Below are positions 1 through 64,000 of a stretch of DNA of 64,000 bases, one piece after another. The notes below the pieces were generated by a model. It saw nothing but the letters and a program-made list of their open reading frames with translations, did no database searches and was not told where the DNA came from. This DNA comes from Zygnema circumcarinatum SAG 698-1b (taxonomy: Eukaryota; Plantae; Zygnematophyceae), in NCBI GenBank assembly GCA_037447605.1, contig CM074815.1, positions 1,488,001 to 1,552,000 of the forward strand, given 5' to 3'. How positions within the stretch are numbered: the first letter of the stretch is position 1; each line of letters starts with the position of its first letter. Made by a program: the position numbers and the translations under genes.

Positions 1-240
1 GCTGCTGCATGCGCCCCCACAACAGTGAAAGGAATCATTTCCTGACCTAAAAAAAGTAGGTTTTCTACGCTAGGTTACTCACGCTTCGACCGCTTTATAC
101 TCTCTGATCAGGAAATTCCAAGGCCCGACCACAATCAATGTGGGGCGAACAAGTACAATGCCCATTACAACCAGCAACCCTCCCCCTCGCATGTCATGCA
201 TGCAATACGGAAGGTGGCAGAAGAGTGAGGCGATCACTCC

Positions 241-3200
241 TTACCGTGTCAAAACTCCTGCAGGCAAAACTCCGGGTGCTCTGGGCGGTAAAGGAGCTCC
301 GGAAGGACTACTGGTAGCCCCTGGTGGAGGCAACTGCTGGGGAGAGTCTGAGCCAATCATTTCTGCCACTTCTTGCAGTCCCTGTATCAGCTGCAAGTGG
401 ACACGCCCGAACAGTTTTCAATACGTTAGTTCTTTGCATTAGTCGCCCGGAACTATCGAGTCTGCTTCGAACTCATTATTTGACCAGTCGGGCAGCTCAA
501 GTTGCGGCTACAATTCAATCAACTTGGCCTGCTTTGTTTATTATTCAATGTGAGGTGGTTGGAAAATGTCAGTTGAGCGAATCCGTTCAATAGGGGCATC
601 AAATGACATACTTTAAGCCCCTGAGGTGCTGAATTCGATGGAAAAGAAAGAGATCGGGCAGCCGTTCCTCTTGAGTAGGCATGCAATCCCTGCAGCCCAT
701 AGATGCTAAGCAGGAAATTAGGAGGAGAAAGGACATGCATCGAAGATTCCACGCATTAATCGGAGGAACACCGTGACAAACGAAAAACTGCAATAACGTA
801 ACTTTCCAACACAGGACTCATCTCTCCAGAATAATTTGAAAGGAAGTAGGGTCATACCACCGACCTGAATAAGTTCTGTATGCTGTTGATGCCCACCTTG
901 TGCTTCAATAGCAAACCGGCAGAGCAACATGATGCCATGATTTGCGATATGCTGCACATGCATTTCCAGTAAAGTAATGGTCAAGGCACATTGCCAATAC
1001 TGTTCAGTTCAGCACCCGCACCTCAATGCTGTTGCTACTTCCCACTGCCAGCAACCCCTGCAGCCTGCTGTCTGAAAAAGGAAGGGAACCAAGATTTCAA
1101 ACCCTTCCTAGGTCTATATTGCAGCTCAAGCCGAGTGACTTCGAAAGGTCCACAGCGTCGGGCACGGTACAAACAACACTTCGGATGCATCGTCGGTCAG
1201 AAAATCTGGGGGTGACTAGACCGAAGAGCGCGTGTGCAGAGGAATTAATACCGTTCCTAACCAAGTGACCTTATGCGTTTTCTGGTGCTTTCACCCTTTG
1301 AGTCCGCTGGATAGATATGGCAAGAAAACAGTTCACTACCTGCTGGTTTCCAATCGTCTCCAGCTGATCCTTCTGCAACCACCAGGACAACGACAAAACC
1401 TTAGAATATTCATAATTCCGAGTTAATAAAGCCAATACATGCTGCTCTAGTGCCTGACCGGGAGCTGCAATACAACTAACATACATGGACAGGAGATATC
1501 ACATAAAAGGACCTACAATACCTCTCTACAGCTTAATGCCAAACGTCCAAAGGCAAAGCAGCTGAAAACGATCGTGAAGTCAGCAGAGAAGGTTTTCTAA
1601 CTCCACATAATGTGCAGACAAAACCTGAGCCGAAAGCTGACAAAAACATGTCCTAACTATCAAGGGTGGCTTACGATAGGCCTCCAAGGCACAGGTTCAA
1701 AAAGGAAGGTGTGCTTGTAATGGATATAAGGCGTCTAAGATACCCACCACATTCCCAATATCCTGCTGCACTGAATTCACATCTAGGCACAGTCGACCAA
1801 CGTTGTTCCTTGTTTCCACAATCTGCACACCAACCACCAAAAAGTGAGTAATCAAACACATCCTTAAACATAATCTGGAGAAGTAGGTTAGTCAACCCTC
1901 TCGATTTCCTTACGAAAGTACAAAACCATATCCTTCAGCGTTGCTGCTAAGCCGAAACTGGAATGTTTTAATTGTTGATTGGTTCGGATATGAAAAACAG
2001 AAGGAAGACCAGTGAGTTTCAGCACGAACTGTACCTCATCCTTGACGAAAGTTATAACTTCAGTATTATCATTCACAGCTTTAACAACTCCATCCAACCG
2101 TCCAGTGAGCTGTCGCTTTGTTGCCTGCAGTTCCAAATCCGCCAGTAAATCGACACTACTTACAATTTGCAACTCTACAATACAGGCACGCGCCTTGAAC
2201 CTTGTGATCTGCGCGTTTCACTTTGATTGCGAAGAACTAATTCCAATCCACATTGAACTCGGGAGGCAAAGGTGTAACTACTTACAACATCATTTAATAA
2301 ACCATCTACCTACCAATGTAATAGTCCTTTACCAACTTCTTGGAAGGGGATCGACCAGCTCCCTACACTGCAACTATAACTCCCAGTCTCTCCACCGTGT
2401 GATTCAGTATTAAATACATGATACATTGTCTAGTTGACATCTAGCCCACCTACCACTGCCATCACTCCGTTCTTTCATCATGGGAAAAATACTCACTGCG
2501 AGAGCGGCAGTCAAACCTTCCATCTGCTTCGTAACATTTGTCACCATGTTTGACATGTTTTTCTTGGTGACATACATAAGGTCTCCAAGAGATAAACCCT
2601 GAGATATTACCAACAAAGCCCCTCCCTCGCCATTAACTAGGGTGCAAACATCGGTAATCTAATGCACAGAAAGAAGTCACTCAACAAAAGCATCTGTTGA
2701 ATGGCGAGGAGCCGCAAGAAGAGTGCAGCATGCAGCTGTGCAGAAAGGCAGAACCATTAATAAAGATGTGGATAATGCTAGCAGAGAAACACTCTGTACT
2801 TCACCTGATGCTACGGCGAGTGATAAGTTGAATAAAAAGCATGCACCTGCTTTAGCGAGAGCTGCGGTTCTTAATGCACTCCGTTAACTTGCTGCCAACG
2901 ATCTTGGTGTTCATTTCAGACTCCAGACGAACTCACCTTCCACCACATATATCCATAACCGGCGGCGCCAACGACAGCGACGGGAACGATAAGGGACAAA
3001 ACGCCACCACCTGTTCATTCCCCTTTCCAAACAACTTAGTCATTAGGTTGTCTAAGGCGGTCCCAGTCAAGAACCTATCCCTCACTTGACAGCCTCCAGA
3101 ATGAGGGGAAAGTGCATAGATAACGGATAGAGGACCACTGACCTCTACTCGGGTTGGAATTGACAACTATCGGCCTTGAAGATGTTGACGCCAACTGCCT

Positions 3201-4032
3201 TAACTCCTGTGTAAGCCTCCGAACCTGCAAACAAGTAAGAAAGAAAAATCAGGGATTAGTCAAATCTATGAAAAACAGGTGAAAAGCAAGTTACAGAAGT
3301 AGCCATGAGCTGGGATTCGATCAACTACGGTTTTTTTAACCTAAAATTATGTGTCGAGTCGGAATGGTGACTTAGGTCTGATATCACTTCCTCGATGAAC
3401 CGAGTAAAGAAGCTGCTGACCTGAGCAGTAAGGGCAGCAGTCGTGCTATCGAGTTCACCTCCACTCTGCTCGTCTCCCTTGCTCTCCTTAAGATGCTTGG
3501 TCAAGACCTGCATCTCCGATCATACCCTGAGCTAGCATCGTGTAAAAGCTTAAACCAAGCCTACACTGCGCTTCAAAAACAATTTTGCATGGCTCAATAA
3601 AACCCTATTTTATATATATATCCTGCATATCAGCAAAGGAGAAGTGGAGGAGCTACAGCTGCTACAAAAGCACAGAGAAATCCAGGGCAACATAGAAAGG
3701 AATGCAGTTCAAAGTCTCTATCCAAGTCTCACCTTCGTTAAATCTGCAAGAAGCTCTGATATCTGGGAGTTGTTCAGAAGGTAAGAACCAGTGAGTCCTG
3801 TATGCGACCGAACGGCAAAGCCCAGTCAGCACAGCTCTGCAGCGATTCTTCACCAGACCCTCGCTAATCTCAACCTCCTGACACTCATCTTCCCTGTAAC
3901 GCTCCGCATTCATCGCAAATGACAAATGAATGTCAGAATCAGCTTAAACCTGCAGCGTGCCGGGAGGTTAGCATCAGCACCTGCGCCCAAGATGAAGAGC
4001 AGCTTGCCGCCGCCCGCCTGAATCATGGCCAT
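241..4032 (-). CDS. DUF1664 family protein, 12 exons, about 324 aa
   Basis: Phase-consistent GT-AG exons: 4032-3981, 3797-3733, 3507-3421, 3224-3143, 3010-2937, 2598-2497, 2124-2035, 1822-1748, 1372-1340, 951-865, 689-612, 390-241. Translation MAMIQAGGGKLLFILGAGLTGSYLL...GAAGYGYMWWKGLSLGDLMYVTKKNMSNMV...ATKRQLTGRLD...IANHGIMLLCRFA matches plant DUF1664 motifs as I recall them. Confidence 0.88.
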
Positions 4033-5149
4033 GGCTGCGCCAGCCCTCCTGGAGACGCGAGCTCAGCGCTGGAAGGAGGGAGGGAGGGCAAACGCCGCCT
4101 CTGTCCTGCTCCGCTGGCCCCAAGAGCGCGGCTCTATGCACCTTGTTCAAAGGCCACAGTTGTAACGGAACTGGTGGCAAAGATCCTCACCCCGTCACAT
4201 GACGCGTATGCCCTTTCCATGCGCGCACTGGCCGTTGAACTACATGGAACGCATAATTTGTGCATGCGGCCCATGGTTTATCGTTTGGGCGCTTTGGCGG
4301 CCACTCTCCTAGTGTGCAAAAAGAACATCAAAGTCTTGTTGTTGACTTTGAAAAGATGAATACGTTGGCATTGGCCTCATGGGGGGGGGATGTATGTCAT
4401 GCCATGCACATGCACAAAGGCAACATGGGGAACCACGTGGAATAGGTCACGAAGGGCCTAAGGACGGGAGGAAAGAGCTCTACTTCGAAAAGCCTCCTGG
4501 CGTAGCTTTGTTGACGAATTGTTGCTTTGACAAAAGGTCAAGTGGGGAGCCATGAAAGCTCGTATTGTTGGAAGGGGACTATCCGTTGTGCGCCTTAATA
4601 GCCTTGAAGCTCAAGATCAGGCCCTTGGATGCATGAAGCTGAAGGGGGGGGGCAGAGGGCCGCCTCTCCATTGTAGTATGGGATTCATTATCAGCACAAA
4701 AATACCGCAAAACAGAAACGAACGCGAATATTTGAAAGAATTTTATACAGTTCAACTTCAATCGCTGTCCCAGAATCGTTCAATTATTCTATAATAAATT
4801 CATTATTTATAACATCTCGCAGAGAATGGAGCATGGCTTTTCCTTTCTCGAGATGGCGAGGCTACCCCTATCCCATACCCTATAGCTGATCCTTAGAATC
4901 CTTAGAAGATCTTTAGAAGAGCCAGGCCTCGCTGCGCGGCCTGAAAGCATGAACCGAGAACAGGTGGTCCCTCCCTCCCTCCCTCCCCCCTACCTCCCTC
5001 CCTCCCGCGCATGTTCCTGCCTCTCATACTCTCAAGGCCCCGCCCGCAGCTCATCTGAGACCCGCCTCTCTGCACACTCACTGACTGACTCACAGGCCCA
5101 AAGGTAAAGTGGGTCTGCCCAGATCAAAGCAGAGAGAGAGTGTGTGTGT

Positions 5150-5679
<530 letters not shown>

Positions 5680-5682
5680 CTG

Positions 5683-13712
<8,030 letters not shown>

Positions 13713-14788
13713 GCGGGCGGGGAGAGAGGGAGAGAGGAGAGAGAAGAAAGAGAAGAGAGAAGGAAGAGAGAGGGGAGAGAGAAGCGAGAGGGATTCTTGG
13801 AGAGGGGGGGGGAGGGATGGAGGGAGGGAGGGAGGGAGGAAGGGAGGGAGGAAGGGAGGGAGGGAGGGAGGGAGGGAGGGAGAGCGGGATCGAGAGACCG
13901 AGAGTGGGAGTGAGAGAACGAGGTGGGGCGGGCACAAGGCCGCCGCCGACGCCGAGGCGCTGGCCCTTTCGGCCAATCGCTGCCTGCCACGTGGACACGA
14001 TGAGCCGGGCAGCTGGAGAATACCGACACGGATCGCCTCGTGAGGCGGCAGGTACGGACAAATTAAGCCGTACACCATCTTGTCGCATTAACGTGCACTG
14101 GTGTGGTGTTGCTCGCGACGACTTTATTATATTTTTATTTAGGAGGTTGCAGCCGACAATGACGATCCACTAAGGGATCGCCACGGTGGACAGATGTGGA
14201 CACGTGGCAATTCATACGTGTAAATCCGAATGAAAACGCCAATAATTGTTAATTGCCGCCCGACGGACCCGCGGGCTGCTGCCTACTTGGGACCGAATCA
14301 ACTGTGTACGATAGTTTTGGCGTTTAGCGGTATCCCGACGCCCCGAGGCCGGTAAGCTTCTGTTAGTTGATGGCCGCCAGCCAAGGGCCGTACACCCACT
14401 TTTGGACGGCGGCAATCGCAAGGGTACAAGGCCGTCGGTGCTTGCCCGCCGTCGATTGTGGGGATCGGTCACACCTGTGGCGAGAAATTTGGTAGGACAG
14501 TGAAGGAGGCCGTACGGTGGTGGTTGTTGTTGTTCGTGCTCTCTAGGGATGGATATTGGAACGCCGTATTAGAACGTGTATTTGAATTCGAATGAAAGGC
14601 GTAGAGTCAGGTCGTTTTATAAAACACTTTTGGAACGGCTGTACAGTGGTACGGTCGTTTGGTTGTACGGTAACCACTCGGACGCGAGCGCCAATTCTCT
14701 AAACCTTACGATCGTACGTGTCGTTCAATTTTCAACTCTCGTACGAATATAGTAAAAGTGTTTTAAAACTCTGAAACTGTTAAAAATT

Positions 14789-15547
14789 GGGTAGTGATAT
14801 TTCCACCCCTTTTTTGGATCCAAACACCCCTTCCCGGCCGGGCAGATTTNNNNNNNNNNGAAAGATCCGTCTGCCACGAGATCGTTCGCGGGTGTCCGTC
14901 CTTCACACGTGTGTGTCAATCGCAACTGTCGATTCCCTCACAGATCGCACCACTGCAGATTACCGTTCGATCTGCAGCCGGGCTCGATCTTAGCGAATGG
15001 AAAGCGCCCACGAGTCCCGTCAAAGCCGGATCGTACGTGCGAGTGCGCGCGTCCATCGGCGAGATCTCGTCATTGTTAGATCCCAGCCAATCAACAGCTG
15101 CCACGTGTGACATTTTTGACGTGGAAAATTTTGATTGGTCCAAGCTCTCAATGTACGAAATTTTGGTTCCTCAAAGTTGCGACCGTACGATATTTGTACG
15201 GACAAACTGTCGAGGCGACTTTGGCGGGATACGTGGGCTCGTGCCATTCGCTGTGACCGAGCCCGGCTGCAGATCAAATAGTGATCTGTCGTGTTGGGAT
15301 TTGCGAGGGAATCGACGGCTGTGATTGACCGCACGCGTGAAAAGAAATTCAGGTAGGCGGGATATTCAAAATGGGGTGACGGGTTATCATTTTCCTTGTT
15401 TCGCAAAAATAAAATCTGCCGATGGAGGGTGGGTATCGATTCCAAAAAGGTGTGAAAAAAGCATTTTCCGTTGTTAATCCTTTTTGAAATCTGCCCGGCC
15501 GGGAAGGGGTGTTTGGATCCAAAAAAGGGGTGGAAATATCACTACCC
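14789..15547. mobile_element. Non-autonomous foldback / MULE-like DNA transposon (long TIRs, 8-bp TSD TAAAAATT)
   Basis: Left end GGGTAGTGATATTTCCACCCC...CCCGGCCGGGCAGATTT is the reverse complement of the right end (about 15488-15547). Inner arms 14915-15015 and 15230-15330 are also inverted. TAAAAATT flanks both sides (14781-14788 and 15548-15555). Contains an N gap. Confidence 0.85.
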
Positions 15548-16349
15548 TAAAAATTAGTACGTTCCAATTCTGAAATCCAAACCTCAGTCCCTCGTAGGTC
15601 TTTTCCCAATCCCTATCCGTCTACCAGACTGTACGGACGGCCCAGGGGGGGGCCCACAGAAGACCGGGTCTTTGCGCCCACCGGATCCCGCGGATCCTCC
15701 CGCCACGTGGCCCTCTGACCTGAGGCCTTTATTTCCGAGAACGTGCGCGAACTGTCGGATCGTCTAACAGCACAGCGCAGAATCCAGAATCGGACGGCGG
15801 AGGCGGCGCCAAAAGATCGCTCTTTAAGGATGCCCGACGAAGGACCTCGGCGGCAGGCTTGTCGTTTGCTAAGAGCAAAAAAAAATATCGTGTATATCTC
15901 CTGCGTATCGTATTTGACCGACAGTTCTCGCCGGCGCCGGCAAACTATACTGAGTGCATTCCGTCGGCCGGCAAAGGTGCGCTGACGGCCCCCTCCCTCC
16001 CTGTACGGCAGCCGGCACCGGCGAGCTCTGGCCGTCACAGCCGATACGCCGCGCGGTAGCCGCGATATTCCGATATATCCTTACGTTCCGAAAACGACAA
16101 ACGTTGCCGCCGACGTACAACCTCCGGGCCATCGGCGGCCCGCGATTGGTTCTCGCACGGCTGCTTGTCGCCACGTCGTGACGTACGGACATCCTTGCTG
16201 CTTCTTCGGAAGGTTCGTGGCCCCGCGGGTGCGTGAGCCGCCCGCAGGTCCGGCCATGGCTTCTGGGCGGCAACCCGCCGCCGTTCGGCCGGAATCGGGT
16301 GTGACGCCCAACACGACAAAACACAGTCCTCGCCCACCAACGCGGGGCC

Positions 16350-16720
16350 GCCCGGAACAGTACAGTACGGATCCTGGAAACTACAGTACAGTAGACCCCC
16401 CCAATATTTTCGCCATGGTTTCGGCAAATATTGGGCGAAAATATTGGGTAGCGAAAATATAAGGGTCCGTGTTAACAATAGGCGGGCGGTATTCTGTTAG
16501 AGTTGCTGTGTGACCGTACGTGTCGTATCGTATTGTATCGTATGGAAACCAAGAAGATACGAGGAGAGGAGCGAGCGCCTCTTACGGCGGCACGTGCGGG
16601 AAGAGTCGGTGAGCCCGTAACGGCTAGTACAACTAGTACGGCTAGTAAGGCTAGTACAGTACGGCAAATACGAATAGTACGGCTAGTAAGGCTAGTACAG
16701 TACGGCTAATACGGCTAGTA
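16350..16720 (+). repeat. Dispersed repeat unit rich in GTACGGCTAGTA / TATCG motifs; a diverged inverted copy lies at about 26060-26114 plus 27063-27480
   Basis: GAGCGCCTCTTACGGCGGCACGTGCGGG...CCCGTAACGGCTAGTAC and the GGTCCGTGTT..CAATAGGCG segment recur in reverse complement at 27090-27480. Confidence 0.75.
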
Positions 16721-16928
16721 CCAGGCCTCTTCAAATAGGGGAGATCCCCTAAATATCGTAAATAGCTTATTTATGTAAGATTTTGAGATTAGTTTACGTG
16801 ATTTCAACTTAAATACCACACAAGCCCCAAAAAAGCATTTTTTTGGTTAAAAACAAAAAGGAAATGAATTGCATTTGCCAGCCAACCTCGCCCCTATATG
16901 CTTCCCCTGTTGAACCTCNNNNNNNNNN

Positions 16929-19293
16929 AGGGTTTCGCTTGTTTATGTAGGATAACCACATTAGACTACTATATACCCGTGACTTACTCTGTGCCTGCTC
17001 GTGTTGCTGGGCTGCCCTGCTTGTGTCGCAAGGTAGTGAGTAAGGGGAGAAGTAGCTAGTGAGAGGGGGAGAACTTCATGTGGGTGACATTCTTATTATA
17101 AAGGAGTTTTAGAGCCGTGAGCTTTCTCCTACACTTTCTCGTGTGTGATTTCCGCTGTGCTCATCTCTGTGTTCATTCTGTGAGTTATGGGCTATGAGTG
17201 AAGTGAGATAGAGTGAGAGAAAGTGAAGATGTCTTCATCGGTGGGAACCGGAGTTCCAATGGAGGGCGACACGCGAGGTGGCGCCGGGAGCAGCGAGCAG
17301 ACCCACGCTCCAACAGATTTGACACGTGCCGGTGTCACTTACATTTGGACGCCTAAATGCCAGAGGGCCTTTGAGGGTGTTAAACATGCCTTAGTCACCG
17401 CACCTACATTGGTGTTGGCAGACCCTACCAAACCATATGAGGTGGTTTGTGATGCGTCCGGATTCGCTCTGGGAGCCGTCCTATTTCAGGATGGGCGACC
17501 TCTTGCGTACGAAAGTCGTAAGATGAACCCAGCCGAACGCAATTATTCTGCAACTGAGCAAGAGCTCCTTGCAGTAATCCACGCCTTGAGGACATGGCGG
17601 TGTTATTTAGAGGGGGCGAAAGCGGTTACGCTTGTCACGGATCATCGGCCGTTGACATTTCTTTCCTCTCAACAGACATTGACTAGGCGGCAGGCACGCT
17701 GGTCCGAGTTCCTTCAACGATTTGACTGTCAGTGGGTCTATCGACCAGGGAGGTTGAATGTGGCGGATCCATTGAGCAGGCAGTCGCGACATCTAGCCTG
17801 GATGGTGCATTCGTCGACTCGGGTGATGGAGGAACGAAGCGGTCGAGATGAAGGGCCGGCCAACCCTGATTTTCCCTTCCCGGTATGTCTAGCCATAAAC
17901 CACCCCACCAGTCGGACAGTCGACCCTCCTGCTCTCTCTGATCTCAAACGGATGATTCAAGAGGGCTATATTGGTGATCCCTTGTTCTTGGATGGCCAGG
18001 GTAGTGGCTATAAGGACAAAGTGGTGCTCTCAACAGATGGGTTTTGGTATCACGAGACGCAATTAGTCGTGCCCAAGACCGGGGTTGTACGGCAACTCAT
18101 TCTGAGTGAGTTGCATGATCCGCCGTACAGAGGTCATATGGGAATTGCCAAGACTCGTGAGNNNNNNNNNNCTACACCAGTGGAGATTGAAGGCGACCTT
18201 GAGTATGAGGTTGAAGCCATTCAAACCCACCGAACAGTGCGAAAGGGTCGCAGATCCCATCACGAGTATCTCGTGAAGTGGTTGGGCTATGGGGTTGAAC
18301 ATAGTACTTGGGAGAAAGAAGGCAACTTGACCAATTGCCAGGAGCTCCTTGATTTGTATTGGGAGGCGCGGGCCGCCGGAGCGCGGGCGAGGGCTGAACG
18401 GGGGGTTCCTGGGCAGTCTTCGCGCAACTCGGACGGGGACTTGACCGGGATTATCGCTGAGCCCTCCCGTACGTCACGCAGAGTTCGACGCGTGTCGTCG
18501 AAACTGCGAGCTGCTTTGACTTGATTTACCCTCGTGAACGAGGACGTTCACACTTCGCATTGGGGGAGTAATGTAGCGAACTGAACGCTACAGACACCAC
18601 GGTGCCGCCGGCATCCTGAGGATCTCCGTACGGTTTGGCCGTACAAGCCTATCCGTACAGTCGTACGGTATAGCCGTACGGATCCGTACCACCCGTACGG
18701 GCGGTACGGACTGACGGCGATTCTGCGGCGTCGCGCGTCGCGTTCGAGATCGGAACGCGACCACGACCGCCGGTCGCTATACGGAGTGACGTGTCACGGT
18801 CACACATTGGGAATGCTGGTGACCGTGACCGGCCTCTCATACAACTGGCATTGGACCAGCCGATTGGCCACGTGGCATAGCGCCATTGGCTAGCCCTGCT
18901 CCCGGTCCCTTACGCTGGTAAAGGGTTCGACGGGGGGAGCGTATAAGGGGCGTGGGANNNNNNNNNNTCTGTCAGACTTAGCCGTGCGCCGCTGCACGAC
19001 GGCGCGCCGCGACGCGACGCGCCCCGTGAGATGCGGCGAGACCACGGGCTTGTCCTCAGCCGATAACTCGGCTAAGGATCACCGCCACGCGGCGGGCTCT
19101 GATTGGGCAGTCCCGCTCCCGGTCCTCCATGCTGGTAGGGGGTTCGAAGGGGGGAGCTTAAGGGGGCTGCGCCCGGATGGGAGACCATCCGAGCTCTTTG
19201 TACCAGCATTGAGCTCACGCTCCTCTCTCTCTCTCTCTTCCTCTCCTGACACTTAGACTCTCAAAGCAGCCTGCCAGGGGGCAGGGTGTTACA
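16929..19293 (+). mobile_element. Ty3/gypsy chromovirus LTR retrotransposon, internally deleted and gapped
   Basis: pol-derived ORF, then an AGGA stem-loop (18534-18551), PPT TTGGGGGAGTAA (18560-18571) and an LTR starting TGTAGCG at 18572 and ending GGGTGTTACA at 19293 (N gap inside the LTR). Confidence 0.88.
17229..18524 (+). CDS. Retrotransposon pol remnant: RT connection/RNase H, integrase Zn-binding start, gap, chromodomain
   Basis: TDLTRAGVTYIWTPKCQRAF; VVCDASGFALGAVL; ESRKMNPAERNYSATEQELLAVIHAL; TDHRPL; NVADPLSR; ELHDPPYRGHMG; YEVEAIQTH...EYLVKWLGYGVEHSTWE. Frame continuity across the N gap is not verifiable. Confidence 0.9.
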   Translation: MSSSVGTGVPMEGDTRGGAGSSEQTHAPTDLTRAGVTYIWTPKCQRAFEGVKHALVTAPTLVLADPTKPYEVVCDASGFALGAVLFQDGRPLAYESRKMNPAERNYSATEQELLAVIHALRTWRCYLEGAKAVTLVTDHRPLTFLSSQQTLTRRQARWSEFLQRFDCQWVYRPGRLNVADPLSRQSRHLAWMVHSSTRVMEERSGRDEGPANPDFPFPVCLAINHPTSRTVDPPALSDLKRMIQEGYIGDPLFLDGQGSGYKDKVVLSTDGFWYHETQLVVPKTGVVRQLILSELHDPPYRGHMGIAKTREXXXXTPVEIEGDLEYEVEAIQTHRTVRKGRRSHHEYLVKWLGYGVEHSTWEKEGNLTNCQELLDLYWEARAAGARARAERGVPGQSSRNSDGDLTGIIAEPSRTSRRVRRVSSKLRAALT

Positions 19294-19539
19294 TCTGCCG
19301 CCCATCTGAACTCGTCGTCCGTTTGAGCGCAAATCTTCCGCCGCCCATCTGTACGCATCCGCCGCCCACGTGCGCATGTTGATTCGCGCGCGCCGTGTTG
19401 ATGTATAGGTACATCAAGGTGTTGGTACTTAGTTCCTAGCATGAATGTTGTCCAGGAGATCATGTGTTGATGTAGGGACAATGTCATGCATGAATGGTCA
19501 TGTTTGGTATAGGACCAAACATGGGGGATGCCCAAATTG

Positions 19540-20960
19540 TTAGGGCAATGTACGGAAGGTCTAGGGAAGGTCTAGGGTCGTAGATTTACGGCTTAGGCTT
19601 AGACCGTACCAAAGGGGGTGCGCTGGATGCGCATTAATTGGTCTGGAGCGCAACTGTACGGACGGCGCGCGACTGTACGGACGACGCGGAAATGTTCGGA
19701 CGCGGAGGTCTTTGGTGCGAAAGGCGGATCTGCACTAAGCGACATGATTGGTCGCGCCAGAGTGCAGATCGCGACGCAATCTCCTTGCGGGACATTTCGC
19801 ATGATTAGGTATGTCCTTTCGAAGTACGGATTTTGGTCGGTGCTGAGGCACAGCGCGGCGGAGTCAGGAGTGACGTGGCGCGACGCGGCAGATTCGAAAG
19901 TGACAAGGCGCGGCGTCAGAATGTCGGCGCAGTGAATCAGGAGTGAGGAGGCGCTGCATCAGCAGTGTCTCATGTGGAGGACAGTGGCGAATCGGAAGGC
20001 GCCACGTGTCAGATTCGGGGTAAGGCCTGTAGGGCCTAGGTCGGTGGCGACCGTAGGCTTACGGGGTCCCACATGCAGCTGAGTTAGTGAGGAGTCAGAT
20101 CGTACGGTGCAGGACGAGGATCAAGATGAGGCTGAGTTGGATCCGACGGGCTGAGGAGCTGGATCCGTGTGAGCCAAGGAGGATCCGACGGAGCACGATN
20201 NNNNNNNNNAAGATCAGGATAAGGCCCTTGCAAGGCGCTGCATGGGTGGCCGTGACATGACGGCGTCACGTGACAATGGCCGCCATAGTATATGAGGGAG
20301 CAAGCTTGGCTCCCTACTTACTCACTCATACTCACTCACTCGGAACGTTATGCTGCTCAACCTTCGTGTTAGGAAGAGTAGGCAGAGGCTGAGGCCTTGA
20401 GGAGTCCGGCCTTGTGTAGGGGGTCGTGAAAGAACTGTCTCTCATCATGGTTAACTCTAGTGAAAGAGTTAGAGATGTGTCCCTCTCGTGTTGAGGTAGA
20501 GGAGAAGTTCAAGCAAGCATATAGTGCTTAGCTACTGCAGTTGGGGTGTAAGCTGCCTATCAGTGGATAGGGTAGTGCTCATGAGAGGAGGAGAATCGGG
20601 CATAAGGTTATATGTAGATTTCCTAAGAGAGCTTGTATTACACCTATGAATGTTAAGGAGTTTTAGGGCCGAGGGCTTTCTCCTTATACTTGTGTCATTT
20701 GTCACATGTGAGTCCTTGTGTTGGATTGGAGTGATGAATGGGTGGAGGCGACCATTGTATGGGCGGTGTGTCGCATCACACGTGGAGACCATTGGAGGAG
20801 CGTGGAGCTGAAGGAGCCGAGACCATGGAGGAGATGAAGAAGTGTTCTTGTAGGTGGCGCAATCCGCTGTGCGCACCTGGTGAGGGGAGGAAGAGAAGGC
20901 ATACTGTGGCGGATGCGGTATGTGGCCTAAGTAGAAGTGGAAGAGGTTTTGGAGTTTCAC
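19540..20960 (+). mobile_element. Further LTR/leader-like retrotransposon fragments
   Basis: GC-rich, non-coding and gapped. 20655-20684 matches the leader motif at 17101-17130 (27/30 identical). Confidence 0.45.
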
Positions 20961-21458
20961 TCAAGCATGTTTTATCCTTCCACTAGGTCTCTCCTTCTGC
21001 CCCCTCACACCAACACGCCGTACACATTCGCGCCGTCTGCAACGAAATCTCCGTCATCGCATTTCCGCGCCGTTCACACTTGTCCGCGTGGCTGCTGACT
21101 CGGTCTCCTCCGTAGTTGACCTCGTCAGAGTCCGCGGACCGCACTAAGGGTCTGACGCGGTTCCGCCGACATTGCCGACATTCTTCGCGCCCGAAAAGCG
21201 TACAAGCCACCGACATTTGGCCCGACCATATTTCCTAGGACTACTACTAGCAGATCTCATGTTTCCCAACTGAGGACCACAACAATGTTAGTGTGAACCC
21301 ATACAATGTCTAACTATAGTACACTAACACTAGCAGGAATTAGTTATACTTCTTATCCAGTCAGAAATTGCCACGTTGGTGCTGTAGTGTGTTTTTGGAT
21401 GTCTGTTATCGAGGTAGGTGTTGCCACGTAGCCCTAAAATGGGAAAAAAACCAAAAAA

Positions 21459-21950
21459 AAACCACACACAAACTGCGACAACAGAATGAGGCCTCATTCT
21501 GTCTTCGCAGTTTGTGTGTGGTTTAAAAAAAAAAAAAAAAATCAATCTAAATATTACAACATGAGGCCTCATGTTGTATTAATTAGTTTGATTTTTTTTT
21601 TTTTGTTTGTAAAAGTAACACACGCAAATACACACACACACAAACACAGTCACAGGGCAAAAAAAAAAAACAAATCTTAATATTACAACATTTGGCCTTA
21701 TGATGTAATATTGAGAGTGTTTTTTTTTTTTGGTTTGGTTTAAAAAAATAAAAACAATTTAAATATTGCAACAAACCAAGAAAAAATCAAACAAACTGCG
21801 ATGACAGAATGAGGCCTCATTCGTCGTCGCAGTTTGTGTGTGGTTTTAAAAAAAAAAAACATAATCAATCTAAATATTACAACATGTGTCCTCATGTTGT
21901 ATTAATTAGTTTGATTATTTTTTTTTTTGTTTGTAAAAGTCACACACGAA
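21459..21950. repeat. Array of about 5 imperfect palindromes centred on (ATGA)GGCC(TCAT), arranged in a tandem duplication of about 320 bp
   Basis: 21462-21521 is a near-perfect 60-bp palindrome. Further hairpins are centred near 21566, 21695, 21813 and 21890. Confidence 0.85.
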
Positions 21951-21953
21951 AAT

Positions 21954-22103
<150 letters not shown>

Positions 22104-22395
22104 AGAAAATGAAAAAAAAAAAAAAAAATCAGAAAATGATGAAGAATGCGAACATCATTATCTTCAGGACCGGGTCCTTCCGAAATCTTTCTAGGGTTAT
22201 TTGCTATACATTACATGAGTGTGAGCGTAAGTACGAACCTTTTTTCATCAAGATCTTATGTTTCCGAAATTTTTTCAAAATGTCCAGCTTTTCCAAATTT
22301 CCAGCGTTTTCCAGCGTCTTCTAGCGTATTTCCAGCAAAATCTTTAAAGTCTAGAGGACTGTAAAATCTTTAAAGTCCAAAGGACTGTCCTGAGG

Positions 22396-22535
22396 ACTGA
22401 CTGACTATGGACGGACAACCTAACTGACTGGCTGACTGGCCGATTGACTGACTGACACTGACTGACTTCTGAGTGACTGGCCGACAGACAGACTCACAGA
22501 CTGGCCGCCAGACTGACTGGCTGACTGACTGACTT
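22396..22535. repeat. Degenerate (GACT)n tetranucleotide repeat
   Basis: Direct inspection. Confidence 0.85.
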
Positions 22536-22839
22536 GTTAGTTAGTAGCCTCCATCCTTCTTCAACACCCTCTTCAACTTCTTCCTTCGCCCTTCCACCAT
22601 TCTCCCTTTCACCACACTCCATGTTCCTTCCTCCTTCCTCCTCCCTCCTCCACGAATCATTGTTTGTCGGTCATTTCGATTTCTCTAGTAGGAAGAAATG
22701 CAGCAAGAGCTGCAGGAGCAGAATTTCAGAGAAACCGCAGCGGCATAAGTGTTGGTTACAGTGGATTTCGGAACAAAAGGGCAGTAAGCACCACCAGCAA
22801 CTCTTCAGCTAGACAGGCGAGTGTATGAATATGGAAGTC

Positions 22840-25030
22840 GGGAGGACGTGAAGAACAGGGGTAGATGATATCGCGGTTGTTCCGGAACCGTTTCGTCATC
22901 GAAACGTCGTCGACGTCCTCGTACAGGCACGAAACGGCTCTATTTGGCTCTATCCTGGCTCTCTTTTTTTTACGTTTTTCGTAATCGCGAGATTGTGATT
23001 GTCGGTTGACAATACCGGCGGCTTACCCAGCGTCGCAGCGGCTCCATAGCGGCGTCCACACTGACTTTCTGCGGTGTCATGGCCCAGTGGTGAGCGTCAT
23101 CATTAATCAATAGAGCTGATGGGGCCGGTGCAAAATTAGCGATCGCGGCGTCGACACCGGCAAATGGATTCATGCGACCGCGCCGCATTACAACAGTCGG
23201 CCGCCGCGGCCGCAGGCGGTTGGCACGGTGACTTTTAGCAACTTCCCTTTTAGTTAATTTTTGTTACGTTTGATACCACCCAAGCGAAGCGTTAAAAGCG
23301 TCGGTATGTTTGACACTAGAGCGAGTACTCGGTGACATCGCGACCACCGCTGTAAGGGAGTACTTTCGTAACTTTCCTTTTCCGTCAATTTTTGTTTTAG
23401 CCAGCGCGGCGGCTTGCGTCTTGACGGTAGCGGCGTCATTCATCACGACAGCGCATACGGCTTGTAGAGATGTGAGATGCGGCAGCCTTGCCGGTGGCAC
23501 CAGCCTTGGCGCCCGCCAAAAGCGGAAACGATGGCCAGCGCCCGGCGTGGCTCTGCTAGCGGAAGTGGCGGTTTGCCTGTGGCAGATCGCAGAGTCGTGT
23601 GTGGCGCTAGAGGTATCCTAAGCGGGTTCCAATGCACGTTCAGCGGGTGGACCTTCGCCGTGTGCGCCCGTAGCGGCAGCCTTGGCGTCTTTGACTGCCG
23701 GCGACATCGTTCATGCGGCTTAGCGCGCGCCACGGCCTTGCCAGTCGGCAGCTGACGGTTTCCGGTTGGCTTTGTTGACTTTCGTAGCTTTCCTTTTCCG
23801 TCATTTTACGATTGGCGCCAGTAGCGGCGAGCAGCGGCGAGGAAAAGCTGTCGGTGGGTAAGCCTCCAGAATAGCCATTTCTGAATCAAGTGGTGCCATG
23901 TGGACCACTCATCGCGTGGAGTCAGCGAATCTGAGCGGGCCGGTATGCGGAGAGCGTAGGAAAAGAAAATGAAAAGACACGAGAAGCGGTCAAAAGGATC
24001 TACAGCGGAGGAGGGAACTGTCCGGTGGAGTCAATCATGTGCGGAGTCATCGTCGCGCTTATAGCGAGGCGTATTTGGACAATCGTTGTGGACGAGGATG
24101 TGAGTCCTTTTTTGTACGATTTTCGTAATCGCAGGATTGTGATTGTCAGTTGACAATGCTTGAAACGGGATGTTGTACCGGTATGTGTTGGTAAACCGTA
24201 ACAGCTTGTGTTGTCAAACTATGGACACGCAAGATTTGGAATGGTTAGGTTGACCTTAGCCGAAAGCGGTCATCGTGTTGGTCAAATTAAAGCAGCTCTA
24301 ACGTCGCAGGTGTAGGTGTTCGGCGGTCACGTACTTGACTCTATTTGTAGTTTGACAAGCGGTAGCCATTGCGAATCCATTATTCGACAGCCTTATTTGA
24401 TGTGACTTAACAAATAGTTTTGTTCGTTGATCATTTCGCGTTGATTCGGCTTGGAGCGTCGTTAGTTTCCTAGCGTGCCAAGCTCACGTGGAATTTCTAC
24501 ATCACTTCATCACGGTACAAATCTAACCTCCTTTTTTCGCGTTGCCGTAGGCAAAAGCTTAGTCATCGTTTTGATCCGTGCAGCCGGGTTGATTATGTTG
24601 TCAAAGATTAATTTAATGAAAATGGGGTATAGTTACGCATGAGTACGGCGTTGCCGTCGTGGCGTCTTTGGTGGTTGTGCGTTTGGTTGGGTCGAATGCG
24701 TGAGAGAAAATGAAGGGTATATCGGCGTACTTGACCGGTCATTGCCGCGTGTGGATTTTCTAAATGCAGCGGCGTTGATTTTGATGTTTTATGTAGGCGT
24801 CACCAGTTGAGTTAGGTTAATCAATGATGAATTTAATGAAAATGGGGTATAGTTCGCGCTGATGCGGCGTTACTTGGCGTCGCTGGCGTCTGATTAGTTT
24901 AATGCGTTTACGTTGGATCGAATTAGCGAAAATGGGGTATATCGTTCCCGTGCTGTCATTGCCGCGTGTCATTTTCTATATGCGACAAGCGTTAAGTTTT
25001 GAATGTTTTACGGGACGTATTGTTGTAAAT
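22840..25030 (-). other. Unidentified decayed element with internal duplications and broken minus-strand reading frames
   Basis: Duplications 22977-23013 / 24121-24157 (34/37), 23362-23387 / 23778-23803 (25/26), and a 220-bp-period tandem at 24611 / 24831. Interrupted frames at about 23500-22970. Confidence 0.4.
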
Positions 25031-25034
25031 AGGG

Positions 25035-25164
25035 TGTAACAAACCCGCCCCTAGCAGGGTTCGAACACAGGACCTCCCGGTACCCACCTAAGTGCTTTAC
25101 CATTAAAAGGCAACCGCGGATGTAAGTACTAGGCCGTACAACACATGTATAGCGTTTCGCTACA
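25035..25164 (-). mobile_element. 130-bp LTR (TG...CA) containing a tRNA-like A/B-box segment; preceded on the minus strand by a PPT and an AGGA stem-loop
   Basis: Minus strand: GTGCTCG-AGGA-CGAGCAC, then AGGTGGGGAGGAA, then TGTAGCGAAACGCTATACA...TAATGGTAAAGCA...GAGGTCCTGTGTTCGAACCCTGCTAGGGGCGGGTTTGTTACA. Both termini resemble the LTR at 18572-19293. Confidence 0.7.
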
Positions 25165-25694
25165 TTCCTCCCCACCTAAACCGTGCTCGTCCTCGAGCAC
25201 ACAGCTCAAGGGTTTTCACGAGCTGCATTCAAGCTCCTTCAACACATGCCCCCTCTGTACGGTTCAGACCCTCTGGCCAACAGTACCATGCTCGGAGATC
25301 ACGGTGTTTTTAGGGTGGATCGCAAATACCGGGAATTAGGCTCTGGCTCCGATCTGCACGAAGAGCCCAGCCTCTTGAAGAGACTTGGATCGCCAGACCT
25401 CAACCCGCCTAAGTGTTTGCCGTAAAAGGCGACCAAATGCAAAATATCCACGATGATCTCATATCGCGATCCGTTTCATCAGGTGTGTGTCGGCAGCAAT
25501 GTTTAAAGTGTCGCATGGTGCATTGCCCTAATCCGCTGACGCGTAAAACTGGGCAAGACACAATGTGAGCAGCTTATGTGTATTCCAATCAGTTTTCATT
25601 TTCAGTTCACTTTTCGCGTGCATGAGGTTCGAAGACATTTCTATAAAAAGGCAACGCACGAGGATCTTGATCCGCAGCCTGTTGTTTTTTGAGA

Positions 25695-27690
25695 GACAAA
25701 AATATGTTAGGGCCTGCCCGTATCCGCTCGGAGCGGAAGATCCGTCCGAGCCGCACGTATAGTGCGCGCGTCCCTCGGCCCGAGGTCTCCGCCAAACTAT
25801 GAGCTGCACCGGCTAGACTGCGGAAAATTGCAGCCAATCACCATCTGCCACGTGCTCCTTTGTATGACGTATTAAATTGTGATTGGTCCAGGCCCTCAAT
25901 GGGGTTTAAGAAAAAATTTACAGTATTTCGCCTTTCCTGGAAGCTGCGACTGTACGAAGTTTGTACGATTCGGCTACAGGGGGTCCTCGTCATATTTTCC
26001 ACCTTCAACAGTGCGTCACCAATAAATTCGCACCGATTTTGCCGAAACCACCTTTTTGTACGGTAACTTAGAATTAGCCGTACTATTCATACTATCCGTA
26101 CCCTAAAACCCTAAGGAAAATTCTATTCTCACACCTTTTTTGTCTACACACAGACCTCCTTTCGACGGGCAGATTTTAAAATAGACAAAAAGGGAACACA
26201 CCTTTCACACCTTTTTTTTTTTACCTTTTTTTTCACACCTTTTTGGAATCGATACTCACCTTTTTCCGTCGGGCAGATTTCACTCCTTATCTTTTATTTT
26301 CAAAGGAAAAAAATATCGGCCTGCCCGCCACGAGATCGTTCGTGGGTGGCCAGTCTCTTACACGTGTCATGAAACTCCGCCGTCGATTCTCAAACAGATC
26401 GCACCACGGTAGGTCACCGTTCGATCAGCATTCCTAGCTCGGTCCTGGCGAATGACACACGCCCACGTGGCCCGCCCAAGCCGGCTCAATGGTCCGTACA
26501 AAACGTCGTACGCCCGCAGCTTCGAGGAAAGTTTATATCTGTACCAATCACAGTTTGACACGTCATTGATGCAGCACGCGGCAGTTGGTGATTGGTTCAA
26601 GCTCTTAATGTACGGAATGTCGACTCTCCTTAAGCTGCGTCCGTACGAAATTTTGTACAAACCGTTGAACCATCTTGGTTGGGACACGTGGGAGTGTGCC
26701 ATTCGCTGGGACAGAGCACGGATGCTGATCGAACGGTAGCCTGCCGTGGTGCGATCTGTTTGAGAATCGACGGCGGAGATTTATGACACGTGTAAAGGAC
26801 GGCCACCCACGAACGATCTCGTGGCGGGCGGATCTTCCGCTCCGAGCGGATTCGGGCAGGCCAATATTTTTTTAAGAGGTAAAATCTGCCCCACCCCGAG
26901 GTCGGTATCGACTCCAAAAAGGTATGAAAGAAAAGGTGAAAAAAAAAGAGGTGACAAAAAAAAAGGTGTGAAAAGGTGTGTTTCTTTTTTGTCTATTTTA
27001 AAATCTGCCCAATGAAAAAAGGTCTGTGTGTAGACAAAAAAGGTGTGAGAATAGAATTTTCCAACCCTAAAGCCTAAAACCCGTACAATTCGTACTGACC
27101 GTACTAGCCGTACTAGCTGTACTAGCCGTTACGGGCTTACGCAAAACTCACCTAATCTCCCCGCACGTGCCGCCGTAAGAGGCGCTCTCTCGTCTCCCCT
27201 TCTTTTTGGCTTCGGTACGATACGATACGATACGATACTTTCGATACGGTAGTATCCGTACTAGCCGTATGATCTGTTGCAGCCGATACGGTACGATGCG
27301 GTGCGATATGACAACAAACGATACGATACGATGCGTACGGATAAACATGAACACTAACATCATTCCGCTCGCCTATTGGTAACACGGACCTTCTATTTGC
27401 CAAAAACAATATTTTCGCCCGTTATTTGCTGAAACCAGGTGGAAAATATGACAAGGACCCCCTGTACTGTACCGACATCCGTACGGACGCGTCCAGGCGC
27501 CGCCACGTGCCGTCCGCGAACTTACCGTCTGACCGTCATACCGGGTACGTGGGCGCGTGCCATTCGCTGGGACCGAGCCCGTCTGCAGATCGAACGGTTG
27601 TCGTGGTGCGATCTTCACTCGCAATTGCGAGTCGGACGGATCTTTCACTCTGGGCGGATTCGGGCAGGCCCTAACATATTTTTGTCCCTA
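25695..27690. mobile_element. Outer foldback-family inverted arms enclosing nested elements
   Basis: 25695-25752 (GACAAAAATATGTTAGGGCCTGCCCG.ATCCGC...GATCCGTCCGA) is the near reverse complement of 27632-27688. The true termini were not identified. Confidence 0.6.
26115..27062. mobile_element. Second foldback / MULE-like element (948 bp, 8-bp TSD AACCCTAA)
   Basis: GGAAAATTCTATTCTCACACCTTTTTTGTCTACACACAGACC is inverted at the right end. AACCCTAA flanks both sides (26107-26114 and 27063-27070). The inner arm is homologous to 14870-15030. Confidence 0.88.
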
Positions 27691-28086
27691 GAAAAAGAAC
27701 AGGGGGATGGAGTATCCAAAATGGGGGGGAGGGTCTATCATTCTCCGAAAACAATGTCTCCATGTTTTGTATCCCTTTTCCAGCAATTTACGACACTGGA
27801 CTCAACTGGAACTAGATGTGGAACTGCGACTTCAAGCACGGTTAACTAGAGCTGCAACTGCAACAGCAACTGGCACTGCCGAAAGCGAAAGCGATCCTGG
27901 AACAGCAACTTCAACTCGAGTTCAAACCACGCTAGAACTGGAAGTGGAACTGGGAAACGACTGTGAATTTGCATGTCATGTACGGTCCGGTTCCACCAGA
28001 AAAGTGACAAAAGAGAAGGGAAAAAGCGAGGGAGAGGGGATGGGGGAGAGAGGGGGAGACAGAGAGGGCGGAAGGCGGGAGGGAGG

Positions 28087-28348
28087 ATGGTGAACATGGA
28101 CGTGAGGTTGGACTTGGATGGACGGGCGGTGACGCCCATGAAAGTTCTTATTATTGGAGCAGGAGGCTTCATCGGGCCGCCCCTGTCGAGGCGCTCATGC
28201 GCACTCTGTGATTGCCGTGGACCTGTACAGCGACAAGATCGACCATCTGCTGCAGGACGGCGAGGCATGGGCGGACCCGCTCGATTTTTTCCGGGCGAAC
28301 ATCAAGCATGATGTAGGGCTGGGTGAGCTCGTCAAGAAGTGCGACCTG
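28087..28348 (+). pseudogene. AXS: UDP-D-apiose/UDP-D-xylose synthase first exon, frameshifted; no downstream exons found
   Basis: MVNMDVRLDLDGRAVTPMKVLIIGAGGFIG, frame breaks, then HSVIAVDLYSDKIDHLLQ...FFRANIKHDVGLGELVKKCDL followed by GT. This parallels plant AXS (RVDLDGKPI...MIGAGGFIGSHL...ALDVYNDKIKHLL...INIKHD...LVKMADL). Confidence 0.8.
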
Positions 28349-29723
28349 GTATGTATTCAAACTGCTTCTGCCTTGCTCAGCAGGAGCAGCAATATGACAG
28401 CCGTCAACAAAAGGGGCTGGTAGTGTGCCTGATTTTACTTAAAGTGATATTGATACTGTTTCTGTCGCGTATTGATTCATAGTCTTATTCTTTAACAAGA
28501 CTAGCAGGCTCTGTCTGCAGACAAGAGAGTTTAGGTTTGGTCGATGTGCAGGTTAAAGATTTATGGGTGTGGAAGTCTGGCGGAGCGACTGACTAGGAAG
28601 CAGATTCGTTGCAGAGTGTCCATTGATATGTCGAGTGGTGGAGCTTTTGTGTGTTAGAGAGAGAATGGTTGGAGGACCTAAACGTGTGCAATCGAGCAGA
28701 ATTTTTAAGTCTTTGGAGATTCTGGTGTCCAAAGCATGGTCAGAACGAAGTTAGACGTAGGGCGAAATCGTGAGCGAGAGGGGGGAGAGAGAGGGGGGGG
28801 GGAAGGAGAGAATGAGCAGGGCTTAAAGTTGATTTTTTGCAAGAGGAGGTGGAGCTGAAGGGTTGAAAATGTGTAATCAAGGTGTTGATCCAGAAATCAT
28901 CAAGATGTCAAGTGAACAAGGCACAATTTAGGGTCATTGGATGTCAGCAGTCAGCAAAATGAACAAAGTCAGCAAGAAGTAAAGAGTGAGGGAGTGACAG
29001 TGTGTGTGTGAGAGGGGACTAATGCTCCTACAGAGTGAGACAGTGACAGTGACAGTATGCATTCAACTCACGACGCTGTAGTTCAGAACTGGTTGAGAAT
29101 GAGGAATACCTGGAGGCTTTCGTCCATATTACAGAATGACACTGAAATAGTTCCAAAAGATTATTGGGGTTTGTTCACATCGCTGTCACAAATACGAAAT
29201 GAGTCCCTTCAGATTTTTATTTGTGTATGCCAGAATAGATGTGCTGGCTCTCTGTCCGTTTGTTCGAGAAAGTGAGTACCACTTCAAGAAATTTAGGGCT
29301 TAGTGATGCCTGTCGTTCTGTGCTGAACAGAGACATTAATCCAAGATAAAGGAAGGTCGAACTTGACGACCAAATAGAATAGAAAAAATGGCACTAAGAG
29401 CTTCTCGCCATGACGAAGGGTATTGGAACCAAGGAACGAAGGGGATTGGTTCGGCCTGAAAGTAAATGAGTCGGTCTTCATTTCTCCTGGCAGAGGAGTT
29501 TCACGCCTACAAAGTGGTTGAATATCAGGCACCATAAAAGTATCGCGTACTACATAAGCTCGTTCTTCTGCTAATCTCGGTCGTGCGCTTTATGCATTGG
29601 ACAGCAGACACCCCTACGTTCCATTGCCAAGTAATTAACCTATTTACAAATGCTGAAAATGAACCAAAAATTTATGATTGAACATGAGCGGTCTGCTAAA
29701 CGCCCGATTACAGTTGAGAGTTT

Positions 29724-30801
29724 TTACGCCTTCCTTCTCACCACCACCACGGGACACGTGGCATGATGAACGCAATGGTCGCTCACTGATCCAAGCAGCG
29801 CCCTGCATGCAGCATCCCGCAGGTTTTCAGTCAGTTCAGTCGACTAATTCAAATTATTTTTCTAGTTCAATACCGACTGTCCTGTACTTGATGCCATCCT
29901 TTTGACCCACCTTTGCACGGCGCCATATCCGTGCGAGCCCATGACAAGAAGGCCCGCTTGCAGCTGCTCCACCGCCGCGCAAATGGCCTCTCGGGGCTCT
30001 CCCGATATCACGTCCATTTCCGCCGCCACCTGTTTCATGCAAACACCATAAACATTCAAATTCAAGTGTTCCCAAATCGTACTTCCCACACTGTTCTGAG
30101 CTCTTCCCTGCTCTTCTGCTTTGTTGAAACCGCAGGTCACCTTCAATGGCACTCGCTCAAAGTGGCGCTCATTGGAATAGTCCATCGCATGTCTCAATGC
30201 TAGGCACAACTTCTATTTGCTTTAAAATAAAGAAAATTACGAAAAAAAAGGGTTTTTAGAGGCGAGAACAAGGGGTGGAGTGGCTCACATTGTGCGCTCT
30301 GCACTTCTCCATGGCGGCCGCCAGCAACGTGCGGCTGCGGCTCTCTTCGTACTTTTTCACCGCGTCCACAACCTCCGGGGCAATGTAGAACCCTGCAGGG
30401 CCGGGGATACCTGCTGCTCAACCAGGAGAAGGATCAGCAAAAGAGTATAGGCTCTAAGGAGTAACTGTTTTCAGAATTAGGGCAAGGAGATGCAACTGCT
30501 GAGAGAGAGCAGAGGTACCTGTGGCCCCCCCAGCGGCGCCATAGACGTGCAGAATGGCCTGCACGTGCAGAAGGTGAACCCGGTCCCCCCGCTGGACCAG
30601 GTGCTGAAGCGCCCAATCCAGCGCGTAGCTGCTCTCCTCGCTCGCATCCACCGCCACTACCACCTTCCTCGCTCCTCCTCCTCCCGCCCCCTCGCCCTCT
30701 CCATTCCCTCCCGCACGCTCCGCAACCGCATCCTCCACTTTAGGGTTTGCAGCGTCGGCCTGCGCTGATGCGGCGTTCTGCGACTGCTCTACGTCCGCCA
30801 T
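29724..30801 (-). CDS. Universal stress protein A-like (USP), 4 exons
   Basis: Exons 30801-30519, about 30410-30289, 30029-29911, 29802-29724. Motifs [55 protein letters not shown]. Confidence 0.92.
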
Positions 30802-30969
30802 TGCTTCTTTTTCTACTGCCACACCCTTGCTCTCTCTCTCGCCCTCTTCCTCTCCCTCTCCCTATCTCTCTCTTTCCCAAGTTTCCGCAGTCCTGTGCAC
30901 TGCCCTTGCTCCCTCCCTTCCATATACAGACGGTGGACTTCTTAAATCTGCCAATACTCCACCAATGGC

Positions 30970-31250
30970 AGCATACCACGTCATGTCTTAAGCACACGTG
31001 TCATAGCAGGTTGTTTGTCCCTTGCACGGAGCTCCAAAAGGCGGCTGGCCGTCCGCACGAGCGAGCCGCCACTCGCGCTTGCAAGCGACCAGAGCCGCAC
31101 TTGCGATAGGATGCACCGACAAGTGGCGGCCCACGTGGCGGCCAGCGAGGCTCGACCGATTGCGGCGCAGTAATGGCTGTTGTACGGCCGTGTCGACGCA
31201 GCCAATGGCTAGAGGCGGGCCGACAAAAATGTGAGCCACGTCAGAGGCGA
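30970..31250 (-). promoter_or_regulatory. Cluster of ACGT-core (G-box/ABRE-like) motifs upstream of the first USP
   Basis: CCACGTCA, CACACGTGTC, CCACGTGGC and GCCACGTCA lie within about 450 bp of the ATG. Confidence 0.45.
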
Positions 31251-31681
31251 CAACGGGGATTACGCCAATGGGAGGCGGCGGATCTGATGAGCTGGATAGA
31301 GGGGGTGGCCCCGCGCGTGTGAGCGCGCCAACTCATTAGGGCGGTGGCTTCGGAAGTGCACATGTGGCATGTTGCATGGAAAGGGGAGGACTCTCCTTTA
31401 GCCATAACGCTATGGCTAAAGAAACGTCATTAGTCGTAGTCATAACTAATTCCTAAAAAGGAGTATTCAAACCACCCATGGTTAGTCACACTATTAAGAA
31501 GCCCAAACTTTCTTCCTTCCTGCCCTTTCCACTAAAAAAGGTCCAAACGCCTCCAATGATTCCGCGGTCTTCGTATCGCCTTGTTTTCTACAGTATGTAC
31601 ATCGGTTTGACCGCATGCTAGCGCCCCCATTAGTCATTGACTAACTAACTAACGCGCCCTCCTTGGTCATTGCCTGGCTAA

Positions 31682-32006
31682 CTAAGTGACGGTCGGCTGC
31701 TTCTTGACCACCACGACGGGGCACTTGGCGTGGTGCACGCAGTAGTCCGAGACGGAGCCCATAAGCGCCCTGAGAGCACCCCATGCATGCACGCATGCAG
31801 TCAGGACCCCATCCATCCATGGGCATGCATGGGCCATGGGGATGTGCCATGCATGCATGCTTGCCATACATGCAAAGCCATAGAAGGACCATGATCCTGT
31901 TTAGTACCAAGGGGCATTCCAGCCAACAACATGAATGAATGATGGGTGGGCGAGTGCGTGCGTGCTCTGAATGAATGAATGTATGAATGAATGCTCTCTC
32001 TCTCTC

Positions 32007-32042
<36 letters not shown>

Positions 32043-33322
32043 TGCGTGCGCTGCAAACAGGTCTCTTACCACGCATCATGCATCTCCGGCAGACTTGGAC
32101 GGCCCTCCATAGAGACAGAGGCCAATTCATCCTCGGAAGGAGGAGAGGTGGGAGGGGGATGCGGGAGCGAATCGCACCGCTTGAGCGTTCCGTAGCCATG
32201 GCTGCCAATGACGATGACGTCGGCATTCAGCTGCTCTCCTGTAACACATATGACGTCTCCTGGCTCCCCCATTCGCATCATGACCTCAGCTTTGACCTGG
32301 CACAGCATCGAGAAGTAAGCAACTACAAAGCGATTATTGCGCATGAAGGGAAAACATTTCCTTTCTCAACCAGGCGAACACAGAAACAGATTATACGATG
32401 TTTTCTATTTCAAACTTTCTGTATGAGTCGTGACAGTGACGCCCTGTCTGGATATTGACATGCACCTTATAAGGTGCAAGTCAATAAAAGTCAAACGAAT
32501 TATCCATAACTGCAGCAGTGGCGTGAGGCATTAGGGCTAAGGGTCCGCACATTCATGGCGGTGCAATAGTCCTTCCACGCCGCCAGAAGTTCCTTGCTCC
32601 TGCTCTCCTCGTACAATAGTTCCGTCTGGAAGGCGTTTGCTGCTGCAGATGCAGCCAAGGTGGAGATGCTTCCTGCAAAAAGCTCCGCGGGAGTTCATCC
32701 CTGAGAGAAACGACCCCTTACTGTACTGCCGGTTTTAAGCAGCGCATGCACATGCATGCAGAATTGAATCCTTTTATCCGTTCAACTGAATGTCTGCACC
32801 CGTTCGCTTCTATTCTGAAAGGCTGACTCCTTTCAACTCAGTCATTTTTCTACAGGGACTCTGCTACATACGGCTATGCTGTGCTGCAACGTCGCTCGCT
32901 CTAACAATGAAGGCCAGCTACCTATTCCATGGAACTTACTTCCCATCTCGTCAGGGAGAGATAACAAGTCTCCCATCATCTGTGCAAACTGTACCTCGAC
33001 GACTTCTCCAATGATCATTCCACTTTCTATGCATCCACTCACCTGCTGCAACGGCGGCTGCCGGAAGCTGCGGAATCCTTTGAGCGTGCAGAAGGACGAT
33101 GGTATCACTCGGCCGAGCGATATTCTTCGCCGCCCATCGCAGCGCCTCCATGCTCTCCAAGCTGTCATCCACTGCAACGAGAATCTTGCGCCCCTCTCCC
33201 TTCCCCCCCTCTTCGCCTGCGCCTCCTCCACGGCCTTCCTCCACCCCTTCTCGACCCTCCCCTCCTGCCCTTATACTCGCTGCTGTCTCTGCCTGCTGAG
33301 ACTCACTGCTTACAGCCGCCAT
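31682..33322 (-). CDS. Universal stress protein A-like (USP), tandem paralogue, 4 exons
   Basis: Exons 33322-33043, 32672-32551, 32296-32178, 31769-31682. Motifs KILVAVDDSLES, VIVIGSHGYGTLKRALMGSVSDYCVHHAKCPVVVV. Confidence 0.92.
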
Positions 33323-34409
33323 GGCCGGCGAATGAAAGCGAGCACGGGAGAGTGCGAGCGGCGAAGCGGGGAGGGAGCGCGCGGGAGGAAGGGGCAGAGA
33401 GGCTGCCCTAGAGGAGGGGAGAGAAAGAGGCCGCCATGCCCTTGCCGCTGCTGCAGGCAGCCATGCTGCTCTCCCTGCACGCCACGTGGCCTTGCAGAGC
33501 GCGCCGGCGGCTCGCATGGCGGAGGGAGGGAGAGGCGGACGGGCGGAGGGAGGCTGCGGACCTTTTGAAGATTTTGTGTCTCAGAAATTTTGATATTCAA
33601 AGTGTGATTGCCAAGTCAATACATTTAGAAATCCCTTAACTTTTTTTTCCCTTTTCATTGACGTTGATTTAAATAATAGTTTATTGTTTTCCCCCTCCAA
33701 TTGAATTTCTTCTTGATGATCGTCGAACATTTGAACAATTAAATATGGGTCTGACGGCTCCATTGTCTGAATCGTGGTTCGCATTTGAGACAGCGACGAA
33801 AAAGGTTCAAATGTTTCAATGGAAAAGCCAACTCCCAACTCTCTGATTCTCACGTTCAAAATAGTTTTAATTAGAATCAGACGAGAAACAATTGACCAAA
33901 ACCGTGTTCAAATGTTCGAAAAGGCTAGCTTTACAGCATCTGATGGAGCCATGAAACTGTAGAGGCCATAGGTAGAAGAACTTCACTTCCAGTCTTCACT
34001 ACCTTCACACATTCGTCTGTAACGCTCCTGCAACAGTGAACCCTCAAGCGTTTGCCTCTCCAAGAATGGGTGGCACTTTGAGCGAGTTCAAATTGTGGTG
34101 TGGAAGAGTATATCTGCACACCTTTTCCTTATTGCGAGTACGAAGAATCCAGTTTATTCAAAACAGCGAACACCTTCTTCGAAGTCTGCTTTCATGACAA
34201 GACCTGAAAAGTGCTCACACAATTGCTCTCCTCTCCCTTCTCCAGGACTACCCAACCATACCTCCCTCCCGCCACAGCCGTCCATCACCCGCACCTTTCC
34301 CCCTCTACACCCCCCCCCCCCCCACCACAGCTCGATCTCCCTTTCCTAGCCCTCCCAATAATCCTCACAGAAATAACAGAATACACATAGATACAGGAGA
34401 GCGGGTCCA

Positions 34410-37400
34410 CTAGCTCCGTCTCCAGAACGCGTTGGTGGAGTCCTGACTCGCCACTGAGAGAGACGCCATTTTGGCTGTAGACGAGCCGTGCGGTAAGGGA
34501 GGCATATCAGTAGCCTCCCGCTGCGGCAGCAGCAGAGAGTGGCTGGAAATTCCTGTCGACTTTGGAGCCGTGTGAGGGGGGGAACTGGGGGGGCTGCTTC
34601 CCTCCCCACTTTGGCTGTGAGAGGTGTCCTCGGAGGAGGAAGCTGCCTGTGCCTGAGCACAGGGGAACTCCTGGTTGAGTCGGCGTAGAATGAGTTCAAA
34701 CGAGGTGAAAGTGATTACAGCAGCCGGGGTGGTCCGGAGAAGGTTTGTAATGCAGCCTCTGTAGAAGCCATGGACGCCCTCCTCCTTTGATATCTGGAAG
34801 CTTGTGGACCCACAAGGTGAGACTTCTGTGCAAGTTTTGGGCTCACATGGGATTCATACTATGCATCGCATTTAGAGAATCTCACACTGTAATACCGCTT
34901 TAATCATCTTCGGGGTGAGCTTGCGAAAGTTAAGCAGTAGAGCTGAACTGCTATTTGAGAACACTCTTCAAGGAGCAAAACCACACAGATTCATTCAACC
35001 ATTTCCAGCTGACTAATTCCATGAACTCCCTTTAGTGGTAAGGGCCCCTAAACACCCTCACCTTCCGAATGCAGTCTACCACCCCGTGATATCGCAAGTG
35101 CTCCCCGATTGCTGCCTTGCCCTGCTCTTGTAGACGAGAACGAACCACCTGTTCCCCATCAAAGGAACAATCTTCGAGAGTAGGGGTCAGCAGAAAATGC
35201 GAACCAAGTAGGTACTATGCCCTGCGAGGAGGTCGAGGAAGGGGGGGAGGAATGGGGGAGAGTATGCGGCTCTTCCAAAAGGAGGCCCTAAAGTGAGCGA
35301 TAAAATATGGCATCCATGGCGAGCAGCTCACCTCATGAGGATATGTGAGCGTGGAAGCGATCACTTTGGAAACAGAAGAGGCTATGGCAAGCTGCCCGGG
35401 GCCAAGGGTCTCAGTCGTGGCATTGCCTTCACAATGCCCATTCTCCAACTCTGCAGCATCAGACCCAGCATGCAATAGCGATCTGCTATCTACATGGCCC
35501 GTAGCCAACATTGAAACAAGGGGATGATCTTTACGAGCAGCTAACAGGGTGCGTACTTCACCCTAAGCACAAAAGAGAAAAAAAAACCCAGAACAAAAAC
35601 AGAAAGAAACGTCTTCCAAAGCAATGCAGATTCTTCTGCCCAGCATGGGCAGGCATTCCTGCACCACCTTGAAGGTATGGGTGGGCGGGTTTATATGACA
35701 TACCACGATCAGCGAGATTCTGCTTGATGATTTCGTACACAGGGAACTGAATGGCCACGTGGCTGATGCCGGCTAAAGCTGGAAGCAGGCCGCTGCTCCC
35801 AACAGTCAGAGATGCAACATAGAAAACGTGAGAAAAGAAAGCATGAATCCCATCTTGTTCCTGTCTCATATTCTATAGCGACTGCACCGCTGTACCAAGT
35901 TTCCTGCATGAGAGGAGACAGAATAGTACGGGTTAGCGGCTGACAGACAAAAATAGGAATTGCAATAGGGCCTCACCTGTACAGGCCTCGAATACCCTCC
36001 TCTTGGGCAATCCTCTGCAGAGCAGAAAATGTGCCCTTGTACGGAATCATGTTCGGCCGGAGCGCTTGTGTCTGCCAACGAAAGAAAATTGTCCCAACCA
36101 TGAAAGGAAAGAACAGAGAAAGAAGAACAAACCATTACATCAAAGACATTCGAGACATCTTCCACACACTCTCAAATGCTATTAAGAAAATGCGGTAGGA
36201 TAACCTAATGGGCCGTCAGGCTGTCGTTATCCCAAGTCACAATGAATTCTGCATCTGGGACTCTGAGGAAACTAAAAGCCTCTGATTAATATGCCATTTG
36301 AATCTTGACCTTTTGACAGAGTGCAAGGAAATACCTGTAGTCTTGTCTTCACCACCCATAATGGATTGGTGACAAGAATTGTGGCTGCTCCAGCTCCGGC
36401 TGCCGCTAAAACATTAGCTCCCAAAGATATTCGTCGATGTTCTCCCTTGTTTTCCCTTCTCCCTTGATGGTTACCTACAGAAAATCCCCAAGGGGCAGAA
36501 AATGCGAATGACTCCAAGTCCTCAGCCCTGACTGCTTTCCTACAGACGAACTGAAAGTTATCAACTGATTACTGGGCATCCCTTCATAACATACAGACCG
36601 ACCGATAGTGGGAGTAAACTTATTACTTTTTACAATTTTTGTCAGGCAATAACCTCTAGAAATAAAGACTGGGCGAGTAATTTCTCTAGTCCACATCGCA
36701 AGTGAAATGAGAGCTATATGGCAGGCTGATGTACTCTCCTTCTCTTGGTTTGTACGGATTGAATCGTTAAAGCACAACTCGGCGTGAGACAGAAAATTAA
36801 CACAGCAGTCGCCGAATCCATTTTGCCGCCCTAGCTTATTTCAAGCTCAAAAGAACAAATACTTGAAGTCCACCAGTGCCTAAATCATGACGATGCCCAT
36901 GCATGGGCATTGCTATAGGGTTTTTAGGGTTTTTAGGGTTTTTAGGGTTTTTAGGAGGTCAAGAAAAGGAATTGTTCAGCAAGCTACCTTGATTGGCCTG
37001 TTCGGAATGAAGAAATCGTTTCAGGTGCTCATACACAGTAAAATACACCTGTACAGGCCGAAGCTATGCCAATGCTATGATCATCTCATACGGATAACGA
37101 GGAAAAAGAGTGTGCAGGCTGAAGGAAACTGAAACTTAAGATGCCAGAATCTCCACGTTGGAGCGAAATTGATTGCAATACAGTCCTAACCTCCAGTTTC
37201 TGGAATGCAAACACAGGGCAGCAGTTGAAATGAATAACAACATTGATGGAAACCGACCTTCAACCCATGTCTAACACCACCATACGTGGAACTTACCGCC
37301 CAATTTGGGAGAAGTGCGACCATCGTGGGAGACAGCCCCCTGTAAAGGCCTCTTACTCCCTCCTGCTTCCATATTGCTCCCAGACTTCCTGCAATAACTC

Positions 37401-38454
37401 CGCCCACTTGCGCTCCTTTGAGAGGCAAGCGCTGCACCTGCAGGCGCGTCTTTACCACATCGAGTGGGCAGACAAAGGTAGCCGCTACAGCTCCTGCGTC
37501 CCAAACGGATACGAATGATCATGTCAGTTGTAGCTTTGCCTCGCTTATCCATGAACGAAATATGCCGCATACTGTTCAGAATTAGACAGGAAAAGTTTTA
37601 TTCAGAAAATTCGACTCTCGAATAACCCCCCCTGACCTATGGCATGCCGGAGTCCCTGGATGAGATGGATTGCAGAATAATGCAGTTCCAGAGCATGCGC
37701 ATTCATAGAAGGAATTTAAAGACCGCCACTGAAATTGACAAGGCAAAAACTGAAGCTTTGGCTGCATCTGGCCATAGGGTTCACTACAGCATGTGCCTTC
37801 TCCGAACCTAAACCCATGAGAGGGAGGCCACCAGGCCAAACTTACACTCTAATCCTTCTAACCCCTTAGAAAAAATCGAAAGGAAACACAAACCAATCAA
37901 AGGTAAAAAGAAAGAAAAAAAAAAGTTCCAACCATAAGATACCTCGAACCGGTCTAGAAACAGGCACAGGCACAGGCACATTATCGGAATACACAAACCC
38001 TTGGGCATTTTCCATCCCTAACATTTGTGGATGAAATAGGGAGTCTTCTTTTATGAGGATGAAAAATTAGAAATACGAGTGGTCATACGCTCCTAAAAGA
38101 AAGGTTTAAAGGACATAATTCAGCTGTGCCGTCAGAGAACACATAGAAAGCCAGCTGTTTTCAGTCTTGAACTGCAGGTTGCGGATGTTTGAACAGCATA
38201 TCACTGCTCTTTAGCTTTTTATGCACATGCGAAGCTGTCTGGTTTTTACTGGAAAGAAAAAACAGAAGTTTCCTTCAATAAGCACCTGCTCCAGCTCCTG
38301 CTGCTGCGCTGAATAGCTTCGCACGCTGGTCGTCAGGTAGGTCAGAGAGCCAACGCTTCATCTTAGAGCTCCAAGAGGCTGCTCCTCCGCTCCTCCCTTT
38401 CGCCCTCTCGCGCTGCGACTCCTCTCCTTTCTGTCCTCTCTCTCTCTCACACAT
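34410..38454 (-). CDS. NDT1: Mitochondrial carrier family, NAD+ transporter (NDT1/NDT2-like), 9 exons
   Basis: Three carrier repeats: [40 protein letters not shown]; also [25 protein letters not shown] and [24 protein letters not shown]. Exons at about 38454-38286, 37493-37297, 37048-36988, 36475-36336, 36073-35979, 35792-35702, 35549-35332, 35147-35061, 34794-34410. Confidence 0.9.
36916..36955 (+). repeat. (TTTTTAGGG)x4 telomere-like micro-array in an NDT intron
   Basis: Direct inspection. Confidence 0.85.
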
Positions 38455-39071
38455 GGTCACACATGCAGCCTCTGAATTCAGAGGCTCTGCACGTTAGAGC
38501 CGGGAAGGCTAGCCCTGCAAGAGTAAGTGCAGCCCCTGCCCATGGCTGCTAACCCTCACTTGCTGTCGTATCACTTGACATCATCCGAAGCCATTGCAGG
38601 TAGCAGGACCTTCCTGCTGTTGCAGTAACGCGAAGCCCAGAAAGGGAAGCAGGAGCACTGATAGCAAGCTCAGCCCACCGCGGCAGGCGCACACAGACTA
38701 TGGCTGCGGCTCGCCGCCTCCGCAAGCGCAGCCATGGCGCCGGGTAGAGGCCAGGGGGGGGCGTGGCGGCGGCCTTCTTCTGCCACGTGGCGATTTGAAC
38801 GGAGCTTTACCCCGCGATTGGAAAGACTAGAGGCGGAGGCGGAGGGAGAGGCGGAGGGAGAGGGAGAGGGAGAGGGAGAGGGAGAGGGAGAGGGAGAGGG
38901 AGAGGGAGAGGGAGAGGGGGAGGGAGAGGGAGAGGGTTAGAGAGAGGGAGGCCTGCTGCTGCCTCATTGCAGGCCTCGCGGCAGGGGAGAGAGAAGGGGC
39001 CGGCTTCTCTCCCTCCATGAGAGAAGGCTGGGCAGCCTGCTGCGAAGACCTCCCCTTGCGCTCCGCCTGCC

Positions 39072-41786
39072 ATGGCTTCCAACGTACTTGGAAGGGCAGC
39101 TCGGCAGGAAGCTGCCATTTCACTACCTCCCATTCCGCGCCTGCTGGTGCAGTTTGCTTCTGCCACCTGGCAGGCTGCTAGCGATGGTTTCCACAGATTG
39201 CAGGGAGGAGACCCTGCCATGAGAAGGGCTCTGCTTTTGCAGAGGGAGATGGAGGAGTACTGCACTCTGCTTGTTCGCTCTGGAGACTGCCTTTCGGAGA
39301 TTGCAAGAATATCTCACACGCCATTAGAAGTTATTCAGCGAGTGAATCGCATCAAGGATGTTGAATGCCTCATGGTGAGCTCAAATGGCGACAATGTCTG
39401 AACGTGTAGGCTGAGGGAATTCCTGGTTTTGTATGCATCGTCTTGGTTGGAGGTGCTGTTGGCTGCCCTCTGGTAGTTTGTAGGATTAATAGCCACCAAA
39501 AGCTGCATTGACAATTCCTCTATACAGACGGTTTACATACTTCGTCGTGGTGATGGATTTGAGCAGGTAGGGCAGGTCCTTCTGATTCCCCGCACTCAAA
39601 GGCACGCAGTTTCGACTAAAAGGAGACGAGCTTTTTGTGAGTGCGAATAATTTCATCCATTATCGTCATCATTACGCATCACCTTGTATAAATGTGATTA
39701 GCTAGCTTACAGAGCCAGTGCATCTAGGCACCTGACAATTAACGAGAAGGCTGCCCAAGGCTTTCTCATTTTCTTGGTCGGTTCTATGAAAAAATGCAGA
39801 GAATATGGTATAAGATAAAAGCAGTGAATTTTATATCTACAAGAGCATCTGGAAGTGCTTGGTGCAAAAGATGGCATGCGGATTTTAACGTGAAAAGTTG
39901 CACAAAGCTCAGACTTTTGAACGTGGTAGCTTCGTCATTGGTCAGCTGAGGATGAGAATGCTTCCAAAGCAACTTCTGGACTCCAGCGCTGATGAATTTA
40001 GAGACGGGCATTCTGAGCGAAAGAGCTCTTTCATTAGACTTTGTTGACGAAGCAGCATCAATGAATCAATCAATGTGTCGTTTGCAAGTATCTCGAATCG
40101 CTGACTTAAGTAGAAGGCAGGCTGGGCTGAACCATTGTAGGTGCTAATAAGGGAAGAGCCTAAGTGCAATTGATATGAATCTCATTCAACTGACTCTACT
40201 TCCTTTGCTTTGTTGCTGTGAATTTGAGCAGGGCAGAGGCCGAAGACCAAGGAGCGTTGGGCAATAGCTAATTTGGGAGACTCGCTTTGGAGTCTTGCTG
40301 ATGCATATGATGTCTCCATTGACGATCTGAGGCAAGCAAACGGCCTCCCTCAGGTAAGTGGGATGCCTCAGCGAATAGGCACCTTCAGGCTGCAGCTGAA
40401 CATTTGGAAGAAGGAATAGAAAGCTGGACTTTGGAAACAATACCAAAGAGCACCACTTTCCATTCCTGAAACCTTAGGTTGCAAGTTTGTTCAGCAAGCA
40501 GTCTCTACACTAAGCCACTTTTAATATTCTCGCGTTGCAGGATTCGTCTCATTTAGATGTAGGACAGGAAGTCCTTATCCCTTTCCCACGCAAAGCAGCA
40601 GAACCGAGGAAAGTCTTGCCTGGAGGGGATGTATTTGCAGCATTGAAGCAGTGGAAACTAGACACAGCCTTGCTGGCTCTGCACTTTTCCATGCGTCCGG
40701 AAGTCTTGAAGGGTGTGCCCCTGGTGGGTAGCCCACACGTGATGCGGATCATGCCACTCTGGAAGCCGGAGTCTTTTTGTGTTCCTGTGAGCGGGGGCTG
40801 GCTCAGCTCTTACTATGGCTGGAAAGGTGGGCGCAGATTTTTCCCTTGCTCAGTTATCACTGCTATTGGAAGAAGGGGTGTGTTTTCACATTTGTGACCA
40901 CAGGACTGGGGGGTTAAATTGGACAATTGGCTAGGCAGAAGTTAGGAGACACATTTATGCACCAATTCTTCCTAGTGTAAGCATCAGGTGGTGCTTTTGG
41001 TGCTGAGCAGAGGAGGTATTGCCGCTCTAGAAATCAATATAGCGACATCAACGCCTTATTTTTCCATAAAGTACGCTTTCAGTCGATGTGTCCTTCATCC
41101 ATTGAGCACACAAAGTATGGATTTATATTGGCTGCCACTTTTATTTCAGTCTGCAGCATATTCATTTTGCACATGGTATTTAGCATAACGGGTAACTGGA
41201 AGAGTAAATTTGTTTCCATAGTGGACATTAACAAGCTTTGGACTCTGACTTGACTCAATCTTTCTTCTATGGTTGAAGAGAATCTGCATCATGGTAATTA
41301 TCTGGAATTGGCAGCTGGAATTGGATGCAGATGGACGCTACTACTTCCACAACGGTATTGATATCGCAGTGGAGGAAGGGACGCCAGTTGTAGCTGCTAC
41401 AAGTGGCAGAGTAAGTGCAGCTTATGTTTCATATCTTTGGGAAAAGTCCTCTCCCATGGCATGAGGAGAGTGTGGTTGTTTCCTGCTTGGACTTATCGCA
41501 GGTTGTTGCCCATGTTGTTCCGTTCTGTCCCTCTTTGCAGGTGACTTTCTCCAACTGGAAGGGGGGATATGGGAAGACGGTGTGCATGGATCACGGCAAT
41601 GGGTACTCCACTCTGTACGCGCATAACGACAAACTTCTTGTAAAGGCAGGGCAGCTCGTGAGGAAGGGCCAACCCATCGCCCTCTCCGGCAACACGGGGC
41701 ACTCCACAGGACCGCATCTGCACTTCGAGGTCCACCGGGAGGGACTGTCGATTGATCCGCTTGGTGTGATTCCACCCATCACCTGA
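39072..41786 (+). CDS. 2xLysM + peptidase M23 (LytM/NlpD/MepM-like) protein, 6 exons, 368 aa
   Basis: Exons 39072-39374, 39567-39636, 40232-40353, 40541-40826, 41331-41410, 41541-41786 (1107 nt, in frame). LysM1 LLVRSGDCLSEIAR...VGQVLLIP; LysM2 ANLGDSLWSLADAYDVSIDDLRQANGL...LDVGQEVLIP; M23 HNGID, GGYGKTVCMDHGNGYSTLYAH, GNTGHSTGPHLHFEV. Confidence 0.92.
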
Positions 41787-42156
41787 TCCTTTCTTCCTTC
41801 CTTCCTTCCTTCCTTGTCCTTATTGTCTTCCCCTCGTCCCCCACCTCACTTGGCGGCAGGCCGACTGGTCAAGCTTCAAGTGGCAGGTTGTACAGAGAGC
41901 CATCAAACGGTGGCAGGAGTTCATTATGGTCCTTCGGTTGAGCAGAGCATGGGCACGCCAATGTGCAGCTATCCTCTCCGCTCCGCAGAATGAATGAATG
42001 AATGAATGAATGCAGCAGCGTAGAGTAGAGAGGGAACGAGTGGCTAACTGGCTCGCTCGCTCGCTCGCTGTGGTGTCCTCCCTTTTGTTCCAGTTTTGAG
42101 TGAGACGGAGAGGGTCCCCCCCTTAGGCAGCCACCCCTCCTTAGCAGCCCCCAGTG

Positions 42157-42188
<32 letters not shown>

Positions 42189-42373
42189 CTGCCTGCAAAT
42201 TGTGGGCTTCCATTCTCCTTCACTGGAGACCCTAAGTTATGCAATTGCTTTACGCGAGGATCGTGTGAGCGTTTGGTTTTGATTGGACTTCAGAAGTTGT
42301 GTGAATGTGTTTAAACAAAAAAAAACGGGGAATAAAGTGCACTACTCCTGCCTGCTTGCTAAAATCCCTTACT

Positions 42374-42691
42374 CTAAACCTTAAACCCTAAACCCTAAAC
42401 CCTATCGCTTACTCCTGAACCCTGTGTTTTATCCCCTATGCCCTAAAACCCTAGACAGGAACCCCTATCCTCTAACCCTAAATCCTAAACCTTAAACCCT
42501 ACCCCCGACCCACTATCCCCTAACCCTACACCCCAAACCCTAAACCCTAACCCCTATCCCCTACACCTTAAACCCTAACCCCTATCCCCTACCCTAAACC
42601 CTAACCCTTAACCCCTATCCCCTATCCCCTATTCCCCATCCCCTGACCCTAAACCCTGACCCCTGTCCCCTAACCGTAAACCCTAAACCCC
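42374..42691 (+). repeat. Degenerate interstitial telomeric repeat (CCCTAAA-type)
   Basis: Multiple CCCTAAA / AACCCTA / CCCCTA variants over about 320 bp. Confidence 0.85.
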
Positions 42692-42842
42692 GTTATGGCG
42701 TGACAGCTCCTGGACCTGGAGTCCATCCACATCATCGTCAGGAAAAAAAAGAAATGCACTACTCGTGCCTGCTCTATGGGCAGCCAGCTCCGTTAGAAAT
42801 GGACCCAACCAAAGCCAATAGGCGCCGGCGAGGGTGGTTGGC

Positions 42843-42922
42843 GTGGATCTCGGTAGGTGGATCTCAGTAGGTGGATCTCGGTATGTGGATCTCAGTAGGT
42901 GGATCTTAGTAGGTGGATCTCG
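42843..42922. repeat. 14-bp minisatellite GTGGATCTC(G/A)GTA(G/T), about 5.7 copies
   Basis: Direct inspection. Confidence 0.92.
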
Positions 42923-43080
42923 CACATGATTCACCGAAGCCATTCCATGGAAGTCGATGGAGTTCGCCGTTGAACGACCTGTTAAACTCTTGTGTGGACC
43001 TAGTGGACCTTCAGTTTTCGCACAGTAGATCCCCCCCCCTTCTGGCGGCAGCCCGTGTCGTTTTTGGTCCCCCGGATCCA

Positions 43081-43300
43081 ATCCGCTCCGCGGCGGAAAT
43101 TCGGAATTCGGCGACGGAGCGGATAAAGCAGTGCCACGTGTGCAAGATTTTACACGTGACATGACGTCATTGGACGATGGGCAGGCGAGATTCACAGCGC
43201 AAACATTTCTGGTGACGTACAGTTTGCGCTGCCCTGAGTGTTTACTGTACGGGTAAGGCCAATCAGAGATAGTCACGTCAGCTAAAATTCCACGTGGCGG
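43081..43300 (+). promoter_or_regulatory. Proximal promoter of the CHY gene with a hairpin and several ACGT-core motifs
   Basis: ATCCGCTCCG...CGGAGCGGAT stem (43081-43124); GCCACGTG, ACACGTGAC, TGACGTCA, GTCACGTCA, CCACGTGGC and a CCAAT box. Confidence 0.45.
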
Positions 43301-43435
43301 GTCTTGATTGGGTTCCGGGAGGCAGGGAGACCCGCCTTGAGGGAGGCTGCCTGCCTGCCTGCCCTGCACTGTGGGCTGCGCCTCTGCAGGCGCTCGCTGG
43401 CAGCTGAGCGCGGGGGGGGAGGAGAGGGGGCAGAC

Positions 43436-46400
43436 ATGGTAAGCTCATCCGCCATGGCGGGCGGCTGCTCGAGCTTCTCATGCTGCTGCTGCGAGGGCCC
43501 GGTGATGGAGGATTCATGAGGGTTGGGGAAGGGAGAGGGAGGGAGGATGTGTGAAAGATGGCATGTGACGAGCTATCATGGACTAAAGATGCGGGGATGG
43601 ATGGAGGAGAGCGCTTGTTAGGGTTTGGCGTGGAGACTGTGTCGGTTTCTTGCGCGCTGACACACTTCTTGCACGTCTGTTTGCGAAAGTGCAGTAATTC
43701 TGTCATGTCGCCGCATGCCAACTGCCGTTCGCTAAGATCGTGACTTTTGGATGTGCGTTGTGGAGACTTTGGAGAGAGGAGTAGGGCTTGGCGGTGAATT
43801 GTGCAATCAGAGGTTGGAATGAATCTGAGCTCTCAGACGAGGATATTGGAAGGCGTTTTGGAGATGGAGGGCGTCCTGGACGAGGAGGGAATAAAACAGT
43901 CAGTGTTCGCCAATGAGCCCTTGAAACCTACCAAAGCCCTAACTCGGGGAGCTGGAGATTACGGGTAATTTTCACACGCCTGGTCTACGTTCGGCCATTT
44001 TTGGTGCGCTTGTATGGGTTCAGGATGCTGATATGGCACTCGACAGGGCCGATATTTTCAGATTTCGAGTTGGCAAGCATGTTTAGCTTGGTGATTTGTT
44101 GAAATAGCAATCAGATGCATGCCTCTGGTTAAAATTTGCAACAACTTAACACTGCAGCCGTTCGATGCTTGCATGCAGGTGTGTACATTACAGACGACGA
44201 TGTAAAATTAGGGCTCCTTGCTGTAATGAGATCTTCGATTGCAGGCATTGCCATAATGAAGCAAAGGTTAGTCTCTGGCGGTGTCTTCTCGTACTGTTGG
44301 CCCGATAGCGCTTAATTCTACTGTTAAACCTCGACCGACGTGTTTTGGGTTTATGGACGCTGTTGGGTTCTCTTGAAGATGGAGTGCCCATTCATCAGCT
44401 CTGTTTTATTTTCTGGGTTGTTCGTTAGTATGCCTTGTTCTATTCAAGAATTCTTATCAGCCCCTGTCGGAACTCTTCACAGAATGCAGAGGAAACTGAC
44501 GCATGGAAACGCCATGACATCCCTCGACATAAAGTGGAGTCGGTAAGCTCCCTTTTTCTCTGATCCCAGACACTCTGCGAAACCGGGATGGTGGATATCT
44601 TTGGCTCTTCGTTTGGTCTCGGTTGTGGGTGAAGCACTTTTCGTGCAAGTGACTTCATGATCGAATGCTTTCAGCAATGAACAGTAAGGAAATAGCATGC
44701 TCCCGAAGTACTCAGAAATTGTCAACTTCTGACGATGGCTGCTGTTGTTGTGATGTTGTATGAAGGGTCGAGTCCCTTTGTCCGTTTCCATCTTGGACAA
44801 TTGTTAAGGATGTCCATTAAACTGTTTGAACGATCATTTTTTAATGAAGGAAAGTAAGGGTGCGGGAGGGTGCATCTACAATATGCGTGTGGATAAACTG
44901 TTAGCATAAACTTTTCGTTACTCCGTCCTTTATGGAGTGGCTTGTTCACAATCAGTGGATTGATGTCAAGTCGTTGCGGGTCCTTCTGCACTTCTGGGGT
45001 ACTGCGGATTACTCAAATTGTTGGCTGGAATGGGATGACAATCCATGTCAATGGTCACGGGTGAAGTAGAGTCGCGCAACTATGCAGTCTCAGTCAGCAA
45101 CAGTCGTTTGCAAGCTACATGTTTGTTAACTGAAAATTCGTTTTTTCCCATTTTCCAGGTTATCTGTTCCCTCTGCAACACTGAACAAGAGGTACAATAG
45201 TTGTTGCATCCTCCATTTTGCTGTTCACTGCATGTGAAGGTCTTCACAAATGTGGTCTGCCGTGAAGATACTGTGAAGTATTTGAAGCCTTTCTGTTATC
45301 CTACCTGCTTGCAGGTTCAACAGATCTGCAAGAACTGCGGAGTTTGCATGGGAAAGTATTTCTGTGCAACCTGCAAGTTTTATGAGGACGAGGTTTGTTT
45401 AACTTCACTATATCTCGGTTTGCAAATCTGCTCTCCTTTTTTCCCGAAGATGGTGCAGTTGCTGGCCTTTCAAGTTAGCTAACGTTAGGATCGTGGGTTC
45501 AGTGGTGCCTAGCCTTACTCTATAAGGTTTTGTGCTACTATTGTTGCCCTCACTCTTGGAAACCGTACCGAATAATGTGCTTGGTTGGGTACTTTGTGAG
45601 CAGACGTCGAAGCAGCAATTTCACTGCGATCAGTGCGGGATCTGCAGGATAGGCGGCCGCAATAATTTTTTTCACTGCAATCGATGTGGTGCGTTCCTAC
45701 TCTCTTGTCACACCTCTCTCCCCACTCACATCCCACACTCCTATTCATCCCACAGCTCTGTCTACTCGTACTCCCGTCTCTCACTGCTCTCTCACTCCTC
45801 TCTCTCCTCTCGCACTCCCCTCCCCCCCCCCCACCTACTCTAAGAAGCCCAAAAACTCCCTCCCTTCCAGCTGGAGGAGGGGGTAAGCGCGACCCGAGCT
45901 CTTGTTACTGACAGGTTTGTTATGTGATTCGATGTTCTATGAGTTAGTTAACAGGGTGCATTTGACAGATTAAAGCAGCTGGCCATGGAGATACAGTTGA
46001 TCACATCCGATCCAATGTTAAAAACGTGTGGTTCGGTGTGCACATGTTACTTTTTAGTCCTCAACTACGAGTACATGTTTGCAGATAGCATAATGAACTA
46101 GTTACGAACTTACTCGTTTTGTATGTCGATCAGAAGAAAATAAGGTCGGTATACTCTTCTGTTGCTCAGTCAAATTGCACCGCCCCCTCAAACTCGATAT
46201 CACGGTGATGAATTGACTCTTGAATGTAGGTGGCGTGTATTTTAACAGTTCTATCGCCGTGTTAATTGAGTCAGTGGTGACCAATTAGTTTGAATGCTGA
46301 GCCGTTTGAATGCACAGTGCTATAAAGTTCGAATGAACTCTCAACTAATTAAATCTACCATTTTTCGTAACGTTGCCATGAAACCTTGCCATCCCTCAAA

Positions 46401-46524
46401 AAGTGCATTTCAATTTCGGCTGGTAAGTTGGACTGCAGTTCTGTTATGGATATCATGTTTGTGGTAGGGGATAGAAGGCTGCCTTGAGTTGAGTTTACGG
46501 AGGAGTGCAGCATCTCTCTCTCTC

Positions 46525-46574
<50 letters not shown>

Positions 46575-48098
46575 CCTCTCTCTCGTGCGCGCGCGCGGTC
46601 TATGTGTCTCTATATTTCTGATTCGTGTCCATTGTCGCTTGCAGGATGCTGTTATGCGATGACTCTAAAGACCGATGGACATCCATGCGTGGAAAAGTCC
46701 ATGCATCATAATTGTCCTGTCTGCTTTGAAGTACGGCTTTCTGCTCAACCCTAAGGGCCGAACTCCATTCGTGGTCTTGTCTGTTTCAGTTTCATCATTT
46801 CGCCAACGACGTCTCGCCACGTCTGCAAAATAGATGCTGTATGATCAGAATTATGTATGTGACGAGAATTAGTGATCAGAATTATCCATGTATGTATGTA
46901 TTGGTTACCTCGCTAAACCAAACTAAGCTGGAGTACGGCCCTAGGTCTTTTTCCACATAACCTGCAAAAAGGCAAGAGGAAAGGTAGATAAGTTGCATTC
47001 GGATTAGTTTATAGTGATGCTGGCCGGTTCAAAGGCATTTTTTTCTTTTCCCTAAAGCACCAAGAGTTGATGATATTTTGAGCGGTCTTTGGTTGGTTGG
47101 CAGTATTTGTTCGATTCTATACGAGACATCACAGTGATGCCATGCGGGCACACCATGCATTTGGAGTGCTGCAAGGAGATGCAAGCACATGGCCAGTAAG
47201 GGCCGCCATTCGTGATGATTGTCTTCTCTGCCGATTCGTGGTTCGCTGTAGAGCTGCCTGTCAGGAAGGTCAATCGAAGCTATTAATTAAGCATACCTTT
47301 TTGTGGGGGAGGATGTTTCCAGATACTCGTGCCCTATCTGCTCTAAATCTGTATGCGACATGACTCGGCTGTGGCAACAGCTGGATGAAGAGGTTGCCTT
47401 TCCACTCCTTCCCATCCCTGCCATTGTGGACCCTCCGTGCTCTTCTCTTTCTCTCTCTCTATGTGCAAGGCATATTCTTGTTGTTACTGAAGCCATTTTG
47501 AGTGAAGGGCTGTACGTTTTCGTGGAAATGCAAGGTCTGCCCTGATATGTTGAAAGAGGTCATTGCAGAGCTATGAAAATAAGCTCATTTCATGCTTCAG
47601 GAGTTTTCTCTGACTGATAACAGAACAAACTGGTTGATGCTGTAGCAGAAGTGATGCACTCACTCTCGCCTGTGTGTTGTTTTGGCAGGTGGCCGCTACA
47701 CCCATGCCAGACATATATAGAGACAGAAAGGTGAGTCTCCTTCATTCTGAGTTCTTCTAGCTGTACCAGATTATGGACAGTATATTTGCGGGTCACAAAT
47801 GCCTCTTCCTCGTTCCCTTAGTCCTTATCCCACCCCCCTTGACCACCCAACTCCCTCTCTCACACATTTTTATCCTTCATGTCAATGATTATGCCCATGG
47901 TTTCACTAGAAAAAGGGCGTTCTCTACCCCCAGAAAATCTGACAGTGCCCACCTTCTATGCAGGTTTGGATCTTGTGTAACGATTGCGGAAAAACTAGTG
48001 AAGTATATTTTCATATTGTGGCCCACAAGTGCTTGAACTGCAAATCCTACAACACGCGGCTCACTAACGGAAGCAACAGGGGCTCCTCCGACGACTAA
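43436..48098 (+). CDS. RZFP34: CHY zinc finger / RING-H2 / zinc-ribbon E3 ligase (RZFP34/CHYR1/Pirh2-like), about 12 exons
   Basis: [28 protein letters not shown]; [11 protein letters not shown]; [16 protein letters not shown]; [13 protein letters not shown]...PCGHTMH...CPICSKS; VWILCNDCG...[13 protein letters not shown]. The first exon is probably ATG alone (43436-43438). Confidence 0.92.
46505..46600. repeat. (CT)n plus (GC)n microsatellite in a CHY intron
   Basis: Direct inspection. Confidence 0.9.
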
Positions 48099-49305
48099 GG
48101 CCTGCGGGCCCGAGCTGGGCCCGGAAGGCTTCTCAGCATCTGGTGGCCACTGAGGTTATTGGTGCGACCCATTGTTTGAATTAACCAGTTTGACTAAAAT
48201 CGATATGTTACGCCTGTAGGGCGGCTTTCCTTGAAGATTGGTTTGGTTCTCAGTTTATTCAAAGCGAGGCTCTATAGCCTCGAGACCCTGCTCAGGCACA
48301 GCTCTTGTGCCTCACTGCGAGGCAGCCCGTTAAGCAAGTCTTTTTATTGGCCCACCTTAGGATGGCAGAAATCTGCATGATGGACGCCTCATGTCCATGT
48401 CTCATCTCATGTCTCATCTCTCATGGATGTTTTGGCATGAACAATTGGAACATGTGAGTTAAACATGTGAGTTGGTTCTTGGATTGTGTGAGGTTTCAAG
48501 GTCCTCCCGATGAAAGTGTAACGTTGTTCCTTCACGCGAGCATCATGGAAAATGGGAAGCAACATTAGGGCGAATCTAAAGTGGGCAGTCACAGAGGCGT
48601 CGAGCTTTCCCTTTGGACTGCCCCACGCTCTGTTCCTCCGCCCGTGAAGGCACACGCCACGGCGGGCACCGAAACTCAAAGCTCCTTTATTCGTTCTTCA
48701 GGACGTAGGAAACCACGAGAAGTTTGTTCTCAGATTAGCGCAACGAACGACAGCGGCTGAACACATGTGAAAGTGGCTTTTCCCGACAGCCCACGTCTGA
48801 ACGGTTCAGGGAAAGACCCACAACGGATAGTTTTATTTTTACAAAGAAAAAAGACCAACCAATCAGCGCACGGAAACCTCCGTCACGTATGGCGAATTCG
48901 TTTCTGCGATGTGCGCGTACTTCCGAGGTGTATCGAATATCGAGTCCCGGCAGTACTCGATACCAATACATTAATATATATTCCGATACATAACCGATAC
49001 CATCAAATATATATTCCGATATATGAAGATATCGTACGATATATCTCCTTTACACGTCCCTGTCACCGATATTTCCCCGTCCCGACCCGGCCGCAGCCGC
49101 CGACCCCAGTCCGACCTGTCCAGTGCCGCCGCTAACCGACAAATTCCAGGGTGCTGCCTGCCGCCCGGGCCCGGCCTGTCGCCAGGTGGCCATACGAACG
49201 TACAGAATCCCACACGTGTCCCAGGACGCGGCAGCCAATGGGGGCCCTCCGCCTCCAGGCCCTGTCAAGGCCCTGCGCCAGAGGCGGGCAGAAGCCTGCT
49301 CGCCA

Positions 49306-51048
49306 TGGCTGCCGCCATGGCTGTAGAGGGTGGGGGGAGGGAGCGGGGGAGCGCCGTCTGGGACTGCCCGGACCTCGCCATAGCGTGCTTCTGCCAACTG
49401 GACGTCAAGAGCCTCTGCTCTGCCACGTGTGTGTGCACAGCGTGGCGCCATCTGGCAGGTCAGCGCTGTTTCTCTGCATGTTGTTTGCTGCTGTTGAGAG
49501 GGTTCATGGTTTTGGAGCGGAGAATGAGAAATGTTTGAAGGTGCAGGATCGGAGGAGCTATGGAGAGCGAAGATGGAGTCTATTTATGGCCCTGCGCTGC
49601 CGCTCTCTCTCCCTCAGCAGCGTCTGGAGAAGGGGTTGGGCCATTGGAAGCGGCTGCTTAAGAGCACGTCGGATCTCCGACAGTCCCTGACATTCCGCCA
49701 GGCTCTTTCTCCCGAAGGCGTCGCGTCCTCCAGTCAGGCGGGCACTCTCAGCATCGATTGGACTCTTTGTGACGAGTACTTTTGGAGGAGTGAGGTGATT
49801 GTACTCTCTATTGCATCTGTAAAAGGTTTTTTAGTCCTTTTTTGAGTTCTGAGTTGCTTCAATCGCATCCTGATTTCGGCAGCTTGTGACAGGAAGGGCC
49901 TCAGCTGGCCTCAGTTATTTCTGTCAACGCGCTGCTGCGCACTTAACTTTTGAGGACTTCTGAGGATGTATGCACAGGTGACCGGCAATCCGGAGGGTGA
50001 GGAGTATCTGACCTATAAGCTGGAGCAGCCCCTCTGCATTGTAACCGGCGTGGAAATAGTTCCTGCTTGTCTTCGACGTATTTATGCGCCTCGGCAGCTC
50101 CAGGTGACTGATTTTACTTATACCTGGCGTATTGTGAGGCTGTTGTTAAGTAAAAAGCAGCTTAAATTTCTGATGAAGTTCAGAATACCTGTCTTATGGC
50201 CTTTAGCCAGCTGCATGAGCCTTTCCTTTCCAGAAGATGTAATGGTATACTTGGAGAGTTTCTGATGATTTGACATTTTTCAATGTTTAGAATGTCAAGT
50301 AAAGAAAAAATAAGCTTTGTCAACTTGAACGAAGATTAAAGTCAACAGGTTTCTGCTCCCGAGAAACCCTCCATGTTTGATCATTCGGTTCCGGCTAATT
50401 CACGACGTGCAGGAACAGACATGTATCTTGAAAACTCACACCCTGCACAGCCCACAGGACTAAGCGTATTCTATTTTATCAAAAAACGGCTTTTAACTTG
50501 CGCCCAGAGTCATTGGTGCAAAGTTTATTTGTTGTTTCTAGCCATACATCAATTTCTTGGGAAAGTCTGGCTATTAAATGCGTTTATTGATTCTTTTCTC
50601 GTCACTACTGGATGCCATCTTCTGCTTTTCGCAATGCCTTCGTGAGCCGCATCAGTGGATCTGCCGAAGGTCGGAACAAACGGGCAATGGAGAAGTCAAA
50701 CTGAGTCTGATTTGAGGAAATCGTAAGACCTTGGTTTTTACCTGTGTTCATGATGTTTCTGAAACGCAGGTGGACGTTGGGTTTGACGAAACACAGTTCC
50801 ACTTCTCATCTCATACTGAGAACGTGGAAAATGAGTTGGCAGCCCACACCCTGCTGTTCCAAACCCGTGGCCTCGTGGTGGGAGACCATGTCCGCTTGCG
50901 CCTGAGAGGGATGCATGAAGCAAATGCGGAGCCTGTAGAAGGTTTCAACTTTGGAGATTCTTTTTGCATGGCCATACAACGCGTACGCATTTTTGGAATT
51001 CCAATAGGTATGAAATGCCTAAATAGAGCCAAAGTTCAAAGCAACTAA
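49306..51048 (+). CDS. F-box protein (At4g00755-like); 3' end uncertain
   Basis: F-box-like VWDCPDLAIACFCQLDVKSLCSATCVCTAWRHLAGSEELWRAK; C-terminal FWRSE...EEYLTYKLEQPLCIVTGVEIVP...IYAP...MAIQRVRIFGIP. Exons at about 49306-49458, 49546-49794, 49978-50103, 50770-51048. Confidence 0.72.
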
Positions 51049-54040
51049 ACGGGTGTTCGTTCATCCATCTTGACTTGGGTGAATTCTTATGAGAGGTGGC
51101 CTACTTGTTGAAATGACTGAAATTGTCATCATCAAGGCCACCCAAAGGTCGAGAGTCGGATTCACCGACTGAATTCACCCACCCAGAGTCGGATTCTGTG
51201 CATTGTTGCGTGTTCTGTGTGTTGCTTTTCCAGTTGTTATTGCCGCTTTTTTAGTACTTGGAACCATCGTGGGGAATTAAGCGGCCCATCTACGTTCGCA
51301 TAATCTGGATGCGGAAGGCTGGTTGCTTCGGCAGATCTTTTGCCTTCCCTTTTGTGACGGGGCGGTTCGTTGTTTCGTTGTTTGCACGGACGGCAGGGCT
51401 TGTGGTGGACAATCTGTTGGCAGAAGCTTTTGTCTGCCACGCTCTCCAGCTCCGCTCCTTCCGAGCGGCTGTCAGGGGCTGTCTCAAGCCACCTATTGGA
51501 GAGGAGCTACAAGTTGACGAGATTGTTGCTGGATTCAGGTATAAAGGTCTATATCTAAGTCTGATTTCGTATGTTTCCTCGATATATGAACTGAGTACAA
51601 TGTAATCATATCATTATAATTGTTCTTACTATCCGTAGTCAATCGCAAGATAAACCAATGCCTGCCTCTGTCGGCTTCGTTTCACCTTTGCTATCGAAAG
51701 GAAGAGAAACCCTTGGGATGTCTTTGAAATGATCATTTGGAGGTGGTTTAAGGGACACTGGGAGCTTTCCATATTCTAATCGTCCTGCATATTCCGACTA
51801 CTTAACCGATGTGTGGGGTGGGATGTGTGCAGAGCGCAGATGGGTTTGCCCTCACCTCTATGGCCCGCCCCATGGAGTGAGGATAACTGCGACAGCATGC
51901 TACCTAGCAGCAGAAAATTCATCCAGCAGAGGATGCATGGGCGTCTGCGCTTCGGACGAGGCTTTTAATGACTACAAGTTGAGGCAAGCAGATAGTGAAA
52001 GATATATCACCTTGGCACTCGTGGGGAACAGCAAGCATGCATGGTTCTCGATACTGGGTGAAGAGTTGAAGAAATCAGTCACTCGTATAGGATGACCGGG
52101 AAGTGTCATTATAATAGCGGCATTGGAAAGGAAGAGTTACTGACCCGAGAGGGGATTCTTTAGGAGTAGTATGGTGATTCGTTTCCAGTAGGATGAAGAT
52201 TAGGGGCACACACTGGAGATTTCCAGGAAGAATTCACTCTATGCTTCGATGCCAGAAGCTGAGGCAAGAGCAAATAATGCAGGGAGGGAAGACAGCTGCT
52301 GTAAATAAGCTTCGCTGGGGGAGAGTAGCTGGGCCAAATGGCACAACAAAGTGTTGGCAGTAGAGTACATATGAACTTAGAAAATTTAGGAGATGTGGGA
52401 ATCAAGCGAATGTGGATATCTTAGGAGCAGCAGCCAGGAGACTGATCGCGATATCTTTAGAAGGGAGTGGTGCAGGATTGAAGCTATGCAGCAAGCTGGC
52501 GAGATTGAAAATTTGCGGATCTTTGCTTAGTGAAATAAAATAATTCTGGAATTGATTTGCTTTCGGTCTTGTGCTCGGCAGCATCAGTCAATTATGGCCC
52601 TATATTTGTTCCATGGTTTGGCTGGTGCACCTCAAAATGGATAGTATAAATGGGGTCTATATACACTATCGTGACTTAAAGACTCCAGCTCTCAGCTTTT
52701 CTATCTTGCTTTTACTTTTCATATCATAGATTGGAGGGTGCGACTGTGATCTGCAACAAAGGGAGCAGATTTCCTTGAGGGCAAGATGATAGACTTGAAT
52801 ATCACGCCGAAGTCTATCTAGGATCCTTTCGAATTCCGCTTAATAGGTATATGTATACACGACGTATACATATGGCAATGAGCGGGCATGTTTGAAGTCA
52901 TAAGATAAAGGAGATTGTTATACGTTGGCTTTGATGCACAAGGACTGCAATCTAACCAATCGAATTGGACGAAAAAAAATAAGAAACATTGAGAAAACAA
53001 AATATTTCGACTTTGTGGGCGCCATGTCTCCTTGTGTATCAAGCACTCAATTCATTAATGCATAATCAAAAACTTGGGCAAGAAGTGTGCAGTGGGGTGG
53101 GGCGCGCGCTGGACATTGATGTGACTGATCCTCGTTTGTCCGCTCCAGAACTTAAGTCCGTGTAACCAGTGACCATCACAATAGTCTACACTCATCATTC
53201 CATCCCTTTGCCTCCTCTCTCTGCATAAGTTGGATAGAAGTGAAGCTGCCCATCTCCAGCAATAAGGCAGCTCACCGTTCTTCAGCACATTCCCAACCTG
53301 CCCATGCCCAAGCAAGCAACGTCTGCGTCAGCATTCTTTGATGTAAACAAACAAACGAAGGTACGAGAAAGATTATACAGCAAAGGTGCTACGGCAATAC
53401 AATACTCCAACTAAACTTCACGCCAATGACCAGTCTCATCTATGATAAAGGCGAGGCAGCTTTCACATCCAGAGAAGGAAGGAGACCAACATCAATGACC
53501 CCCTTAAAGTCATTTGGAAACCTTTGTCTGATCCTTCTCCTTCTCCAAACATGCAACACACACGACAGCTTCCACAATGGTCTCAAGATGCACTCACAGT
53601 CCTTTCTCACTCATATGCTGACGCTTGAATGGAAGCGCCTGTCCTTTGAGGGATTTGAAGAAGGTGGTCGGCTGCAGATGGCTTTGTGAGTGATGATTCC
53701 TTCCACAGCAAACGTCAGCTTTGCATTTTGAAACTTGTCACGCAAGTTGCTGCATCCGAAGGGACACTCAAAATCAATGCACTTTACAGACGGGCCTTCT
53801 GGAAAGGATGGCATCTTTCATTCACCAGCATTTATGCATTCTCTTCGTTAACAAAACATGTAGGTGAAAGTATCACTTGGTTTTGCACTCTCCCACAAGG
53901 CAATTCTCACTCATACTTGACTCATACGAGTCAAATGAAGAAACGAAAGGACATCGAAAGACCTTCTTCAAGTGCTCGTATGCAGTGACTGTATCAGAGC
54001 ACCCTGACCTCATTCAAAAGTACCTGCAATCACTGCGGTA

Positions 54041-54705
54041 TCAGACTATTCCAAAGATGTACGCGTTGCTGTATGTTGGGAGCAGGGAGGTTGGGGTTCG
54101 AATGGCTAATGGCCGTCTGAAAGGATTGACTTGCACCTGCACGAGCAATAAAGCAATGAAGATCGAGCAACGAATAACAACATACATGCCCGATTTCACC
54201 CGAACTGATTCTCAAATTGGCTGAGGCAGCTTCTGGGCGCATAGGAACAGTTGACAACAGTAGTCGGGACTTGGTTAGAACTACGGTTTGTTAGGGCCGA
54301 CATCCACAAACAGTAACAGTAAACAGTAAACTGGAACTGGAACTGAAACTGAAACTGAAACTGAAGACCCTAGCTGCCATGCATGTGCCCGCCCACCCCA
54401 ATGGCCAGCGGCCCCGCCACACTCTCAAGGCAGCTTGCAGAGCGAAGGGCTGCCTCTTCGCAGTAATCGCTGAAAACGGCGGGACAGTTTAACTGCGTAA
54501 TCAGTTCCTGCAGTTCAGTTCAGGGAAAGGGAACATAGAGGGAGATAAGCCATAGAACTGGTGGAAGGATACTTCTGGAAGGATACTCTACTGCAGGGTG
54601 AGCTACCTCTATATCCCGTTTTGCAAATGGCTGCTAAAGGGGGAGTTCGTGGAAATTTTCAAGAGCTAAGAATGCCAGCGAAACTGAAAGGGTTGGTCGA
54701 TGGTC

Positions 54706-54736
<31 letters not shown>

Positions 54737-57560
54737 CATGAATGGCAAAAGCCACATTACCCAAAGCTGTATGAGTACTTTCGACCAGCAACTGCATAAA
54801 GATGAGCTTACCACCGTCGGCTTCCACGTGGCATATGCAGGCAACCCCGCGTTGAGGGCAACTACGAGATCAGGGGGTGACCCCTGTCACACAATTTGTA
54901 CTTTGTCAAGGGATGGTCGAAGGTCAACCACACAGAATAATTGCTTTGGCTTCATCTTGCAGCAAAAAGTGGCCCAATCTCCAAATTGATCAACACACTG
55001 AGCTAGGACAACTCTTCCATGCAAGAAGCTCCCCCTACAAACAGCTCAAAGGGCTTAGAGTTCATGTCTGCTAAACACGTGGCCCCACTATATGATGAGG
55101 TCATATATATATATATATATATATATATAACTCCATTCATACTTCCACTTGGCCTTTACCTTAAAGTGTTCTTCATAGAGCTGATGATACAGGCCTTTGC
55201 AGAAGCTTAACTCCACAATGGAAGCGCTAGAATCACCAACACAGTTTCCATGCTGCCCGCAGTTGCATTCACTGCTCGTACAGGAGGGAGGAGAGGAAAG
55301 AGTGCACCTTTTACTAATCCTGCAATTGAATGAACGAACAACAAAAGGAAGAGGTGAAGACAAAATACGATTAGGCCGAAAGGGATCAAAGGCACCTGGA
55401 TGTGCAGTGCACAATCGAGTAAGAAAAAGTTCACAACGCAATATCTTCATAGAACATATGTTGTTGGATGTAGAGGATTATCCTCCTTTAGGGTCTTAGC
55501 AGAAGGGCCGTGAACCAAGGCCTATAGCAATTTTCTTTATTTTCAAATACAAAGCGAAGGAGATTCGGAATGTGAGAGGAGAGAAAGCAAACCTTGAAAC
55601 GGCCACTTCCGGACCGACAAATGTGATCTTAAGGTGGCAATTTGGGAAGAGAGCGACAAGTTCCGCAAACACTGTTAGCTCATTCAGTTCGCTATCCGGC
55701 CCTGTTTCCAAATCTCGGCCCCATGCACAATTCGGTAAGAGAATGAGGTTTAACTAAGGCCAAGTAATTGTGCATTTTATTAGCAAAAACTGAGAGAATA
55801 TGCCCGCTTTAATTCAGAATCCTACAGGCAAGCAAAAGCCCGGGGACTCTCTTAACACGAGTTCGAGAAAGGAAGAATTTTGTTGATGTGAATATCTATA
55901 AACGATAGCCATGTGCGTAAAAACCCATGAAAAAAGGTTTATGCGATAGGTCCTTCCAAGGAGTACATTGGCTTACCCAACAAATGGATTCGAAATGGGG
56001 CACCCGGAGTTGGTCCAAATGTTCGAGTGGACGCATTGGCAGCAAGATGAATGGAGTGGTAGAGACTCAATGGCTGCAAGAATTTCAGAGGCGAGCTTCA
56101 GAAAGCATGCAAAGGAGCATGTGTGCAAGCCCATAAACGACACATGCTTTGACCAACACAAGAACTGATGCCTTACAAACGAAGTGCATGAATAAATCTG
56201 AAATCGCACCGTATGGAGGGCCAGGGCTGCGGGGGAGTTGAATGGCAGCTTCCTCCAAATATAAAACTGTTCCCAAGAGAGGAGAGGGGGAGGAGAGGAC
56301 ACAGGCACTGCATGACACACAGAACATGAAGGATAATGACAATTTAGACTCTACAAGATCTGAAGCGTGAATCAAGGAAGTGAGTCTAACGCTTTATCTC
56401 ATTGAGTCTTATGAGTCTTTATCAGCAAAACTTAGCATGGGGAGAAGTACTCTGCAGTTTTCCAGCAAGTAAATCGACAGTGCTGATCCTCTCTCAATTT
56501 CATTACTTGAATCCAAGCTGCGGAGCAAATCTGAATGACACACAAAGCCGGCATAAGTCCCAAAAGGAGTAAAGAGACAAAATCAGCAAAGATGAGGGCA
56601 AAGTACCTGAACACGGAGCAATTGCTGAGGACAGCATCCAACAATCTCGGCCACCTGTCATAACCATTAAACCCTCTTCACTAGTGTGGGTCAGCGAGTC
56701 TAGCACTGACACTAGAGCACTAACAATAGCCGCTGTCAAAGCTTCGACCTTGTCATAGATGAAGACTTCAATACAGTACCGTTAAACTCCCGCATATGAT
56801 CTACTTGAAAGCCACAAGGGCACTGTCCTCTCCAGACGCCCCGCAAATGCAGGCCCTGTGACTGAAGGAAGGAGCAGATGCTGCCTTCTCCTCTGTCAAC
56901 CTGGGCCATGTTTCCCAGAAATTGATAGGAATTCCTAACATATCAATAGGGAGAATGCTCAAGATCGAAGAATATGATGCTCAAACATAGTAGCAGAATA
57001 GAATCCAGATAGAGCAAGGACTTATTAGCATCTCAAGGCTATCTCAAGTGAAACTGTTCCTTGCCAAGGTACGCTCTGGGTGGAAAAGGTAAGGTGCCTG
57101 CTTTTAAGAGAGCTGAGTGCAGGACGTAAACTGTAAATTACAAATGTTATATTCGCAAATCTTCACCTGAATTGTTGTTTGATCTGAAAAAGTGAAGGGA
57201 AATGATCGAAGGACTCCTGCTTGCAGCATTTGAGTTGCCATTCGATCACACTCCGAGTTGTGGTCTCCATTCGAATGCATTTTCTGGTATAATTCAGATA
57301 ATGCAAATAAAGAACGCAACGCGATTAACCATTTTATACATTTTCCTTTCGGTCTTACACATTCCAGACAAAGCGTGGCTCCAATAACATTAAGGTCAAG
57401 TTTCAAAGTGTCTGAAGGCAAAGCAGGGGCTTACCTGATGCGCTTTGCAGCAGTAACGCACAGCATGGCAGCCGGGGCAAAGCACGCCTTCCTTGCAGCG
57501 CTTTCCACAGAGCACGCATTCCTCCTGCTCTTTCTCCTTCTCTTCTGCACCACCTTGCAT
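54041..57560 (-). CDS. MYND-type zinc finger / MSS51-like protein (ZMYND15-like), multi-exon
   Basis: ECVLCGKRCKEGVLCPGCHAVRYCCKAHQ...H...C; FPFTFS; CSFLQSQGLHLRGVW; PLSLYH; IHLLGPDSELNEL; ITFVGPEV; GLYH; PDLVVALNAGLPAYATWKPT; FSDYCEEA; VNPFRRP...LPTYSNAYIFG followed by a stop. Confidence 0.85.
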
Positions 57561-57801
57561 TAGGGAGCGGGCAGAGAGAGAATCGAAAAGGAACTTGAAC
57601 GCTCCGAGATATTTGTGGGAAAGTGACAGAAAGTCGTTTGCTTGTGATGTGAGCACTTCAATAAGCTGCTGTTGCGCAGCGGAACGGAGGTTTCCAAAGT
57701 GATTTCGAGCACGGCGGTGGAGAGCGTCCAAAGAGGAGAGGAAGCGGATAGCTCGCTCTATCAGATAGGAGGAGTCTGAACGCGTAGTCTAAGGGGTAGG
57801 A

Positions 57802-59642
57802 TGGCGCCCATCATGTACAGCTTGCTGCTCTTGCTGGCAGCAGCAGGAGCGCAGGTCTCAGCACTTGAATACTTTGATTGCGGTAAGGACCGTGTCCGAT
57901 TGCTGTTTATTCTTGCTTTGTGATTCTTGCTGCAATTTCGTTTAGTGCTTGTTCTGCAACTGTTGGAAGGCTTCTTTAAATTCATTTACATTTCAGGAAA
58001 GTGTTTGGCCCGCAAGTCATGGCTGCTGTCTCATCTTGATTTTTTTATGAAATTCTGGATGGTGGGGCCCTTTTTGGCAGGCTCAATTGACTCGCCGGTG
58101 AAGGTGAAGGGAGTCACCATGCAGCCTGATCCTGCGATCAGTGGGGAAAACATGACCTTTATCATTCCAGCAACAACAAGTGAGTAGTTAACTTTATTTT
58201 AACTTTGCCCTTTTGGGCTACCGTTTTCAAGATATTTGGGGAACTTTTCAGATGTTTGGCCCGTCCTTTTGGACCCTTGTTTTCACCTGTCCTCATCAAT
58301 TTCTTGCGTTTCTGGTGGCGTGTCTGTCTGACTCTTGTCTCCTCCAAGCACCCAGCTTACCATTTTTTGTTGCTTTAGTTTCACACGCAAGCTCTTCAGG
58401 CTTGCCAGGCAACATCAGTTTTGACTCAAAATAATCCTAATTGGGAATGAACGATGTTTCGAAGCTCTGCAAGGGTAGAAATTAAGTTTCATCCGTGTAC
58501 AATTGTTGTTGCTTCTTGTTGGAGAAGTCCAATGATTTGAAACGTCAGAGATATCACATGCTCCTATGCATGTTCTATTTGCTTGTGTATGACCGGATGG
58601 TTAGCGCGGTCCTTTATAGCCGAATGCAACTGCAGGTTGAAGTGATTTGCAGGTCCGGAACCTGCTGAGTTACTTGGATTGGTAGTAGTTTTATTGTGTG
58701 CTTCTCCGTGAGTATGGGTGAAGGAAGTGTGTTAATGCTTTGAAGAACACGCTTGGACCTCTCATACTAAGATTGCGGCCTCGGCCGCTCATGGAAGCGC
58801 CTGGTGAGAAATTGTTTCCATGCTTTCTGACCTCCTTTTGACATGGCTAGTAGGACTAATTTCCTGTGTTGAGTATTTCGGCAGGTAGGGAGATAACTGG
58901 AGGGACCGTCATTGTCATTGTCCTCTTTCGAGGAGTTCCTGTGCATATTGAAAGGGACCCTCTCTGTGGGAAAACAAGCAAGTGTCCAATTCCTGCAGGC
59001 GACGACTTTGTGTTTACAAATTCTCAACCCCTTCCTTCAGTTACCCCAGCTGTGAGTTGGCATACCCTGATACCGAGTGTGTGAGAGATCAAACTATGTG
59101 AGTACGTACAGAAATGTTCGAGCCTTGTGTTAAACGCTCTCATAAGTCAGTTTGTGCCTGGAAAACCATTTGTGTAAATAAGGTTCTGTTGAAGAGTACT
59201 TGCAGCGAAGCAAATCATCCTAAAACCAACCCTCCCAACTTAAAAAAACTATCCGGATTGTTGATCATATGCAGTGGACAGTGATGAGTTTCACATGCTT
59301 CAGCTTTGAGCACTTTGGGACTGACCTCCATGTCCCCTTTGGACCCCCTTGCAGGGCCCCTACACTGTGCGGCTGAGCGTGCTGGACCAGAACAACAAGC
59401 CCCTGTTCTGTGAGCGCATGCAGTTTCAGATTGTGAAACCCGAGGCACCCTTCTCTATCCTGGGACGGATCAGCACTGCTGTCAAGGCTCTGTTTGGAGG
59501 GCAGAGGGAGACCATCGACTCCGCGATGAAGAATGCTGAGAAAGCATGGAACATGCCTGCCAATGCCAAGGCTGCTGTGGAAAATCCAGTCAGAGCTGCT
59601 TTTCAAAGCTGGAGGTCAAACACTCAGTTGGGCGTGGAGTAG
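57802..59642 (+). CDS. ML (MD-2-related lipid recognition / NPC2-like) secreted protein, 4 exons
   Basis: Signal peptide MAPIMYSLLLLLAAAGAQVSA, then FDCGS; VKGVTMQPDPAISG; PVHIERDPLCGKTSKCPIPAG; PLPSVTPAGPYTVRL...LFC. Confidence 0.9.
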
Positions 59643-60156
59643 AATGAGACTTGAGATGGCAGGGGCTCCTGGTTTCTCGGCTGCTACTGGCTCCTAGTTT
59701 TTTGTTGTACTACGATGGAACCACCCACCTCGTTAACCTGCGTGTACAGTTGAATCTACCAAAGGACAGCTGGTCTAATGTACAAAAACCATTCAAGGCA
59801 AGCCAGTGTCAAGATTTGTTTACATTGTTGTCAGCTTGTCTTATGAGCACAATGCTTTGGATATATGCTGCAGCGGACATGGCTCCAAGGTCCCACATGT
59901 CAAATCATTAAGGTAAAATTTTACTGTCCAATGTAAATGGCATTCAGTTACAATAGAAGCAGTTCCAGTACAAAGCAACTCAATTTGTAGCTTCGTTGTA
60001 TGACAATTTCCGTGATTCACTACAACTAACACCCCTTTCTCCGGGGCAATTCCTCCATCGACCTCCTATATACAAAGACCTACCTGTAAGATAAGCCAAA
60101 CCCTACCACTACCATTTGAGTATCCCAAATCTTCCTGCTCCCACCCTACCCCTCAC

Positions 60157-63100
60157 TCACTTCCTCATCCCCCCCCCTTCCCCTCCCCCTCTCCCACCAT
60201 TCTCCTCTTCCACCTCCTCAATGTGGGCATGGCGCTCGGCCCGGCGCTGCGCCGCCATTTTGCGGATGAAGATGCACCATCGGAAGGCGGCCTTCACCTT
60301 GAGCCAACCGGCGCTGGCCCGCCCCTGCGGAGTGCTCATGTGGTGGGTGACAGGGTCCGCCCCGCGGGGGAGGAAGGACAGCATCACATCGTCTTCCGGC
60401 AGAGAGAGGCTCTGGGAGTATTGGCTCCAGTCCCCTCCCAGGAGGCCCAGCAGCTGCTGCATCTGCAGGCCCTCCCATAGCAGCAGTCAGCGCGTTTTGT
60501 ATAGGTTGGGATCACAGCAGATAGCTACACCCAGCATTTAAATCACACAGGCAAAGACACAGGTGTAGGTTCATCACATTAGCCGAGAAACAAGACGTGT
60601 CATACAGGACCAAAGGTATGAATTACCGATCACAGTACAAAAAAGGGAGTACATTGAAATTCGCAGTTTTCAAACGCGTTAGGACTTACAATCCGAGTTA
60701 CCTATACTGACTATGAAACTGATGTGTGGTTCATCTGGAGGTTCAGAGTCCACTGCTCTAAATGATGGGTTTCAAAGGGTATGATTATCTCCCGAAAAGT
60801 ATACAGGACTAATTCAGCCTCATCGGAAACAGACTCAATAGGTTAACCAACCAGTATCCAATGGGATCAGACATTTACAGGAAATTAAACTAGTGATCCT
60901 GTGGTTCCTGACTAAAGGAGTCATTCTGGGACGAACACGTTAGCGTCCCTCACCTTACCAAGTATTGAGCAAAATCACAGACAACTTATGAACTGTACAT
61001 CTGTACATATTGATTCCTCTCACGAACATGGGACCTTTGCAATGACCAACTAAGGCGGAAATGCAGTGCTGCAAATCAGTAAAATGCATCCATCAGGCAT
61101 TCTACAGTGCACATGGACTATTGCAGCCGTTCCTTGCTTGTGCAAGAGTATCCACGATTATGCTGTCCCACACTCTCCCTCTTTCTCTTCCTCTCTGGAC
61201 TGATCTCCTTCTACCCATTTGACAGTGGCATATAGACACCCCTCTCTAAAAACACAGGATATCACACATACGGACCTGGTATTGCATGTCTTCACTTTCA
61301 GCCAGAAGCTCCATACTCTCCTTCCGAATCTCATCCTCTGAAAGTTGCAGCGATTCACCCCCCAGTCCCCCTGTCCCTGTCCTCACATTTGGTGGTGCCA
61401 ATCCAAGGGAGGCATCGGAACTCCCAAAGGACCCTGACCCCAAAGGTCGAGACGAAGGAATTATGCTCTTGTAATTTCCCGACCCCGCCTCTGCCAGGCT
61501 GAGTCCGAGCTCAGTGGGCGGCCCACCCCCCATAGAAGCAGGCGGGCCCTGCACAGACCAGCAAGACGCTGCCGTTCCTCAGTCCGCAGCCTGTACAACC
61601 CACCCTTCAACTTGCCAATTACTCATCGATCTGACAATGAATTCATCTCTTACCACTCCAAGAGACAGAATGACTGCTACGTATCTGTCTGTCTGATACA
61701 AATCACAAACTGCAAACGCACGCTTATGTACATGATGATGTCCACAGGAAAACAGTTGACAAGTAGAAAAATATCTCACCTGCAGGGCGCCGATCGATCC
61801 AAACCCACTAGCTCCCGCTTGCATTTGATTCGCCTGCATTGAGGCACTCAGGGGAATTCCGTTAGGACTCTGGTCCATAAAGGACTGCGAACTCGCGAAG
61901 AAATCCCTTGACACCATTTGCTGTTTCCCTTGATCTGACGACGGCCCACCTCCTGAAATCACCCGCCAACGCCATGCAACGACAGTTGCCCCTCAGAGCT
62001 TCTACACAGCCTAGTCTTCCCCCTGCACACTCTATGCTTCTGGAGATGAGTAGCCAAAGACTGCCGCTACACTAAGACACCTGTCCATCGGCCGGTTGTT
62101 AACAAGTCAACAGATTTGAGTCGCGTGCAGGTATCGTTAGAAACTCAACATCTCCCCAGTAGACCTGCAAAAGTAGCATGAATGAAAAAAGCCAAGCATC
62201 TCACCTCCATTGTCAGGTCTACTCGCCCTGCTCTGAGAAGCGATGCCCACAGACACCCCAGGTTCTTCCGTTGCAGTGTTTATGCCTCGCAAATTATAAG
62301 GCTTTACTCCAATCAATGCTTCACCATCGTACTCTACCACGTTCTCCCAGTTATCATAGGCCACCTTCACAAGCTTGTCCACATAAATCTGATTCATAGC
62401 AATGCCAAGGCAAAATGAAGTCAGGCAACATGCCACTCTTTCTAACTCTGATAATGCTTACGCCATGCTAACACCTGCGAACTTTGATTCCAGTTATTGA
62501 AGCAAGATGACTTCCACTTACCGAGTCCCTCATCCAATAAGAATTTAGAAAAGCTTTTGAAACCTTGTGGCACACATGTTCACTTGCTCGTTTTCGATCT
62601 ATAAATCAGATACACTTCAGTACTCGGAAATAGGACTAACGAAACCAAGACCACTCACTAAGCTAGACAAACAAAGTGGTGGTGTTTAGACCTTTTAACA
62701 CTGCCTCCCGTCCCTTGAACAATTGGGGAGCGGAAAAACGATGAGACACAGAGCATACTCCTCTGCACACGTTTTGAGCCCATTCATGCACAATGAAAAG
62801 TCCTGACCAAAAGCGCCTCGTACCTTTTCGCTTTCTGAAAGAAGGTCCACAGACATGTATTGGCCATCCGCAATAAGGCCCATGAGCTGAAAGATATTGT
62901 TGAAAATCACACCAATGTTTTGCTTGTCATCCGCATAGTACACATGCAGTTTGCCATTCAGCACGCATGTTTTCGCATGTTCCACAGTCCCCTCCCACAT
63001 TTTGTTTGACATCCCAGATCCCAAAACCTGCATCAATCACATGACAATGCCCTTGCCAGTCAAACACACCTTCGCAATGCTTTCACATTTGTGTTTGATC

Positions 63101-63842
63101 CACTACAGCAGACAGAGACATAGAGAAATAAAGTTAACATAGCCTCATCTGATAATAGAAGCACCATTTCACGAAGACACTCATCTGAACCCCTACAATG
63201 ATGGACAGGAAACCGACACAAGCAATTGCAACATGAAATCAGTGATTTTGTCCTCAGCATGAATAATTCGGAACAGTAGAGCCGCCTCGCACTCACATTC
63301 CTCAGTTTTTGTGGATCCATCACCACAAGCCGAAGAAAATCCTCCACCGTGAACATCCCTGCCTGATTCAGACGCTTGTGAAATGCCCCGTCCTTTCCTA
63401 TCCGATCTAATCGCCACACCTCGTCATGCAGCGCAGGTGGGTAGTGCTTTTTATACACTGCATAACCCAAATTTGACACCCAAAGATCAGATACTTGAGC
63501 CTGAAATGTCGACAGAGAACGCATTCCACAAGGTACCCAAGCCTAAAAACAGATTGTTCACAAGAATAACCATTGTTAGGAAGAGAAAAGCTCACATTCT
63601 CCTCGGTGGTCCTTGACAGTGAAGGCCTCAGTCTTCGCTTCCCTAATGCGTTGACCTTCCAATTGCCCGGAAGCAAGCTTCACCCCCAATCTGAATTTCC
63701 GGCTCCGGATCCAACTGGAGTTGTCTGTGAACGTTAACTCCCCCAAAGTGCCCACCCCTTCTTTTAGGGTTACGGACAAATCCCCTGTCAGCAACGGCCT
63801 CTTACCATCCCGTTCTCGCACCACGTTTGTTTCAAACTCATC
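60157..63842 (-). CDS. CBP60: Calmodulin-binding protein 60 (CBP60) transcription factor, 3' part; the 5' end lies beyond the window
   Basis: [16 protein letters not shown]...[16 protein letters not shown]; [11 protein letters not shown]; [29 protein letters not shown]; ILGS-like GMSNKMWE; [12 protein letters not shown]; C-terminal [24 protein letters not shown]. Confidence 0.95.
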
Positions 63843-64000
63843 CTGCGAAAGTGCACATCACACCTTTCAGTTTGGAGAGTGAAATGGTCAAGAAACTTCT
63901 GCCTGTCAAGCGGGCTGAGAGAAAAACACACCGTCAGCTTCAAACGACAAGATGATGCAGACCCCAAATCAAATTGATTTTGGTCATGAGATGCACATTT

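Follow-up and report, generated by a model that had tools for sequence, protein, structure and literature searches.

What is a gene that reads like a bacterial peptidoglycan endopeptidase doing in the genome of a conjugating green alga, and is its product the plastid-division enzyme DipM or something else? Work on the remodelling of plastid peptidoglycan rests on few genes, i.e., the Mur genes, PBP, MurJ, and DipM1/2, and the 2020 study of moss peptidoglycan hydrolases by Utsunomiya et al. reportedly covers MurJ, MltB, and VanY and not M23. Combinations of LysM and M23 domains have already been noted in glaucophytes, charophytes, and bryophytes (PMC6362431). Here, we report on a locus in a window, i.e., the whole analysed stretch of 64,000 nucleotides, of Zygnema circumcarinatum SAG 698-1b. 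From its exons, motifs, and relatives, we read the locus as a functional nuclear gene of this streptophyte alga that encodes a predicted zinc endopeptidase of LysM-LysM-linker-M23 layout with a complete active site.

The gene occupies positions 39072-41786 of the + strand. Its six exons of 303, 70, 122, 286, 80, and 246 nt add up to 1107 nt, i.e., 368 amino acids and a stop codon (TGA, 41784-41786), and all five introns are of the GT..AG type, with phases 0, 1, 0, 1, and 0. The encoded order is an N-terminal extension, two LysM repeats, a linker of about 85 amino acids, and an M23 (LytM-type) domain. Exon 1 (39072..39374, +) begins at the first ATG past an in-frame stop, codes for the N-terminal extension of ~63 amino acids and the initial two thirds of LysM 1, and is followed by a GT donor at 39375. 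The end of LysM 1 (VGQVLLIP) and a basic spacer are found in exon 2 (39567..39636, +), which lies between an AG acceptor and a GT donor and ends in phase 1. LysM 2 is likewise divided: its initial two thirds are encoded by exon 3 (40232..40353, +) and its end by exon 4 (40541..40826, +), in which the family-specific linker and the first M23 strand (VPVSGGWLSSYYGWK) follow before another phase 1 end. The HxxxD motif of zinc ligands (FHNGID) lies in the M23 segment encoded by exon 5 (41331..41410, +), and exon 6 (41541..41786, +) carries the remaining M23 domain with LYAH and HLH (GPHLHFE), then TGA.

Please note that the window protein was analysed one exon at a time, with natural orthologues of full length (e.g., P0076, see below) standing in for the whole protein. 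Exon 6 alone matches peptidase family M23 (Pfam PF01551) with 94.4 bits and an E value of 4.9e-27, the curated cut-off being 28.7. Since exon 5 covers positions 2-23 of the Peptidase_M23 profile and exon 6 covers positions 25-96, the M23 domain reads across the exon 5/6 splice. Exon 3 scores 34 bits (E 2.8e-8) against LysM (PF01476), above the cut-off of 20.9, with the match running into exon 4. The LysM match of exon 1 (residues 68-96, profile 3-31) runs on into exon 2, and its score of 19.7 bits alone is low because intron 1 splits the repeat. Exon 4 searched alone against Pfam gave no match. In M23 peptidases, zinc is held by HxxxD and the second histidine of HxH, while the first histidine of HxH and the upstream YAH histidine are catalytic. 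All of these are intact here, i.e., HxxxD (FHNGID), the YAH histidine, and HxH (HLH), and they align with the same residues of TagE and the Neisseria M23 peptidases. Exon 6 as a whole can be aligned with these and with ShyA and LytM, all of them active enzymes. The LysM-LysM-M23 layout with intact HNGID and HLH, as proposed in the sequence-only reading, is thus borne out by the exon-by-exon Pfam matches and the motifs.

Searching protein representatives with exon 6 yielded P0076, a protein of 352 amino acids encoded by an uninterrupted 1059-nt ORF on contigs of 1.4-1.6 kb that were assembled for a related alga out of five sequencing runs. These contigs are spliced mRNA of that alga. P0076 maps onto the window exon by exon, ordered and with no overlap: residues 1-85 on exon 1, 86-108 on exon 2 (65% identical), 113-149 on exon 3 (89%), 150-244 on exon 4 (66%, gapless), 246-271 on exon 5 (92%), and 272-351 on exon 6 (95%). 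The blocks of the mRNA alignment end at the exon borders, and all five junctions are supported. Together with the GT..AG introns and the sum of 1107 nt, the mRNA of the relative confirms that the six-exon, 368-amino-acid gene first read from the bare letters is real. In the related mRNA, an in-frame ATG 16 codons upstream gives MTSNAIL..., parallel to MASNVL... of the window; this parallel supports 39072 as the start codon. A probable 3' UTR segment lies at 41873..41927 (+), where blastn aligns the mRNA contig L045 (positions 1524-1583) with 80% identity. Between the window gene and P0076, synonymous sites are saturated (pS about 0.7), and the M23 exons are 92-95% identical in protein. The dN/dS is about 0.005-0.01 for the M23 exons (about 0.01 for exon 5), 0.14 for exon 4/linker, and 0.06 overall, and these ratios indicate strong purifying selection on the gene.

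P0076 also allowed the predicted structure to be evaluated. In Pfam, it scores 127.8 bits for M23 and a total of 84.5 bits for two LysM stretches. An earlier AlphaFold model built on an 11-sequence alignment had a mean pLDDT of 57; we used instead the model of this orthologue built on a 93-sequence alignment, with pLDDT of 94-96 for M23, 86-92 for the LysM repeats, and 61-67 for the linker. Foldseek matched the model to the LytM domain of EnvC, StM23, and LytM with E values of 1e-12 to 1e-9 and TM scores (target length) of 0.8-0.89, and the fold matches also include ShyA and the LytM domain of Caulobacter DipM.

How far does this family extend? A profile of eleven members gives 427-676 bits to the family and 218 bits to the next match, i.e., a sharp boundary, and in the single-sequence search with P0076 the scores drop from 284 to 173 bits at the family edge. 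The named members are a Physcomitrium patens pair and proteins of several Sphagnum species, Spirogloea muscicola, Mesotaenium endlicherianum, and Closterium, the Closterium gene models being without LysM repeats. Within the length window of the search and the limits of annotation, no seed plant, fern, lycophyte, liverwort, Klebsormidium, Chara, or chlorophyte protein lies above the score gap. As judged by these scores and the tree described below, the family forms one distinct eukaryotic clade of conjugating green algae and mosses. Five residues do not vary among the 11 family members, namely H251, D255, H299, H330, and H332 (P0076 numbering), and the first four of them are also invariant over 93 sequences, bacteria included. 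The linker motif LLRPE..L ... P.W.PE.FG.P is specific to the family and not found in the bacterial proteins; a conserved predicted N-terminal helix, also family-specific, is seen instead of a variable presequence. Our literature search found no enzymatic, localisation, or mutant work on any family member. The family is uncharacterised, and yet its sequences carry every mark that would be expected of an active enzyme.

The moss counterparts give a date to the gene. A word search with exon 6 alone covered proteins of 45-142 amino acids and so returned fragments, which led us to the moss contigs. The exon order of the alga is kept in Sphagnum-type metagenome contigs and on two P. patens chromosomes (L043 and L044), and the P. 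patens proteins XP_024357048.1 and XP_024366610.1 are the orthologous pair of the window gene. Exon 2 was matched, at the same position and phase, in the Sphagnum locus L002 only; it is too short for scoring in the P. patens loci. All moss intron borders that could be read, i.e., in Sphagnum L002 and P. patens L043/L044, are identical in position and phase to those of the alga. Protein identity between the window gene and the mosses is 77% for exon 5, 73-74% for exon 6, and 34-40% for exon 4. Because the intron positions are shared with mosses, the gene was present in the common ancestor of conjugating algae and land plants, indicating that it would have entered the lineage before the two split.

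Where it came from before that is less certain. The gene is of bacterial descent, and it occurs in conjugating algae and mosses, lineages that keep plastid peptidoglycan; both points had been anticipated from the letters alone, and both agree with our analysis. Vibrio ShyA, E. coli MepM, Neisseria NMB0315/NGO1686, and the Bacillota two-LysM M23 proteins (Halanaerobiales, Desulfotomaculia) have the same domain order, active-site motifs, and fold, and the Bacillota proteins of 290-320 amino acids are 31-39% identical to the family over their full length. The bacterial LysM-M23 proteins, however, are equipped with a signal peptide or a membrane anchor, whereas the streptophyte proteins have the conserved helical N-terminal region instead. 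In the tree of the M23 domain (169 rows, 124 columns), the streptophyte sequences group in a single clade (SH-aLRT 96-97), and cyanobacterial DipM forms a separate one (SH-aLRT 99), among whose members are Gloeomargarita, Phormidium, and the DipM orthologue of S. elongatus. The streptophyte clade lies near Halanaerobiales and some metagenome proteins, with weak support (86-87). Forcing the streptophyte and cyanobacterial clades together (58 rows) costs 9.9 lnL units and is not rejected (AU p 0.28); with 124 columns, the M23 tree is not decisive on origin. The spacing between LysM and M23 is about 34 amino acids in the Bacillota-type protein P0257, about 87 in the window family, and about 150 in cyanobacterial DipM, but two LysM repeats are found in all three groups, so the architecture leaves the origin unsettled as well. 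A scan of bacterial genomes returned mostly Desulfotomaculia and Peptococcaceae, a list that depends on the two chosen peptide patterns and is therefore no fair ranking of donors. Overall, a non-cyanobacterial donor seems to be favoured.

What, then, would the enzyme do? The best explanation, to which we assign a probability of roughly 0.55, is that the locus is a functional gene distinct from DipM1/2 whose LysM-LysM-M23 enzyme acts on plastid peptidoglycan. M23 DD-endopeptidases such as ShyA, MepM, and LytM cleave the peptide cross-links in peptidoglycan. In the alga, the two LysM repeats would anchor the enzyme to the glycan chains of the thin peptidoglycan layer that lies within the chloroplast envelope, between its membranes; there, the M23 domain would cut the peptide cross-links (D-Ala-mDAP type), and with the sacculus loosened, the plastid could grow or divide, the enzyme working beside DipM or complementing it. 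Moss plastids make peptidoglycan of the DAP type (PMC9434261), and, in Closterium, antibiotics against peptidoglycan synthesis block chloroplast division (PMC3398972). Because of this antibiotic effect, and because the named members come only from plastid-peptidoglycan lineages, our best guess is that the plastid wall layer is the substrate. The link to plastid peptidoglycan is loose, though, since other lineages that keep it (liverwort, lycophyte, fern, Klebsormidium, and Chara) have no protein above the gap. The missing LysM repeats of the Closterium gene models also weigh against the reading.

The N-termini, with their conserved predicted helix, speak against such a location. No signal peptide is recognisable in the algal or the moss N-termini; the algal ones are weakly transit-peptide-like, and those of the mosses are acidic and highly charged. 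Little can be read into a missing signal prediction, however, because PpDipM1 has no predicted presequence and is nevertheless processed, and PpDipM1-HA is located on the chloroplast surface (PMC4015805).

Going further, one may picture a second plastid peptidoglycan endopeptidase that is independent of DipM and serves as a "space-maker" for wall expansion, gained from a non-cyanobacterial bacterium before conjugating algae and land plants split and then lost in most land-plant lineages. We offer this version tentatively and regard it as possible rather than probable. If true, it would explain the continued enlargement of chloroplasts in the P. patens dipM1 dipM2 double mutant, which has few, giant chloroplasts (PMC4015805).

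The enzyme may instead work outside the plastid (cytosol, vacuole, or apoplast) on foreign peptidoglycan, either killing bacteria or trimming fragments for immunity or nutrition, after gain by horizontal transfer; an antibacterial effector had also been the alternative named in the sequence-only reading. Several observations fit with it: none of the N-termini looks convincingly like a plastid presequence, those of the mosses being acidic, the clade in the free tree stands away from cyanobacterial DipM and near Halanaerobiales-type Bacillota, and the family is distributed more patchily than the plastid peptidoglycan genes. However, no secretion signal peptide is present, PpDipM1 reaches the chloroplast surface with no predicted presequence (PMC4015805), the named members all belong to plastid-peptidoglycan lineages, and no seed-plant protein lies above the score gap. 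We consider this reading rather unlikely, although it deserves attention.

Much less credit can be given to the idea that the window gene is the algal orthologue of DipM, the plastid peptidoglycan-splitting division enzyme of Cyanophora and P. patens, an identity that the sequence-only reading had implied. DipM of both organisms degrades murein in zymograms (Miyagishima et al. 2014, PMC4015805), and the same work reported DipM homologues from charophyte ESTs. Plant and glaucophyte DipM (PpDipM1/2, Cyanophora) and cyanobacterial DipM (Synpcc7942_0598) have, like the window protein, LysM repeats followed by an M23 domain with intact ligands, and their proposed substrate is also inter-membrane peptidoglycan; P0076 shares about 35% identity with the S. 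elongatus DipM orthologue in an alignment that covers 88% of its length. On the other hand, cyanobacterial DipM is longer (480-610 amino acids), and in the free tree its clade, which holds the S. elongatus orthologue, is separate from that of the streptophytes, even though sisterhood of the two is not rejected. As PpDipM1/2 were not among the roughly 450 proteins of our motif scan, we used the published primers as a proxy for the deposited DipM1/2 sequences (GI:567757316, GI:168028139); they encode PpDipM1 ends of MVFKWPTLR... and ...PLKWVRL-stop and a PpDipM2 start of VFKWLTPK. In contrast, the P. patens co-orthologues of the window gene start with MSSWLRDLL or MTSWLRDLL and end with ...LPPL, and a search that allowed up to 3 mismatches found none of the ten DipM1/2 primers in the 23-kb loci of XP_024357048.1 and XP_024366610.1. 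With both protein ends different and no DipM1/2 primer sites, the orthology, and with it the implied identity, is largely refuted, and the window gene is a different gene from the plastid-division DipM1/DipM2, belonging to a second family.

The 2014 paper listed four P. patens homologues and set aside two "additional DipM homologs" (GI:168061355, GI:168053993) as likely horizontal transfers, which were untested there (PMC4015805). By exclusion, we infer that XP_024357048.1 and XP_024366610.1 are these two. The pair shares with the window gene the six-exon structure, the LysM-LysM-linker-M23 layout, and the tree clade, and differs in the N-terminal extension, which is short and Ala/Arg-rich in the alga but long and acidic in the moss. 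Because the family is also present in algae, it is older than the moss transfer proposed in 2014. Two points are new here: the gene is not the orthologue of DipM, and its family is, from introns and tree, an old clade that conjugating algae share with mosses rather than a transfer confined to moss.

It is about as improbable, or slightly more so, that the protein is a non-catalytic LytM factor that activates amidases or lytic transglycosylases in the manner of EnvC, NlpD, and Caulobacter DipM (PMC10336132). The LytM fold is common to all of them, NlpD and Caulobacter DipM also have LysM, and EnvC and Caulobacter DipM are, with their LytM domains, among the best fold matches of P0076. These regulators, however, have degenerate active sites, while the window protein keeps every ligand: in the alignment, E. 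coli EnvC has Y/N and S/Y where the window protein has its ligands. This agrees with the earlier statement that the ligands are intact unlike in EnvC/NlpD, i.e., the histidines that EnvC lost are kept. As the ligands are intact, a role as an EnvC-type regulator is unlikely; the zinc ligands and catalytic histidines are, moreover, invariant in the family, and the M23 exons are very strongly constrained. Finally, an artefact, i.e., bacterial contamination, a chance chain of ORFs, or a pseudogene, has next to no probability and is rejected, since nothing was found in its support and the five canonical introns at positions common to moss chromosomes, the spliced mRNA of the relative, a dN/dS far below 1, and the eukaryotic flanking DNA (microsatellites, split Usp and F-box ORFs) all speak against it, so that the original view of a eukaryotic gene holds.

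We return to the preferred reading of a plastid peptidoglycan enzyme distinct from DipM1/2. The "other" LysM-M23 pair of Physcomitrium is no moss oddity but part of an old, conserved, and catalytically intact family that is common to the algal sister group of land plants, and caution is suggested against naming every plant LysM-M23 gene "DipM". Being old, strongly conserved, and intact in its predicted active site, the family readily suggests itself as a candidate for the cross-link-cutting activity that is still missing from the picture of how plastids grow or divide.

Two adjacent genes for universal stress proteins (Usp) are located 6-9 kb upstream of the six-exon LysM-LysM-M23 gene of the Zygnema window, on the opposite strand (29,865-30,822 and 32,954-33,517, both on the minus strand). 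In the moss Physcomitrium patens, the M23 orthologue at L043, one of the two loci of this species that hold orthologues, is followed by a Usp gene (L043 15,675-18,570) 2.4 kb further downstream. The proximity of Usp and M23 genes in both the alga and the moss may represent microsynteny, or it may be a matter of chance, since the Usp family is large and the orientations differ between the two.

The M23 gene itself is flanked by simple repeats. A (GAGGGA)n microsatellite at 38,840-38,935 precedes the start codon by about 140 bp and is likely positioned in the promoter or 5' UTR. On the other side, at 41,985-42,075 and some 200 bp past the stop codon, there are short microsatellites of the types (TGAA)n and (CTCG)n. 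Farther away, at 10,204-12,467, a (GA)n tract of 2.1 kb runs straight into (AT)60; this stretch explains why the composition profile shows extreme GC and AT skew. An ORF with an F-box domain (49,023-49,535, plus strand; Pfam E-value 4.9e-5) is probably a single exon of a larger gene.

For P0076, the orthologue from a related alga, the start set by the gene caller is an internal ATG of its mRNA contig, L045. We found an in-frame ATG 16 codons upstream (L045 348-395), and initiation there would yield a 368-aa protein with an N-terminus that parallels that of the window protein.

The annotated domain composition varies among members of this family of conjugating green algae and mosses. The three Closterium proteins P0168, P0189, and P0256 have an intact M23 domain in gene models that contain no LysM repeats, reflecting either real domain loss or mis-annotation. 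P0394, an annotated alternative isoform (X2, 379 aa) of a P. patens orthologue, has LysM and gave no M23 match in Pfam; alternative splicing may have removed the catalytic domain from this variant.
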